DNA from: Chloroflexota bacterium
Lineage (GTDB): Bacteria > Chloroflexota > UBA11872 > VXOZ01
Reading direction: 5' to 3'
Assembly (NCBI GenBank): GCA_963663275.1
Contig: OY760183.1
Span: 1,024,001 to 1,088,000 of the forward strand
Length of the DNA stretch: 64,000 bases
Each line of letters opens with the position of its first letter. Positions within the stretch are counted from its first letter, which is position 1. The position numbers and the translations under genes are program-made. The notes beneath the pieces were generated by a model. It saw only the letters and a program-made list of their open reading frames with translations. It was not told the DNA's origin and ran no database searches. Below are positions 1 to 64,000 of this stretch, piece by piece.

Positions 1-228
1 GCCTCCCTGAGCGTGCGGGCCGCGGTGATGGCGGCCACCCGCGCCAAGGTGGTGTTCGGCTACCGGGTGCGGGAACCGGGCGCGGCGCCCAGCCTGCTGG
101 CCTGCGGCCAAACGACCCATGCGTTCACCACGGACCAGGGCAACGCCACGCGCCTGCCCAGCGCGCACCCGCTCTGGCAAGGCATGAAGAGCGTCTCGTG
201 CCGTCCCGACTTCGTGTCATTCGCCTAG
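1..228 (+). CDS. 3' end of an unidentified CDS (begins upstream of window)
   Basis: Open frame from the window edge to TAG at 226-228 with GC3-rich codons; no recognisable motif. Confidence 0.55.
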   Translation, partial: ASLSVRAAVMAATRAKVVFGYRVREPGAAPSLLACGQTTHAFTTDQGNATRLPSAHPLWQGMKSVSCRPDFVSFA

Positions 229-268
229 CAGAATTGTCTTCAGAATGTAGTAGGAGCCGCAATCACCA

Positions 269-433
269 ATGGTACCTCCCCCGCGGACGCGAAACCGCTC
301 GCTGCTGCGCCTTGCCCTCTACGCATTGGTGGTGGCCACCCTCATCATCGCCTTCCTCTACGCCTACGAGTTGACCGGCGGTCTCATCGAGGACGCGCTG
401 GGAGCGATTGGCGACCTGCTGGGCCAGTTCTAG
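269..433 (+). CDS. Small single-TM membrane protein, 54 aa (not in ORF track)
   Basis: AGGAG at 252-256, ATG 269; MVPPPRTRNRSLLRLALYALVVATLIIAFLYAYELTGGLIEDALGAIGDLLGQF; basic N-terminus followed by a hydrophobic helix. Confidence 0.65.
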   Translation: MVPPPRTRNRSLLRLALYALVVATLIIAFLYAYELTGGLIEDALGAIGDLLGQF

Positions 434-452
434 ACGCCCCGCGTTGCCATTC

Positions 453-1859
453 CTACCCAGGCACCGGCGTTGGCGGCGGCTTGGGGGTCAGGTACTCCTC
501 GATCGCGTCGTGGGCGGTTTGCGCCGCCTCCTCGATTGCCACTTGGCCGCGCGCCACGGGCAGCGTCAGCCGGCTGAAGAGCAGCCAACTGAGTTGCGTG
601 CCGGTGGCCAGGTGGGAGGGCACGCTATCCACCAGCAGTTCCAGCAGCACGTCCCGCGCCACGGGGTCCAGCAGCAGCGACATGTGCTGGCCGGCGGGTT
701 TCGCGATGTAGCCCTGCGCCTCGGTAACGGCCGGCGCCAGGCGGGTTTCGCCGACGTGGCGACCCAGGTGGAGCATGGTTGTGTAGCCCGCGTCGCCGTG
801 CTGGCTGCCCACGGGCATCACCAGCGCCTCTTGCAGGCCCAGCGGCGTGCCGCCGCGCTTCTCTTTCGGTATCACGGCCGGCATGCGGTCCGCGCGGGGG
901 CGGCTATAGAAAGGCGTGAAGATCATGGCCGCTTGCAGGCGCTGGCCGTCGATCGTGCCGCGCAGGGTCTGGGAATCGATGTCCGGGCCGTGGGGCATGG
1001 CCTTGTGGGTGCGGCCGATTTCCTGCCAGAAGCGGATGCCCCGCTGCGCGGCCCGCTCCGTGAGCTTGATCTCGCCGCTATCCAGGTCAACCGCGTCGCT
1101 GCCCTCTTGCAGCACGAACGGCAGCCAACCGGGGATGCTCCACTCGGCGTACCCCCAGAAGTCTATGTCCGCGTCGCCGTCCACGTCCCGCGTCAGCGAC
1201 TTGGCGGTCACGATGAAGTCTTCGTGGTTCCACGTGTGCGTGGGCGGGGCTACCTTGAACTCCTCGAACTTGTCGCCGTTGTACATCACCATGGCCGGCA
1301 GCACGGCCAGCGGCACGCCCATCAGTTGGCGGCGGTAGCGCGTCAGTTGCAGCGCGTTGGACGCGAAGGACTCGAGGAGATCGCTGTCGTCGGTCTGGGC
1401 ATAGCGGTCCAGCGGGGCGAGAATCTGGTGCGTAAAGGCGCGGGGAAAGTCCAGGGCGGAGTGCATCCAGGCGATGTCCAGGGGCGCGCCGCTGGCGTCC
1501 CGCGCCACCACGAACTCCCAAAAGCCGTCGCGCCAGGACTTATCGCTCGGCCGGCGGATTTCAACGGCCTCCAGTAGGGAACGGGGGGTGGGGCCGTCGA
1601 TGCGCTCGTCGTTCCAGGCGCTGATGACGTTGGCGGCCTCGGTGTGGATGCCCGCCAGGCGCGACATGAAGGCAAAGGTGAGAGTGACCGGCTCAGCCGA
1701 TTGGCCGCCGCCGGAGCCGCGCGGGGCGTCCTGGAACGGCGCTTTGCCTTCCAGTTCGGGACGCGCCGGGGCGCGCCCCGGCCCGCCGCCGCAGGCGGCC
1801 AGCGCCAATGAGCCGCCGCACACGGCGGCCAACGTTCCCATGTAATCGCGTCGCGTCAT
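453..1859 (-). CDS. ABC sugar-type extracellular solute-binding lipoprotein (Tat-like signal)
   Basis: TRRDY...LAAC lipobox; LAPLDRY, MVMYNGDKF, WNHEDF..AKSLT motifs typical of the SBP family 1. Confidence 0.85.
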   Translation of the reverse strand: MTRRDYMGTLAAVCGGSLALAACGGGPGRAPARPELEGKAPFQDAPRGSGGGQSAEPVTLTFAFMSRLAGIHTEAANVISAWNDERIDGPTPRSLLEAVEIRRPSDKSWRDGFWEFVVARDASGAPLDIAWMHSALDFPRAFTHQILAPLDRYAQTDDSDLLESFASNALQLTRYRRQLMGVPLAVLPAMVMYNGDKFEEFKVAPPTHTWNHEDFIVTAKSLTRDVDGDADIDFWGYAEWSIPGWLPFVLQEGSDAVDLDSGEIKLTERAAQRGIRFWQEIGRTHKAMPHGPDIDSQTLRGTIDGQRLQAAMIFTPFYSRPRADRMPAVIPKEKRGGTPLGLQEALVMPVGSQHGDAGYTTMLHLGRHVGETRLAPAVTEAQGYIAKPAGQHMSLLLDPVARDVLLELLVDSVPSHLATGTQLSWLLFSRLTLPVARGQVAIEEAAQTAHDAIEEYLTPKPPPTPVPG

Positions 1860-1909
1860 CGTGTCTCTATATTACCAAGCCCGGGCGCGGGGTAGCGTCC
1901 AACATGCCG

Positions 1910-2356
1910 CCGTGCGGCACGACGTGTTGCGCCGTTGCCGCGCCGCGTGGCACGACGTGTCGTGCCCCTACCACACCGTGCGGCACGATGTGTTGCGCCG
2001 TTACCGCGCCGCGTGGCACGATGTGTCGTGCCCCTACCAGACCGTGCGGCACGATGTGTTGCGCCGATACCGCGCCGTGTGGCACGACGTGTCGTGCCCC
2101 TACGACACCGTGCGGCACGATGTGTCGTGCCCCTACGACACCGTGCGGCACGATGTGTTGCGCCGATACCGCGCCGCGTGGCACGACGTGTCGTGCCCCT
2201 ACGACACCGTGCGGCACGACGTGTTGCGCCGTTGCCGCGCCGTGTGGCACGACGTGTCGTGCCTCTACCAATCGTACGCCCCCCGGTAGGGGCACGACAT
2301 GTCGTGCCCCTACCGGGCAAGGCCGTGCTCCCTACCGGATGAGACCGTGCCCTTAC
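1910..2356. repeat. Tandem array of about eleven 33-bp units derived from a GTAG-type REP, ending at an intact palindrome GTAGGGGCACGACATGTCGTGCCCCTAC (2286-2313)
   Basis: Mostly alternating units CCGTGCGGCACGAYGTGTTGCGCCG(T/A)T(A/G)CCGCG and CCGYGTGGCACGAYGTGTCGTGCCCCTAC..A. Confidence 0.9.
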
Positions 2357-3666
2357 CGGGGCGGCGGGCCGAGCCACTCCCGCACGGCGGCGGCGCCTCG
2401 TTCCAGCGCGGCGGCGGGCGCCAGGCTGCCGCGCAGCGCCGGCAGCGCCATCCGTTCCGTCAACGTCAGTCCCAGTTCATTGTACAGCGAGAGCGTCGTG
2501 CCCACGCTGTAGGAGAGGCTGCGCAGCACCACGTCGGCGCGGTCCAGTCCCAGCGCCAGGTCGGCGTGGCGGCGGTCGGGACGGCGGATAAACTCGATCG
2601 CGTTGTTCCGGGGCGGCGCCAGCAGGTTGGATCCCAGTTGCGCGGCCAGCGGCTTGGCCACGGCGTAGGCCGCTTCCGGCCGGCCGCTATGCGCCGCGAC
2701 GCCCACCATGTCGCTGACCAGCAGCGGCACGGCCTGCGCCGGCCCGCGCGGCGGCCCCACGAAGCCCAACGGCCAGGAAGCCGGTTCTTCATTGTGCCAG
2801 TTGATCAGCGTCAGGCGCAGGGAGGCGCGGGAGCCCTGGGCGCGCCGCTGCACGATAGCGTCCAGCGAAGATTGCGCGCCGCCTTCCAGCGCGTGGTACC
2901 GCTGGGCGAGGTCCAGCCAGAACCGCAATCCCACCAGCGCTTCAGGTTGGTCCAGTGTGGTCGCGCCGGCGTCCAGGTCGGCCGCGCGCCCGCCCGCGCC
3001 CACGATGAAGAGCAGCCACGCGGGCACGGCGGTTGTGCCAAATCCCCAGACCGTACCGCCGTTCGCGGTATAGGTGAGCGCCGCGGCTTTGGCGGCGAAT
3101 TCGTCCCAGGTCCAATGCGACTGCGGCGGCGCAACCTCGCGTTCGGCGAGCGCCTCGGCGTCGTAGCGCACCGCCAGCGTCCCAAGCGCCGCGGGCAGCG
3201 CCACCTGCCGCCCCCAGAAGCGGAGGGCGCGCAGCGATTCGGGGTGGTAGCCCTCCAGCGTGTTGTGCGCGTCGTTATCCAGGAACGGGTTGAGCGGGCG
3301 CAGCAGGTCGCCGCGCAGGATTGCGGGCAGGTCGTCGCGCTGGCTGAACCACACCACGTCGGGCGCTTCGCCGGCCGCCGCGCGCTGGCGCACGCCGTCC
3401 ACGAACGAGCGCCCCGGCGTGGAGACGATGGGGATCTCCCTGATCGTGGGCATCCCGCTGCCGGCGCCGGGCGCAAATCCGTAGCGGACCGCGGGCAGCG
3501 TTTTTTCCAACACCGCCGCCACCCGCTCACCGGCGCGCACGGCCACGGTGACGGTAACGTCCTCCGGCACCGGCGTGGGCGCGTCGGCCCCGCGCTGTCC
3601 GCAGGCCAGCAGCAGCGTGCCGCCAATGAGGCCGTTGGCGGCGCGTAACAACTCTTGTCGCGTCAT
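2353..3666 (-). CDS. ABC sugar-type extracellular solute-binding lipoprotein
   Basis: LLLAC lipobox; APDVVW, LRPLNPF, WTWDEF..KAAALT, WGF motifs. Confidence 0.85.
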   Translation of the reverse strand: MTRQELLRAANGLIGGTLLLACGQRGADAPTPVPEDVTVTVAVRAGERVAAVLEKTLPAVRYGFAPGAGSGMPTIREIPIVSTPGRSFVDGVRQRAAAGEAPDVVWFSQRDDLPAILRGDLLRPLNPFLDNDAHNTLEGYHPESLRALRFWGRQVALPAALGTLAVRYDAEALAEREVAPPQSHWTWDEFAAKAAALTYTANGGTVWGFGTTAVPAWLLFIVGAGGRAADLDAGATTLDQPEALVGLRFWLDLAQRYHALEGGAQSSLDAIVQRRAQGSRASLRLTLINWHNEEPASWPLGFVGPPRGPAQAVPLLVSDMVGVAAHSGRPEAAYAVAKPLAAQLGSNLLAPPRNNAIEFIRRPDRRHADLALGLDRADVVLRSLSYSVGTTLSLYNELGLTLTERMALPALRGSLAPAAALERGAAAVREWLGPPPR

Positions 3667-3762
3667 GACCGCCCCCTAACGCTAGAGAATCGTCTAGAGG
3701 CCAGTATACCACACCCTACCAAATGCGCTTGTCAATCGTCTGAATGCGCGCCCCGCGCCTCA

Positions 3763-3935
3763 GAGCCTGTTTACGATCTCTCTGTCTGCACCAGGAACGT
3801 TCGCCCTGAGCCGCGTCGAAGGGTGAACGGAACCACCGCAAGGTTGCATATAGCCGTTCATGCTTCGACAGGCTCAGCACGAACGGTCTTTATCGGCTTT
3901 GCTAACTCCCTCATAAGCAGATAGTAAACAGGTTC
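3763..3935. mobile_element. MITE with 17-bp TIRs (GAGCCTGTTTACGATCT / AGATAGTAAACAGGTTC), 3-bp TCA duplication, carrying a CGTTC-type REP doublet
   Basis: TIRs match 15/17; TCA at 3760-3762 and 3936-3938; a homologous inverted partial copy lies at 48386-48507. Confidence 0.75.
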
Positions 3936-4598
3936 TCAGCCGAGCAGCGCGTACTTCACCAGCGTCCACAGCGCGCGCGGCCCGTCGATCCACATGTTCA
4001 ACTTGCGTTCGCTGCGCGGCGTGTAGGATATGGGCGCTTCCACGATGGTGTAGCCCCGCTTGAGAATCTTGGCCGTGAGCTCGGGTTCGACTTCGAACCC
4101 GGTCGACTCGATCGTGAACTGCGCCACCACCTCCCTGGCCATCATCTTGTAGCACGTCTCCATGTCGTGCAGCGACGCGCGGAACAGTGTGCGGGTCACC
4201 AGGGTAAGGAAGAGATTGCCGAGGCGGCGGATGGATTCCTGGTTTTCCAGGGAGCGCACGCCGTAGACCACTTTGGCCTCGCCCCGCGCGATCGGCGCCA
4301 GCATGGCCGCGAAGTCCGCCGGGTCGTACTCCAGGTCGGCGTCCTGAAAGACCACCACGTCGCCGGTGGCCGCCGTCAGCGCCGTGCGAATTGCCGCGCC
4401 TTTGCCCTCGTTCTCCGGGTGGTAGATGAGGTGGAAACGCTCGTCCCGCAGCGACTCCAGCACCGCCCGCGTGCCGTCCGTGGAGCCGTCGTCGACGACG
4501 ATGATCTCTTTTTCCAGCGGCACGGCTTCCACCCGCTCCAGGACGGCGCGAATGGTATCGCGTTCGTTGTAAACCGGAATCAGGACGGAAAGTTTCAT
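3936..4598 (-). CDS. Glycosyltransferase family 2 (DPM/ArnC-like)
   Basis: KLSVLIPVYNE, VDDGSTDGT, GKGAA, QDADLEYDP, DMETCYK. Confidence 0.92.
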   Translation of the reverse strand: MKLSVLIPVYNERDTIRAVLERVEAVPLEKEIIVVDDGSTDGTRAVLESLRDERFHLIYHPENEGKGAAIRTALTAATGDVVVFQDADLEYDPADFAAMLAPIARGEAKVVYGVRSLENQESIRRLGNLFLTLVTRTLFRASLHDMETCYKMMAREVVAQFTIESTGFEVEPELTAKILKRGYTIVEAPISYTPRSERKLNMWIDGPRALWTLVKYALLG

Positions 4599-4733
4599 GG
4601 CGGCGCTCGCGGCGTTTGGGGAGGTGGGGACGGCAGCCGCGTCGTGCGGGCTTGGACGCGGGGCGCTTCTACTATATCATTGGGTCTGGAAGCGGGTAAA
4701 CCGGCGCAGCCACGCCGTCGCTCTCCGTCTTGT

Positions 4734-5110
4734 CCCCTCTCCCTCAAGGGAGAGGGTTAGGATGAGGGGAGACTGTGCGGCGAGTCGTGCCTAATCCTTG
4801 CGGAACGGGCGCCAAGCCGACAAGGAATCACCCCTCACCCCGGCCCTCTCCCTCAGGGAGAGGGAGTTGCAATACGCGCCGAGCGGTGTTACGTAAGGGA
4901 TTCCAGAGGGTGAGAAGTCCGTCTTGTCCCCCTCTCCCACAGGAGACCTTTGCGTAACCCCTTCCCCACTGGGGGGAAGGTTGGGATGGGGGGCGAAATG
5001 GCTTGACTTCATGCAAGATTTAGTTGTAAAAGCACTCTGGATTCCGGTTTTCACCGGAATGACGGAGTTATGCAAAGGTCTCCACAGGGAGAGGGTTAGG
5101 GTGAGGGTGA
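4734..5110. repeat. Cluster of CCCTCTCCC-N-GGGAGAGGG / CCCTCACCC REP hairpins
   Basis: Hairpins at about 4734-4770, 4828-4865 and 4928-5110; same family at 14640-14800, 18185-18530, 25342-25376, 37442-37478, 44965-45223 and 61638-61672. Confidence 0.85.
4943..5082. mobile_element. IS5-like MITE (TIR GAGACCTTTGCGTAAC / GTTATGCAAAGGTCTC) inserted in a REP loop
   Basis: 5-bp TSD CACAG at 4938-4942 and 5083-5087; removing the element restores CCCTCTCCCACAGGGAGAGGG. Confidence 0.85.
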
Positions 5111-5143
5111 AGCAGCAGAGTACAATCACGGAGAAGGGGTACC

Positions 5144-6856
5144 ATGGCCGCACCGCCGTATAGCGTACACATGGAACGAAACGTTGCCGTCCCCATGCGC
5201 GACGGCGTCAATTTGCGGGCGGACGTCTACCGGCCGCAAGCGGACGGGCCGTTTCCGGTCATTCTCACGCGCACGCCGTACAACAAGGGCACGCTGGACG
5301 GCAGCCCCTCGCCCACCTACGAAGCCCTGGCCGCGGCGGGCTACCTGGTGGTGGCGCAGGACGTGCGCGGGCGTTACGCCTCGGGCGGCGAGTTTACGCC
5401 GCTCTTCGCCTTCGGCTATCCCGACGTCGAGGACGGCTACGATACGGTGGAGTGGTGCGCGCGCCTGCCGGATTCGACCGGCGACGTGGGCATCTTCGGC
5501 AACTCCTACGGCGGCTTCACCTCGTATTGCGCCGCCTTCAGCCAGGCTCCCAGCCTGCGTTGCGTCTTTGCCGAGGGCATGACCCAACGGCTCACCGACT
5601 TCGAACCGCTCTTCCGCCCCGGGCGGCGCTTTGCCTGGTCCATGTGCACCATCGCGCCGGACATTCGCCTGAAGAAGGGCCTGGACGGCACGCACGACAA
5701 GGATACGGCCGATCAACTCTGGGAGCGCGAGCGCCACAAGTGGCTCTGGTTCCTGCCCCGCAAGGACATTCCCGACGAGCAGTTCGGCGGCGCCGCGCAG
5801 GCCGCGCACTACCGCGTGCTGATGACCGAAGCCGGTGTGGATACGTTCCAGTGGCAGGACCGCTACCCGGACGTGCAGGTGCCGGTCTATCACCGCGTGG
5901 GCTGGTACGATCGCTTCGTGCGCGCCATCGACGGCTATACGCTGATGGCGCAACAGGCCGCCACGCCGGCGGCCCGCGCCGGACAGCGCGCCATGATCGG
6001 CCCCTGGGGGCACACCAGCGCGCTGCACGCCTACGAGGGCGAACTGGACTTTGGCCCGGACGGCCAACTGGAGCAAACCGACCTGCTGCTGCGCTGGTTC
6101 GACCACTGGCTGAAAGGCCACGCGACCGGCATCATGGACGAGGGGCCGATCCGGCTCTACATCCTGGGCGCTAACGCCTGGCGCGATGAGCAAGAGTGGC
6201 CGCTGGCGCGTACCCAATACACCGACTACTTCCTGCACAGCGGCGGCGCCGCCCAGACGCCCCACGGCGACGGCAGCCTTTCTCCCACAGAGTCAGGTGA
6301 AGAGACGCCGGATCAGTTCGTCTACGATCCCCGCGACCCGGTGCCTTCCTGCCACCTGATGCACGACCAAGACGGCGTCTTCGACCAGCGCGTGCTTGAT
6401 TCGCGTCGTGACGTGCTCGTCTACCAGACCGAACCCCTGACCGCGCCGCTGGAAGTCACCGGCGAACCGGTCGTGCGCCTCTACGCGGCCTCCAGCGCCG
6501 TGGACACCGACTTCATGGCAAAGCTGGTGGACGTGCACCCGGACGGCTTTGCGCAAAACCTCTGCTATGGGGTCGTGCGCGCGCGCTTCCGCAATGGCTA
6601 CGCCGCGCCGCAACTGCTCACGCCGGGGCAGGTCTACGAATTCACGATCGCCCTCAACCCCATCGCCAACGTCTTCCAACCCGGCCACCGCCTGCGCCTG
6701 GACATCACCAGCAGCGACTTTCCCAACTGGGACCGCAACCTGAACACCGGCGGCGACGGCTACGCGGACGCAACCATGGTCACCGCCCGCCAGACCGTGC
6801 TCCACGACGGCGCGCATCCCTCGCGCATCACGCTGCCGGTGATACCAAGGGAATGA
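5144..6856 (+). CDS. CocE/NonD family serine hydrolase
   Basis: MRDGVNLRADVYRP, RTPY, QDVRGRYASGG, GNSYGG nucleophile elbow, GWYD, IGPWGH, C-terminal PepX_C-like domain. Confidence 0.93.
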   Translation: MAAPPYSVHMERNVAVPMRDGVNLRADVYRPQADGPFPVILTRTPYNKGTLDGSPSPTYEALAAAGYLVVAQDVRGRYASGGEFTPLFAFGYPDVEDGYDTVEWCARLPDSTGDVGIFGNSYGGFTSYCAAFSQAPSLRCVFAEGMTQRLTDFEPLFRPGRRFAWSMCTIAPDIRLKKGLDGTHDKDTADQLWERERHKWLWFLPRKDIPDEQFGGAAQAAHYRVLMTEAGVDTFQWQDRYPDVQVPVYHRVGWYDRFVRAIDGYTLMAQQAATPAARAGQRAMIGPWGHTSALHAYEGELDFGPDGQLEQTDLLLRWFDHWLKGHATGIMDEGPIRLYILGANAWRDEQEWPLARTQYTDYFLHSGGAAQTPHGDGSLSPTESGEETPDQFVYDPRDPVPSCHLMHDQDGVFDQRVLDSRRDVLVYQTEPLTAPLEVTGEPVVRLYAASSAVDTDFMAKLVDVHPDGFAQNLCYGVVRARFRNGYAAPQLLTPGQVYEFTIALNPIANVFQPGHRLRLDITSSDFPNWDRNLNTGGDGYADATMVTARQTVLHDGAHPSRITLPVIPRE

Positions 6857-6882
6857 ACTAAGCGGTTGAGAGTCTCAGCGGC

Positions 6883-7051
6883 CGCAGGTTACAAACCTGC
6901 GCTACCGGACGGCAAGTTCGCAACCTGCGCGGTTGGGTAGGGTACGTTCGCAACTTGCGCCATCAGGTAGCGTAGGTTTATAACCTGCGCGGACGGGTAG
7001 CGTAGGTTTGCAACCTGCGCCGGCTCGGTAGCGTAGGTTTGTAACCTGCGC
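6883..7051. repeat. Tandem array of about 30-bp GTAGCGYAGGTT-N3-AACCTGCGC REP units
   Basis: One inverted and five direct copies between convergent genes. Confidence 0.85.
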
Positions 7052-7085
7052 CGGCCAGGCGGGGTGCTCACACAATGCCGGGCAA

Positions 7086-7343
7086 TCACCCATCTTCCGC
7101 CGTCTCGGCGGCTACGCCCTCTTCGAAAGCAGCGCGTTCTTCTCGCCACGTGAGGCTCTGCCGCGTACCTGCCGCCGCGCCAGAGTAGCGCGCGACCTGT
7201 GAAGGAACCGGAAGCAACCGCACGCCGTCCGGCGTCGACTCGAACCGCACCACGTCTCCCGGCTCTATGCCGAGTTGCTCTCGTATTTCAGCGGGGACGG
7301 TCACCTGTCCCTTGCGCGTCACCCGCGATTCGTACACTGGCAT
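7086..7343 (-). CDS. AbrB/MazE/SpoVT family DNA-binding protein (antitoxin-like), 85 aa
   Basis: MPVYESRVTRKGQVTVPAEIREQLGIEPGDVVRF; GGAG upstream of ATG 7343. Confidence 0.88.
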   Translation of the reverse strand: MPVYESRVTRKGQVTVPAEIREQLGIEPGDVVRFESTPDGVRLLPVPSQVARYSGAAAGTRQSLTWREERAAFEEGVAAETAEDG

Positions 7344-7629
7344 CGTAGTTCTCCAAAGCGACGCCTTCCATGCGCTATCAGTACTACTATCTCGAAGAGC
7401 GTCGCGGCTCGTCAATAGAGGATTCAGGTGGGAAACCGCGACCGGGAGGCATTGCCGCGCACTGTAGTCTGATCCGTCAGGCAATGCGCCCACCTGTCTA
7501 CCCGCGTCTATTCGCGCACGGCCCGTTTCCTGCCGAATCCCGCCGCATTCGCTACAATAGACGGTACTACTTTCGAGACGCGCCGCAAGACGACGAATCC
7601 CAAAACCATCTGCGAGGCAAGAATTCACC

Positions 7630-10290
7630 GTGCGCACCGACGAAATCCGCCAACGTTTCCTCGACTATTTCGAAGAAAAGCAACATCTGGTCATGCCCGG
7701 GTCGTCGCTCATTCCCCAGGGCGATCCCAGCGTGCTGCTCACCTCCGCCGGCATGCAACAGTTCAAGGACTACTACCTCGGCTTGGCCGACCCGCCGCGG
7801 CCGCGCATCGCCACCGTGCAGAAGTGCCTGCGCACCGACGACATCGAGGAAGTGGGCGACCAGTCCCATCTCACCTTCTTCGAGATGCTGGGCAACTTCG
7901 CCTTTGGCGACTACTTCAAGGAAGAGGCCGTTGCTTTCGCCTGGGAACTGGTGACCGAACGCTTTCCGTTTCAGAAAGAGCAGGTCTGGGCCACGGTCTT
8001 TGGCGGTCAGGGCGACCTGGGGCCCGATGAAGAGGCCGAGCGCGCCTGGCTGGCGGTGGGCGTGCCGCCGGAGCGCATCGTGCGCTATCCGGGCTGGGAG
8101 GAGAACTGGTGGGGGCCCACCGGCGATTCCGGTCCCTGCGGACCGTGCTCGGAGATTCACCTGGAACTTGCGCCCAACACCGACGGGCACGACTGCCTGG
8201 GCCCGGCCTGCCCCTGCGGCCGCTTCCTGGAAATCTGGAACCTGGTCTTCAACCAGTATTACTCCAGCGTCGGCGGTAACCAACTGAACGCCGAGGCCCT
8301 GACGCCTCTGGCAAACGTCGGCGTGGACACCGGCGCGGGACTGGAACGCTGGGCCGTGGCGCTGCAAGGGGTCGCCACGATCTACGATACCGATGCGTTC
8401 CTGCCCGTCGTCCAACAAGCGGCGGAGATGCTCGGCTGCGCCTACGGCGCCAGCGACGCGCAAGACGTGGGACTGCGCATCATCTGCGAGCACACCCGCG
8501 CCGCGGTCTTTCTGATTGGCGACGGCGTGCTGCCCGGCAACGCGGGCCGCAGTTACGTGCTGCGCCGCCTGATCCGCCGCGCCATGCGCCACGCCTACCT
8601 GCTCGGCCGCCGCGAACCGATGCTGGCTACGCTCGGCCAAAGCGTCATCGGCCTGATGGGCGCGGCGTACCCGGAGGCGCGGGAGCGGGAGGACTTTATC
8701 CTGCGCATGATTACCAAGGAGGAAGAAAACTTCCTGGGTAACGTGAGCCGGGGACTGCCCATTCTCACCGCCATGCTGGAAAACGTCGCGCAGGACGGCG
8801 GCGCGACCATGGCCGGCGCGGATGCGTTCCTCCTCCACGATTCCTACGGCTTCCCCATCGAGCTTACCCGGGAGGTGGCCGGCAAACGCGGCATCACGGT
8901 GGATGAAGAGGCGTACCAGGCCGCGCTGCGGGAACAACAGGAACGCAGCCGCCAAAGCGCCCAGTTCGAGATCGTGCAGAACCTGCCCGCCGACTTTCCC
9001 GGGGTGGAGTTCACCGGCTACGAAACGACGACCGACACCGGTACCGTCGTCGGCATCCAGCAGGGAGATGAGCGGGCCGGCCGGCTGAAGACCGGCGAAG
9101 AGGGTCTTATCATCCTGGACCGCACGCCGTTCTACGCCGAAGGCGGCGGACAGGTGGGCGATACCGGAGAGATTATTGGCGCGGACGGGGTCTTTCGGGT
9201 GGAAAACACGCATTCGCCGCAGCCCGGGCTTATCGTCCATCAGGGCACGGTTGCGGAGGGCGCAATCGTCGCCGATTCAACGGTAACGGCAACCGTGGAT
9301 GCGCCGCGCCGCGCCGACACCGCGCGCAATCACACGGCAACCCATCTCCTGCACGCCGCCCTGCGCGGCCTGCTCGGCGACCACGTGCAGCAATCCGGTT
9401 CGCTGGTCGCGCCGGACCACCTGCGCTTCGACTTTGCCCATCCCGAGGCCCTCACGCGCCAGGACGTCGCGGAAGTGGAGCGGCGCGTGAACGCTCACGT
9501 GCAGGCAAATCTCTTAACTGAGATAAGGTACTTAGAAACATCGGAAGCGGTGGCCGCGGGCGCGCTGGCGCTCTTTGGCGAGAAGTACGGTGAGACCGTG
9601 CGGATGCTCAGCATCGACGGCGTGAGCAAGGAACTCTGCGGCGGCACCCACGTACCGGCCACCGGCGCGATCGGCCTCTTCGTCATTCGCAGTGAATCCA
9701 GCATCGGCGCGGGTCTGCGCCGCATCGAGGCGCTCACCGGCCCGGCCGCGATTCGTCACGTTCAGGAACAGAACGCCCTGCTGCTCGACCTCTCTACGAC
9801 GCTGGAGACGCCGCCGCAGGAACTTGCGGCCCGCGCCGCCGCGCTAAAGGAAGAAGCCGCTGAACAGCGGCGGCAGATTACGCGCCTGGAGCGCGGCCAG
9901 GCGGGCCAGCAGGTGGAGCAACTCATCGCCGCGGCGGAGGACCTCGATGGCGTGACGCTTGTGGTGGGCACGGTGGACGCGCCCAACGTGGAAACCTTCC
10001 GCGAGCTTGGCGATCGGGTCAAGGACCGGCTCGGCGGCGCCGGCGCAGTGCTGCTGGGCGCCCTGCTCAACGACCGCCCGCAGTTCCTCATCATGACCAC
10101 CAAAGGCTTGTCGAAAGAGCGCGGCGTCCACGCCGGCAACCTGGTGCGCGCGGTCGGCAAGGCGGCCGGCGGCGGCGGCGGCGGCGGTCCCGAAACCGCC
10201 CAGGCCGGCGGCCGCGACCCGGCCAAATTGGACGAAGCCCTGCAGCAGGGCGCCCAACTCCTGCGGGACGCCCTGCAGAGCGCGAACTAG
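7630..10290 (+). CDS. alaS: Alanine--tRNA ligase
   Basis: EIRQRFLDYF, SAGMQQFK, HLTFFEMLGNF, GPCGPCSEI, editing motifs HTATHLLH and ELCGGTH, C-terminal GGGGG DHHA1 domain. Confidence 0.98.
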   Translation: MRTDEIRQRFLDYFEEKQHLVMPGSSLIPQGDPSVLLTSAGMQQFKDYYLGLADPPRPRIATVQKCLRTDDIEEVGDQSHLTFFEMLGNFAFGDYFKEEAVAFAWELVTERFPFQKEQVWATVFGGQGDLGPDEEAERAWLAVGVPPERIVRYPGWEENWWGPTGDSGPCGPCSEIHLELAPNTDGHDCLGPACPCGRFLEIWNLVFNQYYSSVGGNQLNAEALTPLANVGVDTGAGLERWAVALQGVATIYDTDAFLPVVQQAAEMLGCAYGASDAQDVGLRIICEHTRAAVFLIGDGVLPGNAGRSYVLRRLIRRAMRHAYLLGRREPMLATLGQSVIGLMGAAYPEAREREDFILRMITKEEENFLGNVSRGLPILTAMLENVAQDGGATMAGADAFLLHDSYGFPIELTREVAGKRGITVDEEAYQAALREQQERSRQSAQFEIVQNLPADFPGVEFTGYETTTDTGTVVGIQQGDERAGRLKTGEEGLIILDRTPFYAEGGGQVGDTGEIIGADGVFRVENTHSPQPGLIVHQGTVAEGAIVADSTVTATVDAPRRADTARNHTATHLLHAALRGLLGDHVQQSGSLVAPDHLRFDFAHPEALTRQDVAEVERRVNAHVQANLLTEIRYLETSEAVAAGALALFGEKYGETVRMLSIDGVSKELCGGTHVPATGAIGLFVIRSESSIGAGLRRIEALTGPAAIRHVQEQNALLLDLSTTLETPPQELAARAAALKEEAAEQRRQITRLERGQAGQQVEQLIAAAEDLDGVTLVVGTVDAPNVETFRELGDRVKDRLGGAGAVLLGALLNDRPQFLIMTTKGLSKERGVHAGNLVRAVGKAAGGGGGGGPETAQAGGRDPAKLDEALQQGAQLLRDALQSAN

Positions 10291-10352
10291 CCAGCCGCAC
10301 GTGGCCAACGCGCTCTTGCGCGCGCCGTCAAGCGTCGTTGGCCCGCCGTAGC

Positions 10353-10420
10353 GTAGGGGCGGTTCGCGAACCGCCCCTACCGTTAGCGCCGGTAGCGCGG
10401 GGGGCTTGTCTCCCGCCTCT
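10353..10420. repeat. GTAG-type REP hairpins downstream of alaS
   Basis: GTAGGGGCGGTTCGCGAACCGCCCCTAC followed by GTAGCGCGGGGGGCTTGTCTCCCGCC. Confidence 0.8.
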
Positions 10421-10623
10421 TGCTACAATGGTCGCCGCCAACTCCGCCAACGCACTAAGGACACACGCCTTCGATTCCTCCCCTCTATCAACCTACGGGA
10501 CTGCGGCGCGCTCGGCATGACGTTAGTAGTCAACCCAACCTGATTCCTTGTAAATTCATCCCCTTTAAGGCATCGTATAGAGTGAGTTGACTAAGCGGCA
10601 TTCTTGATGCAAGGAGTTACAGC

Positions 10624-11841
10624 ATGGCGCTATCTGCGGACGAACAAGCGGTTTTGAACGGTGAAAAGCGCAACCTGCCTTTCCTGCCGGCCCTGGGCGG
10701 CTGGTACAACGAAGAAGAGGTGGAGGCGTTGACCCAGGCGTTGCGCGAGAGCATGGAATGGAAAGTAGGCTTCACCGGCAACGACATCGCGGAATTCGAG
10801 CGGGAATTCGCCGAGTATTGCGACGTAAAGTACGCGTTTGCCGTGAATTCGTGCGGCACCGGCCTGGATGGGGCCATGCAGGCGCTGGACCTCGGCCCGG
10901 ACGATGAGGTCATCGTGCCGGCCATAACCTACATTGCCACCGCCCAGGCGGTCGTCGGCGTCGGCGCCAAGGTCGTGCTGGCCGAGTGTCACGCGGATAC
11001 GTTCAACGTGGATCCCAACGACGTGGAACGCCGCATGACGCCCAACACCCGCGCCATCCTGCCGGTGCACAACAACGGCCTTTCCGCCGACATGGACGCC
11101 CTGGCCGACATTGCCGCGCGGCATCCGCATCCCGTGCACGGCCCGCCGCCCGTGATTGGCGACGCGGCCCGCGCGGCCGGCGGCGGCTACAAGGGCACCC
11201 GCGTCGGCAAGCGCGGCGCGATGAACGTCTTCAGCTTCCAGACCACCAAGAACATGACCACCCTGGGCGAAGGCGGCATGGTGACGACGGACGACGACGA
11301 TTACGCTGCCTACATCAACAGCAGCCGCTCGTTCGGCTGGGGGCTGCAAGGCTGGGGCACGAACTACCGCCTCACCAAACTCCAGGCCGTGGCCGGCAGA
11401 ATCCAGCTTGCGCGGCTCGACGAGATGAACGACCTGCGCCGCGACCGGGCGTTGATGCTCTCGGCGCACCTCGCCGACGCGCCGGGCGTCATCGTGCCGC
11501 AGACGCCGGACGGCTACGACCACGTGTGGTACGGCTACACGGTGCTGCTGGAGCCGGACTGGGCCGGCGAGCCGCGCGATCGCGTTGCGGAGATCATGCA
11601 GTCCGAGTACGGCGTGGGCAGCGGCGTCATGAACGCCGCGCTGCCTGATTACGATTCCATCCTGAATAAGCTGGGCCACGCGCCGGAAGACGTGCCGGTT
11701 TCCACCGATCTGGGCCGCCGCCTCTTCTGCCCTTCGCTCCACCCGCTGATGAGCGACGACGACGTGCTCTACGTGGCCGCCTCGATCAAGGCGAGTATGC
11801 AGAAAGTCGCCGGCGCGGTCGGCGCCGCCGTCGCGGGCTAG
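10624..11841 (+). CDS. DegT/DnrJ/EryC1/StrS family PLP aminotransferase
   Basis: FEREFA, AVNSCGT, DEVIVPAITY, DAA, FSFQTTKNMTTLGEGG (PLP lysine); AAGGAG RBS. Confidence 0.92.
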   Translation: MALSADEQAVLNGEKRNLPFLPALGGWYNEEEVEALTQALRESMEWKVGFTGNDIAEFEREFAEYCDVKYAFAVNSCGTGLDGAMQALDLGPDDEVIVPAITYIATAQAVVGVGAKVVLAECHADTFNVDPNDVERRMTPNTRAILPVHNNGLSADMDALADIAARHPHPVHGPPPVIGDAARAAGGGYKGTRVGKRGAMNVFSFQTTKNMTTLGEGGMVTTDDDDYAAYINSSRSFGWGLQGWGTNYRLTKLQAVAGRIQLARLDEMNDLRRDRALMLSAHLADAPGVIVPQTPDGYDHVWYGYTVLLEPDWAGEPRDRVAEIMQSEYGVGSGVMNAALPDYDSILNKLGHAPEDVPVSTDLGRRLFCPSLHPLMSDDDVLYVAASIKASMQKVAGAVGAAVAG

Positions 11842-11873
11842 TAGGGTTAGACGGCTCACGTCCTCGCGTTGCC

Positions 11874-11927
11874 GGGCGGCGTTGCGGTAGGGGCACGACA
11901 TGTCGTGCCCCTACCGCAACGCCGCCC
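11874..11927. repeat. 54-bp perfect palindrome centred on a GTAG REP
   Basis: GGGCGGCGTTGCGGTAGGGGCACGACA|TGTCGTGCCCCTACCGCAACGCCGCCC. Confidence 0.9.
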
Positions 11928-11986
11928 TTGACCAAGTGAAGTCTCTGCGCTTTTGGTGCGTAAGGCCTTACCAAAAGAGTGGCGCC

Positions 11987-12196
11987 ATGGACAATCTTAG
12001 CGATTGGGCAACCACCATTGTTGTCGTTGTAGCGTTTGCTGGGCTGATTTGGCGATTCGAAACGCGCATCTCCCATCTCGGCGAGCGGGTATCCCGTCTT
12101 GAAGGCCTTATAGAAGGCTTGAATGACCGCGTGTCTCGCATTGAGAAGGTATTGGATAGCCACTTCATACAGGCCGGCAAGCGGGAGGATACGTGA
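11987..12196 (+). CDS. Small N-terminal TM + coiled-coil protein (paralogue 1), 69 aa
   Basis: MDNLSDWATTIVVVVAFAGLIWRFETRISHLGERVSRLEGLIEGLNDRVSRIE; near-identical paralogue at 28884. Confidence 0.8.
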   Translation: MDNLSDWATTIVVVVAFAGLIWRFETRISHLGERVSRLEGLIEGLNDRVSRIEKVLDSHFIQAGKREDT

Positions 12197-12645
12197 GAGG
12201 GCCGGGAAGTCTCGCGCCGCCGTGAACGGCAAAACGAGTGAGAAGTAGAATGCTCGTTCTTCTCTCTATGCTGCCGGAGCCTCCAGCCGCTACGCCGGAG
12301 GACGCTCCAATGTTTGCCGGTCTCGCCGCCGGCCGGTAGCTGACGACACCCGATATAAGAAGACTTCCGTTTCACGCACAGAGCACAAAACACTGCCGGA
12401 TGGATTGCATGTACTCATGCGCAATCCATCCGGTTGTTCTTTCATCCGCGTAAAAGGCCGCAAAATCGCTCGTCCAACCGCGCTCGCGCATCGTTCCGCC
12501 AGTTGCGCCCGCCTCCTGATTGCTCTACATTTGGGGAAAGAGAGTGTATTTCCTGGCATCCTCCGGTGGTTTCAGCCTGCGCTCCGCGCGGCAACGGTTT
12601 CGGCGAGCGCACTCCCGGTAGCGCCTACAAGGACGGCATGACGCC

Positions 12646-13407
12646 TTGATGCTCGTTTTCAATGTCTGGCGGCGGGCGCTGGGCATGCACTACTTCGAGT
12701 TCTTCACCATCATCCGGGGCAACATCCTCTGGGCGCTGTTCTGCTTACCCTACGTGCTCTACAGCTACGTCGCCCTGCTGCCGCTGCTCACGGACAGCGC
12801 GGAGACCGCCCGGGACACGTCGCCGATCATCCAGGGCCTTTCCTACATCATCGCCTCGCTGGTGTTGCTTACGCTGGCCGGCCCGGCCACCGCCGCCCTC
12901 TACGACTACGCCGCCCGCTCGCTGGACGGCGAGGCCGTGGGCATGCAGTCCTATTGGGAGAGTTTCCGCGCGCACTTCATCAAGGGCTACCTGGTGGCGG
13001 CGCTCGACCTGCTGATCCTCGCCACGCTGGTGCTCAACACCTGGTTCTATCTGACGGCGGACATCCCCCAACTCTTCCGCGTGCTCAGCATCGTCTTCAT
13101 GTGGGGCATCGTGTTCTGGGTTGCCATTCAGCCCTACGTGTTCTCGGTGATGATCAAGCTCGACACCTCCGTGTTGCAGACTTTTCGCAACGCGGTGCTG
13201 CTGGCGCTGGACAATCTCGGCGTCACCGTCAGCCTGATGGGCGTGCAAATCGTCATGCTCTTCTTCTTCATTCCCCTCATCGCCATTGCCTATCCGGTGC
13301 TGGGCGGCTCCATCTTTGCCCACACCCACGTGGGCGTCGTGAACGAACTCCTGGACCAGTACGAGGCCAAGCGCGGCGCGGGCGGTACGGCGCCGGGCGA
13401 ATCGTGA
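12646..13407 (+). CDS. Multi-pass membrane protein, YesL/DUF624-like (ABC sugar transport accessory)
   Basis: About five TM segments, GPATAAL motif, adjacent to a MalK-type ATPase. Confidence 0.7.
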   Translation: MMLVFNVWRRALGMHYFEFFTIIRGNILWALFCLPYVLYSYVALLPLLTDSAETARDTSPIIQGLSYIIASLVLLTLAGPATAALYDYAARSLDGEAVGMQSYWESFRAHFIKGYLVAALDLLILATLVLNTWFYLTADIPQLFRVLSIVFMWGIVFWVAIQPYVFSVMIKLDTSVLQTFRNAVLLALDNLGVTVSLMGVQIVMLFFFIPLIAIAYPVLGGSIFAHTHVGVVNELLDQYEAKRGAGGTAPGES

Positions 13408-13417
13408 GGAGGACGCA

Positions 13418-14581
13418 GTGGCAAGCCTCACGCTAGAGGGAGCGACCAAGACCTACAAGAAGCCAAACCCCCTCTCCTGGAAGGGCCTGATCGGGCGCTT
13501 CAGAGGCGGGGAAGCGACCGATACGGTGGTGGCTGATACCGAGGAAGACCTGGTCTACGCGCTGGACGGCATCGACCTTCAGATCGACGACGGCGAGTCG
13601 CTGAGCGTGCTGGGGCCGTCAGGCTGCGGCAAGACGACCCTGCTGCGCATCCTGGCCGGCCTGGAGCATCTGGACGGCGGCAAGGTGCTCTTCGACGGCG
13701 AGGACGTGACCACCGTGAGCCCCCAGGACCGCAACGTGGCGATGGTCTTCCAGGACTACGCCCTGTACCCCCATTGGCCCTCGCAGGACAACCTCGGCTT
13801 CTTCTTCCAGATGCACCAGCGCAAGCATGAGATTCCGGAGCGGGTGCGCATTACGGCGCGGGTGATGGGGCTTGGCTTCGAGACGCTGCTGAGCCAGAAG
13901 CCGCCGAAACTCTCCGGCGGACAGCAACAGCGCGTGGCCATCGCCCGCGCCATCATTCGCGATCCGCGGACGTTTCTCTTCGACGAACCGCTCTCGAACC
14001 TGGACGCCAAGGTGCGCGCCCGCACCCGCGTGGAGATCAAACGCCTGGTGCAGCGTTTCGGCATTACGTCGGTCTACGTGACCCACGACCAGTCCGAGGC
14101 TTTTACCATGGGCGACCGCGTGGCCGTGATGCACGACGGCAAGATCCTGCAAGTGGATACCCGCCGCCGGCTTATCGAGCGTCCGCTCAACCTCATGGTG
14201 GCCGACTTCATTACGCTGCCGGCCATGAACCTGCTGCCCGGCGTGGTGCACCGGGAGTACGTGGACGTGCACGACCGCAAGGTCGCGCCGCCGCCAGTGG
14301 TGCTCCAGCAGTACCAGGCCGAACGGGTGACCATCGGCATCCGGCCCGCGGACGTGGTGCTGCGCCCCGACAACGAGGAGGACACGATTCCGGCCAAGGT
14401 GGAGATCGTGGAACCCCTGCTCAGCGACCGCGCGGTGCTGCTCACGGTGCGCGTGGGGCGCTACGTCTACCGCGTCCAACGGCCGCAGACCGAACACCAC
14501 GAGCCGGATACGCTCATCTTCATGCAGGTCCCCGCCCACTGCCAGCACGTTTTCGATAGCAAAGGGCGGCGCGTCAACTAG
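13418..14581 (+). CDS. ABC sugar transporter ATP-binding subunit (MalK/MsmK-like)
   Basis: GPSGCGKTT, MVFQDYALYPH, LSGGQQQR, FLFDEPLSNLDAK, YVTHDQ, C-terminal TOBE-like region. Confidence 0.95.
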   Translation: MASLTLEGATKTYKKPNPLSWKGLIGRFRGGEATDTVVADTEEDLVYALDGIDLQIDDGESLSVLGPSGCGKTTLLRILAGLEHLDGGKVLFDGEDVTTVSPQDRNVAMVFQDYALYPHWPSQDNLGFFFQMHQRKHEIPERVRITARVMGLGFETLLSQKPPKLSGGQQQRVAIARAIIRDPRTFLFDEPLSNLDAKVRARTRVEIKRLVQRFGITSVYVTHDQSEAFTMGDRVAVMHDGKILQVDTRRRLIERPLNLMVADFITLPAMNLLPGVVHREYVDVHDRKVAPPPVVLQQYQAERVTIGIRPADVVLRPDNEEDTIPAKVEIVEPLLSDRAVLLTVRVGRYVYRVQRPQTEHHEPDTLIFMQVPAHCQHVFDSKGRRVN

Positions 14582-14875
14582 CGCGAGAAGCAAGGCTCCC
14601 TCTTTCGGCGGAGACCTTGGCGTAACCTCGGGCGGCGGTCTTTCCACTCCCTCTCCCCGGGGAGCGAGGACAAGGGCGGCTCTTTCCACACCCTCTCCCT
14701 GGGGAGAGGGCCGGGGTGAGGGGATTACGCTCAGGAAACCGGAAACTCGCTTCGCTCAGAGTCGTACCCCCTCACCCTAACCCTCTCCCCCAGGAGAGGG
14801 AACCGGAGCCGCTCCGGAGATATTGCGTTTCCCTCTGAGATAAGTCTAATCCGCCTGGAAGCGCCAAATTCATCC

Positions 14876-15862
14876 TCACGGATACTCCAGGAGCACGCCG
14901 AGGTACTCGTCCTTGCGGTCGCGCAGGCCGTCGTACGCCGTCTGTCCCGCGGTGTAGGGCAGCGTGTGCGTGATCAGCGGCTCCACGTTGACGCGGCCGC
15001 TCGCCAGCAGCGACCAGAGGAACGGCACGTCCCGCTCGCGGGTAGCGGCGTCAACCGTGCTGGCGTGCGCGCCGATGACGCGCAAGCCGGTGCGGTGCAC
15101 GTCGAAGTAGGGATCGAATTCCAGCTTGTCCCGGGGGCTGCCCAGCAGGACGACGCGGGCGTGGTTGGCCGCGGCTTTCAGGGCCAGGTCGATCGTGGGC
15201 CCGCTGCCGACCGCTTCAACGACGTAGTTCGCGCCGCGCGGGCCAAGCTCCGGCAGCCAGTCGGCCAACGGTTTTTCGCTGAGATCGAACGCCAGGTCCA
15301 CGCCGCAGGCCAACGCCTGCCCCAAACGCACGGCCGCCAGGTCCGCGGCGGCTACCTGGCCGGCGCCCGCCGCCGCGCAGAGTTGCGCGCAGAGATTCCC
15401 GACCAGGCCCATGCCAAGCACGAGCGCGTTCTCGCCAAAGGAGACCGGCGCCTGGCGAGGCGCCGACATGGCGATTTGCAGCATGGCATAGAACGGCACG
15501 CACGAATCGGGAACGTCCGCCGGGGCCGGCTGCACGGCATCGCGGCTGAGGAGCGCGTAGGTCGCGTGGCGGCCGCGGTGGAAGACGCGCTCCCCCGGCG
15601 TCAGGTCGTCCACGCCCGCGCCGACCGCCAGCACCTCGCCGCACGCGGCGTAGCCGGGGTAGAACGGATACTTGGCATAGCCGAAGTCGGCCTCGTCGAA
15701 TCCCCGATGGGTGCGCGTGAACATGGCAAGTTCCGTGCCCGCGCTGATCAACGAGAGCCGGTTTTGGATAAGGACTTCACCGGGGCCGGGCGCGTCCGGC
15801 AGAGACGCGGTCTCGACGACGCAGCGATCTTTGCCCGGAAATACAAGCCGTTGGATATCCAT
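14876..15862 (-). CDS. MDR-superfamily (zinc-binding alcohol dehydrogenase-like) oxidoreductase
   Basis: Start MDIQRLVF at 15862; ISAGTE, YPGY, Rossmann GMGLVG, VEAVG, PLITH. Confidence 0.88.
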   Translation of the reverse strand: MDIQRLVFPGKDRCVVETASLPDAPGPGEVLIQNRLSLISAGTELAMFTRTHRGFDEADFGYAKYPFYPGYAACGEVLAVGAGVDDLTPGERVFHRGRHATYALLSRDAVQPAPADVPDSCVPFYAMLQIAMSAPRQAPVSFGENALVLGMGLVGNLCAQLCAAAGAGQVAAADLAAVRLGQALACGVDLAFDLSEKPLADWLPELGPRGANYVVEAVGSGPTIDLALKAAANHARVVLLGSPRDKLEFDPYFDVHRTGLRVIGAHASTVDAATRERDVPFLWSLLASGRVNVEPLITHTLPYTAGQTAYDGLRDRKDEYLGVLLEYP

Positions 15863-16085
15863 TGTGCAGGCAGCCTCCCGTAGTTGTGTGTGTTCGTACC
15901 GTAGCGCGTGTAACGGTCGGTGATCTCCCACCGGGACGCGCGTTTGCCGCATCGGCGGGGGACAAGCCCCCGCGCTACACCTATGCGTGGTCGCGGTCGG
16001 CGTTTTCCCACCAGGGCGAATGCGGCACGGCATGATTTCGGTGATTGCTCAATTGGCGGCAATACGCCATGCATTAACCCTACGC

Positions 16086-16317
16086 CCGCGCAGGTTACAA
16101 ACCTACGCTACCGGATGGGGGCTTTGCGGACAACGCACTCCCCGGGCGCAGGTTACAAACCTACGCTACCGGATAGGGGCTTAATGGACAACGCTCTCCA
16201 CCCGCGCAGGTTACAAACCTACGCTACCGGATAGGGGCTTAATGGACAACGCTCTCCACCCGCGCAGGTTACAAACCTGCGCTACCGGATGAGGGCTTAG
16301 CGGACAACGCTCTCCAC
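16086..16317. repeat. Four 58-bp tandem units (REP plus a copy of the adjacent gene 3' end)
   Basis: CAGGTT at 16091, 16149, 16207 and 16265; spacer GGACAACGCTCTCCAC equals the last codons of the ABC gene. Confidence 0.9.
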
Positions 16318-18102
16318 GTATTCCAGCGACTGATGCCGGAAGTACGTATCGTAGAGGTCGGCGTAGTGGCCGTTCGCGGCCAGCAGCGTGTGGTGCGTGC
16401 CTTCCTCCAGGATACGGCCGTTGTCCAGCACCAGAATACGGTCGGCGTGCTGCACCGTATAGAGCCGGTGGGCGATGACGATGGACGTGCGGTCGCGCAT
16501 GACCGCTTCCACGCCTTCCTGGATTTGCACCTCGGTGAAGGGATCAACGCTCGCGGTGGCCTCGTCCAGAATGAAGACCGCCGGGTCTTTCAGCATCACC
16601 CGCGCCAGGGCCACCAGTTGGCGCTGGCCCATGGAGAGCCGTCCGCCGCGCTCGCCCACGTCGGTATCCAGCCCGTTGGGCAAGTCGGCCAGCCAAGCGC
16701 CGCCGGCGATGTGTTCCACCGCCCGCAGCGCGTCGGCCTCAGTGGCCTGGGGCTTGCCGTAGCGGATATTCTCGCCCACCGTGCCGCTGAAGAGGAACGG
16801 CGACTGGGGCACGATGCCGATCCGGCGGCGGTACGCCGCCAGGTTGAACGCCCGGATGTCGCGCCCGTCCACGAGCAATTCGCCCTCCTGGAACTCGTAG
16901 AAGCGCGCCACCAGCCGCACGATGCTGGTCTTGCCGGAGCCGGTGTGCCCCACCAAGGCGATGGACTCGCCCGGCCGGATGTTCAGGCTGAAGTCCGGCA
17001 GCACGATTTCGCTGGGGTTGTAACTGAAGCGCAGGTTGCGAAAGGCGAAGCCGCCGCGCAGGTCGCCGGCGGGCGCGTCGCCGGTCTGCACCACCCGCAG
17101 CTCGGCGTCGATCAGCCCGAACACGCGCTCGCTGGCGGCAAGGCCGTTCTGGAATTGGCTCCAGAACGAGGCAATCTGCGTGAGCGGAAACCAGAAGAAC
17201 ATGAGCGCTTGGATGAAGAGATACCAATCGCCCACGCTCATCGCGCCGGACGCGGTGTTCAACCCGCCAAAATAGACGATGACCGCCGTGCCAATGCCGG
17301 CCGTGGCGTTGAAGACCGGAAAGAAGGTATTGAGCACGATACCTTGCCGGAAGTTCACCCGGTACGCCTGCTGGTTGATGCGGACGAAATCGTCGTGCAC
17401 CGCCTTCTCCTGGCGGAAGACTTTGGCCACGGCAATACCGCTGATCGACTCTTCGATATGCGCGTTCACCTGCGCCATGATGCGCCGCGCGTGCAGCGAG
17501 GTCTCGCGCGCGATACGCCGGAACACGAGCGAGATCGCCGCCACCAACGGCGCCATCGCTACCGTAATCAGCCCCAGTTGCAGATTGATGACGAGCAGCA
17601 CGCACCCCATCAGCAGCACCAGCATCACCTGGCTGATGAGATTCATCGTCAGCGAGACCGTCTCCGCGAAACCGTCGGTATCCGAGGAGACCCGGCTGAC
17701 TAGCTTACCGGTGGGCTGATCGTCGAAGAACGAGAGGTCGTGCCCCATGGTGGCGTTGAAGGCATCCTCGCGAATCTTGAGGGTCACGTTGCCGATGGCC
17801 ACGGCGCCGAGCCACTGGCGGAGAAAATTGAGGCCCCACGAGACGCCGCTCAACACCAGAATGGCGCTGACGAGGATCACCATGAACTGCGTGGCGGGAT
17901 TGGCGACGACAAGGTCGATGCCGCGGGAGATGAGAATCGGCACCGCCGTATCGGTGAGCGAACCCACGAAGACGGCGAGCGCCACCACGAGCATGGGACG
18001 CGCTTGCGGACGGAAATACGTGATGATGCGGCGCAGCAACGCGCGATCGCCGTACTCGCGATCGTACGAATCCGCGTCGAGGCCGTCCATTACGAAGCCC
18101 AT
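16297..18102 (-). CDS. ABC exporter subunit (TMD+NBD), partner of a heterodimer
   Basis: GHTGSGKTS, LSMGQRQ, ILDEAT, IAHRL; N-terminal TM domain. Confidence 0.95.
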   Translation of the reverse strand: MGFVMDGLDADSYDREYGDRALLRRIITYFRPQARPMLVVALAVFVGSLTDTAVPILISRGIDLVVANPATQFMVILVSAILVLSGVSWGLNFLRQWLGAVAIGNVTLKIREDAFNATMGHDLSFFDDQPTGKLVSRVSSDTDGFAETVSLTMNLISQVMLVLLMGCVLLVINLQLGLITVAMAPLVAAISLVFRRIARETSLHARRIMAQVNAHIEESISGIAVAKVFRQEKAVHDDFVRINQQAYRVNFRQGIVLNTFFPVFNATAGIGTAVIVYFGGLNTASGAMSVGDWYLFIQALMFFWFPLTQIASFWSQFQNGLAASERVFGLIDAELRVVQTGDAPAGDLRGGFAFRNLRFSYNPSEIVLPDFSLNIRPGESIALVGHTGSGKTSIVRLVARFYEFQEGELLVDGRDIRAFNLAAYRRRIGIVPQSPFLFSGTVGENIRYGKPQATEADALRAVEHIAGGAWLADLPNGLDTDVGERGGRLSMGQRQLVALARVMLKDPAVFILDEATASVDPFTEVQIQEGVEAVMRDRTSIVIAHRLYTVQHADRILVLDNGRILEEGTHHTLLAANGHYADLYDTYFRHQSLEYVESVVR

Positions 18103-18376
18103 CGGCGTATCCTCATGCGGCGGCGCTGTCCGCGCGCCGGTTGCTCTATGCGCGAGCGATGCCGCGTGGCGCGAATGCCAATCTTCCCCTCACCCTAACC
18201 CTCTCCCCCAGGAGAGGGGACTTGCGGTATGGGGCACGTTCCCCCTTACCCTAACCCTCTTCCCCGAGGAGAGGGAATCTGTCGTAGCGCGGGGGCTTGT
18301 CCCCCGCCTCCGGCAGCCCGAAATACACCACGCGGCGCGGGGCCTGTTATCCCCTCACCCTAACCCTCTCCCCCAG

Positions 18377-18517
18377 GAAACCTTTGCGTAACTCCGTCAT
18401 TCCGGTGAAAACCGGAATCCAGAGGTGCGTTTACCGTTTCCGATTGCTTGCCGTCAAGCCTTCTCACCCCCATCCCAGCCATTCTCGACGCGAGGGGATG
18501 AGTTACGCAAAGGTCTC
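18377..18517. mobile_element. IS5-like MITE inserted in a REP loop
   Basis: TIRs GAAACCTTTGCGTAAC / GTTACGCAAAGGTCTC; TSD CCCAG at 18372-18376 and 18518-18522. Confidence 0.85.
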
Positions 18518-18556
18518 CCCAGGAGAGGGAATCTGTCGTAGCGCGGGGGCTTGACC

Positions 18557-18807
18557 TCATGTTGTCGCATTAACTCGATGAGAATGAAGGTTACGCTCGT
18601 TTCTCCGGTGGCGCAGGTTCGCGCGGGAGGTGCGCATAAGCTGCGTCTTCCGTAGGGTCAATCCATTTCGTTAGCACTCTTTTGGTCCGGCGGGGGACAA
18701 GCCCCCGCGCTACGTTAATGCGACAGTATTGGGGACAAGCCCCCGCGCTACGTTAATGCGACAGTATTGGGGACAAGCCCCCGCGCTACGTTAATGCGAC
18801 AACATTA
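18557..18807. mobile_element. IS4-ended MITE with three stacked right ends, inserted in a GTAGCGCGGGGGCTTGTCCCCCGCC REP
   Basis: Left TCATGTTGTCGCATTAA; right TTAATGCGACAGTATTG at 18715 and 18753 and TTAATGCGACAACATTA at 18791; flanks GGGCTTGACC / GGGCTTGTCC. Confidence 0.85.
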
Positions 18808-18849
18808 GGGCTTGTCCCCCGCCTCCGGTCTCTTGCCTGCCTCCGGCTT

Positions 18850-20652
18850 CTAATCGCTCGCCGCGGTGGCGGGCACGGCGGCCGCGTAGCGTTCGTCCCG
18901 GTGGGCGAAGATATTGCGGTAGGCCGCGCTGCGCGCCATCAGTTCCTCGTGCGTGCCTTGGTCTTCCAACTCGCCGCCGCGCATGACCAGAATGCGGTCG
19001 GCCCAGCGAATCTGCGAGAGCCGGTGGGTAATCAGGAACGTCGTCCGTCCGCGCAGGATATTGCGCAGGGCGCGTTGAATCTGGTCCTCGGTGGCGCTGT
19101 CGATCGCGCTGGTCGAGTCGTCCAGCACCAGGATGCGCGGGTCGGCCAGGAAGGCGCGGGCGATGGCGATGCGTTGGCGTTGCCCGCCGGAGAGCGTCAC
19201 GCCGCGCTCGCCCACCACCGTATCGTACCCATCCGCAAAGCTCATGATGAAGTCGTGGGCCTGGGCCTGTTTCGCCACCGCCTCGATCTCCGCCCGGCTG
19301 ACCGGACGGCGCACGCCAAACGCGATGTTCTCCGCCAACGTGCGCGAAAAGAGGAAGACGTCCTGGTCGATGGTGGCAATCTGGGAGCGCAGCGATTCCA
19401 TCGACCACACGCGCACGTCCACGCCGTCGATCAACACGCGCCCGTCCGCGACCTCGTAGATGCGGTTGATGAGGCGGGTGAGGGTGGACTTGCCGGAACC
19501 GGTCTGGCCCACAATGGCGATCGTCTCGCCCGGTTGCGCCTTGAAGCTGACGCTCTTGAGCGTGTTGGCGTCCTGATAGCCGAACGAGACGCTGTCGAAC
19601 TCCACCGCGCCTTCGATGCGCCGCTCGATGCCGGCCCGGTTTTCGTCGATTTCCGTTTCCGCGTTCAGGATAGCCAGGATGCGGTCCGCGCCGGCCGTGC
19701 CCAGCTTGACCAGCGAGAAGGCGAAGATCGATACGAACGTGGGAAACCGCAGCATCGCCAGGAATCCCATGAAGGCAATCACGTCGCCCAGCGACAAGGC
19801 GTTGTTCGTGTAGAGATAGAGCGCGTGCGCCAGGCCGAGCGCGAGCGTGAACGAGAACATGAGCAGCGGCAGGTAGAGCGCCTGGATCCTGCCCTGTTGG
19901 ACGAAGAGGTCGCGGTAGTCCGCCGCCTTGGCGCGAAAACGGCCGTATTCCTGCTGCTCCTGGGCGTTCGACTTCACCACCTCGATGCCGGCGATCGCCT
20001 CGGTCAGGGTGGCGTTCAACATGCCGAACTGGGCGCGCAGCGCGCCGGCCACCGGGCCCAGGCGGTTCAAGTAGCCCCGCAAGGCAACCAGGAAGAGCAG
20101 CAGGAAAGCCACCGGAATCGGCAGCAGGGCCGCGTCCACGAAGATCGCGATGGCCGCGATCGGCGCCACCATGTTCACAAGCCACTCGGACAGCAGGAGC
20201 AGGCCGGGATTCACCATCAGGTTGAGTTGGCGCACGTCGTTGGTGGCGCGGGCCATGATGTCGCCGACGCGCTGTTGGCCGTGGTAGGTCTGGCTCTTGC
20301 CCAGCAGGTTTACGTAGAGTTCGTCGCGCACGTCGCGCTCCATGCGCAGGGCCACGATTTCGGCGGTGTAGTTGGCCAGCAGTTGCAGCGCGCCCCGGAG
20401 CACGCTGATGCCGAGTATCGCCAGGCCGAAACCCAGGAGCACACGCGCCCCGGCGTCCGCCTGCGCCACGGCGTCGAACGCCTCGCCCATCAGCCTTGGC
20501 ACCTGCACCGCCGCCACCACCACGCCGGCCCGAAAGAGCGTGCCGATCACCACGTGCAGCGGGTAGCGCATGGCGTGGCTGGCCAACCACCGCAGCACGG
20601 AAGAACGGTCGTAGGTATGTTCGCTATCGGGCGTGAACTCGCGCTTGGCCAC
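18850..20652 (-). CDS. ABC exporter subunit (TMD+NBD) with degenerate Walker B (DDS)
   Basis: Probable GTG start at 20652 (VAKREF); GQTGSGKST, LSGGQRQR, VLDDSTS, typical of heterodimeric exporters. Confidence 0.93.
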   Translation of the reverse strand: MAKREFTPDSEHTYDRSSVLRWLASHAMRYPLHVVIGTLFRAGVVVAAVQVPRLMGEAFDAVAQADAGARVLLGFGLAILGISVLRGALQLLANYTAEIVALRMERDVRDELYVNLLGKSQTYHGQQRVGDIMARATNDVRQLNLMVNPGLLLLSEWLVNMVAPIAAIAIFVDAALLPIPVAFLLLFLVALRGYLNRLGPVAGALRAQFGMLNATLTEAIAGIEVVKSNAQEQQEYGRFRAKAADYRDLFVQQGRIQALYLPLLMFSFTLALGLAHALYLYTNNALSLGDVIAFMGFLAMLRFPTFVSIFAFSLVKLGTAGADRILAILNAETEIDENRAGIERRIEGAVEFDSVSFGYQDANTLKSVSFKAQPGETIAIVGQTGSGKSTLTRLINRIYEVADGRVLIDGVDVRVWSMESLRSQIATIDQDVFLFSRTLAENIAFGVRRPVSRAEIEAVAKQAQAHDFIMSFADGYDTVVGERGVTLSGGQRQRIAIARAFLADPRILVLDDSTSAIDSATEDQIQRALRNILRGRTTFLITHRLSQIRWADRILVMRGGELEDQGTHEELMARSAAYRNIFAHRDERYAAAVPATAASD

Positions 20653-20870
20653 GTGCGTCTCCGGGGAGTGTGGACCGTATGCCGTCACTTCACTATAACA
20701 CCCCGCACGGCTTGGGAAATATTTTGCGATACCGGAATACCCCGCGCCGCGCGCGCAAAACGGCGCCGCCGGCCGCATTGTGGCGCGCAGGCACTTGTTC
20801 AATTGCACGAAAACTAGGTACATTAGAGTGTAGAACCATCGGACCTGGTAAATCGAGAGTGGAGCGTGTT

Positions 20871-21464
20871 GTGAAGAGAACGGCTGCGCAACGCCATTGG
20901 CGGCAGGTTTGGCGGGTATTCCTGGGCGTGCTGGGGTGCGCTCTCTTGTTGGGCGGGTGCATCTCGCAGCCGCAAGGCGTGGTGATCAACACCAAGCCCA
21001 CGCCCACGCCCACGCCGATCCTCGGCGACCCCGACAACCCCAAGGTCATCACCGTGACGGTGGCGGACAATACGGTGCCGCCTACCGGTGTCGGCATTCT
21101 CTGGATCAACCGGAGCGTGGGCTGGGCGGCGTACGAGAGTCCCGGCGACGGGCGCTTGCCGCCGGATGAGTACGGCGTGCAGGTGTTCATCGACGACAAG
21201 CGCATGGGCGTCATCTGGCCCGATGAGACCGGCGGCCTGGGGCCGCGTCCGCTGGCGGTGCCCCAGAACGTGTGGGGGTTCGAGCGGGGTCAGCACGTCC
21301 TCAAGTTCGTGCAGCAAGGGCCCGAGGTCTGGCGGGAGTCCACGGACGTCATCATCATCGTGACGGACGACTTCAAGCCCACGCCCACGATTCCGCCCAG
21401 TCCGACGCCGCTGCCGCCGCCGACGCCGTCCCCGATACCGACGCCGTCGCCCCGGCCCGGATAG
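20871..21464 (+). CDS. Hypothetical lipoprotein with Pro/Thr-rich linkers
   Basis: LLGGC lipobox after a hydrophobic stretch; PTPTPT repeats at both ends. Confidence 0.7.
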   Translation: MKRTAAQRHWRQVWRVFLGVLGCALLLGGCISQPQGVVINTKPTPTPTPILGDPDNPKVITVTVADNTVPPTGVGILWINRSVGWAAYESPGDGRLPPDEYGVQVFIDDKRMGVIWPDETGGLGPRPLAVPQNVWGFERGQHVLKFVQQGPEVWRESTDVIIIVTDDFKPTPTIPPSPTPLPPPTPSPIPTPSPRPG

Positions 21465-21467
21465 CGC

Positions 21468-22760
21468 ATGGCGGCTTCTCCTGACGGCGGCGTGGGCGTC
21501 GTGCTGCTGGCCGCGGGCGAGTCGCGGCGCATGACGGCGGCTGCCGCGCGGAATGGGCCTCTGTCGCCGGCGCCGGTTTCGGCGCGGGCCGCAATGCCGA
21601 AGGCCCTGCTGCCGTGGCTTGGCCGCCCGTTGATCCAGTATCAACTCGAGCAAATCGGCGCGGTCGCCGCGCACACGGTAGTTGTCACCGGCTTCCACGC
21701 CGCGCGGGTGACGCCGCTCGTCGAGCCGTTTACCGGCGTGCGCGTGATAGAAAATCCCGCTCCCGAGCGCGGCAGGGCCTCGTCGATCGTGTGCGGCGTG
21801 CGGGCGCTGCCGGAGTCGCTCGCGGCTGTGGCCGTGATCAACGTGGATCAACCGTGCGCCGCCGCGACCCTGGCGCAACTCATCGCGGCGCAGGCGGCGG
21901 GCGGCAGCTTGATTACGCTGCCCCGCTACCAGGGCCGGCGCGGCCACCCGCCGCTCTTTGCCGCCGGCCTGCGGCGCGCACTGCTGGACGTGCGCGAGGA
22001 GAGCCAGGGGCTGAAGGCGGTCAGCCGCGCCCACCGCGCCGCCACGGCCTACGTGGACGTGGATGACCCCAGCGTGGTGTGGAATTTGAACACGCCGGCC
22101 GACTACCGGCAAGCGCACCGGCGGCAGATCTTGCTGGCTACCACCAATCCCGCCAAGGCGGAGCATCTCGCCTGGCTGCTTGAGGGCGTGCCCCTGCGGC
22201 GCGTGACGCTGGCGGAGGCGGGCCTGCGCCGGCATACACCCCCGCCGGAGACGGAGACCACGTTGGAGGAGATCGCCCGGAGCAAGGCAGTGGCGTGGTC
22301 GCGGGCGTTTGGCGGCCTGGCGCTGGCCTCCGACGGCGGCGTTGCCATTCCGGCGCTGGGCGACGCCTGGGAGGAGCGGCTCACGGCGCGGTTCGCGGGT
22401 CCTGCGGCTAGCGATCGCCAGCGGGTGGAGGCGCTGCTGGCGCTGCTCCGGCCCTACCGGGGCGCGGAACGCCGTGTGGTCTTCCACGAGTGCGTGGCGC
22501 TGGCCGACAACGGTACCCTCTTGCGCTCGTGGCGCGGGGAGAGCGCGCCGGGCCTGCTGGCGGAGTCGTTTCAACCGGAGCAGGTCGTCCCCGGCTTCTG
22601 GCTGCTCACGCTATGGCGCGATGCCCGCACGGGACGGCGCTTTGACGCGCTCGCGCCCGACGACCCGGCCTATCAGGAGGGCGCGTGGGCGCGCATCAAG
22701 CCCCGGGCGCAAGCCTACCTGCGGGACTTTGCCGAGCGCCGCCTCAACCCGGCAACGTGA
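21468..22760 (+). CDS. Fusion: MocA/MobA-like nucleotidyltransferase + Ham1-like NTP pyrophosphatase domain
   Basis: N-half LAAGESRRM, PKALL, VDQP, GHPPLF, NLNTPADY; C-half LLATTNPAK, ETTLEEIARSKA, ASDGG. Confidence 0.8.
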   Translation: MAASPDGGVGVVLLAAGESRRMTAAAARNGPLSPAPVSARAAMPKALLPWLGRPLIQYQLEQIGAVAAHTVVVTGFHAARVTPLVEPFTGVRVIENPAPERGRASSIVCGVRALPESLAAVAVINVDQPCAAATLAQLIAAQAAGGSLITLPRYQGRRGHPPLFAAGLRRALLDVREESQGLKAVSRAHRAATAYVDVDDPSVVWNLNTPADYRQAHRRQILLATTNPAKAEHLAWLLEGVPLRRVTLAEAGLRRHTPPPETETTLEEIARSKAVAWSRAFGGLALASDGGVAIPALGDAWEERLTARFAGPAASDRQRVEALLALLRPYRGAERRVVFHECVALADNGTLLRSWRGESAPGLLAESFQPEQVVPGFWLLTLWRDARTGRRFDALAPDDPAYQEGAWARIKPRAQAYLRDFAERRLNPAT

Positions 22761-23751
22761 GGATCGCGCCGGACCGCTCTTTCCCATCCTCGGCGATTGC
22801 CACCAGCCCGTCGCGCTCCAGATCCCGCGACAGTTCCCACAAGAACGCGGCCGGCGGCTGCGCGGCGGCGTGGTCGTGGACGCGGCGCACAACCGCCGCA
22901 AATGCCAGGCCGTCCGGCGGACACTCCCGCAGCGCGGCCACGATGCGCCCCCGGTAGTAGCGCCGCGAGCCGGTGAACGCGCCCTGGCCCTTGGGACGCA
23001 GTGACGGCAGATCCTCAATCTCGCCGCCGCGCCGCGCCTGGCACCACGCGGAGAGCGGACAGCGCGCGCAGTCCGGCCGGCGGGAGACGCAAACACCGGA
23101 GCCGAGGTCCATGAGCGCCTGATTCCAACGCGCGGAATGCTTGGCGGGCACGAGGCTATCGGCCAACGCCTGAAACTGGCGCGCCGTCGGCCCTTCGATC
23201 CCGCAGAGCGCGCTGAGGTCTCGCTGAAAGACACGACCCAGCACCCGCCGCACGTTGGTATCAACCACCGCCGCCGGCGCGTTCCCCACGAAACTCAGCA
23301 GCGCCCGCGCCGTATACGCGCCGATGCCGGGGAGTTCCAGCAGCGCCTCCAGGCGCATGGGCAACCGGCCGCCGTGCTCGCGCACGATTGCCCGCGCCGC
23401 CCGGTGCAGGTGCACGGCGCGGCGGTTGTAACCCAGCCCGGCCCAGAGGCGTATGACCTCCGCGCGCGGCGCGGCCGCCAACTGGCGCAGCGTGGGATAG
23501 CGCGTGAGGAAAGCCTGGTACTTGGGAATGACGCGCTCGACCTGGGTCTGCTGCAGCATCATCTCGGCCAGGAAGATGCGGTACGCGCTCTTGTTCTTCC
23601 GCCAGGGCAGCGCGCGGCGGTGGGCGCGGTACCAGCGCAGTAAGGCCGCTTGGAGAGCCGCCGCGGTTTCAGGCTGCGCGTTCAGCGCGCCATCGGCGGA
23701 CGCAACGCAATACTCGGCGTTCCGTTCTTCCTGACGGGGTTGGTTTTGCAT
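22744..23751 (-). CDS. mutY: A/G-specific adenine glycosylase (short MutY, HhH-GPD + FeS)
   Basis: LPWR, EMMLQQTQV, GLGYNRRA, LPGIGAYTA, VDTNVRRV, CVSRRPDCARCPLSAWC. Confidence 0.88.
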   Translation of the reverse strand: MQNQPRQEERNAEYCVASADGALNAQPETAAALQAALLRWYRAHRRALPWRKNKSAYRIFLAEMMLQQTQVERVIPKYQAFLTRYPTLRQLAAAPRAEVIRLWAGLGYNRRAVHLHRAARAIVREHGGRLPMRLEALLELPGIGAYTARALLSFVGNAPAAVVDTNVRRVLGRVFQRDLSALCGIEGPTARQFQALADSLVPAKHSARWNQALMDLGSGVCVSRRPDCARCPLSAWCQARRGGEIEDLPSLRPKGQGAFTGSRRYYRGRIVAALRECPPDGLAFAAVVRRVHDHAAAQPPAAFLWELSRDLERDGLVAIAEDGKERSGAILTLPG

Positions 23752-23869
23752 GAGTCTGCTGAATTGTCCTTGAGAGAGGGTGCGCGTAGGCGGGCCGCCT
23801 GAACGTCGCGGAGCGCGTCCGCCGCGCGGCCCCGGTGCAATGCGCGCTTTGCGCTCCTAAGGAACGAGT

Positions 23870-24766
23870 ATGCCACAGGCGCTCTATGAAGAAGTGCGGT
23901 GCAAGACGGCCCTGACCCGGGTGCGAAACATGGCGTTTGGCTGGAGCGTCAACCCTTATCGCGGCTGCACCCACGGCTGTCACTACTGCTTTGCCCGCAG
24001 CACGCACTTCTACTACGACCTGAACGCGGACGAAGAGTTTTCCTCGATCATCTTCGTCAAGGTGAACGTCGCTGAAGCGCTGCGCCTGGAGCTTTCCGCG
24101 CCCCGCTGGCGGCGCGAGCGCGTGGTGCTGGGCACGGCCACCGACCCGTATCAGCCAATCGAGGGCAGGTACCGCCTGAGCCGCGCCGTCCTGGAAGCCC
24201 TCCTCGACTTCCGCACGCCGGTTTCCATCATCACCAAGTCCTCCCTGGTGGTGCGCGACGCGGACCTGCTGGCGGAAATCGCGCGGCGCGTAGGCTGCAC
24301 GGTGAACTTCAGCCTGACTACGCTGGACCGGGCGCTGTGGCGGCGGCTGGAGCCCGGCACGGCGCCGCCCGGGCAACGGCTGCGCGCCATGCAACGCCTG
24401 GCCGCGGCCGGCGTGCACGCGGGCGTGCTGCTCGCTCCGGTCATACCCGGCATGACGGACACGAAAGAGAACCTGGAGGCGGTGGCGCGCGCCGCGGCCG
24501 AGCACGACGCCCGCTTCATGGGCGCGAACGTGCTCAACCTGGGCGTCGGCGTCAAGGAGCATTTCTTAGAATACCTACAGAGTGAGTTTCCCTGGCTGCT
24601 GGGGGCCTACCGGCGGCTCTATCCCGGCCGCTACGCGCCGGAGCAATATACCGAACCGATCCATGACTACGTGCAGCTATTGCAGCAACGCTACGCCCTC
24701 GATAAGCGAGAGTCTACCCACGCTCCCCGGCCGGAGCCGCGCCAGCTTTCCCTCGATCTCACCTGA
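23870..24766 (+). CDS. Radical SAM protein, Rv2578c/SplB-like
   Basis: NPYRGCTHGCHYCFAR, GTATDPYQP, ITKS, LEPGTAPP, C-terminal QLSL. Confidence 0.9.
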   Translation: MPQALYEEVRCKTALTRVRNMAFGWSVNPYRGCTHGCHYCFARSTHFYYDLNADEEFSSIIFVKVNVAEALRLELSAPRWRRERVVLGTATDPYQPIEGRYRLSRAVLEALLDFRTPVSIITKSSLVVRDADLLAEIARRVGCTVNFSLTTLDRALWRRLEPGTAPPGQRLRAMQRLAAAGVHAGVLLAPVIPGMTDTKENLEAVARAAAEHDARFMGANVLNLGVGVKEHFLEYLQSEFPWLLGAYRRLYPGRYAPEQYTEPIHDYVQLLQQRYALDKRESTHAPRPEPRQLSLDLT

Positions 24767-24856
24767 GCCGCGCGCGGCACGGAAATCTTTGGGGTACTAT
24801 AGCGACAGCGGTTGCTTGCGACCGCCGTTGCCGCGTCGAAGGGAAGAGAGCGCCCG

Positions 24857-25249
24857 ATGGCTACAACGGTTCGGGGAACGGATCCGGATGCCGTCAAGCG
24901 GTATGCCCGGAGCAGCCGCGCGCTCCTCCGGCAAGCGCAAGCGGAACTCGCGAACGGTGACAAGAGACAGGCGTCCGAGAAAGCGTGGGGCGCGGCTGCC
25001 CTCATCGTCAAAGCGGTTGCCGCGCAAGAAGGCTGGGAGCATGAAACGCACCGCATGCTCTTCCGCAACGTGCGCAGGATCGTGCGCATGACGAAGCAAC
25101 CCGATACGGAAGACCTGTTCCACATCGCGAGTTCGCTGCACCAGAACTTCTATGAAGACTATCACGAGGCGGAAACTGTGCAACGAGGCGTCGAGCGCGT
25201 GGGAGTCTTCGTCCGCAGAATGGAAGGGCTTCTGGCAGCCGGCGCTTGA
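24857..25249 (+). CDS. PaREP1 family (HEPN-like) protein
   Basis: QASEKAWGAAA..VKA and LHQNFYE signatures. Confidence 0.82.
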   Translation: MATTVRGTDPDAVKRYARSSRALLRQAQAELANGDKRQASEKAWGAAALIVKAVAAQEGWEHETHRMLFRNVRRIVRMTKQPDTEDLFHIASSLHQNFYEDYHEAETVQRGVERVGVFVRRMEGLLAAGA

Positions 25250-25524
25250 CCGTTGCGCATGCTCGTCCGTTGTGCGCCGCTCGCGGAGGGAGGCGCTCCG
25301 GTTGGTTCTGGTGTCTTGGCAGTGCTGTTTCTCCGCCCATTCCCCCCTCACCCTAGCCCTCTCCCCAGGGAGAGGGAACAACTGCTGCGGCGAATGCCGG
25401 CCCGGCGCGGGAGCGCGCAGGCGGCTGCGGCGCGAGGTTACCGCGAATCTTGTTCGCGGAGTCTGAAGTTGCTATAGTGAATACAGACCCCGGCCCCGCC
25501 CGCAGATGAAAGAAGCCGCCAACC

Positions 25525-26481
25525 GTGAAGGGTCGCGACCTTCTCACACTTGCCGATCTCTCCGCGTCCGAAATCCACCGGATACTCGATTCCGGCAGGT
25601 CGTTGAAGGCCGCCACGCGCGCGGATGCGGCGCGCGGCGCCGACTACCGCCCGCTTGCCGGGCGCACGCTGGCGATGATCTTCGAGAAGCCCTCATTGCG
25701 CACCCGCGCCACCTTCGCCATCGGCATGCAGCAGTTGGGCGGCCAAGTGGTGGACCTGGCCGCGGAGCACTTGCAGATGGGCGTGCGCGAGACCGTGCCG
25801 GACGTGGCGCGGAACCTGGAACGCTGGGTGGACGTGATCATGGCGCGGGTTTTCGACCACGAGACGTTGGAAATCCTGGCGGAGCACGCCAGCATTCCCA
25901 TCATCAACGGTCTCTCGGATTACACGCATCCCTGCCAGGCCTTGGCCGATTTCCTTACGATGCAGGAGCATAAAGGCGACCTGACCCAACGCAAACTGGC
26001 CTACGTCGGCGACGGCTACAACGTGGCCAACTCGCTGCTCTTTGGCGCCGGCAAGCTCGGCTACCATCTGGCGATCGGCTGCCCGGAGGGCTACCTGCCG
26101 CCGGACGACATCGTCGCCCGGGCGCGGGGTCTCGCGGCGGAATCCGGCGCTGAGCTGGAGTTGCTTACCGATCCGGTAGCCGCCGTGCGCGATGCCGACG
26201 TAATCTACACCGATTCCTGGATAAGCATGGGACTGGAGGCGGAGGCCGCCGAGCGCGAGCGCGTCTTCCCGCCCTATCAGGTGAACGCGGAACTCTTGCG
26301 CCACGCGCGGCCGGACGCCATCGTGATGCACTGCCTGCCCGCGCACCGCAACATGGAGATCACCGACGAGGTGATGGACGGTCCCCAGTCGGTCGTGTTC
26401 GACCAGGCGGAGAACCGCCTCCACGCACAGAAGGCGGTGTTGCTGGCGCTCTTAGGTGGCGGGGATCCTCAAGCCGGTTAG
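25525..26481 (+). CDS. argF: Ornithine carbamoyltransferase
   Basis: FEKPSLRTR, HPCQ, GDG.NV, YTDSWISMG, HCLP, QAENRLH. Confidence 0.96.
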   Translation: MKGRDLLTLADLSASEIHRILDSGRSLKAATRADAARGADYRPLAGRTLAMIFEKPSLRTRATFAIGMQQLGGQVVDLAAEHLQMGVRETVPDVARNLERWVDVIMARVFDHETLEILAEHASIPIINGLSDYTHPCQALADFLTMQEHKGDLTQRKLAYVGDGYNVANSLLFGAGKLGYHLAIGCPEGYLPPDDIVARARGLAAESGAELELLTDPVAAVRDADVIYTDSWISMGLEAEAAERERVFPPYQVNAELLRHARPDAIVMHCLPAHRNMEITDEVMDGPQSVVFDQAENRLHAQKAVLLALLGGGDPQAG

Positions 26482-26571
26482 AGCCAAGCGCCAATCCCCC
26501 GCCACGGCCGGCCGGCGGCACGGGACGCGTCGGCACGCCGTAGGCCAGACACGCGCTCAACGAGGTGACCT

Positions 26572-27432
26572 GTGATAGTAGAAGACCTCCGTTGGCTGCT
26601 TTCCAGCCTGGACTACAGCGCGGCGTTCGACATTCTGCTCGTCGCCGCCATAATCCACATCCTCTTCACCATCGTGCGCGGGACGCTGGCGGACCAGTTG
26701 GTGCGCGGAATCGCCGTGCTGCTGGTCGTCGCCTTCATCATTGGCAATACCCTGCAACTCCTGGTCTTCGATTGGCTCTTGCGCAGCGTGCTCTCCGCCT
26801 TGGTGATCGCGATCCCCATCATCTTCCAGCCGGAACTTCGCCGTTTTCTGGAGCAAGTCGGGCGGCAAGGCACCCACCCGCTGGCCCGCTACATTCCGGT
26901 GAGCGAAGGCAACGTCCGCGCCTTAGACGCGGTAGCGAGCGTGGCCGGCCGCCTCGCGGCGAACAATTGGGGGGGCCTCATCGTAATCGAACGTGAAACC
27001 GGCTTGGAGGACCTGGTCGAGACCGGCCACCGGATCGACGGCCAGGTGAGTGAGGACTTGCTGCTGTCGATCTTCTATCCAAACTCGGCGCTGCACGACA
27101 AGGCCGTCATCATACGCGGCGGCCGCATCGTTGCCGCGTCGTGCATGCTGCCGCTCTCGGAGAACGTGCCGCCGGGCGAAGGCCTCGGCACGCGCCACGC
27201 GGCGGCCATTGGCGTGAGCGAGATGACCGACGCCGTCGCCGTCGCCGTTTCCGAACAGAGCGGCATCGTCTCGGTGGCGCGGGGCGGCGCGCTGCTGCGG
27301 CACCTGGACGAGGAAAAGCTGCGCACGTACCTCCATAGCCTCTTCAGCGAGGAGGGCGGCTCCTCGGTGCTGCCGTGGCTGCCGTTTCGCTCGCTGACGC
27401 GCAGCGACCGCGAGCGCAAAGTCTTGAAATAA
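26572..27432 (+). CDS. cdaA: Membrane diadenylate cyclase CdaA/DacA with variant catalytic motifs
   Basis: 3 TM segments, IFQPELRR, GLIVIER, LHDKA (canonical DGA), GTRHAAA (canonical RHR), VSE; followed by a YbbR gene. Confidence 0.9.
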   Translation: MIVEDLRWLLSSLDYSAAFDILLVAAIIHILFTIVRGTLADQLVRGIAVLLVVAFIIGNTLQLLVFDWLLRSVLSALVIAIPIIFQPELRRFLEQVGRQGTHPLARYIPVSEGNVRALDAVASVAGRLAANNWGGLIVIERETGLEDLVETGHRIDGQVSEDLLLSIFYPNSALHDKAVIIRGGRIVAASCMLPLSENVPPGEGLGTRHAAAIGVSEMTDAVAVAVSEQSGIVSVARGGALLRHLDEEKLRTYLHSLFSEEGGSSVLPWLPFRSLTRSDRERKVLK

Positions 27433-27439
27433 CCCTGGC

Positions 27440-28774
27440 ATGAATAGAATTCGCTCTCTCTTCGAATTGCTCGGACACTTTCTGACCCACACCCTGGGTG
27501 TGCGGTTTCTCTTTGCGCTGGCAATATCGATCATCCTGTGGGTGTTGTTCACCGCGGAGCGGAACCCGGTGCGGGAGGACGTCTTCGGCGCGGAGATTCC
27601 GGTGGAAACCAGCCGCTTGGGCGACGGCCTGGTGCTCAGCCGCACCACACCCAGCACGGTACGCTTGCGGATAGCCGCGCCCCGCGACCTGTGGGACACG
27701 CTGACCGCGGACAACTTCCGCGTGGCGGCGGATCTCTACGCCGTTGGCGCCGGCATCCATGAAGTCGCCATTCGCGTTGAGAGTCCGGAATCCATCCGCG
27801 TGATTGCCGCGGAACCGGCGACGGTGACGGTGGCGCTGGAGCAACGCAAGGAGAAAGAGGTGCCGGTGCAGGTTGAACTGGTCGGGGCGCCGCCTTTCGG
27901 CTACCGGTTTCAACTGGAGGAGTTGCTCCTGCTCCCGGACGTGGTGAAGGTGATCGGGCCCGAATCCAAAGTGGATCTGGTGGCCGCGGTGTGGCTGCGG
28001 GTGGAGGTGCATAACGCCCGGAGCACCGTAAGCCTCACGCAGCGGGCGGTACCCCGCGACGCCCAGGGAGAGAACGTGACCGGCGTGCAACTCGATCCGC
28101 CCGTCGTGCAGGTGTCGGTGCCGGTCGAGCAGCTTATCGCCTACAAAGACGTGCCGGTGCGCGTCAACGTCGTAGGGGAGCCGGGGCCGGGCTATTACGT
28201 CTCGCTCTACCGCGCCGAGCCCGCCACCGCACGCCTCTACGGTGCGCCCGAACAACTGGATGAATGGAGTTTCGTGTCTACCGTGCCCATAGACGTCACC
28301 GGCGCTACCGGCACGATCACGCAGACCGCCGGGCTCGCGAGACCGTCGGGTATTGTAGGCATCTCCAGCGAGAATGAGGTTGAAGTTACGGTGGAAGTCT
28401 TGCCGGTGATGGGCAGCGCCGAGACGCAGATTGTCGTAGTGCACGAGAACCTGCCGCCGGGCCTGGATGTCTCCATCAACCCCGCCATCGTCGCGCTTAC
28501 GCTCTATGGCCCCGCGCCGGAACTGCGGGAACTGGACGCAAGCAGCATAATCGTCTCGGTGAACCTGACCGGCTTGGGCGCCGGCACGTACACGTTGTCG
28601 CCCATCATCAGCGCGCCTGACGCATTGACGGTGGAAGGCTTCACCCCGCGGCAACTGCAAGTGGTGCTGACGGCGCGCCCCACGCCACAGCCCTCACCGG
28701 CCCCGGCGGCGCCTACCCCAACCCCAACGCCCGCGGCGGAGTCGCCGCCTCCCACGCCAACACCGGGTACGTAG
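27440..28774 (+). CDS. cdaR: CdaR/YbbR-domain cyclase regulator
   Basis: N-terminal TM, repeated beta-rich YbbR-like units (V.V.GP), directly downstream of cdaA. Confidence 0.88.
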   Translation: MNRIRSLFELLGHFLTHTLGVRFLFALAISIILWVLFTAERNPVREDVFGAEIPVETSRLGDGLVLSRTTPSTVRLRIAAPRDLWDTLTADNFRVAADLYAVGAGIHEVAIRVESPESIRVIAAEPATVTVALEQRKEKEVPVQVELVGAPPFGYRFQLEELLLLPDVVKVIGPESKVDLVAAVWLRVEVHNARSTVSLTQRAVPRDAQGENVTGVQLDPPVVQVSVPVEQLIAYKDVPVRVNVVGEPGPGYYVSLYRAEPATARLYGAPEQLDEWSFVSTVPIDVTGATGTITQTAGLARPSGIVGISSENEVEVTVEVLPVMGSAETQIVVVHENLPPGLDVSINPAIVALTLYGPAPELRELDASSIIVSVNLTGLGAGTYTLSPIISAPDALTVEGFTPRQLQVVLTARPTPQPSPAPAAPTPTPTPAAESPPPTPTPGT

Positions 28775-28847
28775 CGGCCGCAAACGGTGAATGGATTGGG
28801 AGCCGGCCGCGCGGCCAAGGCGCTCCACGCACGGTGACCGAACGCGC

Positions 28848-28878
28848 TTGACATGGTACAATGCCACGCAGAGGAGGC
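28848..28878 (+). promoter_or_regulatory. Probable extended -10 promoter and RBS of the small coiled-coil gene
   Basis: TGGTACAAT at 28854-28862 and AGGAGG at 28872-28877. Confidence 0.5.
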
Positions 28879-28883
28879 AAACT

Positions 28884-29129
28884 ATGGAAAACATCTCGGA
28901 TTGGGCGCCGACGATCGTGGCTATTGTGGCGTTCGCCGGACTGATCTGGCGTTTCGAGACCCGCATCTCCGGCGTTGAGCACCGCTTGGGCGAGCGCATT
29001 TCCCACCTCGGCGAGCGCGTATCGCACATGGAGGGACTCATCGAAGGCTTGAACGATCGTGTCTCTCGCATCGAGAGTGTGCTCGATACCTACTTCATGC
29101 ACGTCAGCAAGAAGGACGATTCGGAGTAA
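28884..29129 (+). CDS. Small N-terminal TM + coiled-coil protein (paralogue 2), 81 aa
   Basis: MENISDWAPTIVAIVAFAGLIWRFETRISGVEHRLGERISHLGERVSHMEGLIEG; strong RBS. Confidence 0.85.
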   Translation: MENISDWAPTIVAIVAFAGLIWRFETRISGVEHRLGERISHLGERVSHMEGLIEGLNDRVSRIESVLDTYFMHVSKKDDSE

Positions 29130-29359
29130 CGGTTCCGGCTCCGCTTCCCTCAGGCCCCGCGCCGGTTGCTTGCTCATCCCGGCGACGGGGTGCTTTTGCG
29201 TCCGGCGGGCGGCGTCCAGTACAGAGATGCTGACGGGCGGCTATACTGTACGTGCGCCGCGCCGGGCGCGGCAAGGGCCAGGCCGTTCGCGCACGCGCTC
29301 TCCGGCAGGCTCTTTTGGCTGCGTCCTGAATTTCGCAAGAGAGACAAGAGACTCCCACC

Positions 29360-30958
29360 GTGGTCAAGTGGTCGTACACGCCCCGCGTGCAGATCGTCGG
29401 ACGGGCGAAGAATCCCGAAGCGATTACGGCGGGCATGGCGCGCATCAGCCGCGACCCCACGCCCGTGCCGCAACTCATCAAGGAGGCCCGCGACAATACG
29501 GCCCTTGCGCGCCAGCGCAACCAGCGGGTGGTGTACGAATACGGCCACAACAGCGTGGCGGAGCACGGCTGCTTCAGCGCCGCGATCTGGGACATACCCC
29601 GCCTGCTTTCGTTGGAAATCGTGCGGCATCGGCTGGCGGCCTACACGCAGCACAGCGGACGCTACATCCCGTTTGAAGAGGTGCCGCGCCAGTTCTACTT
29701 GCCGCGGGCGTACCGGCGCGGCAAGGCGCGGCGCTTGTTCGAGGAGGCGGTGAGCCAGAGCCACGCCGCCTACCGCGAAATCTACGCCGGCTGCGCCGCT
29801 TACCTCCTGGAAAAGTACCCGCGCATGAGGCCCGCCTCCGCCGAGCGCCGCGCCACCGAGGACGCGCGTTACGCGCTGCCGCTGGCGCAGACCACCCAGG
29901 TGGGCGTGACGACAAACGCCCGCGCTTTCGCCCTGATGATCACGCGGCTGCTCTCCTCGCCGCTGCCGGAGTTTCAGGAAACCGGCGAAAGGCTCTTTGC
30001 GCAACTTCATCCGATCGCGCCCTCGCTCTTTCCGGAAAAATACATCCGCGCGCTGCCGTATCCCCAGAGCGGTTTAGACGCCGTGCAAGAGGCCGCGGCG
30101 GCGCTGGGCGTTATCCCGGCTAACACTCCCAACCCGCCGGACAGCCCCTCCGACACTCCCACCGACCCTGCCGTCAATCCCGCGAACCCTACTGTCATTC
30201 CCGCGCACACTGCCGTAAATCCCGCCAACTCTGCCGTCATTCCCGCGAAAGCGGGAATCCATCCGCCGCAAGGCGCGGCGAGCGCAACACCCACTGTCAA
30301 CCATAGCGTGCGGCTTGTGCATTACGACCCGGACGGCGAGCGCCACTTGGCCGCGGCCTTGCTCTTCCACGGTTCGCGGGTGACCTTCACCGCCGCGCAA
30401 CAGGCGGCGGCGCGTCTCGACGCGGAGCAGGTGGGACAGGTGATCCGCTCCGCTTACCGGGGCTTGCACGCCCACGACACGCTGCTGCGCGAGTTCGAAC
30501 TCCTGCACTATCAATTCGAGTTGGTGATGTCGGAAGCGGCCTATCACCAATTCATCCGCCACCGCATGAAGAGCGAGGTCTCCCAGAGCCACAGCCCCGT
30601 CCACGGGCGCACCTTGCCGCCGCTGGTGCGCAACGCCGGTTTCGCCGACCGGTACCGGCGTACGCTCGACTTCCTGGAAGAGACCTATCGCGCCTTGGGC
30701 GCAGACCGGCGCGCTGAAATCGTGCTGGCCAACGGGCACAACCTTCGCATTCTGGCCGACCTCAACGCGCGCGAAATCGTCGAGATGTCGCGCATTCGCA
30801 GCGACCGGCACGCGCAGTGGGATATTCGCAACGTTTCCGACGCCATCGCCGCCGCGGTGACGCGCGTCCATCCCCGCGTGGGCGCGGCGTGCGGCGGCCG
30901 CGACGCTTTCAAGGACGGCACGGCTAAGGTGCTGCCGCATACCGACATGCCGCAATGA
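29360..30958 (+). CDS. thyX: FAD-dependent thymidylate synthase, tandem two-domain form
   Basis: GHNSVAEH, RHR-X7-S-X-R (RHRLAAYTQHSGR), EDARYALP; second domain with RHR and HAQWDIR. Confidence 0.88.
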   Translation: MVKWSYTPRVQIVGRAKNPEAITAGMARISRDPTPVPQLIKEARDNTALARQRNQRVVYEYGHNSVAEHGCFSAAIWDIPRLLSLEIVRHRLAAYTQHSGRYIPFEEVPRQFYLPRAYRRGKARRLFEEAVSQSHAAYREIYAGCAAYLLEKYPRMRPASAERRATEDARYALPLAQTTQVGVTTNARAFALMITRLLSSPLPEFQETGERLFAQLHPIAPSLFPEKYIRALPYPQSGLDAVQEAAAALGVIPANTPNPPDSPSDTPTDPAVNPANPTVIPAHTAVNPANSAVIPAKAGIHPPQGAASATPTVNHSVRLVHYDPDGERHLAAALLFHGSRVTFTAAQQAAARLDAEQVGQVIRSAYRGLHAHDTLLREFELLHYQFELVMSEAAYHQFIRHRMKSEVSQSHSPVHGRTLPPLVRNAGFADRYRRTLDFLEETYRALGADRRAEIVLANGHNLRILADLNAREIVEMSRIRSDRHAQWDIRNVSDAIAAAVTRVHPRVGAACGGRDAFKDGTAKVLPHTDMPQ

Positions 30959-31141
30959 ACGCCGGGGCCTAGGCCCGCCGGTGGCCTCCCGGTCGCGCCG
31001 GTTCGCGGTCGCTCGCCCCGTCGGTCCGCGGATCTCAATTAGGATTCACCGACGCGATTGCCTATAATGGAGAATACGGAATTATATCTACACGGAAGAG
31101 CAGCGACCGGCCCCCACAAAGCAAGGAGCGGGCATTGCATC

Positions 31142-32224
31142 ATGGCTACGCGAGCGCGGACGAAAGAAGAGAACGGCGCGGATGGGCGCACCCAGGCGCT
31201 GGAGGCGGCGATTAGCCAGATTGAGCGCCGCTACGGCAAGGGCTCGATCATGCGCATGGGCGAAGAGGCCGCCGTGCCCGTTTCCGTCGTCCCCACCGGC
31301 TCGCTCTCGCTCGACCTGGCATTGGGCGTAGGCGGCGTGCCCCGGGGGCGCATTATCGAAATCTACGGCAATGAGGGCAGCGGCAAGACCACCCTGGCCC
31401 AGCACGTGGTAGCCGAGGCCCAGCAGGGCGGCGGCTCCGCCGCTTTCGTGGACGCCGAGCACGCCTTCGACCCCTCCTATGCCGCCAAGTGCGGCGTGCG
31501 CATCGACGACCTGCTGGTCTCCCAGCCGGACAACGGCGAACAGGCCCTGGAAATCGCCGAGATGCTGGTGCGCAGCAACGCCGTGGACGTCATCGTGGTC
31601 GACTCCGTGGCCGCCTTGGTGCCGAAAGCCGAGATCGAAGGCGAAATGGGCGATGCCCACATGGGCTTGCAGGCGCGGCTCATGTCGCAGGCGCTGCGCA
31701 AGCTCACCGCCGCCATCAACCGTTCGCGCACCGTCGTCATCTTCATCAACCAGGTGCGTGAGAAGATCGGCATTGTGTTCGGCAACCCGGAGACCACGCC
31801 GGGCGGACGCGCCCTGCGTTTCTACTCCTCCGTGCGCATCGACGTGCGGCGCATCGATTACGTGAAGAACGGACAGGAGCAGGTGGGCATCCGCGTGCGC
31901 GCCAAGGTGGTCAAGAACAAGGTCGCGCCGCCGTTCCAGACCTGCGAGTTCGACATTCTCTTCGACGAGGGCATCTCCAAGCTGGGCGATCTCATCGACC
32001 TATCCACGGAGTACGGCATCGTGCGCAAGGCCGGCGCCCACTACTCCCACGGCGACACCCGCCTCGGCCTGGGGCGCGAGAACGTGCGCAACTTCCTCAA
32101 GGAAAACGGCGACATCGCCGCGGAGATCGAGCAGAAGGTGCGCGCCCACGCCCAGGAAACGCTGGACGCCGCGCCCGCGGACGAACCGGCCGCGGCGGTA
32201 GCGAACGCGGGAAAGCGCGGCTAA
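31142..32224 (+). CDS. recA: Recombinase A
   Basis: [49 protein letters not shown]; AAGGAG RBS before ATG 31142. Confidence 0.99.
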
Positions 32225-32231
32225 GCATCCG

Positions 32232-33620
32232 ATGAACCGGCGCTACTTCATCACCCTGGCATTCATCATCGTCTTCGTCGTGCTGGCGGGCTACGTCAAC
32301 TGGCCTGACAATCCCGGCATGGACGTCGGTTTCGGCGGCGCGCGCCTGGTGCGCGACCTCCGCTATCACCTGGGCCTCGACCTTCAAGGCGGGCTGCACG
32401 TGGTGCTGCGGGCCACGCCTTCCGAGGGCCAGGAAATCACCGGCGACCACATGGAAGCCACCCGCGACATCATTGCGCAGCGCGTGAACGCGCTCGGCGT
32501 TTCGGAACCCATAGTGCAACTGGAGGGCACGGACCGCATCATCGTGGAACTTCCCGGCGTGGAGAATCCCGATGAAGCCATCGCGCTCTTCCGCGAAACC
32601 GGCGAACTCGCATTCGTCAACCTAGGCAGGAGCACGGTGCCGCCGGTGCAGGTCGGCGGCCTGGTGCAAGGCGAACAGTATAGCCGCCTCTTCACCGGCG
32701 CGCAGGTCGAATCCGCCGAAGTCGGCTTCGACGAGCGCGGCTTGCCGCAGATCAACTTCGAACTGAAAGACGAAGGCGCCGCCGTCTTCGAAACCTTTAC
32801 CTCCCAGAACGTCTGCGCGCGGGCCGGCGGCGAGCCGTGCACCTGGCTGGGCATCACGCTGGACGACATCCTCATCTCCGCCGCCACGATTTCCAGCCCC
32901 ATCTCGAATCGCGGCCGCATCACCGGCAGCTTTACCCTGGATGAAGCCCGCGACATCGTCATCAAGCTGAAGTACGGCGCGCTGCCGGTGCCGTTGGAAA
33001 TCGCGCAGAACCGCACCGTCGGACCCACCCTCGGCCAGGACTCCGTAGACCGCAGCCTGCGGGCCGGCATCATCGGCCTGGCGCTGGTAGCCGTGTTCAT
33101 GTTCATCTACTATCGTCTGCCCGGCCTGGTGGCCGTCGTCGCCCTGCTCATCTACGCGCTGCTCGTGCTCGGCATCTTCAAGCTGTGGCCGGTGGTGCTC
33201 ACGCTGGCGGGCATTGCCGGTTTCATCCTCTCCGTGGGCATGGCCGTGGACGCGAACATCCTGATCTTCGAGCGGCTGAAGGAAGAACTGCGCCGGGGCC
33301 GCACCTTGCGCTCGGCGCTGGACGTCGGTTTCGAGCGGGCGTGGACTTCGATCCGGGATTCGAATATCTCCACGCTCATCACCTGCGCGGTGCTCTTCTA
33401 CTTTGGCACGGGCATCGTGCGCGGCTTTGCCGTAACGCTTGCCATCGGCGTCATCATCAGCATGTTCACGGCGATCACGGTCACGCGCACCTTCCTCTAC
33501 CTGGTGGTGCGCATGCCGCGCGTGCGCGATCACCCCTGGCTCTGCGGCGTGGCGGCCGCCGCGCAGGAGCAGTCCCAAGGACCGCGCCAATCCCCGCCGC
33601 AGCACGCCACGGAACCATAG
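32232..33620 (+). CDS. secD: Protein translocase subunit SecD
   Basis: LGLDLQGG, RVNALGVSEP, VGPTLG, GMAVDANILIFER, DSN. Confidence 0.97.
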   Translation: MNRRYFITLAFIIVFVVLAGYVNWPDNPGMDVGFGGARLVRDLRYHLGLDLQGGLHVVLRATPSEGQEITGDHMEATRDIIAQRVNALGVSEPIVQLEGTDRIIVELPGVENPDEAIALFRETGELAFVNLGRSTVPPVQVGGLVQGEQYSRLFTGAQVESAEVGFDERGLPQINFELKDEGAAVFETFTSQNVCARAGGEPCTWLGITLDDILISAATISSPISNRGRITGSFTLDEARDIVIKLKYGALPVPLEIAQNRTVGPTLGQDSVDRSLRAGIIGLALVAVFMFIYYRLPGLVAVVALLIYALLVLGIFKLWPVVLTLAGIAGFILSVGMAVDANILIFERLKEELRRGRTLRSALDVGFERAWTSIRDSNISTLITCAVLFYFGTGIVRGFAVTLAIGVIISMFTAITVTRTFLYLVVRMPRVRDHPWLCGVAAAAQEQSQGPRQSPPQHATEP

Positions 33621-33644
33621 AGACCATAGGGCAGTGAATCCGCG

Positions 33645-35435
33645 ATGCCGCTAGCCACCCGTCCCGTAGACTCCGTCCGGGGGATGCTGGACTTGGACGC
33701 CCAGCAGACCCACGCGCAGGCGCAGCTACGGCATTCGCTGCTTGGCGCTTTTCAACTCGCCGGCTATTCGCCGATCGAAGCGCCGCTGGTGGAGCAGGCC
33801 GACCTCTACCTGCGCAAGTCCGGCGCCGAGACCATCTCCAAGATGTACACGTTCGAGGATTTCAGCGGCCGCCGCCTGGCGCTGCGCCCGGAGTTTACGG
33901 CCTCTATCGTCCGCTACTACCTGAGCAACGACCAGAACGCGCCCTTCCCGCTGCGCTACGCCTACGCCGGGCCCGCCTTTCGCTATGAAAAACCGCAGCG
34001 CGGCCGCTACCGGCAGTTTTCCATGGCCGGCGTGGAGCTATTCGGCAGCGACGGCCCCGCCGCCGACGCCGAGGTAATCGCCCTGGCGTGCTGGACTCTG
34101 AAGCGGCTTGGCGTCCAGCGGTACCGGCTGGTTATCGGCCACGTTGGCATTCTGCTGGAACTGCTGGGCAGCCTGGGGCTCTCCACCCGCCTGCGGCACT
34201 TCCTGCTGGATAGCATGGAAGACGTGGGCCGGCCGGGGCGCGGCTTGGACTACGTGCGCAGGCGGCTGGAGGAAATTCATCCGGCGCGGCAGCCGGCCGC
34301 GCCGGTGCGTGCTTCGACAGGCTCAGCACGAACGGGGGAGGCGGCGCAAGCGGAAGGCTCAGCGCGAACAGGGGAGTCGGCGCAAGCGGAAGGCTCAGCA
34401 CGAACGGGGAAGGCGGAGCAAGCGGAAGGGGCAGCGCAAACGGAAGACTCAGCGCGAACGGAAGGGGCGGCGCAGACGGGAGAGTCTGCGCAGTCGGAAG
34501 GGTTGGCGCTAACGGCGGGAGCGGAAGCACAGCCCGGATCCGGCGTGCAGGCCGGCGACGAGGAGAGTGCGCTGACCGCCACCGAGGAGAATAAGCTGTC
34601 CACTTATGGGGCGGAAGCGTTGTCCGGTTCCGAGGCGCAGGCGCACGCTACGCTGCAAGCCTCGTTGCGGGAGATGGGCATCGAACTGGACGGCAGCCGG
34701 CCGGCGGCGGCGATACTGGGCCGCATGTTCGATAAGCAGCGCGCCTCCGCCGAGGACGAGCGCCTGGAACGCGCTTTCGCTTTCATCCAAGGCCTGCACC
34801 GGCTTACGGGCGCGCCCGGCCAGGTGCTGGAACGCGCGCGGGCTTTTCTGGCGGAGTACGGCCTGGGCGACCGGCTCCTGGGCCGCCTTGAGGACGTAAT
34901 CGGCGCGCTGGCCGCCCACGGCATCGAGGACTCCCACGTGGAAGTGCAACTCGCCCTGGGGCGCGGTCTCCACTATTACACCGACGTGGTCTTCGAACTG
35001 TACGATAAATCCGGCCAGAGCCAGTTGTGCGGCGGCGGCCGCTACAACGAACTGGTGCAATCCCTCGGCGGGCGCAAGTCGATCCCCGCGGTCGGCTTCG
35101 CCTTTGGGCTGGAGCGCCTCCGCCTGGCGCTGGAGCGGCAGGGAACCCCCTTGCCCGCGCCGCCCCGGACGCGGGTGCTGGTGGCGGCCGCCGCGCCCAA
35201 CGCCGCTCACGCCGCCATGCGCGCGGCGCAACGGCTGCGGGAGCACGGCATCCAAACGGAATACGACCTGCGGCAACGCGCCCCCCGCGCGCGCGTCGGC
35301 TACGCCAACCGCCGGCAGATACCCTACCTCCTGCTGGTCGAGGACGACGTGGCGCGTCCGACGCTCTACGATCTCGCGGAGGGCAGCGAACGGACTATGC
35401 CGCTCAGTGACGTGGCGCAGGTGCTCGATGGCTGA
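33645..35435 (+). CDS. HisZ (ATP-PRT regulatory subunit) or histidine--tRNA ligase-like protein, with an in-frame repeat insertion
   Basis: LRPEFTAS, FRYEKPQRGRYRQF, RGLHYY, GGGRY, GLER and an anticodon-binding-like C-terminus; overlaps the hisG start. Confidence 0.85.
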   Translation: MPLATRPVDSVRGMLDLDAQQTHAQAQLRHSLLGAFQLAGYSPIEAPLVEQADLYLRKSGAETISKMYTFEDFSGRRLALRPEFTASIVRYYLSNDQNAPFPLRYAYAGPAFRYEKPQRGRYRQFSMAGVELFGSDGPAADAEVIALACWTLKRLGVQRYRLVIGHVGILLELLGSLGLSTRLRHFLLDSMEDVGRPGRGLDYVRRRLEEIHPARQPAAPVRASTGSARTGEAAQAEGSARTGESAQAEGSARTGKAEQAEGAAQTEDSARTEGAAQTGESAQSEGLALTAGAEAQPGSGVQAGDEESALTATEENKLSTYGAEALSGSEAQAHATLQASLREMGIELDGSRPAAAILGRMFDKQRASAEDERLERAFAFIQGLHRLTGAPGQVLERARAFLAEYGLGDRLLGRLEDVIGALAAHGIEDSHVEVQLALGRGLHYYTDVVFELYDKSGQSQLCGGGRYNELVQSLGGRKSIPAVGFAFGLERLRLALERQGTPLPAPPRTRVLVAAAAPNAAHAAMRAAQRLREHGIQTEYDLRQRAPRARVGYANRRQIPYLLLVEDDVARPTLYDLAEGSERTMPLSDVAQVLDG

Positions 35436-36438
35436 AGCCCTGCGTCTCCTCGTGCCCAGCAAGGGCCGCATCGGGGAACAGACCCTCGAATTCCTGGCGG
35501 GGAGCGGCTTGGCCGTGGCGCGCTCCAATTCACGCGCCTACCAGGCCGCGCTGCCGGCGGTAGCGGACGTGACCGTGCTCTTCCAACGGGCGTGGCAACT
35601 GGTGGAACAGATCCGCGACGGCGACGCCGACGCCGGCATCACCGGCTTCGACATCCTCTCCGAAATGCGGCAGGAAGGCGACGACCTGGTGGTGGTGGCG
35701 GCAGACCTGGGCTACTCCCAGGGGCGGCTGGCGATTGCCGTGCCGGAGGCCTGGATCGACGTGCGCACGTTGACCGACCTGGCGGAAGTGGCGCTGGAGT
35801 TTCGCGAGCGGGGCCGGGTGCTGCGCATCGCCACCACGTTCCCCAGCCTGACGCGCCGGTTTCTCTTTCAACAGGGCATCACCTACTTTCACGTGGTGCA
35901 GGCCGAGGGCGGATTGGAAGCCGCGCCCACCCTGGGCTACGCGGACATCATCGTCGATCTGGTCTCCACCGGCGCCACGCTCAAGGACAACCGCCTGAAG
36001 ATGATCGAACACGGCGTAATCCTGCCCACCCAGGCGTGCTTGATCGCTAATCGCGAACGGCTGCGCGCCAGTCCGGGCAAGCGGGAGGCCTTGCGCCAAA
36101 TCCTGGAGTTCGTGGAAGCCTCGCAACGGGCAAAGCCCTACTCCACGCTTACCGCCAACATCCGGGGAGAATCCGCGGCGGCGGTGGCGGCAAGGCTGGC
36201 GGCCTTTCCGGAAGTCAGCGGCTTGCTGGGCCCCACGGTGGCGCGGGTGTTCCCCAGCGACGAGCGGGACGCCGCCTGGTTCGCCGTCACCATTCAGGTG
36301 AAGTCGCGGGACTTGCTGCCGGCGGTGGCGCGATTGCGCCAGGCCGGCTGCGCCAGCGTCTCCGTCGCTGCGCCGCAGTACATCTTCGCCAACGAGTGCG
36401 AACTCTACCGGCGGCTGCTGAAGACCTTGAAACTATGA
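35428..36438 (+). CDS. hisG: ATP phosphoribosyltransferase (long form)
   Basis: PSKGRI, DAGITGFD, IATTFP, EAAPTLGYAD.IVDLVSTGATL, C-terminal regulatory domain (GLLGPTV). Confidence 0.93.
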   Translation: MAEALRLLVPSKGRIGEQTLEFLAGSGLAVARSNSRAYQAALPAVADVTVLFQRAWQLVEQIRDGDADAGITGFDILSEMRQEGDDLVVVAADLGYSQGRLAIAVPEAWIDVRTLTDLAEVALEFRERGRVLRIATTFPSLTRRFLFQQGITYFHVVQAEGGLEAAPTLGYADIIVDLVSTGATLKDNRLKMIEHGVILPTQACLIANRERLRASPGKREALRQILEFVEASQRAKPYSTLTANIRGESAAAVAARLAAFPEVSGLLGPTVARVFPSDERDAAWFAVTIQVKSRDLLPAVARLRQAGCASVSVAAPQYIFANECELYRRLLKTLKL

Positions 36439-36522
36439 AGCGTGACGCGCCCGGGGTAGACCGCGGCGGCGCGTTTATGGTACGTACAACACACGGCACA
36501 GGCACAAGGGTAGTGGAATATC

Positions 36523-37416
36523 ATGTTTGACATTGTCGGCCGCAGAAAGTGGGCCTACGTTGTATCCGCGCTGATACTGGCGCCCAGCATCCTCTCGCTC
36601 ATCATCTTTCGCTTGCAACTGGGCATCGACTTTTCCGGCGGCACGATCTATGAACTGCGCTTCGCGTCCACCCCGCCCACCGAGGCGATCAAGCGCGTCT
36701 ACCTGGAGCAAGACCTGGGCGAACCGCTGGTGCAGGCCACGGGCGAAGGCTCGGTGATCGTCCGCTCCAAGGAACTCGGGCTGGAAGAGAAGCAGGCCGT
36801 GCGCGCCGCGCTGGAGGAAGAACACGGCCAGGCGGAAGAGTTGCGCTTCGAGGCCGTGGGGCCGGTGATTGCCCGCGAACTGACGCAGCGCGCGATTCTG
36901 GCGGTGCTGGTGGCCTCCGTGGGCATTTTGGTCTACATAACGTGGGCCTTCCGCCATGTGCCGCAGCCTTTCCGCTACGGCGTCTGCGCCATTTGCGCGC
37001 TGGTGCACGACGTGTTGGTGGTGCTGGGCGTTTTCTCCGTGCTGGGATTCCTGGTGAATAAAGAGATCGACTCGATGTTCATCACGGCGATTCTCACCGC
37101 CATCGGCTATTCAGTGCACGATACGATCGTGGTCTTCGACCGGGTGCGGGAAAACCGCGCCAAATATACCCACGCGCCGCTGCCCACCGTGGTGAACTTC
37201 AGCGTCAACCAGACGATCGACCGTTCCCTCAATACGTCCATCACCCTGCTCATCACGCTCTTTGCCCTCTACCTCTTCGGCGGCCTGGCAATCAAGGACT
37301 TCGTCCTGGCGCTCCTGATCGGCACCGCCACCGGCACCTATTCCTCCATCTTCATCGCCGCCAGCCTGCTGGTGGATTGGGACATCTTCTCCCGACGCCA
37401 GGTCGAGCCGGCGTAG
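36523..37416 (+). CDS. secF: Protein translocase subunit SecF
   Basis: LGIDFSGG, VGPVIA, HDV, GYSVHDTIVVFDRVREN, RSLNTS, GTYSSIFIA. Confidence 0.97.
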   Translation: MFDIVGRRKWAYVVSALILAPSILSLIIFRLQLGIDFSGGTIYELRFASTPPTEAIKRVYLEQDLGEPLVQATGEGSVIVRSKELGLEEKQAVRAALEEEHGQAEELRFEAVGPVIARELTQRAILAVLVASVGILVYITWAFRHVPQPFRYGVCAICALVHDVLVVLGVFSVLGFLVNKEIDSMFITAILTAIGYSVHDTIVVFDRVRENRAKYTHAPLPTVVNFSVNQTIDRSLNTSITLLITLFALYLFGGLAIKDFVLALLIGTATGTYSSIFIAASLLVDWDIFSRRQVEPA

Positions 37417-37617
37417 CCCCGGTCCGGCAGGCGAAATAACTCCCTCTCCCTCAGGGAGAGGGCCGGGGTGAGGGGGGGACGAGAGAAAGGTAGACACTCC
37501 GGTAGCGCAGGTTTGCAACCTGCGCCGTAGCGCCGCTGCCTCGTTGGGCCGTCGCCCCGCCTCAACGGCAAACACCGCCACGCACAACCGCCCCTCGAAC
37601 CAACGATCCCGCGCCAA

Positions 37618-38766
37618 CTACGGCACGGCGATGCGCGGCAGATCCGGGTTGATGCGGCTCACAATCTCGTAATTGATCGTCCCCACGTGGGCGGCCAGGC
37701 GCTCCGCCGGCATCCCGGGTCCCAGCAGCGTCACCTCATCACCCACCCGCGCACCAGAAACGTCGGTCACGTCGAGAATGGTCATGTTCATCATCACGCG
37801 CCCGACAACGGCTGCCAGCTTGCCGCGAATAACGACCTCCCCCAGATTCGACAGCTTGCGGTCGTAGCCGTCGGCATACCCCACCGGAATCACCGCCAGG
37901 CGCGAGTCGCGCCGCAAGCGATGGGTGCGGCCGTAGCCCACGGTTTCGCCGCGCGCCGCCTGCTGCACATGCACGATGCGCGTCTTCCAGCACAGCGCCG
38001 GTCGGAGCGTGAGCGGACGCGCAGCGCGTTCCGTCATGGCGATCTGCGTATCCAGCGACGGCCACAAGCCGTAGAGACCGATGCCGATGCGCGCCAACGT
38101 GCCGTGTGCGGCCGGCGCCACCATGGCCGCGGCGCTCGCCGCCATGTGTTGGTAGGGCACGTGGAGGCCGGCGCGTGCCAAGCCCGCCTGAACCTCCGCG
38201 AAACGGCTCATCTGCAATTGGAGATAGGAGTCATCCGCCGTATCTTCCGCCGTGGCAAAGTGGGTGTAAATGCCCTCGACTTCAAGGTTCGGCATGGCCC
38301 GCAACCGGCGGACGAAGGCGAGCGCCTGGTCGAACGCCACGCCCAGGCGGAACGTGCCGGTCTCGATCTTCACGTGCACGGCGGCGGTCGTGTTGTGCCG
38401 CGCCGCCGCCTGCGCCAGCGCCTCGGCGGACTCCTGATCGAAGACCACCTGCCGGAACCCATGGCGCGCGACGTCGGCGGCCCGGCCCGGCGGCGTGTAC
38501 CCCATGATCAGCACCGGCAGCGGGCGGGCGTCCTGGGTAACGGTCAGGCCGCCGTGGTGGAGCGCCAAGGCTTCGTCAAGGGTATCGACCCCCAGCCAAT
38601 CAACGTGATCCGCGATGCCGCGGGCGACGACCCTCAACCCATGACCGTAGGCGTTGGCCTTGACCACGGCCAACAGCGCGGCGTCGGGGCTGAGCCGCTC
38701 CCTGAAGGCGGCGACATTGTGCCGCAAGGCGGCGCGGCTGATTTCGATCCAGGAAAGGGGTTCCAT
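37618..38766 (-). CDS. alr: Alanine racemase
   Basis: AVVKANAYGHG, HVKIETG, THFA, GYADG, GRVMMN, GTINYEI. Confidence 0.96.
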   Translation of the reverse strand: MEPLSWIEISRAALRHNVAAFRERLSPDAALLAVVKANAYGHGLRVVARGIADHVDWLGVDTLDEALALHHGGLTVTQDARPLPVLIMGYTPPGRAADVARHGFRQVVFDQESAEALAQAAARHNTTAAVHVKIETGTFRLGVAFDQALAFVRRLRAMPNLEVEGIYTHFATAEDTADDSYLQLQMSRFAEVQAGLARAGLHVPYQHMAASAAAMVAPAAHGTLARIGIGLYGLWPSLDTQIAMTERAARPLTLRPALCWKTRIVHVQQAARGETVGYGRTHRLRRDSRLAVIPVGYADGYDRKLSNLGEVVIRGKLAAVVGRVMMNMTILDVTDVSGARVGDEVTLLGPGMPAERLAAHVGTINYEIVSRINPDLPRIAVP

Positions 38767-38909
38767 GATTTAATCGTTCGGGCCCGGTTGGAGGGGCACG
38801 AGCCTGTAACGGCTGGAGGCTCCATGACCCGCATTAACGCGGATTCTTGACCACAATGGTGTCGCGCTAACGTAGCGCGGAGGCAAATCGAAAGTGATGT
38901 CGCTCTACC

Positions 38910-39161
38910 GTAGCGCGGGGGCTTGTCCCCCGCCTCTGGAAATTCGGTTGCGCTGGCATGGCGGGAACCGGCGCAGGTTGAAAACCTACGCTACCGGAGG
39001 GAACCGCTTAGCTCAATTACATCCCGTAGCGCGGGGGCTTGTCCCCCGCCTTTGAAAACTCGATTGCGCCGGTGTGACGGGAACCCGCGCAGGTTGAAAA
39101 CCCACGCTACCGGAGGGAACCGCTTAGCTCGATCACATCCCGTAGCGCGGGGGCTTGTCCC
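38910..39161. repeat. Three 116-bp tandem REP-doublet units; the third is interrupted by IS4 and continues at 40356-40443
   Basis: GTAG at 38910, 39026 and 39142 with conserved spacers. Confidence 0.88.
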
Positions 39162-40355
39162 CAATGCTGTCGCATTAACCGCTGAAGCGGAGTGCGCGGG
39201 GCAAGGAAGCGGCAAGCGTTCGCAGCCAAGAGACGCGAGTGCTGCTAGCTGGACGTAGTTCCTCTAAGAGCTGTGCGAGCACGGCCACGATGCTGGCGAC
39301 CACCAAGGTGAGCCAGACGGCGGCACGGCTGTATCCAATGGGGCGGATTGCGCCCAACACATGCTTCAGCCAGCGAAAGAACAACTCGATCTGCCAGCGC
39401 TTGCGGTAGAGCCACACCACCTCTGGAGCGCTCAGGTCGTGACGGTCGGTGATGAAGTGGTGCGTTTTCCCCTGCGCCGTACGGCTGACCACCAGGCGCA
39501 TCTCTGCTAAGACCGCGCCGTTGCGGTTGTTGGCGCTGCCCAGCACGATCACCGCATCCCGCACCACCACGTCTCCTGCCGGCGTGCGCGCGCCGGTCAC
39601 GGCACGCTCGCGCACCACGCAGTAGGCAGCCTGCGGGTGCAGGCGCGTCACGAAGTGCACACCTGCCTCCCGCATCTGCGCAAAGACCCGATGCGCGTAG
39701 TAGCCCAAGTCTAGCAAGAGCGTCCAGCCCTGCCACCGCGCCAGACCCCAACGCTTGAACGCCGTCACGTCATTCGCGTCCGCCAACGTCACCTGTAACC
39801 GCGTCGGCACCTGTGTGTCCACGGCATATGCCATCTGCAGCCGTACTCCCGCCTCATGTCCTTGGTGCACGCTCCACGGACTACACGCCGCGCTCAGCGC
39901 CAGAAAACTGCCGTCCACCGCCACCACCCGCCGTACGTGCGCCGGCCCACGTGCTTGCACCTGCCGCGCCAACACCTCCCACGCCGCCGTAAAACACGCC
40001 AACGGCCGCGTCTGGGATGAACGTGCCAACTGACTGTAACTTATGCCCGACGCTAAACCCAACCGCCGTCGCCACACCACATCACCCATCTGCAGCCCAT
40101 GGCTTTGCCGCAGGCTCCCACTCCCACTCAGCACGTGTCCAAGCAGCATCCCCACATGCGCTCGCACCGAAAAATGCTTGCGATAGCGATCCGCTCCCCT
40201 CACCCGTGCTGCCGCCGTCAGCGCCGGCTCCAACTCACGCCATAGCCGCCGTCCTACTCCTACCGTCTGTGCTACCATTAGCCAGGGCTCCTTTGTAAGA
40301 TATATCGCTCATTACCTTACTAAAGTAGCCCCTTCACTTTAATGCGACAACATTG
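39162..40355 (-). mobile_element. Complete IS4-family element (1194 bp)
   Basis: TIRs CAATGCTGTCGCATTAA / TTAATGCGACAACATTG (16/17); 11-bp TSD GGGCTTGTCCC at 39151-39161 and 40356-40366. Confidence 0.95.
39175..40278 (-). CDS. IS4 family DDE transposase
   Basis: VAVDGS, LLDLGY, YRKRWQIELFFRWLK (YREK motif); stop codon lies inside the TIR. Confidence 0.95.
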   Translation of the reverse strand: MVAQTVGVGRRLWRELEPALTAAARVRGADRYRKHFSVRAHVGMLLGHVLSGSGSLRQSHGLQMGDVVWRRRLGLASGISYSQLARSSQTRPLACFTAAWEVLARQVQARGPAHVRRVVAVDGSFLALSAACSPWSVHQGHEAGVRLQMAYAVDTQVPTRLQVTLADANDVTAFKRWGLARWQGWTLLLDLGYYAHRVFAQMREAGVHFVTRLHPQAAYCVVRERAVTGARTPAGDVVVRDAVIVLGSANNRNGAVLAEMRLVVSRTAQGKTHHFITDRHDLSAPEVVWLYRKRWQIELFFRWLKHVLGAIRPIGYSRAAVWLTLVVASIVAVLAQLLEELRPASSTRVSWLRTLAASLPRALRFSG

Positions 40356-40468
40356 GGGCTTGTCCCCCGCCTTTGGGAACTCGATTGCGCTGGCATGGCG
40401 GGAACCCGCGCAGGTTGAAAACCTACGCTACCGGAGGGAACCGGCTGGAACATTGTATCGAAAATACC

Positions 40469-40835
40469 GGTAGCGCAGGTTTGTAACCTGCGTCTTCCGT
40501 AGGGTCAATGCATTTCGTTCTCGCTCTTGTTCCGGCGGGTGACAAGCCCCCGCGCTACGAGTAGTGAACGGGCGGGTGACAAGCCCCCGCGCTACGGGTA
40601 GTGAACGGGCGGGTGACAAGCCCCCGCGCTACGGGTAGTGAACGAGCGGGTGACAAGCCCCCGCGCTACGGGTAGTGAACGGACGAGGGACAGGCCCCCG
40701 CGCTACGGGTAGTGAACGGGTGGGGGACAAGCCCCCGCGCTATGGGTAGTGAACGGGCGGAGGACAAGCCCCCACGCTATGGGAAGTGAACGGGCGGGTG
40801 ACAAGCCCCCGCGCTACGTTAATGCGACAGCATTG
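40469..40835. mobile_element. IS4-ended MITE copy with its internal REP amplified to eight 37-bp units
   Basis: GACAAGCCCCCGCGCTACGGGTAGTGAACGG units every 37 bp (40541 to 40800), then TTAATGCGACAGCATTG + GGGCTTGTCCC. Confidence 0.82.
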
Positions 40836-40905
40836 GGGCTTGTCCCCCCGCTGCTTGGCGTCGAAGGCAAAGGCCGTCTTGGGCAGAGATTTAGGCAAAA
40901 CTCCC

Positions 40906-41694
40906 CTAGGCCCGCACGCCGCTGAGGACCACCTCATGGCGGGTCAGGCGCAAGTCGTCGCCCACCTGTTGCGGCGCCAGGCCGGCCAGATCGCCATCGA
41001 CCGCTTCCCAGAGCATCGTCCTGACGATCTCGCGGTTCTCATCGGTCGTGTTCGCGGTTTCCAGCCACTCGCTGGCCAGCACCTCCCGCTGCAAGAGCCG
41101 GGTCTCAGCCACGGGGCAGCCCACGTCCGCCATCATCCGGCGCAACTGGCTTGGGCTGAAGGCTTGCACGTGGGAGTGCCCGCGCAGGCGTTCCATGCGG
41201 TTGAAGTAGGCCGCCTTCCCGGCATCCTCCGGCATCCCGAACTCGCCGATGACCAGCCGTCCGCCGGGCGCCAGCACCCGCGCCATCTCTTGCAGGGCGG
41301 GCACGGCGTGGGTGAAGTGATGAACGCTGAAGCGGCAGGTAACGATGCTAAACAGCGCGTCCGGGAATGGCAGGCGGGTGGCGTCGGCGGCGGCCAGGGC
41401 GACCCGCTCTCCACTCCGGCCTTTGCCATTGGTCTCTTCTTGTTCAGCCGCGCGGGCGAGCATGGCGGCGGTGAAATCCACGCCGGTAACGCAGCCGCCG
41501 TCCGTGATCGCCTCCGCCAGGGCAAACGCCACCAGCCCCGTGCCGGTGGCCACGTCCAGCGCCTGCGCCCCGGGGCCCGGCGCGGCCATTTCAACCATCG
41601 CCTCAACCGTATCGCCCTGCCCGCCCGTATAGGTAGCCGCCCGCTCCGTAAAATGCTGCCGCACGTCCTGATCCGACGGCGCTTGTTCGCTCAT
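40906..41694 (-). CDS. Class I SAM-dependent methyltransferase (UbiE-like)
   Basis: ALDVATGTG, VTGVDF, ADATRLPFPD, RVLAPGGRL. Confidence 0.9.
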   Translation of the reverse strand: MSEQAPSDQDVRQHFTERAATYTGGQGDTVEAMVEMAAPGPGAQALDVATGTGLVAFALAEAITDGGCVTGVDFTAAMLARAAEQEETNGKGRSGERVALAAADATRLPFPDALFSIVTCRFSVHHFTHAVPALQEMARVLAPGGRLVIGEFGMPEDAGKAAYFNRMERLRGHSHVQAFSPSQLRRMMADVGCPVAETRLLQREVLASEWLETANTTDENREIVRTMLWEAVDGDLAGLAPQQVGDDLRLTRHEVVLSGVRA

Positions 41695-41796
41695 GCGTAG
41701 TCTCCCGTTTCCTCTCACGTACACTCAAAGTCAGATCGCCATTCACCAAAGGTGCCTCGTTGTAAGACTGGCGCCTAAAGCCACTGCCAGTCGCGT

Positions 41797-42885
41797 CTAG
41801 TTCTCTAGCAGAGAGTCGATTCGCTCGTTCCAGCGAGCCTTGATGGTCTGAGGCACGTCTGGCTGGTCAAGCAATGCAAGCAACTCCGCGTTGAAGATAC
41901 TTCTTCCTCTTCTTCCCGTAGTAACCAACAACATGAAGATCCACTCCTTAATGTGCACGAAATTGACCTCATGACCCTGGGCAAAGTAACGTTGCGCTTG
42001 CTGCAACGCATCTGTCCTAGGGGCGGCAGTACCCAATAAGAACAGGTAATCTCCAATTCCGGATGGCGCGATCTTGGTGTTGAACGTAGCCGTGAGGCGA
42101 GAACTATCTACCAGTCTCTCAGTTACTTCCACTGCCAAGATCGTCTCGTCACCATCCTTAATCGTTATGTCTCCTCCTGCGCCTGACGGTCTATCGGCCA
42201 CATTGATGCCTTGCCAAGCTATCGTCCAATGCAACTCGAAGTAAGCCTTGATCGTATTGAACATCGCGACGACCAGTACAACCGGCAATAGGCCGCCACT
42301 CGGAGTATCAAGGAGGCTGGAGATCAGAACGTCATACTGTGGCAAACTAATGCGCTGCAGCCGAGTAAGTGGTATGTCGGCAGCCTCCCGAAGCGCAACA
42401 AACCGAAAGAGTAGATAACGAAGAAACTGCTTGAGCTCACCGTCATCCGAGGTCAGCCGAAGACGTGTAATCAGTGAAAGGAACGCATCGTAGCCTTTCT
42501 TGTCCCGCAATCCAGTCCTGATTTCAGCAGTGAACTGAATTGAACGACGAAAGACGCTCAAATACGGGCCACGCGAACAAGGCACTCTTCTCTCTTGCAA
42601 GAAAGGATTGATCACCCTTTCGTCAAGAGTTCTGCCAGTAAACGCATCGGGCCCCAGGTCTACATAAGGCTTGCGAATGTCGATGTCTTTGTCCAAGATT
42701 CGCGCTACGGTACATCCTAAGACTACCTCGCGATATGCCTGGGTTCTTGATTCAAATATTAGGTCGCAAGCCTCCGCAGACTCGTCATCAACATCAGGAA
42801 TGATCCCCTGCAAGACACCTTCCTCAATAGATCCAATTATGTCTTCTAACAGTTTTCTCGCCGCACCATAGTCAATAGTAGACAT
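41797..42885 (-). CDS. Type II restriction endonuclease, SacI-family-like
   Basis: Low GC; GRTLDERVINPFL, PYL, IN.AD...GAGGDI...AVEV (PD-D/ExK-like); downstream of an MTase. Confidence 0.75.
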   Translation of the reverse strand: MSTIDYGAARKLLEDIIGSIEEGVLQGIIPDVDDESAEACDLIFESRTQAYREVVLGCTVARILDKDIDIRKPYVDLGPDAFTGRTLDERVINPFLQERRVPCSRGPYLSVFRRSIQFTAEIRTGLRDKKGYDAFLSLITRLRLTSDDGELKQFLRYLLFRFVALREAADIPLTRLQRISLPQYDVLISSLLDTPSGGLLPVVLVVAMFNTIKAYFELHWTIAWQGINVADRPSGAGGDITIKDGDETILAVEVTERLVDSSRLTATFNTKIAPSGIGDYLFLLGTAAPRTDALQQAQRYFAQGHEVNFVHIKEWIFMLLVTTGRRGRSIFNAELLALLDQPDVPQTIKARWNERIDSLLEN

Positions 42886-43063
42886 TGCACAAGAGCCTGG
42901 GCCAATAGTGGATTAGACAATAGGCCGAATTGCAGACAGGTAGGGACAAAAATCGCTAAATCACGTTCGCTTCTGAAACTGAACGCTAATCACGAATCAG
43001 ACTGAAAGCGAGGCATGTCTGCGAAAGTCATGCCGCGATGTCGCACACAATCACAAACGGCGC

Positions 43064-43975
43064 TCAGTAATTCATCCAAAGAGCCTCTTGCCGCAATTGC
43101 TTTACCGAGTGGCAGTACTTCTCCGGCGCGTCATAGCGGCGCCAGCCGGCGTAGAGTTCATCCATCAAGTCGCAGCTATAGCCGGACACTGCCACTTTGC
43201 CGACGCAGCCATTGAGCAGCTTTGCAAGTTCACGGTGTTCGTCTTCATCCATCTCGAAACCGTATGCCTTGCTATCGCCCCGCGTGCTGTGGAGATAGGG
43301 GGGATCACAGTAGAAGAGCGTCTCAGCGTCATCGTAGAGTCGGATCACGTCACTCGCCGGCCGATTCTCGATTTGCACACTCAGCAACCGCTCCGCCACT
43401 TCCGGCAAGTGTTCCACGCTTCCCAGCCAGCGCGAAACCGCCCCCGACATCCCGGCGCGGCTCGTCTTCTTGCAATTTGCCCACCGTCCAAGAGTTGCGG
43501 TTTGCGCCAGACCCGTTCTCGCTTGCCGAGCACGCACGAAGAACAAGCGCGCCCGCTCCACATCAGAGACTAAGCCGTTGTCACAACTAATCGCACTATA
43601 GAATTCCTCCCGCGAAAACGGCGTGATGCCAATCGCCCGCATGAGCGCATCGGGGCTGTCGCGCAAGACCCGAAAGAAATTCGCCACTTCCCCATCAATG
43701 TCATTGTAGGTCTCGACCGGAGAAGACTCGCGGTTGATCAACACCGCAGCCGAACCGGCAAAGGGTTCGCAGTAGTGGTGGGCAGCGGGCAGCAACGGCA
43801 GCAACCACTCAAGATGGGAAAACTTCCCCCCATACCAGCCAAAGACGATCTTCCGTTTACGCCTGCGCGGACGCACAATCGTTGGATACTTGCCGTCGGC
43901 TTCTGCAAAGTCCAGGTAAATCGGGGATAACGACTTCCGCACCGTAAGGAACCTCTCCCGTACTCCGGTAGCCAA
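43064..43975 (-). CDS. DNA adenine methyltransferase (Dam/D12 alpha class)
   Basis: WYGGK, EPFAGS, ND.DGE, FYCDPPY; exact start uncertain. Confidence 0.92.
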   Translation of the reverse strand: MATGVRERFLTVRKSLSPIYLDFAEADGKYPTIVRPRRRKRKIVFGWYGGKFSHLEWLLPLLPAAHHYCEPFAGSAAVLINRESSPVETYNDIDGEVANFFRVLRDSPDALMRAIGITPFSREEFYSAISCDNGLVSDVERARLFFVRARQARTGLAQTATLGRWANCKKTSRAGMSGAVSRWLGSVEHLPEVAERLLSVQIENRPASDVIRLYDDAETLFYCDPPYLHSTRGDSKAYGFEMDEDEHRELAKLLNGCVGKVAVSGYSCDLMDELYAGWRRYDAPEKYCHSVKQLRQEALWMNY

Positions 43976-44041
43976 GTTTACAATACCACTTCAAGGAAGC
44001 GCCTGCATACAGGTCATGTTGGGGCGAATCCAACAAGAGAG

Positions 44042-44896
44042 CTACGCCCCGGCAAGATACGGCGGCGCTGCCGCGCCGACGTTCGCCTCCAGTTCTTCCG
44101 TATTCATCACGCCGGTGATGCACGCCGCGACGTGGGGGTGGCCGAGCACGAACTTGATAGCGGCTTCGTGAAGCGACTGAACCGGCGGCTTGACCAATTC
44201 GCGGGTCAAGCGTTCCACCGCCGCCTCGTCTTGAAAGAGCCGGCCGGAGGCGAAGGGCGACCGCGCCAGCACGCCGACGTCCCTTTCCGCGCACAGCGGG
44301 AAGAGTTCCGCCGCCGCCTCTTGCAGCAACACGCTGTACGACACTTCAACCACCTCCGCGTATCCCCGCCGCACCGCCGCCAGGCAGGCCGCCACCGAGG
44401 ACGAAAGCCCGATGCTGCGCACCTTGCCCGCCTGCTGCAATTCGCGCAGCGTCTCCCACGGCTCTTCGCGCGTGACAACATCCACCGGCGGGTCGTGCAA
44501 GAGATACGCGTCGATGTAGTCGGTCTGCAAGCGGCGCAGGCTCAGTTCGCACTCGTGGCGGATGTACCACGGCTCGTAGCATTGCGGCTGCGGCGCGTCC
44601 CGCTGCTGGAAGAGCGTCTGCGCCCCGTCGATCCCCACCAGGTAGCCCGCCTTTGTGATGAGGACCGCCTCCGCGCGCCGTTCCCGAAACGTCTCGCCCA
44701 GAATCACCTCCGACCGGCCGTTGCCGTACGCGTCGGAGAGATCGTAGGTGGTAACGCCCAAGTCAAGCGCGCGGCGCAGAATCGCCGCGCCGTCCTCGGC
44801 GTCGATTGCGCCCCACCACAGCCCGCCGAGTTCCCAGGTTCCCAGCGCGAAGGCCGAAACCTCGATACCGGTTGCGCCCAGTTCGCGAGTTTCCAT
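44042..44896 (-). CDS. Aldo/keto reductase
   Basis: METRELG.TG, LGTW, D.SDAYG.GRSE, SLRRLQTDYID.YLLH, GKVRSIGLS. Confidence 0.93.
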   Translation of the reverse strand: METRELGATGIEVSAFALGTWELGGLWWGAIDAEDGAAILRRALDLGVTTYDLSDAYGNGRSEVILGETFRERRAEAVLITKAGYLVGIDGAQTLFQQRDAPQPQCYEPWYIRHECELSLRRLQTDYIDAYLLHDPPVDVVTREEPWETLRELQQAGKVRSIGLSSSVAACLAAVRRGYAEVVEVSYSVLLQEAAAELFPLCAERDVGVLARSPFASGRLFQDEAAVERLTRELVKPPVQSLHEAAIKFVLGHPHVAACITGVMNTEELEANVGAAAPPYLAGA

Positions 44897-44929
44897 TTGC
44901 GCTCTCCTCTTTCTCCTGCTGTTCCAACG

Positions 44930-45261
44930 GAGACCTTTGCGAAACCTCACTGAGAGGCGACCAGTCCCCTCTCCCCGAGGGAGAGGGTTAGGGTGAGGGG
45001 GAGATTATGCGCGACTCATACCAATTCTTGCGAAATGGGGTGGAACCGGCGAGGATTCCCCCTCACCCCGGCCCTCTCCCCAGGAGGCCTTTGCGAAACT
45101 CTGCCAAACACTTGATTTTGGACTGAATCGGCGCAGATTCCCCTCACCCCGGCCCTCTCCCCAGGGAGAGGGAGTCTGATCGCGAGCCGACCTGTGTTAC
45201 GCAAAGGTCTCCCAGGGAGAGGGCGCCTTCTCGCCTGCTGGCCTAGTTATGCAAAGGTCTC
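44930..45261. mobile_element. IS5-like MITE (TSD CAACG) containing a nested second MITE (45084-45211, TSD CCAG)
   Basis: Outer TIRs GAGACCTTTGCGAAAC / GTTATGCAAAGGTCTC; inner TIRs GAGGCCTTTGCGAAAC / GTTACGCAAAGGTCTC. Confidence 0.85.
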
Positions 45262-45549
45262 CAACGGCATCGAGCCACTGCTCTTTCGTCAAGGGTACTC
45301 TATGCGACGCTGATACCCAAATTTCACTCCCTTTCGTTGACATCGTTGCCGTTTGCCGTCAGAATCAACGCAACATGCGCACACGCGGTTTTGGCAGCGT
45401 GGTACCGCCGTGGTTGAATCAAGAGAGACAGACCACTCCGCAGTTTCCACCCGGCGACGCGGCGACAATGCGTAAACCGGCGACCTACGCGCGAGGAAGA
45501 GACGCTGCCCGCCCAAACCGAAGCGCAACACCCGCAAAGGAGCGCACTC

Positions 45550-47166
45550 TTGGCGCAAGCACATGACGTGGCTGATGTCTTGATCATTGGCGCGGGCGCG
45601 TCCGGCGCGGCGGCGGCCTGGTCGCTGGCGTCCGCCGGGCTTGACGTGGTCTGCCTGGAGCAGGGGGATTGGGTCGATCCCGCCGATTATCCCCACCAAA
45701 GCACGGACTGGGAATTGCACCGGCAGACCGACTTTGCCAAAGACCCCAACGCGCGGCAGCGGCCGGAGGATTACCCGCTGAACAACGACGACACGCCCAT
45801 CACGCCGCTCATGTTCAACGCCGTCGGCGGCAGCACCATCCACTGGAGCGGGCACTTTCCGCGCTTTCGCCCGTCCGACTTTCGCGTAAAGACGCTGGAC
45901 GGCGTGGCCGACGACTGGCCGCTCACGTACCGGGACCTCGCGCCGTACTACGAGCAGAACGACGCGAACATCGGCGTCTCGGGTCTGAACGGCGATCCCG
46001 GCGGCCCGCCGCGCACACCGCGCCAGACGCCGCCGCTCGGCCTCGATGCCGCCGCCCACGCCTACATTCGCGGTTTGGAGAAACTGGGCTGGCACTGGTG
46101 GCCGTCCGACAACGCCCTGATCACCGCGCCCTTCGGTGAAGGGCGGCAGACGTGCAATTACTGCGGACCGTGCGACCTGGGCTGTCCGCGCGGCGCGATG
46201 TCCAGCGCCCACGTGACCTACTGGCCGGCGGCCCTGGCCAAAGGCGCGCGCCTCATCACCCGCGCCCGCGTGCGCGAAATCAGCGTAAACCGGCGCGGCC
46301 GCGCCAGCGGCGCCGTCTACTACACCGCGGACGGCGGCATTGCCCAGCAGCGCGCCCGGGTTGTCATTATCGCGTGCAATGGCATCGGCACGCCGCGCCT
46401 CCTGCTCAATTCCGTATCCAGTCTCTTTCCGCACGGCCTCGCCAACGCGAACGGCCTGGTCGGCACACACCTTATGTTCCACCCGGTGGCGTTCGTTACC
46501 GGCTTCTTCGGGGAACCGGTACACGGGCATCGAGGACCCGTCGGTCTTCTGCTCCATTGCCAGGAGTTCTATGAGACCGACCTCAGTCGCGGCTACGTGC
46601 GCGGTTTCCAACTGCAACTTTGCCGCGATAGCGGCCCGCTTTCCACGGCCCTCGGGAGTTTTCCCGGCGAGAGGGTGCCGTGGGGACCGGACCATCACCG
46701 GGCCTTGCGGGAGCAGAGCGATCATGCGCTTACCGTGGGTGTCATGATCGAGGACCTGCCGGAGGCACACAATCGTGTAGACCTCGATCCCCATTTGACC
46801 GATACCAATGGCATTCCCGCGCCGCGCGTCGCCTATACCGTTAGCGAGAACAGCCGCAAAGCCCTCGACTACGGCATCGCAAGAGCGCGCGACCTCATGG
46901 ACGCCGCCGGCGCACACACGGTCTTGCATCAAACGCTTACGCGCGAGGCCGGGTGGCACCTCATGGGCACCGCGCGCATGGGCGACGATCCTGCCAACTC
47001 CGTGGTGAATCGGCACGGTCAGGCCCACGATGTGCCCAATCTCTTCATCATCGATGGCAGCCTCTTCGTTACCTCGGCCGCGGTGAACCCTACCAGCACG
47101 ATCCAGGCCCTGGCGCTCTACGTTTCCGATTGGCTGAAGCAGAACTTCCGGGAGGTGGCGGCATGA
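45550..47166 (+). CDS. GMC family flavoprotein oxidoreductase
   Basis: IIGAGASG, VGGSTIHW, CNYCGPCDLGC cluster, HLMGTARMG, NPTSTIQAL. Confidence 0.93.
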   Translation: MAQAHDVADVLIIGAGASGAAAAWSLASAGLDVVCLEQGDWVDPADYPHQSTDWELHRQTDFAKDPNARQRPEDYPLNNDDTPITPLMFNAVGGSTIHWSGHFPRFRPSDFRVKTLDGVADDWPLTYRDLAPYYEQNDANIGVSGLNGDPGGPPRTPRQTPPLGLDAAAHAYIRGLEKLGWHWWPSDNALITAPFGEGRQTCNYCGPCDLGCPRGAMSSAHVTYWPAALAKGARLITRARVREISVNRRGRASGAVYYTADGGIAQQRARVVIIACNGIGTPRLLLNSVSSLFPHGLANANGLVGTHLMFHPVAFVTGFFGEPVHGHRGPVGLLLHCQEFYETDLSRGYVRGFQLQLCRDSGPLSTALGSFPGERVPWGPDHHRALREQSDHALTVGVMIEDLPEAHNRVDLDPHLTDTNGIPAPRVAYTVSENSRKALDYGIARARDLMDAAGAHTVLHQTLTREAGWHLMGTARMGDDPANSVVNRHGQAHDVPNLFIIDGSLFVTSAAVNPTSTIQALALYVSDWLKQNFREVAA

Positions 47167-47666
47167 GCGCGCGGCATGAAGACGGCGCTGTCCTGACGGC
47201 GGCGCAACTGGCGCTCCTGAAAGCCGTTCAAAACCGGCTGATTCCGGCGCAGGACGAGATGCCGGGCGCCGGCGACGCCGGCTGCGCCCAGACGCTCGAT
47301 CGCTATCTCGGCGAACGTCCGGCTTTGCGCCGCCCGGTGCTTGCCGTCCTGGGCGCGATCGAGGCGGCGGCCGGCGTGCGCGCGCAGTCGTCCGTCGAGG
47401 ATGACGCAGGGTCTACGCACGCGGCGTTTACGGCGCTTTCTGAATCCGAACAGGAAGCGGCGCTGCGCGCCGTGGAGTCGGCGCAGCCGGAACTCTTTCA
47501 GACGCTGTTGCGCCAGACGTACACGGCCTACTATACGAATCCCGCCGTGCAGCTCATTCTGGGCTGGAAGCCGCCCCAGCCGGAGGGGTTCCCCACCCCG
47601 CCGCCGTTCGACGAGGCGCTGCTGGCCAACGTAAAGCAGCGCGGCAAAGTCTGGCGAGATGCTTAA
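47163..47666 (+). CDS. Gluconate 2-dehydrogenase subunit 3-like small subunit
   Basis: ATGA overlap with the GMC gene; LIPA...PGA.DAG, F.AL...EQ...L, YY..P.V...LGW. Confidence 0.8.
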   Translation: MSARHEDGAVLTAAQLALLKAVQNRLIPAQDEMPGAGDAGCAQTLDRYLGERPALRRPVLAVLGAIEAAAGVRAQSSVEDDAGSTHAAFTALSESEQEAALRAVESAQPELFQTLLRQTYTAYYTNPAVQLILGWKPPQPEGFPTPPPFDEALLANVKQRGKVWRDA

Positions 47667-47899
47667 TCAGCATATGAAGGTGAAGGACTGCGGGCAACTT
47701 TCAACCCCGCTGCGAATGGGCAGATTGCAAGCGCTGCACGCGGCCTGCTCATGCTAGGGCAACTCGCTCGATAGCAGCATCCGGCGGCGTAGTCTGCAAG
47801 CAACGGGTCGTAAGATGTCCCAAAGTGCTCGACAACGAATCCAGGCTGTGATAGAGTCGAAGCACATGCACTCGACATGCAAAATCGAGCCTTGAGGCT

Positions 47900-47935
47900 A
47901 AAGTCGCAGATATGCTAGCAATCTGCGACTTTCCT
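47900..47935. terminator. Probable bidirectional intrinsic terminator
   Basis: AAAGTCGCAGAT-loop-ATCTGCGACTTT hairpin. Confidence 0.5.
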
Positions 47936-48385
47936 CATTTCATTAGCCAAACGAAAGCAGTGGGCCGCCACTGGGATGACGACCCGCCCAAAGCAACCCT
48001 ATATAGCGTTGCTGTGTCTGTCGCACTGCCCAGCCCCTTTTGGTGCAACTAATATTCCCCTTAAGCTTGGATTGAACTTTGGATAGTGATGGAGGAACTC
48101 ACTTTGTGAAGATCCAAGGCTACTAAACCATGTAGAACGAGTAAGCAACAACGACTCTTACCACATCCAAGAAACCATCAAGAACCCAACAAGTGTGGCT
48201 ACGGTGTGCTGAAACAAACCAACGAATTTCCTCCCGGAATTAAACCAGTTTTTGGCCCTATTATGGCAATAACATTCAAAGAGATCATGCCACTCCAGAA
48301 CAAATCGACTACTGGCGCGAACACTCTAGGAAGTAGCGACCAGCTTCCATGCCACCTCAGTGTTGAACAAGAGCAACTCTTGAGT

Positions 48386-48507
48386 CTTCGTGCTGAGCCT
48401 GTCGAAGCATGAACGGCTATACGCCACCTTGCGGCGGTTCCGTTCACCCTTCGACGCTGCTCAGGGCGAACGTCCCTCGTGCAGACTAGAAGTTTGTAAA
48501 CAGGCTC
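48386..48507. mobile_element. Truncated inverted copy of the 3763-3935 MITE
   Basis: REP doublet plus GTAAACAGGCTC end followed by TAA. Confidence 0.7.
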
Positions 48508-48580
48508 TAAGAACGGACTTGACGACTATAAGGCTTGAAGGTAAGAAATGTTGTGCTACGTCGGCATGGCCGCCCCTGAA

Positions 48581-49279
48581 CTAATCATCGAACCCGTAGT
48601 ACCCACCATCGTAAGTCAATAGATGATATTGGCCAGGTGACTCTACTTCAAGATCACCCGACCCGAATTCCAAAGACGGTATAGCTTGAAGTAACTCATA
48701 TGCGAATTGAGCGTCAAGGCTTCCCACGACGAAGAATTCCGGTTGGGCACTCGCGCGATCCCGCGTGATGCTAACCGTATCACTACCCATCGACTCGACG
48801 GAGACCATCTTGCCAAAGTTGACCCTGAATGACCGTTCCCCATTAAAGTAAAGGTGCTTGGTGGTAACAGCCATGGTACCCACGCCCCGGTCAACAACCT
48901 CATCTCGCTCTACAGGGGTACCCCGCGACTGACCGAGGCGGACAGACACCCCTTTTGCCACTCGGACGCTCGTACCAGCGGAACGACCTACTATCTCGCG
49001 CTTGGTGCGTTGCTCCAGGTACGTCACGTTAGGGAAAACGAAAATCAGATGCTCTGACCGCATGAATTTGAAAGGCAGCCGCCCGACTAATGATTCCCAG
49101 TCAATATCGGGGAGTTTGCCATCGTCGAGAATTGCCAAGATATTCCGTTGCACTTGGCGATACTCTGCAATCCTCTGGCGTTCACGCTCTTGAGCTTCTA
49201 GCAAAGCCAACTGCTCCTGCTCACGTGCTTGCCTACCTTGGGTCATCTTTCGCTTGATGAAATCGAACATGAAGGACAT
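48581..49279 (-). CDS. Hypothetical protein in a low-GC islet (helical N-terminus, G-rich motif, possible PH-like C-terminus)
   Basis: 232-aa ORF; GRSAGTSVRVAKGVSVRLG, then GTMAVTTKHLYF. Confidence 0.75.
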   Translation of the reverse strand: MSFMFDFIKRKMTQGRQAREQEQLALLEAQERERQRIAEYRQVQRNILAILDDGKLPDIDWESLVGRLPFKFMRSEHLIFVFPNVTYLEQRTKREIVGRSAGTSVRVAKGVSVRLGQSRGTPVERDEVVDRGVGTMAVTTKHLYFNGERSFRVNFGKMVSVESMGSDTVSITRDRASAQPEFFVVGSLDAQFAYELLQAIPSLEFGSGDLEVESPGQYHLLTYDGGYYGFDD

Positions 49280-49728
49280 AGTAGGACCCCTTGCACAACG
49301 ACTCTTGCAAACTAATTTCGCGCCGACACTCGAGTGAGACCAAATAGAGGATCGAGTTTCCTGATTTTCGTCCCTTCACACCTTCCGCAATCTCGCTATG
49401 AAGGACTCCGAAGGACATGTTGTAAGTTCCGCATCACACTACACCTCGCCTGATTAGCCGTCAAGGGTTGAGTAGACTACGTGGAGAGGATGTGGAGGCA
49501 ACAATTGGATGTCAGCCTCATGAGCCTATTGAAATGGATTAATCATAAGGAGATTCCAACATCAACCAAGCGCTTCTCAAGTCATTGTCTCCGAATTGGT
49601 AGCGTAGCAGGTTCGCACTTTGCAGGCGTGTCATCTTGACGCATCTAAACTAAACCGGCACCCGCTCAGATAGTCGCTACTATGACATTCGCAGCACTAA
49701 GCGTAGGCTACTTTCGGTCAATCCCAGA

Positions 49729-51432
49729 TTAAGTTTCCCAGTGGCGGTAGAATGCGGAGCGGCGCTCGCCGACCAAGTGTTCCAACTCTTCGCCGTGTAT
49801 CTCGTACTTCTGGAAGACGTGCTGGATCACCTCCACCCCGGCCTCGAATTCCGGCTGCACCACGTCGGACGCGCCGGCGGCGCGCAGCCTTTGGATTGAT
49901 TCGCGTCTGCTGGCCCGCGCGATGATGTCCAGCGCCGGGTTCAGCGAGCGGGCGTGGCGCACCGCAATCTCCGCCGCCACGTCGTCGTGGACGAGCACCG
50001 CCAGGAGCGACGCCTGCTCCAGTTCCGCGTGTGCCAGCACCGCGTGGCTGCCCGCGTCGCCGTACACCACCGGCACGCCGCTCTCGCGCAGTTCGCGCAC
50101 CGTGAGCGGGTTGTATTCCACGACCACGTAGTTGATGTTTTGCAGGTCGAGCGCCTCGGCAAGTTCCCGTCCGACGCGGCCAAAGCCGCAGATTACCGCA
50201 TGTTCGCTGAACTTGCCCATCCAGGCGGGCGCGGTGTCCGGTTCGGCGAACCACGCGCCAACGAGCGGCAGCGCCCCAAAGACGCGAATGATGCGCGGCT
50301 CCAGCAGCAAGAGGAAGGGCGTGAGGATGATGCTGATCAACGCCGTGCTGATCGCCAGGTTGAAGATGGCGGTTGGCAGCGCGCCGGCCGATACGCTGAT
50401 CTGCGCCAGCACGAAGGAGAATTCGCCCACCTGCCCCAGGCTCAGCGCGCCGCGCACGGCGGCGTGCGCCGGCACGCGCAGCGCCAGGAGCAAGATCATC
50501 AGAATGGCGATCTTGCCGAGCACGGCGGCGGTCAGCGCGATGCCGACCGCGCCCAGGTTGTGCCAGAGCCACACCGGATCGAGCAACATCCCCACCGAGA
50601 CGAAGAAGAGCGAGGCGAAGAGGTCGCGCAGGGGCACGACTTCCGCCACCACCTGCGTGCGCAGTTCCGACTCCGCCACCACCAGCCCGGCCAGAAAAGC
50701 GCCGAACGCCAGCGAAAGGCCGACGAACTGCGTTACGAACGCGGTGCCGAGGGCGAGCGCGACCACGGCCAGGATCAGAAGTTCACGGGACTCGCCCTGG
50801 GCGATGTGCGTCAGCAGCCAGTGCGCCACGCGCGCGCCGATGAAGTACGCGCCCAGGCAGACGGCCGCCGCCTTGCCGGCCAGCAGGAGCAGGTCGAAGA
50901 CCAGGTTCTCGCCGCCGGCCGCCAGGGCCGGCAGGATGACGACCATGGGCACCACGGCGATGTCCTGGAGAATCAGGATGCCCAGCGCGATGCGGCCGTG
51001 CAGCGCCTGCAATTCGCCTCGGCTCATAAGCACCTTTATGACCACCACGGTGCTGGAGAGGGCGATGAGCGCGCCGAGCAGGATGCCCTGGGTGAAGGAA
51101 AGACCGAGCGCGCGGCCTATCAGCGGGCCGAGACTCATGGTCAGCAGGATCTGTCCTATACCGCCAATCACGACGATGCGCCCCAGGTGGCGCAACTCGC
51201 GCAGGGAGAACTCCGCGCCCACGGCAAAGAGCAGGAACATCACGCCGATCTCGGCCAGCACCTGCACGTCGTGCTGGTCGGCGCGGAGCAAGGGGCTGAA
51301 CGGCCCGATGGCGATGCCGGCGAGCAGGTATCCCAGGATCACCGGCAGGCCGCAGCGTTGCGCCACTAGCCCCGCCAGAAAGGCGGCGAGGACGGCCACG
51401 GAGAGATTGAGCGCTAACGATACGTCGGGCAC
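49729..51432 (-). CDS. CPA2 cation:proton antiporter with TrkA-N domain (Kef/YbaL-like)
   Basis: GY.LAGI.IGP, LSST.VV.K, QD, GAFLAG, GEFSF, ICGFGRVG; probable GTG start at 51432. Confidence 0.93.
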   Translation of the reverse strand: MPDVSLALNLSVAVLAAFLAGLVAQRCGLPVILGYLLAGIAIGPFSPLLRADQHDVQVLAEIGVMFLLFAVGAEFSLRELRHLGRIVVIGGIGQILLTMSLGPLIGRALGLSFTQGILLGALIALSSTVVVIKVLMSRGELQALHGRIALGILILQDIAVVPMVVILPALAAGGENLVFDLLLLAGKAAAVCLGAYFIGARVAHWLLTHIAQGESRELLILAVVALALGTAFVTQFVGLSLAFGAFLAGLVVAESELRTQVVAEVVPLRDLFASLFFVSVGMLLDPVWLWHNLGAVGIALTAAVLGKIAILMILLLALRVPAHAAVRGALSLGQVGEFSFVLAQISVSAGALPTAIFNLAISTALISIILTPFLLLLEPRIIRVFGALPLVGAWFAEPDTAPAWMGKFSEHAVICGFGRVGRELAEALDLQNINYVVVEYNPLTVRELRESGVPVVYGDAGSHAVLAHAELEQASLLAVLVHDDVAAEIAVRHARSLNPALDIIARASRRESIQRLRAAGASDVVQPEFEAGVEVIQHVFQKYEIHGEELEHLVGERRSAFYRHWET

Positions 51433-51879
51433 GGCAGTTCGCCTCCACCTGTCCCATTCTATACACGGGCGCGGGGCACGGAAAAGCTCGTAGTGTGCCG
51501 CCTGCCAGCCTGTCCCATTGGACACACCGGCGCGGGCCGGCGCTTCGAGCGCGCCCTTGATTCGCCACCCCTGTCCCATTGCGCGCACGAGCGCGGGGCG
51601 CGTCGCGGTCGTTGCGGCCTGGCCGCAACCGGCTTGCGCGCGCCGCCGCCTGAGGCCATGGTACCAGACGCCTGTGGGTTTCAGGTCTCGATGGCAGGCG
51701 GCGCGGCTCCTATCGAGACCGGGCGGCGGCTGGCGCGGACAGCATCCGGCGGAGTTTACTGTTTCCCGTCCGCGTTTCCTGCCAGACCGGCATTGCCAAC
51801 CTAGAGAGAAACTGCTATACTCTTGTGCGGACGATGGAGTCCGGGGCTAGGCGTAAAAGAGCACAGATTGGAGTGAGCG

Positions 51880-52110
51880 ATGGGCTTCCTGGATGCATTG
51901 TTTGGCAAGAAGAAGTCAAGCGGCAGCGTCCGCGAGACGATTAAGGTCGGCCCGGGGGAAACCCTCGAAGACATCGCGCAACGTGAGTACGGCGATGCCA
52001 CCAAGTGGGACGTGATCTTCCAGAAGAACAAGTGGCGCTTCGACGGCGAAGACCCGAAGACCATCTACCCCGGCATGGACCTGGACATTCCCGAAATCGA
52101 CGGGAAGTAA
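51880..52110 (+). CDS. Small LysM-domain protein
   Basis: VGPGETLEDIAQREYGDATKW..IF..N...DP..IYPG..L.IP; GGAG RBS. Confidence 0.88.
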   Translation: MGFLDALFGKKKSSGSVRETIKVGPGETLEDIAQREYGDATKWDVIFQKNKWRFDGEDPKTIYPGMDLDIPEIDGK

Positions 52111-52145
52111 TCCCACACCGTTTCTCATCAATCCGGCTTCCGAAG

Positions 52146-52180
52146 AGGCGCCGGCGCGTATGCGCCGGCGCCTTTCGCTT
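52146..52180. terminator. Intrinsic terminator between convergent genes
   Basis: AGGCGCCGGCGC-GTAT-GCGCCGGCGCCT followed by TTCGCTTT. Confidence 0.65.
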
Positions 52181-52248
52181 TAGCGCGCCAACCGCTCTCT
52201 CGTTTACGCGCCAGCGCCTCTCGTGTCCACGGGCCAACCCTCACCCGT

Positions 52249-53097
52249 TTACGCGCCGGCTACCGTCAGCATCTCCCGCAGCGCCTGGGCGGACTCGATC
52301 GCCGCCGCTTCCGGCGGGCCGCCTTCCACCTGGTAGTGCATCTCCAGCGTATAGACGCCGTCGTAGCCGTCTTTGACCAGCGCGCGGAAATGGCCCGCGT
52401 AGTCCGTATTGCCCTTGCCCACCCGGCAGGCCTCGACTTCACCGTTCACCCAGCGGGCGTCTTTCACGTGCATGTGGGCCAGGTGCGGCTTGATGGCCGC
52501 GTAGTGCTTGGGATAGGGTTCTTCATCGGCCCAGAGGCAGTTGCCCGGATCCCAAATCGCTTTCAGATGCGGCGAACCGACCGCCTCGATCAAGCGGCGC
52601 GACTCCTCGCCCACGCCCGCGTAGCAGGACGGCTCGTTCTCCATGCCCAGATCGAACCCGTGTTTGGCGGCAATGTCCAGCGCCGGGCCAAAGCGTTCCA
52701 CCACCTTGTCGAACACCGCTTCCGGGTCGTCATCCCGCCAGAAAGAGAAGCAGCGCACGACCCGCGTGCCGAACCGCTCGGCCAGGGCGAAGCAGTGCGG
52801 CAGCAGCGCCAAGTGCTCCTCGTAGGTCATCTCCTGCGCGCCGAAGGTGTCACCCTCCACGGTGCGCTGGCGGCCTTCCAGGGGGCACTTGAAGATGGGC
52901 GTGCCCAAGGCGCTCACCTGAATGCCGTTTTGCGCCAGGGAGCGTTCGACGCCGTCCAGCTCTTCCGGTGAAAGGTCCATCAAGTTGGTGCCGTTGACGG
53001 TGCGCAGTTCGGCGTACATGATGCCGTGCTCGCGCATCACGCCCAGGCCCGTGTCGAAGTCCGGGTGCACCTCGTCGGTAAAGATGCCAATCTTCAT
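52249..53097 (-). CDS. Sugar phosphate isomerase/epimerase (TIM barrel, AP endonuclease 2 family)
   Basis: MKIGIFTDE, MENE, WDPGN, HMHVKD, LEMH metal ligands. Confidence 0.88.
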   Translation of the reverse strand: MKIGIFTDEVHPDFDTGLGVMREHGIMYAELRTVNGTNLMDLSPEELDGVERSLAQNGIQVSALGTPIFKCPLEGRQRTVEGDTFGAQEMTYEEHLALLPHCFALAERFGTRVVRCFSFWRDDDPEAVFDKVVERFGPALDIAAKHGFDLGMENEPSCYAGVGEESRRLIEAVGSPHLKAIWDPGNCLWADEEPYPKHYAAIKPHLAHMHVKDARWVNGEVEACRVGKGNTDYAGHFRALVKDGYDGVYTLEMHYQVEGGPPEAAAIESAQALREMLTVAGA

Positions 53098-53214
53098 TGC
53101 CGTTTCCTTCTCCAATCGGTGAGATAGTCCCTGCGCATTATACAAGAAGCCCCGCCGCCCCGCCGCCGCCTTGCCAGGGGCGCGCCCTCATGCCGGGCCC
53201 GGCCGGAAGCGCGG

Positions 53215-54510
53215 TTATGCGCCTTCCGCCTGGGCCGCCGCCGTTTCGGCCGCGTCCGGCAGCGGCCGGGTGAAGCGGCGCAGCGCGCTGACGGCGAGCG
53301 CGGCGGCGGCAATCGCGGCCGCGCCGGCCACGCCAAAGAGCGCCTCGAACGAGACGAGGTCCGCCAGCAGCCCGCCCACCGGCGTCAGGAGGATCAGGAC
53401 GCCAATCAGCGTATTGGTGAAGCCCATGTAGATGATGCGTTCTTCTACCGGCGAGACCTCGATTGCCAGCACCGAGAACGTGATTTCCTGCCCGCCGGTG
53501 GCCGTGCCGAGCAGGACGAAGAGGGCGATGAACACGCCGCCGACGAGAGCCGTACCCGCATTGGCGAGCGTGAGCGCCTGCGCCGCCAGCGCCAACACCG
53601 GCGGCAGGATGCTGAACAGCGTCGTCGCCACCAGCAACAGCCAGCCGCCGCCGCGCGCGCCCAGCCAGCCCCAGATTACGTTGCTGCCGATCACGCCGCC
53701 CATCAGCGCCACCGCGGACGTCGCCACCACGCCCGCCGGCAGTTGCAGCACTCTGGCGCCGTACACCACGTAGAACGGCATCGCGATGAAGGTCAACATG
53801 GTCAGCACGCGGATGATGAGGTACGTGCGAAACGGCGGGTCGCGCTGGATGATCTCCCGGATGCGGCGCAGGTCGCCGCGCATGTTGCGCTTGGGCGGCA
53901 GCGGCGGCCCTTCCGGTTCCCGGACGGCGCTGAACGACGCGTACCCGGCCGAGGTGAAGACCCACGTCAACGCGAAGAGCAGCCAGACCAGGTCGAGGCT
54001 CCCTTCCGAGCGTTCCAGCACCTGGCGCACGACCACGCCGGCCGCCAATGCGCCAATGCCGCCAAAGAAGTTGCGCAGCGAGAAGAAGGTGGAAAGCTGG
54101 CGGCGGGGCACGATGCGCCCGACCACGTCGAAGAACGCCAGGCCGGTAAAGCCGCCGGAGAGCGACGCGATTGCCGTCAGGCCGATGAGGGCCGGCAGCA
54201 CAATCTCGGCCCGCGCCGGCACGGCGAACACAACGGCCGCCAGCAGCGCCCAACAGGTACTGCGCACCAGCGCGCTGCGCCGGTAGAACTTCAGCTTCCG
54301 CCGCTGGCGCTGCATGTAGTTGATCAACAACAACTGGGGCAGCGCCCAGCCGCCCAACTGCATGGCCGGCAGGATGCCGATGATCACGTTGGACTGCGTA
54401 AGCTGGCTGACGTACCAGGGCAGCGCCACCGTGGCGCTGGTAAAGGCCATGCCCGTGGCGTAGAAGACGCCGTTCAGGACGCCACAGATGAAGTTTCTCC
54501 GGCTGGACAA
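53215..54510 (-). CDS. MFS transporter
   Basis: About 12 hydrophobic segments in two halves. Confidence 0.85.
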   Translation of the reverse strand: MSSRRNFICGVLNGVFYATGMAFTSATVALPWYVSQLTQSNVIIGILPAMQLGGWALPQLLLINYMQRQRRKLKFYRRSALVRSTCWALLAAVVFAVPARAEIVLPALIGLTAIASLSGGFTGLAFFDVVGRIVPRRQLSTFFSLRNFFGGIGALAAGVVVRQVLERSEGSLDLVWLLFALTWVFTSAGYASFSAVREPEGPPLPPKRNMRGDLRRIREIIQRDPPFRTYLIIRVLTMLTFIAMPFYVVYGARVLQLPAGVVATSAVALMGGVIGSNVIWGWLGARGGGWLLLVATTLFSILPPVLALAAQALTLANAGTALVGGVFIALFVLLGTATGGQEITFSVLAIEVSPVEERIIYMGFTNTLIGVLILLTPVGGLLADLVSFEALFGVAGAAAIAAAALAVSALRRFTRPLPDAAETAAAQAEGA

Positions 54511-54636
54511 GGGACGCTCTACTTTCGCGGGCCGCGGGCCGCGCGCATGGCAGTAGCAACGCCTGACAGGCGGTAGGCTCGCAACGTGTCGTTACGGTGT
54601 CGCACTAGCATTTGGCGCATGACGTTCAGTCCTTTC

Positions 54637-54909
54637 CCGTTCGCCCTGAGCTTGTCGAAGGGTGAACGGCCTTGGAAGCGGGGTAGCTTTCGCCAGTCAG
54701 TCCTTTCCGTTCGTACTTCGACAGGCTCAGCACGAACGGAAAGGACTGACTTCCTCTAAGGCGCGGAACCCGTTAGTAGCGGAACCCGTTAGTAGCGGAA
54801 CCCATGAGTAGCAGAACTCAAGAGGCTCAAAGTCATCAAATTCCAAACGAGAGCATTGGTGTTCAACCCCCGCCCGGTAGGGGCGCGACACGTCGCGCCC
54901 CTACCGGGC
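54637..54909. repeat. REP cluster (CGTTC doublet, 16-bp tandem GCGGAACCCGTTAGTA, GTAG palindrome)
   Basis: CCGTTCGCCCTGAGCTTGTCGAAGGG, CCGTTCGTACTTCGACAGGCTCAGCACGAACGG, palindrome at 54872-54909. Confidence 0.8.
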
Positions 54910-54928
54910 CGGATTCAGGATTTCGCGG

Positions 54929-55819
54929 TTACGCGTCGCGCACGATGGCGTCGGCCATGCGGCACACGCGCACCATGGGGCCCACGTCGTGCACGCGCAC
55001 CAGATCGACGCCCTGCGCAATCGCCAGCGCCACCGTGGCCGCCGTGCCCTCCAGACGCTCCGCCGCCGGCAGGTCGAGGGTTAGCCCGATGAACGACTTG
55101 CGCGACGTGCCGATCAACACCGGCCGCCTGAGGGCCTGGAGCGCGCCGAGGTTGCGCATGAGCGCGATGTTCTGCCGGGGTGTCTTGCCGAAGCCGATGC
55201 CGGGATCGACGATGACGTTTTCCGGCGCGATGCCGCTGGCGGCCGCCAACGCGCACGTCTCGCCCAGTTCGCGCGTTACGTCCTGCGCAACGTCGCCGTA
55301 TTCCGCCGCGCCGACGTACCCGCCCAGGGCCGATTGCCGGGGCGCGGCGCGGCGATTGTGCATGAGCACGACCGGCACGTTCAAGCCGGCCACCGCGGCG
55401 GCCATGGCCGGATCGCCGCGCAGCCCCCAGACGTCGTTCACCATGGCCGCGCCGGCGCTCACCGCCTCACGCGCCACGGCGGCCTTATAGGTGTCGATCG
55501 AGAGCGGGATGTCCACCGCGCGGCGTATCGCCTCGATTGCCGGCAGCACCCGGTCCAGTTCCGCTTGCGCGGAGACCGCGTCCGCGCCGGGCCGGGTGGA
55601 TTCGCCGCCAATATCCAGAATGTCCGCGCCCTCCGCCGCGAACCGGGCGGCCTGCTCCACGGCGCGGCCCACGTCGCCCCCTACGCCGTCGCCGGAAAAT
55701 GAATTCGGCGTCACGTTGAGAATGCCGACCACGTAGGTGCGGTCGCCCCACCGCAGCGCGCGATCGCCGCAGCGGGTCTCGCGCGGCGTGGCCGCGTGAG
55801 CCAACGGCGGCAGGCTCAT
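54929..55819 (-). CDS. folP: Dihydropteroate synthase
   Basis: GILNVTPNSFSGDG, DIGGESTRPG, SIDTYK, NDVWG, DPGIGFGK, SRKSF, RVHDV. Confidence 0.97.
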   Translation of the reverse strand: MSLPPLAHAATPRETRCGDRALRWGDRTYVVGILNVTPNSFSGDGVGGDVGRAVEQAARFAAEGADILDIGGESTRPGADAVSAQAELDRVLPAIEAIRRAVDIPLSIDTYKAAVAREAVSAGAAMVNDVWGLRGDPAMAAAVAGLNVPVVLMHNRRAAPRQSALGGYVGAAEYGDVAQDVTRELGETCALAAASGIAPENVIVDPGIGFGKTPRQNIALMRNLGALQALRRPVLIGTSRKSFIGLTLDLPAAERLEGTAATVALAIAQGVDLVRVHDVGPMVRVCRMADAIVRDA

Positions 55820-57399
55820 TGCGCTTCCTCTGCCGCCGGGCGGACAAGCGCGTACTGGTAGCCGTGTATCAGCGTATCGCCCGCCTCCACGGTCACAACG
55901 AAGAGACTCACCCCGGGACCCAGACCCACGTGCTTGATCCGCTCCGAGCGGTCGCTGGTGTTGCGCGCCATGTCCGGCAGGATCACCCGCGTGACGCCCT
56001 CCGGGATTTCAAGCTCCTGGCGCGTCTCCCAGTAGGTGGAGTCTCCCGGGTCGAAGAGCAGCCGGAAGGTGTAGTCCGGCAGATAGTACGACAACTGGTT
56101 GGAGCGGTCGAACGCCACGATCAGCGTCCGCTCCGGCGCGTGGTTCAAGGTAATGTAGCGCACTTGCTTCGTCAGTATGTCGTCGATCTGGCGTATTTCC
56201 TTATACCGGCCCTGGCCGTCCGCGAAGAGGAAGAGCAGCGTATTGGCGAGCGCGATGACGGCCACCAGCGCCACGGTGATGCCCAGCGCGACGCGGTGCG
56301 GCGTGAGCGCGGTGGTCACCATGCCGCGCTGCGTCATCAGGAAGCGGTACGCTTGTTCGCAGTCCCGGGACAAGCCCCGGATGGCCAGCACCGCGTAGAT
56401 GATCAGGCCGGGGAGAAACGAGAGCACGTAGCCGGGATTGCCAATGTAGATGAACGTGTAGAACAAGATGGGCACGATCATCCACAGCAGAATCAACCGC
56501 GTGCGCGCCTCGCGCAGGATCTGCTGCGGCGAAAAGAAGCGCCCGACGTAGTAGATGATCGGCAGCAGGGCAAGGCCCACGCCGTTGTAGAGATACGCGG
56601 AGAGCGTGCGCATGTTGTCCAGCACGCTTTGCAAGTAGGCCAGCAGGCCGCCGGATTGCCCGGCCCAGAAGGCGTAATTCTCGCTGGACGCCTGCCAGTA
56701 CGCTTCCCAGCCGCCGGAAAGTTGCGCCATGGGCACGCCCCACGCCAGCACGACCGCCAGCATGACGCTAATCCCGCCCACCAGGCTGCCCAGGCTGCGG
56801 CCCCACCAGGCGTAGACCCATACCGGCAAGAGGAAGAGCAGCAGGTCCGGCCGGAAGCCCGCGCCCACACCCAGCACGAACGCGGCCGGCACGATCAGGT
56901 TGCGCGTCCCCAGTTTCGTCTCGGCCAACAGCAGCACGACCAGCGTGCTGAACAGGGCGAGAAAGGCGTAAGGATACGCTACCTCGCCGTGCGACCAGAA
57001 GGTGCTGCCGGTGGCCAGCAGCAGCGCGCTGATGACCGCGGTCTGCGCGCCGTAGAGCCGCCAGGCCAGCATGAAGAGCAGCCACACCGCCAGGCTGCTG
57101 GCCGCCAGGGAGAGGAGCACGTAACTCAGGTTGGCGTCCACGCCCAGACCGTACAGCAGTTTGGCGGCGGCGACGTACAGCGGGTAGCCGGGCGGCTGCG
57201 GGTGATGGAAGGCGACGTTGTACGCATCCAGGGCGAAAGCGTAGCTGGCGGAATCCCACGCGAAGAGCGTCTGGCTGCGAAAAGGGATGCGGCTGATGGC
57301 CGTGGCCGCGCAGAATCCAAGGCCGAGCAACCACGCCAGCCGGCTCCACGCGGTAAGCCCGTGGCGCGATCCGGCCGTTATCCGTGCCGTCTGTTCCAT
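55816..57399 (-). CDS. Multi-pass membrane protein, GT-C/PMT-like glycosyltransferase
   Basis: WDS..YA, HHPQPPGYPLY, many TM segments; start MEQTAR at 57399; ATGA overlap with folP. Confidence 0.7.
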   Translation of the reverse strand: MEQTARITAGSRHGLTAWSRLAWLLGLGFCAATAISRIPFRSQTLFAWDSASYAFALDAYNVAFHHPQPPGYPLYVAAAKLLYGLGVDANLSYVLLSLAASSLAVWLLFMLAWRLYGAQTAVISALLLATGSTFWSHGEVAYPYAFLALFSTLVVLLLAETKLGTRNLIVPAAFVLGVGAGFRPDLLLFLLPVWVYAWWGRSLGSLVGGISVMLAVVLAWGVPMAQLSGGWEAYWQASSENYAFWAGQSGGLLAYLQSVLDNMRTLSAYLYNGVGLALLPIIYYVGRFFSPQQILREARTRLILLWMIVPILFYTFIYIGNPGYVLSFLPGLIIYAVLAIRGLSRDCEQAYRFLMTQRGMVTTALTPHRVALGITVALVAVIALANTLLFLFADGQGRYKEIRQIDDILTKQVRYITLNHAPERTLIVAFDRSNQLSYYLPDYTFRLLFDPGDSTYWETRQELEIPEGVTRVILPDMARNTSDRSERIKHVGLGPGVSLFVVTVEAGDTLIHGYQYALVRPAAEEAQ

Positions 57400-57600
57400 A
57401 AGCGCTATCGATCGGCGGTCGTGTGAGTGAGGGAGACGCGCGCGGCCAGGCCCGCAGGACACCAACTCCTAATTCTAGCCCCGCCACAAGCCGCAACGCA
57501 AGCGCCCCCGCCCATGAACCGGAGAAACCAATTCTCCGGCAGTCCCACGCGCCGCTATCGACAGATAGCGTAGGTTTGTAACCTGCGCCGCCGGGAGCCG

Positions 57601-58153
57601 GTAGCGCGGGGGCTTGTCCCCCGCCTGGCGCCGACAAGGGTAGGCAATCTGTAGCCGGCCTGAGGTGTCATTCCGAACGGAGCGCAGCGGAGAGAGGAAT
57701 CTAAGGCGTATCCCTGCCATTTCATCGTTCCTAGATTCCTCGCTCCGCTCGGAATGACACTTGTATACCCCTGTCAGCCCGCCTGGTTCCAACGGGCCAC
57801 GTTCCCCACGCCGGCGCAAAGCCTGCCCCGCACGCTAAACGGGGCCGGAAAGCCTACCCTCGTTTGGCGCAGGTCTGCAACCTGGGACGCCAAGAGCACG
57901 TAGCGCGGGGGCTAGTCCCCCGCCTGGCGCTGACAAAGGTAGGCAATCTATATTCGGCCTGAGGTGTCATTCCGAACGGAGCGCAGCGGAGAGAGGAATC
58001 TAAGGCGTATCCCTGCCATTTCATCGTTCCTAGATTCCTCGCTCCGCTCGGAATGACACTTGTATACCCCTGTCAGCCCGCCTGGTTCCAACGGGCCACG
58101 TTCCCCACGCCGGCGCAAAGCCTGCCCCGCACGCTAAACGGGGCCGGAAAGCC
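57601..58153. repeat. Near-identical tandem duplication (period 299 bp) of a composite REP block
   Basis: 57601-57854 repeated at 57900-58153, including a GTCATTCCGA...TCGGAATGAC doublet. Confidence 0.9.
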
Positions 58154-58161
58154 GACACTCT

Positions 58162-58272
58162 GGTAGCGCAGGTTTGAAACCTGCGTCTTCCGTAGGGTCA
58201 ATCCATTCCTTTAGCATTTATCTTGTTCCGGCGGGGGACAAGCCCCCGCGCTACGTAAATGCGTCAGTATTG
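58162..58272. mobile_element. Partial IS4-ended MITE (right half)
   Basis: Same internal sequence as 18606-18731; degenerate end TAAATGCGTCAGTATTG. Confidence 0.72.
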
Positions 58273-58500
58273 GGGGCCACGCCCACGCTCTCTCAGGCAG
58301 ACGCCCGCTCCTCTCGCTTCCGCACCAACGCCGCATGACACACTACATCGCCAACGTAAACACCGCTTTCCCGCTTTTCTTACATTCTTCTCATACTTGA
58401 CAAGCTCCGCCAGTGTACCATTGCAGCCAAGCGCGCCGCGCATGGGTCTTACCACTGTGCCGCACAATTGCGAACCCGCTCTGCGCCAAGGAGCAGGACG

Positions 58501-59811
58501 ATGCTCTCACGCCGAACGTTGATAGGTAGCACGGCATTGCTCGCGGCCGGCTGCGGCGGGCTGGACATACCGTTGCCGGGACTGGGCGCTCCGAAGATTA
58601 CCCCATTGACCTGGGTTTCGCACATGATTACCGGTCTCGGTTCTGGGCACGCTGTCGCTTCGCCTGAGCAGCATCTCCGGCGAGTGGAGCAAGAACTGGC
58701 GGACGACAGCGAAAGCGCCTTTGGTCCCACGCGGGGGCGCTATAGCCTGGCGCTGCGCTACTTCGAGCGGTACGCGGGGCCTTACTCGGATCGCGATGCT
58801 GAGGAGTACCGCAAGCCGGAGTACCTGGCCGCGTGGCTGCAGGAAGTCGGCGCGGACTTGGTAACTCTCTGGCCTCAGGAAGCGCGGGCGTTGGGGGAGA
58901 TGGGCGCCTTGCTGCCCCTGGACCGGTTCAGCGGCGACGAATCCGGGCTTAGCGGCGATTTCTACTCTTCCGCGCTCGATTACTACCGAGAGAAGAATGC
59001 GCTCTACGCCCTGCCCGTAGGCGCGGATCCGTTGATGCTCTCATACGACGTGGACTATTTTGCGCGTATGGGGGTGTCGCCGCCGGACTCTACGTGGGAC
59101 TGGGACATCCTGGTGGAAAACGCGCTGAAGCTGACGGAGCGGGAAGAGGACGGCACGGTATCGCGCTGGGGATTGATAGCGCACGGCAGTTCCATTTGGT
59201 GGGCGCTGTGGCAGAACGAAGCGATACTGGCGGATGCGCAAACCTCGCAGTGCCGCTTGCAGGAACCGGCCGCCGTCGCAGCGCTGGAGTTCGTTCGCGG
59301 CTTGATGCACACGCACGGCGTCTCGCCCGCGGCTTCCGGACCGGAGCTAAGTAGGTTGATCTATGGTGAAGTGGCCTCCCCGGCGGCCATGATCTACTTC
59401 CCGGTACTTTACCTCTCCCCGGTCGCCACGTATCGCCGGGCAGAATTGCCCAGAGGCAAGGCGCGCAGCACGGAGATCAATCCCTACCCGGGAATCGCGA
59501 TTGCGGCGCGGACCGCCAATCCCGATGCAGCCTACACCGCGCTCAGGGGTCTCGTGAAGGCTATGCATCCGCACGTAAGAGTGCCTGTGGAGCGCGAGGC
59601 GGTGGCGCGTCTTGGGGACTACCGGTGGGATCTCCAACCGGAAGAGGTTACGGCAATCCAGCAGTCCATGGAATACGGACGCGGGGAGCCGGAGGATGAA
59701 GGTCAGTGGAGCGCCATGTTAACGGTGGTAGAGGCGCTCGCACGCGGCGATGAAGTAGCCTCCGCGATCAACCAGGCCTGCGCTGTCCTCTATGAGAGCC
59801 AGCGGGCGTGA
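58501..59811 (+). CDS. ABC sugar-type extracellular solute-binding lipoprotein (Tat signal)
   Basis: MLSRRTL...LAAGC; LLPLDRF, LYALP, WDWD.L...A.KLT, RWG. Confidence 0.85.
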   Translation: MLSRRTLIGSTALLAAGCGGLDIPLPGLGAPKITPLTWVSHMITGLGSGHAVASPEQHLRRVEQELADDSESAFGPTRGRYSLALRYFERYAGPYSDRDAEEYRKPEYLAAWLQEVGADLVTLWPQEARALGEMGALLPLDRFSGDESGLSGDFYSSALDYYREKNALYALPVGADPLMLSYDVDYFARMGVSPPDSTWDWDILVENALKLTEREEDGTVSRWGLIAHGSSIWWALWQNEAILADAQTSQCRLQEPAAVAALEFVRGLMHTHGVSPAASGPELSRLIYGEVASPAAMIYFPVLYLSPVATYRRAELPRGKARSTEINPYPGIAIAARTANPDAAYTALRGLVKAMHPHVRVPVEREAVARLGDYRWDLQPEEVTAIQQSMEYGRGEPEDEGQWSAMLTVVEALARGDEVASAINQACAVLYESQRA

Positions 59812-60110
59812 GGAGCGGCGCGGCAGCGGGCGGTGGGAGCGCGGAAGTGGTGGCGCGTATGGCCCGCGCTGCGGTCTGTCTTCCTACAAATATAAGCGGC
59901 GGGCGTCAAGGCCCGATGGTGTCGCAGCGACGCCGTGCCGGAGCTGTTCACCCTTCGACCTCGCTCAGGGCGATCGGCTCCGGCGCAGTCTTGGCGCTTT
60001 GGGACTTTTGCTTCCGTTCGTTGTGCGCGCGCGGCGGCTTGCGCGGGATTCGGCATGTGTGCTTAGCTAGAGACGGTACCAGACGCTAAGCAGAATTGAG
60101 GCTTTGTGGC

Positions 60111-61574
60111 ATGAACGTGGTTGTCATTTGCCTGGACACCATGCGCACGGACATGGTGCGTTCCTTGGGCGCGGACTTCATTCGCACGCCGGTGCTGGAT
60201 AACCTGGCCGCCGAAAGCGCGGTCTTCACCCAGGCGTACGGCTGCGCCTATCCTACGATTCCCGCGCGCCGGGCGCTCTTTACCGGCATGAACAGCTTTC
60301 CCTGGCGCTTTGGCTACGACACGCTTGGCTCCAGCCCTTCGCCGCGCGGCTGGCACAAGATCCCGCCGGAGCATACGCCGGTGTCGGAACTGCTGGTGGA
60401 AGCGGGTGTCAATACCGGCTTCATCGCCGATACCTACCACATGTTCAAGGCCACCATGAACTTCACCCGGGGCTTCTGCTCCTGGGACTTCGTGCGCGGC
60501 CAGGAGTTCGACCACTGGAAGACCCTGCCGCCCGGCGCGGTTGACCCCACGCAGTACACCGACGCCGCGCCGGATTCGCCCCGCATGACCGGCATGGTGC
60601 AGTACCTCTGGAACCAGGGCGAGCGCCCCCGGGACGACGACTTCCAGGCGGCGCGCGTGTTCGCCAGTGCCATGGACTGGGTGGAGAACAACGCCGCCTA
60701 CGGGCCGTTCTACCTCTACATCGATTCCTTCGATCCCCACGAGCCGTGGGACCCGCCGCTCCACTACGCCGACGCCTACTACAGGGACGATTCGGTGAAA
60801 GACTACATCTGGCCGGTGGGCACGGAGGTGGAAGGGGAAGCGGCGCAAGAGCGCACCAAGGCCCTCTACTACGGCGAAGTGACGTTCGTGGATACCTGGA
60901 TCGGCCACTTCCTGGATAAGCTGGAGGCGCTCCACCTGCTGGACGATACGGTCATCATCTTTACGTCCGACCACGGCACCGAGTTGCTCGACCGCAACCG
61001 CTTCGGCAAGTCCGAAGACCACCTCCAGTGGTTCAACACCCGCATCAACATGTTCATCCGCCATCCGGACAAACAGCACGCGGGCAAGCGCCTGGACGCT
61101 TTCGTGCAGCATCAGGACGTGCCGCCTACTGTGCTGGACCTGTTCGGCGTGCCCTACCAGGGACTGGACGGCATGTCCATGTGGCCGCTGGTGACGGGCG
61201 AGCGGGCGAGCAACCGCGACTTCATCATCGCCGGCTGGGGGCAGCACGCTACGGTGCGCGACCACGATTACAACTACGTGGTGGACTTCGAGCAAGGCCC
61301 GCGCAAGACCGACAGCGGCGGCTTTACGGTGACGCAGGAAACTGCCGCCCTGCACGTGCAGGAAGAACTCTACAACCTGCGCGCCGACCCGCTGGAGACG
61401 ACCAACGTGCTGGAAGGCGAACCGGCGGCGGCGGAGAAGTTGCGCTCCCGCTTGGAAGGCTTCCTGGACCAGCAGTTGCCGGCGCATCTGGACGACCGGG
61501 TGGATACCTACGAATACCCCCGGCGCGTGCACGCCAAGACGAACCCACAAATGCGGCGCATCGTCTCCGGCTGA
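60111..61574 (+). CDS. Sulfatase-like hydrolase (alkaline phosphatase superfamily) with Thr at the FGly position
   Basis: CLDTMR.D, TP.LD.LA, T-I-P-A-R-R-A-L-F-T-G, FDPHEP, FTSDHG, ELYNL..DP.ETTN. Confidence 0.9.
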   Translation: MNVVVICLDTMRTDMVRSLGADFIRTPVLDNLAAESAVFTQAYGCAYPTIPARRALFTGMNSFPWRFGYDTLGSSPSPRGWHKIPPEHTPVSELLVEAGVNTGFIADTYHMFKATMNFTRGFCSWDFVRGQEFDHWKTLPPGAVDPTQYTDAAPDSPRMTGMVQYLWNQGERPRDDDFQAARVFASAMDWVENNAAYGPFYLYIDSFDPHEPWDPPLHYADAYYRDDSVKDYIWPVGTEVEGEAAQERTKALYYGEVTFVDTWIGHFLDKLEALHLLDDTVIIFTSDHGTELLDRNRFGKSEDHLQWFNTRINMFIRHPDKQHAGKRLDAFVQHQDVPPTVLDLFGVPYQGLDGMSMWPLVTGERASNRDFIIAGWGQHATVRDHDYNYVVDFEQGPRKTDSGGFTVTQETAALHVQEELYNLRADPLETTNVLEGEPAAAEKLRSRLEGFLDQQLPAHLDDRVDTYEYPRRVHAKTNPQMRRIVSG

Positions 61575-61674
61575 ACCTGGCCGCGCCCGCCTCCTTGCCG
61601 GTGACCCGTGCGCGACCATTACCGGTAGGCGGAAATTCCCCCTCTCCCCGGGGAGAGGGCCGGGGTGAGGGGGA

Positions 61675-61818
61675 CATCGTTGTCGCATTGAACGCAATGA
61701 GAATGAAGCCTACGCTCGCTTCTCCCGTAGTGCAGGTTTGTAACCTGCGACTTACGCAAGGTCAATCCAGTCCGTTCTTGTTTACCTTGCTCCGGCGGGG
61801 GACAAGCCCCCGCGCTAC
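61675..61818. mobile_element. Partial IS4-ended MITE (left end present)
   Basis: CATCGTTGTCGCATTGA then ATGAGAATGAAG..TACGCTCG and two REPs, colinear with the 18557 copy. Confidence 0.72.
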
Positions 61819-61848
61819 GCAAACGCGGCGGCGTTGCGCGCAGGCCCA

Positions 61849-63645
61849 CTAGTGGTAGCGGACTTCCACCGCGCTGGCGCCCGCGCCAAAGTCGGCTGCC
61901 GCCAGCGCATAGGCCGTCCCGGAAACGCTGCGCCGGGTGAGCGGCAGCGGCTCCCCGCCGCACTGTACCCCGGCAATCTCTCTGCCGTCGAACCGCGCGG
62001 GCAGGAGGAGCGTGCCGCCGGGCAGTCCGTCTCGCGCCTCGAGCGTCAGGCTCAAGATGCCGCCGTCCGCGTCCCACCGCTGTTCATGCAGCAGCGCGGC
62101 GCGCCGTTGTTCGTTGAACGCGCACCAGGCGTCGGTGCTGGGCATGGGCAGTTCGCATTGCGCCGCGTACTTCAGGACCGCCTCGAACCAGCCCGCCGTG
62201 CGGATGAACTGGCCGGTCTTCACCTTAATGCCGGTGGCGTAGATCGGGTGAAAGTAGAAGTGCGCCACGGTGTGGTAGCGTTCGATCGCGGCGTCGATGT
62301 ACTCCTTGGAAACGGCGATGGCTTGCTCCTCGCTGAGCGGCGGCAGGAAACTCTTGTCCACCAGCACGTAGTCGTCGCAGAAGAGGGTCTCCTGCTCGAA
62401 AAGCTCGATGAATTCGCCGCGTTCGTCGATGAAACGCATGGGCAAGCCGCTGCCGGTCAGGTAGCCGTATTGCTGGTGGTCGCCGGCGCGGTAGTTGGTG
62501 TCCATGCGGAAACCGGCGTCGGCCAGCGCCTGGGCGGTTTCCGCCCAGCCCGGCCAGATGACGCAGTGGTGGCGGGTGGTCTTGGGCGGATAGCCGTAGC
62601 GATCCTCGAAGAGCGCCGCTTCCTCGAAAATGCGCTGGCGCATCTGCTCTACGGTCGGCTTGCCTGAGTGCCAGACGTGGGGTCCCGCCGAGTGGCCGCG
62701 CCGCCGGTAGTCGCGCTCCATCGCCGGGGTGAGGTGCTTCAGGTGCTCCTCCATCAGATAGACGGTGTACTCGCCGCCGTGGGCTTCCACCATATTGGTG
62801 TACCATTCCATCTGCGGGCGGGTCATGCCGTCGCTGTCGCCGTTGACGAGCACGATTGCCGGCGCGGCGTTGGGGTAGTGCCAGAGACGCGCCAGCGGGG
62901 CCTGTGGCGCGCTCGCCCACTCAAGGATGCGCACGAGCAGTCGCTGCTGCAGGTCGGCTTGGGGCAGGTCGAGCAGCGTGCGGTCGCGGTAGCCGACGAA
63001 GAGATCGCTGGGGCAAAACAGGCCGTCGCCGTCGGCATCGGGAGTGGGGCCGGTGCTGGCCTGCTCGCGGCGGCCCTGGTGAAAGAGGACGGTGGACGAC
63101 GCCAGGTCATAGGTGAAGACGGCGAAACGCCCCGCGCCGTAGTTGCCGGTGACAATCGCCGGATATGGGAGCGCCCAGTCGCGTCCGCCCAGCCAGGCGA
63201 GCACGCGCTCGCGGCCGCCGTAATCAGCGTACACATCGGCCGCGCCGTGAAACTGCATGAAGTCGCCGAGCGCGGAGAACCAGAGGGGATGGTCTCGCTC
63301 CGGCGCGACGTAGGCTTCGTTGGCCGTGCGCCGCTGCTTGCCCTCGATGCCAAGTTCGGCTGCGGTCTCGGCGGAAGGACGCAGGAAGACCACCGGCGTG
63401 CCCCGCTCCAGCGCCGCCAGCGCCGCCGCTTCCGCGCCGGTATCCGCGCCGCAGGGCGCCACGATCACCGCCTGCCGCGCTTGGAGTGAATCCACAGTCA
63501 GCGGCGACTGCCGCGCGTTCCGCTCTTCCGCGCCGGTCAGCCCCTCGGCAAAGAGCATCTCCAACACGTAACGCCCAAACGGGGCTGTCTCAGGATCGTA
63601 ACAGCACAACGGCGGCAGGAACGTATCGTGCTTCTTCGATGCCAT
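61849..63645 (-). CDS. Hypothetical protein with a possible polysaccharide deacetylase/glycoside hydrolase-like domain
   Basis: 598-aa ORF with good codon bias; GDSD, GPH, RHH, G..MDT, FHP pattern of NodB-like barrels. Confidence 0.65.
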   Translation of the reverse strand: MASKKHDTFLPPLCCYDPETAPFGRYVLEMLFAEGLTGAEERNARQSPLTVDSLQARQAVIVAPCGADTGAEAAALAALERGTPVVFLRPSAETAAELGIEGKQRRTANEAYVAPERDHPLWFSALGDFMQFHGAADVYADYGGRERVLAWLGGRDWALPYPAIVTGNYGAGRFAVFTYDLASSTVLFHQGRREQASTGPTPDADGDGLFCPSDLFVGYRDRTLLDLPQADLQQRLLVRILEWASAPQAPLARLWHYPNAAPAIVLVNGDSDGMTRPQMEWYTNMVEAHGGEYTVYLMEEHLKHLTPAMERDYRRRGHSAGPHVWHSGKPTVEQMRQRIFEEAALFEDRYGYPPKTTRHHCVIWPGWAETAQALADAGFRMDTNYRAGDHQQYGYLTGSGLPMRFIDERGEFIELFEQETLFCDDYVLVDKSFLPPLSEEQAIAVSKEYIDAAIERYHTVAHFYFHPIYATGIKVKTGQFIRTAGWFEAVLKYAAQCELPMPSTDAWCAFNEQRRAALLHEQRWDADGGILSLTLEARDGLPGGTLLLPARFDGREIAGVQCGGEPLPLTRRSVSGTAYALAAADFGAGASAVEVRYH

Positions 63646-63872
63646 GCGGTTTGCCTCTCCTGGACGCGCTAAAGCGCCTCACCATCTTGAGCCTTGGCGG
63701 TCAGGCTGCTGCACATAGCCAAACACGCCCCAGTGTCCGTCACCGAGGCGTGCAATAGATTCAACTCTAAGAAGATGAGCGTCTCGCCGAGCAGCCGCTG
63801 CTGCGAGCCGCGGCGCAAGACGCCTTGCCTGGAACCGCCGTGCCGCCCCCCTTGCCGCCAAGCGGTTCAGGG

Positions 63873-64000
63873 CTAGTCTTGTTCCGGTTTCCCTCTGGAA
63901 AAGTGGCCTTCAATCAGCCCCTCGATGCGCGCCAAGCGTTCGCCGAAGTCCGACATGCGCGATTCGAGCCTGGAGACCCGCGTATCGAGGCTGCGAATTT
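63873..64000 (-). CDS. 3' end of a small coiled-coil protein (paralogue 3, truncated by the window edge)
   Basis: IRSLDTRVSRLESRMSDFGERLARIEGLIEGHFSRGKPEQD-stop; shares GER...EGLIEG with paralogues 1 and 2. Confidence 0.75.
   Translation of the reverse strand, partial: IRSLDTRVSRLESRMSDFGERLARIEGLIEGHFSRGKPEQD

Follow-up and report, generated by a model that had tools for sequence, protein, structure and literature searches.

The window, by which we mean the whole stretch of 64,000 nucleotides analyzed here, contains an intact insertion sequence (IS) that splits a palindromic REP within a tandem array, together with transposase-free elements that have the same ends as the IS (Table 1).

Table 1. 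Coordinates of the repeats and mobile elements in the window.
Feature	Position	Strand	Remarks
Complete MITE-1	18557..18731	+	Inserted in REP-A; followed by two extra 38-bp units of half REP-A plus right end, to 18807
BIME-like tandem array	38908..39162	+	116-bp units of forward REP-A and inverted REP-B; the third unit was hit by the IS
Left half of split REP-A	39142..39161	+	GTAGCGCGG and the duplication GGGCTTGTCCC at 39151-39161
Intact IS4-family IS	39162..40355	-	1194 bp; 17-bp terminal inverted repeats at 39162-39178 and 40339-40355
Transposase gene	39175..40278	-	Single ORF, 367 aa, no frameshift
Right part of split REP-A	40356..40371	+	Second copy of the 11-bp duplication (40356-40366), then the REP-A right end CCGCC
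MITE-1 remnant without left end	40469..40835	+	REP-B, linker, inverted REP-A array (40534-40818), right end (40819-40835)
GGGCTTGTCCC adjoining the MITE right end	40836..40846	+	Target duplication or REP half from an older MITE insertion
MITE-1 remnant without left end	58178..58272	+	Right two-thirds; right end decayed
Old MITE-1	61675..61836	+	162 bp; both ends present but decayed; beside a GGGTGAGGGGG-type repeat

The inverted ends of the IS are CAATGCTGTCGCATTAA and TTAATGCGACAACATTG, and four copies of the element with 99.3-100% identity were found in the 3.53-Mb genome. The transposase matched DDE_Tnp_1 of Pfam (E 7.5e-23) and the IS4-family model NF033592 of NCBIfam with 155.9 bits (cut-off 115), while all other IS-family models remained below their cut-offs. 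De Palmenaer et al. (2008; PMC2266710) define the family by a D(60-110)D(100-150)E spacing and a Y(2)R(3)E(6)K motif. The motif was found as YRKRWQIELFFRWLK at residues 291-305 (Y291-R294-E298-K305), and the candidate residues D122 and D190, chosen by eye from local motifs, lie 68 residues apart, with 108 from D190 to E298. By its DDE profile, YREK motif, single ORF, and duplication of approximately one helical turn, the element is an IS4-family IS. Table 1 of the same source (PMC2266710) lists for the subgroup 'IS4' ends of the form -AATR--------WTW, a direct repeat of 10-13 bp, and a size of 1400-1650 bp; our element matches this signature in its ends (CAATG........TTA) and in its 11-bp repeat, but at 1194 bp it is shorter than the size range of the subgroup. 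IS relatives in other Chloroflexota (37-57% identity) have the same ends and 9-11-bp duplications. Within the window the end motif occurs eight times with two or fewer mismatches, versus 0.01 expected from shuffles.

The target of the IS, REP-A, is a GTAG-tagged palindrome with 292 exact and approximately 530 near copies in the genome, and the cores of these 530 copies account for about 0.2% of it. The genome also encodes a RAYT, a 163-aa ORF matching Y1_Tnp with 43.7 bits (cut-off 23), which is flanked by REP-A in forward orientation upstream and inverted orientation downstream; a high-copy GTAG-tagged palindrome and a RAYT between inverted REP-A copies constitute a REP/RAYT system. The window IS has GGGCTTGTCCC on both sides, and joining its flanks rebuilt REP-A as GTAGCGCGGGGGCTTGTCCCCCGCC, which is intact at 38910 and 39026, within the 116-bp tandem units of the adjacent array (period 116, 2.2 copies, 91% matches). 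In all four genomic IS copies, which lie within REP-A in both orientations, the break is at the palindrome centre and 11 bp are duplicated. The preliminary description of an intact IS4 inside a REP with an 11-bp duplication was thus borne out by both the family profile and every genomic copy, and the reconstruction of the REP from the flanks with a constant break point in four of four copies corresponds to the 'type 1 association' of Tobes & Pareja (2006).

Because the element ends extend the palindrome, the length of the duplication could not be fixed from the REP sites alone, and duplications of 5, 7 or 9 bp with longer ends (CCCCAATG...) were compatible with all of these sites. The length of 11 bp was set by MITE copies at other sites, where CCCCTTGTGGG, GGGTGAGGGGG, and GGGCTCATCCC are each duplicated; we rejected the shorter lengths because the 11 bp duplicated at these non-REP sites lack an initial GGG. 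In all, the 11-bp cut falls at the centre of three different palindromes. Genome-wide, 127 of 193 element ends (three or fewer mismatches) adjoin REP-A halves, and perfect 11-bp duplications were found at 35 of 63 end pairs.

The transposase-free element, MITE-1, is a 162/177-bp element whose 17-bp ends are identical to those of the IS or differ by one to three mismatches, the left end of young copies being identical to the IS left end. Its body consists of one REP-B hairpin and one inverted REP-A, the latter being the IS target itself, and its right end always adjoins the GTAGCGC side of the carried REP, never the REP centre. A second transposase-free family, MITE-2, has the same ends and carries REP-C in its body. 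With inverted ends matching those of the IS, target duplications, no coding capacity, and many copies, these elements are MITEs. Recent bursts of MITE-1 are seen as eight identical 162-bp copies and clusters of six and three copies at ≥99% identity, and many other copies have decayed (45 clusters at 97%). At the insertion sites of 50 end-paired MITE-1 copies, REP-A was rebuilt in 32 (orientation 19:13) and a REP-like sequence in five more; strict REP-A reconstruction failed in 13 of the 50, several of which are 12-bp duplications, REP variants or arrays.

That a transposase-free element has the ends of the IS, as initially reported, was confirmed by the 17-bp ends and 11-bp duplications common to both. 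The accompanying count of four copies, three of them partial, holds for the window in number, except that two copies, not one, run from end to end, and genome-wide there are 63 full-length copies, 160-188 bp long. The tandem array within 18557..18807 has a period of 38, 2.9 copies, and 100% matches, and the ends at this locus were scored as nested. The remnant next to the IS gave BLAST matches at MITE query positions 81-158 and 133-175, and its inverted REP-A array comprises 7.7 units of 37 bp. We did not adopt a reading of 39162-40835 as one composite transposon with inverted ends and GGGCTTGTCCC on both sides, which would look the same as two separate insertions because every REP insertion yields the same duplication.

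The REP-A carried by MITE-1 serves as a landing site, in agreement with the preliminary description. Eleven element ends at nine loci adjoin MITE-internal REP halves, and the occupants are one IS (3018017-3019210), one MITE, and 38-bp arrays; REP-C of MITE-2 is likewise occupied, by a 101-bp array at 2896484-2896790. Such tandem arrays of half-REP plus end could have grown by replication slippage after one nested event. Since the element ends begin with C and finish with G, the insertion junctions stay palindromic, retaining G4-N5-C4 palindromes that can be read directly, and one target could therefore become three. We found one back-to-back element pair with an 11-bp spacer, and its flanks are not those expected if a junction had simply been hit a second time.

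Empty sites were found in congeners. At the site of the young MITE at 1489181-1489342, the flanking genes abut in G006, G009, and G012, with neither REP nor MITE between them, and BLAST coordinates indicate that they abut likewise in G001; the closest congener, G011, is rearranged at this site. At the site of the window IS, G006 and G009 have one intact REP-A between the same genes. For another young MITE, at 3119180, only the right-hand gene has orthologues (in five congeners), and the left flank is a repeat. Seven public read runs, some of them labelled sponge metagenome, contain part of window positions 38000-41500; these were searched as Logan contigs, which are broken at repeats, and as none spans an IS-free or MITE-free site they are uninformative on insertion polymorphism.

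Taking the anatomy of the elements and their sites together, we consider it probable that the IS4-family transposase targets the apex of REP-A and also moves the REP-carrying MITEs in trans, which would make it, the RAYT aside, a minor route of REP spread. The DDE transposase of the 1194-bp IS would bind the 17-bp terminal inverted repeats and insert in either orientation, presumably by cut-and-paste chemistry, with cuts staggered by 11 bp about the apex of a GC-rich palindrome that it probably recognizes, with the G5-CTTGT-C5 stem-loop of the RAYT-associated REP-A of the host as the preferred site above all. The same ends bound both MITE families, whose bodies are pieces of REP clusters (REP-B plus inverted REP-A in MITE-1 and REP-C in MITE-2), and both would most likely owe their mobility to this transposase acting in trans. 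With the intact REP-A in its body, every MITE-1 copy would make up for the target that it destroyed, and such copies are themselves struck anew; loss of DNA between the direct repeats of nested copies would then give rise to the tandem arrays of half-REP plus end. Insertions outside REPs, about a quarter of the copies, would seed REPs at new loci and thus provide the minor second route of REP spread beside the RAYT. The carried REP would be a by-product of the birth of a MITE from an IS living in REP clusters, not a selected device.

Two other accounts of what moves the MITEs were weighed against trans-mobilization by the IS transposase. One is that the RAYT, an HUH enzyme, moves MITE-1 as a REPIN-like doublet and that the shared 17-bp ends are incidental scars of IS insertion. 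The body of MITE-1 is indeed an inverted pair of GTAG-tagged REPs, as in a REPIN or BIME unit, and a RAYT is present in the genome, but the perfect 11-bp duplications start exactly at the inverted ends, whereas HUH/Y1 transposition produces, to our knowledge, no such target duplications; the ends are moreover conserved in the IS and its distant relatives, and the right end is no insertion scar because it always lies at the GTAGCGC side of the carried REP. This account is therefore hardly credible. The other takes the MITEs for fossil relics of an earlier or another IS that had the same ends, and the resident IS for a newcomer with the same target that does not move them. In favor of such an origin, exact element ends were found in 12 of 17 congeners, being absent from the other five, while the transposase was found in two of the 17, and many MITE copies have decayed. 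However, the eight identical copies and the clusters at ≥99% lie in the one genome with four intact IS copies; this genome (G000), with its intact transposase genes, also has the most exact ends (69, with 28 in G012 and 27 in G011, where the transposase is broken), and the young MITEs have the left end of the IS. We thus regard a purely fossil origin as very improbable. In G012, a 60-contig assembly, no transposase match was found despite the 28 exact ends, and another transposase source, or past activity, could conceivably account for MITEs.

If the IS transposase moves the MITEs, as we prefer, the question of how much it contributes to REP abundance follows. The preliminary description took the DDE transposase for a spreader of REP doublets, its MITEs for a means of seeding new target sites, and the whole for a self-reinforcing loop, a reading that our counts uphold only in part. 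Only 74 of the approximately 530 REP-A copies sit in MITEs (~14%), leaving ~86% outside, and the REP family has its own RAYT, so the DDE route is a side route and not the main engine. Each on-target event costs one REP and supplies another; therefore only off-target insertions, which are the minority, add REP loci. Occupancy was ~12% for carried and ~11% for free REP-A in a rough count based on our own motif thresholds and no full annotation. A selected feed-forward loop, in which the carried landing pad raises the transposition success of IS and MITEs and DDE-driven spread is a major cause of REP abundance, would accord with the presence of REP palindromes in both MITE families, with the hits that carried REPs do receive, and with the palindromes kept at both junctions, by which targets could multiply. 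It is nevertheless distinctly unlikely, given the small share of REP-A inside MITEs, the similar occupancy of free and carried REPs in our count, and the misfit of the sole back-to-back pair; furthermore, the RAYT is flanked by inverted REP-A and is present in 16 of 17 congeners, versus two for the transposase. It is possible, though doubtful, that REPs have two engines, the RAYT and a DDE transposase that moves REP-doublet MITEs, renews or increases its own supply of safe landing sites, and drives the growth of REP/BIME arrays. If this were true, amplification would take place in REP clusters, where genes are few, and would burden the host little, part of the REP expansion credited to RAYTs in some phyla would be DDE-driven, and 'target-carrying MITEs' would represent a distinct strategy.

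Each part of the system is a known kind of element. The novelty claimed in the preliminary description does not extend to REP targeting by an IS4-family element (ISRm22), GC-hairpin targeting (IS186) or cassettes moved in trans (MIC231); the combination of a hairpin-seeking IS with target-carrying MITEs does appear new, in that a literature search of partial coverage found neither this combination nor any MITE carrying a REP targeted by its own IS. According to Tobes & Pareja (2006; PMC1525189), all 10 copies of the IS4-family element ISRm22 split the REP/RIME of Sinorhizobium meliloti; like the IS described here, ISRm22 breaks a palindromic REP at its axis, leaves flanks from which the REP can be rebuilt, and sits mostly in REP clusters. 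Its direct repeats are 6 bp as compared with 11 bp here, and the host phylum and the REP differ; that source (PMC1525189) contains no mention of 'MITE' or 'non-autonomous' and describes no REP-carrying partner of ISRm22. IS1397 and ISKpn1 (IS3) as well as IS621, ISPpu9, ISPpu10, and ISPa11 (IS110) also insert specifically into REPs (PMC3184786, PMC1525189), using other transposase families and chemistries, and the IS110 elements make no duplications; the available sections of these two sources describe no REP-carrying MITE partner for them.

IS186 of Escherichia coli, also of the IS4 family, resembles our IS in targeting a GC-rich palindrome of G-run, spacer, and C-run and in making a duplication of approximately one helical turn; in MG1655 the sequence flanking IS186A is GGATCACTCC, itself part of GGCGGGGATCACTCCCCGCC. 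Its ends differ from those of our IS, and the transposase aligned with InsL of IS186 at 30% identity over 106 aa of the C-terminal part, around the YREK region (E 2e-6), a relation that seems too distant to assign our element to the IS186/IS421 group. We know of no MITE family that carries the target of IS186. IS231, an IS4-family element of a different subgroup with ends that begin with CAT, has the consensus target GGG-N5-CCC and a hot spot in the ends of Tn4430. Target specificity of IS231 is noted in PMC2266710, and in the Bacillus cereus group it moves in trans the transposase-less MIC231 cassettes, which are bounded by IS ends (PMC6199540), a precedent for the mobilization proposed here. 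These cassettes are 0.7-3 kb long and carry genes, not REPs or the IS target, whereas the MITEs described here carry REPs.

REPs are usually viewed as the cargo of RAYTs, and REP-seeking ISs as mere users of REPs. In one closed genome we found a RAYT, its REPs, a REP-seeking DDE-type IS, and two REP-bodied MITE families, all in recent and readable form, which offers a clean system for studying how an IS4-family transposase recognizes a palindrome apex, while nesting followed by deletion would be a simple origin for some tandem arrays of half-REP plus end. The effect on REP number is modest here, and current views are refined, not overturned. REPIN/RAYT systems and BIMEs (Nunvar 2010, PMC2817692; Bertels & Rainey 2011, PMC3116915; Di Nocera 2013, PMC3733652) are reported to include GTAG REPs in Chloroflexi. 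Similarly, REP-A and REP-B are GTAG-tagged, occur in hundreds of copies in alternating orientation, and are accompanied by a single RAYT. Unlike in those systems, ~14% of REP-A is enclosed here by DDE-type inverted ends with 11-bp duplications and hence has a way of moving without the RAYT: REPs can travel on a DDE element, and such an element can carry its own preferred site.

The insertion sequence (IS) belongs to the IS4 family, as the preliminary description had proposed. Its transposase matched Pfam DDE_Tnp_1 (E 7.5e-23) and the NCBIfam IS4-family model NF033592 (155.9 bits, cut-off 115), and the remaining IS-family models all stayed under their cut-offs. The protein contains YRKRWQIELFFRWLK, an instance of the Y(2)R(3)E(6)K signature by which PMC2266710 defines the family, and candidate Asp residues at 122 and 190, chosen by eye, show family-typical spacings. 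The IS4 subgroup is characterized in the pertinent entry of that source by -AATR--------WTW ends, direct repeats of 10-13 bp, and a size of 1400-1650 bp; the ends of the IS match this signature, although its length falls under the range. Four copies (99.3-100% identity) are present in the closed 3.53-Mb genome (64% G+C).

GGGCTTGTCCC is present on both sides of the window IS. Joining its flanks rebuilds the GTAG-type palindromic repeat REP-A (GTAGCGCGGGGGCTTGTCCCCCGCC), and two 116-bp tandem units ahead of the IS hold intact REP-A as empty-site paralogues within the window. All four genomic copies split REP-A at the identical point, in both orientations, with the 11-bp duplications GGGCTTGTCCC, GGGACAAGCCC (twice), and GGGCTCGTCCC/GGGACGAGCCC. 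Because the ends open with C and close with G, and because they sit in a palindrome, REP sites alone would also permit a 5-9-bp duplication with longer ends. This reading is excluded by copies of the transposase-free partner (MITE) at non-REP sites, which duplicate CCCCTTGTGGG, GGGTGAGGGGG, and GGGCTCATCCC (11 bp each; one MITE copy has 12 bp). The proposed 11-bp duplication within a REP is thus settled.

Coordinates and composition of the elements and repeat structures (G000, source genome)
Feature	Coordinates	Composition
IS	window 39162-40355	1194 bp; 17-bp inverted ends CAATGCTGTCGCATTAA and TTAATGCGACAACATTG
Transposase ORF of the IS		minus strand; single ORF, 367 aa
IS copy within REP-A of an old MITE	3018017-3019210	right end of that MITE 21 bp further on
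IS copy in an upstream REP-A of the RAYT gene	381634-382827	~130 bp from the RAYT start codon
Complete MITE inside another MITE	212.4-212.7 kb	162 bp
Stack of elements	1536 kb	
Short repeated units	window 18693-18801 and six other places	GGGACAAGCCC CCGCGCTACG + right end; 38-bp spacing
MITE-2 type copy	G000:1297267-1297441	
MITE-2 units	G000:2896484-2896790	three 101-bp units: left end + 65 bp + half REP-C
Tandem array in a MITE remnant	window 40534-40818	37-bp unit (7.7 units, 91% matches): inverted REP-A + 12-base linker
Long repeat	window 57566-58185	299-bp unit (2.1 units): REP-B + REP-A + spacer, ending in REP-B of the truncated MITE at 58178
Facing element ends	G000:39909-39945 (outside the window)	only GGG between; MITE body recognizable on neither side
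Mixed cluster	G000:495356-495888	partial MITE-1, 11-bp spacer, MITE-2, REP-A, young MITE-1 side by side in 530 bp

The four MITE copies recorded in the window (18557, 40469, 58162, and 61675) are all real, but two, not three, are partial, lacking the left end; those at 18557 and 61675 have both ends. Four is also the count for the window only: BLAST with window 18557-18731 gave 408 matches in the genome, 63 of them full-length (mostly 162 bp, n = 38, or 175-178 bp, n = 20). This family, MITE-1, consists of the left end, ~34 bp, REP-B, ~45 bp, inverted REP-A, 1 base, and the right end. MITE-2 (~175 bp, ~10 full-length copies) shares the 17-bp ends and has a central REP-C. The 37-bp array of the window has grown within a MITE remnant, between body and right end, and the 299-bp repeat suggests that recombination at REP-B removed the left part of the MITE at 58178. 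In the mixed cluster, several hits have accumulated within a single REP cluster.

At up to 3 mismatches the genome has 193 element ends: 127 adjoin a REP-A half, the other 66 do not, and 74 of the 193 are right ends of MITE-1 copies whose carried REP-A is intact. They form 63 end pairs (4 IS, 50 MITE-1, 9 MITE-2 or other), with a perfect 11-bp duplication in 35 and one mismatch in 4 more. The rebuilt target was REP-A (up to 3 mismatches) for 4/4 IS, 32/50 MITE-1, and 4/9 MITE-2 or other pairs. The remaining MITE-1 targets were REP-like in 5 and not in 13, some of the latter being artefacts of the strict model (12-bp duplication, REP variant, array). Among the true off-target sites are GGGTGAGGGGG-type repeats (4 cases) and a further palindrome whose apex is CTTGT.

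Judging from homologous IS4-family elements that have been studied, the transposase would bind the 17-bp ends, excise the element, and attach it to the two target strands at an 11-bp stagger. Three unrelated palindromes (REP-A, REP-C, and a GGGCGCC-stem element) are each cut around their apex, and orientation relative to the target REP shows no clear bias (19:13 for MITE-1). Both observations would fit a transposase that recognizes a palindrome by its symmetry or in extruded form, not by the GTAG tail. The MITE bodies resemble fragments captured from a REP cluster, as expected of an IS residing there.

The claim that the MITE carries its own landing pad was borne out: 11 element ends at 9 loci, including one IS, adjoin MITE-internal REP-A halves. 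MITE-2 nests in its own palindrome too, as seen in its 101-bp units. The 38-bp units could have arisen by nested same-orientation insertion followed by deletion between direct copies of left end, body, and half REP, and slippage may have added further units. By rough count, carried and free REP-A are occupied at about equal rates (10 events vs 74 intact, 12%; ~58 vs ~456, 11%).

Recent activity is visible in eight identical MITE-1 copies, each inserted in REP-A and flanked by a perfect duplication (12 bp long in one copy); further groups of 6 and 3 are at least 99% identical. The gene pair flanking the 2.1-kb repeat block of the window lies 16-50 bp apart in most congeners, and in G006 and G009 a single intact REP-A separates it. 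At a young MITE (1489181-1489342), the flanking genes abut without REP or MITE in G006, G009, and G012, and by BLAST coordinates also in G001. At this locus (L047 620-940; G000:1489100-1489420), a ~24-bp stretch of the gene junction, ttcatc[c/a]cagcggctccatct, is directly duplicated around the REP-plus-MITE insert; the genes overlap in congeners, and copying of the junction seems to have kept both intact. In public runs, contigs at the repeats were short pieces and none bridged an empty site. Part of window 38000-41500 is present in seven runs, four of them labelled sponge metagenome; two of them differ at several positions of the flanking genes and may thus contain related strains.

Among the 17 genomes of the genus, two have the transposase, as four intact copies in the source genome and as broken pieces (77-79% identity) in G011; a search of 24 further genomes from the class found none. 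In other species of the genus, MITE-like elements share these ends, likewise carry REP-A, and target it. Exact ends number 69 in the source genome, 28 in G012, 27 in G011, 12 in G014, 11 in G006, at most 6 in each of seven others, and 0 in five, a pattern rather than a test because the genomes are kin. G012, with many ends and no transposase match in its 60-contig assembly, cuts both ways on the IS-MITE link. Many of its contigs (among them C1:114-155, C14:88-129, and C33:113-154) have a REP-A-plus-end unit ~110 bases from their start, which suggests breaks in the assembly at a young repeat carrying these ends.

REP-A occurs in 292 exact copies (530 at up to 3 mismatches), REP-B (GTAGCGCAGGTTTGAAACCTGCG) in 369, and REP-C, a perfect 28-base GTAG-type palindrome, in 107 exact copies; the reversed-genome control gave 0 copies of REP-A and of REP-B. 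The single Y1_Tnp match (43.7 bits, cut-off 23) is an ORF of 163 aa, preceded by forward REP-A and followed by inverted REP-A. A RAYT gene between inverted REPs is the classic arrangement, and REP-A is a true RAYT-type REP. Inverted REP-A arrays flank this only RAYT gene in the extracted locus L001 (1-2400; G000:381550-383950), and 16/17 genomes of the genus have Y1_Tnp matches.

The observation of a REP-targeting IS with a REP-carrying MITE is confirmed. The idea of a self-reinforcing engine of REP spread was overstated, because on-target insertion swaps one REP for another; a RAYT is present, and 86% of REP-A lie outside MITEs. The main value of the case is that palindrome targeting and REP hitch-hiking can be studied here in a clean natural setting.

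A literature search of partial coverage, without supplements, found no MITE with nested hits that carries the REP its own transposase targets. In one Rubrobacteraceae MAG and in other Chloroflexota MAGs, IS relatives sharing 37-57% protein identity have the same ends and 9-11-bp duplications, several in other GC-rich palindromes. GTAG REPs are on record for Chloroflexi (PMC3733652), and according to PMC6199540 the IS4-family transposase of IS231 has been shown to move end-bounded MIC231 cassettes in trans. IS186 of E. coli K-12 (IS4 family) sits in a G4-N6-C4 palindrome, a similar GC palindrome target, although the transposases align over 106 aa only (30% identity). REP-targeting IS are well described, and ISRm22, likewise of the IS4 family, splits REPs at the palindrome axis in 10/10 copies according to the account in PMC1525189.
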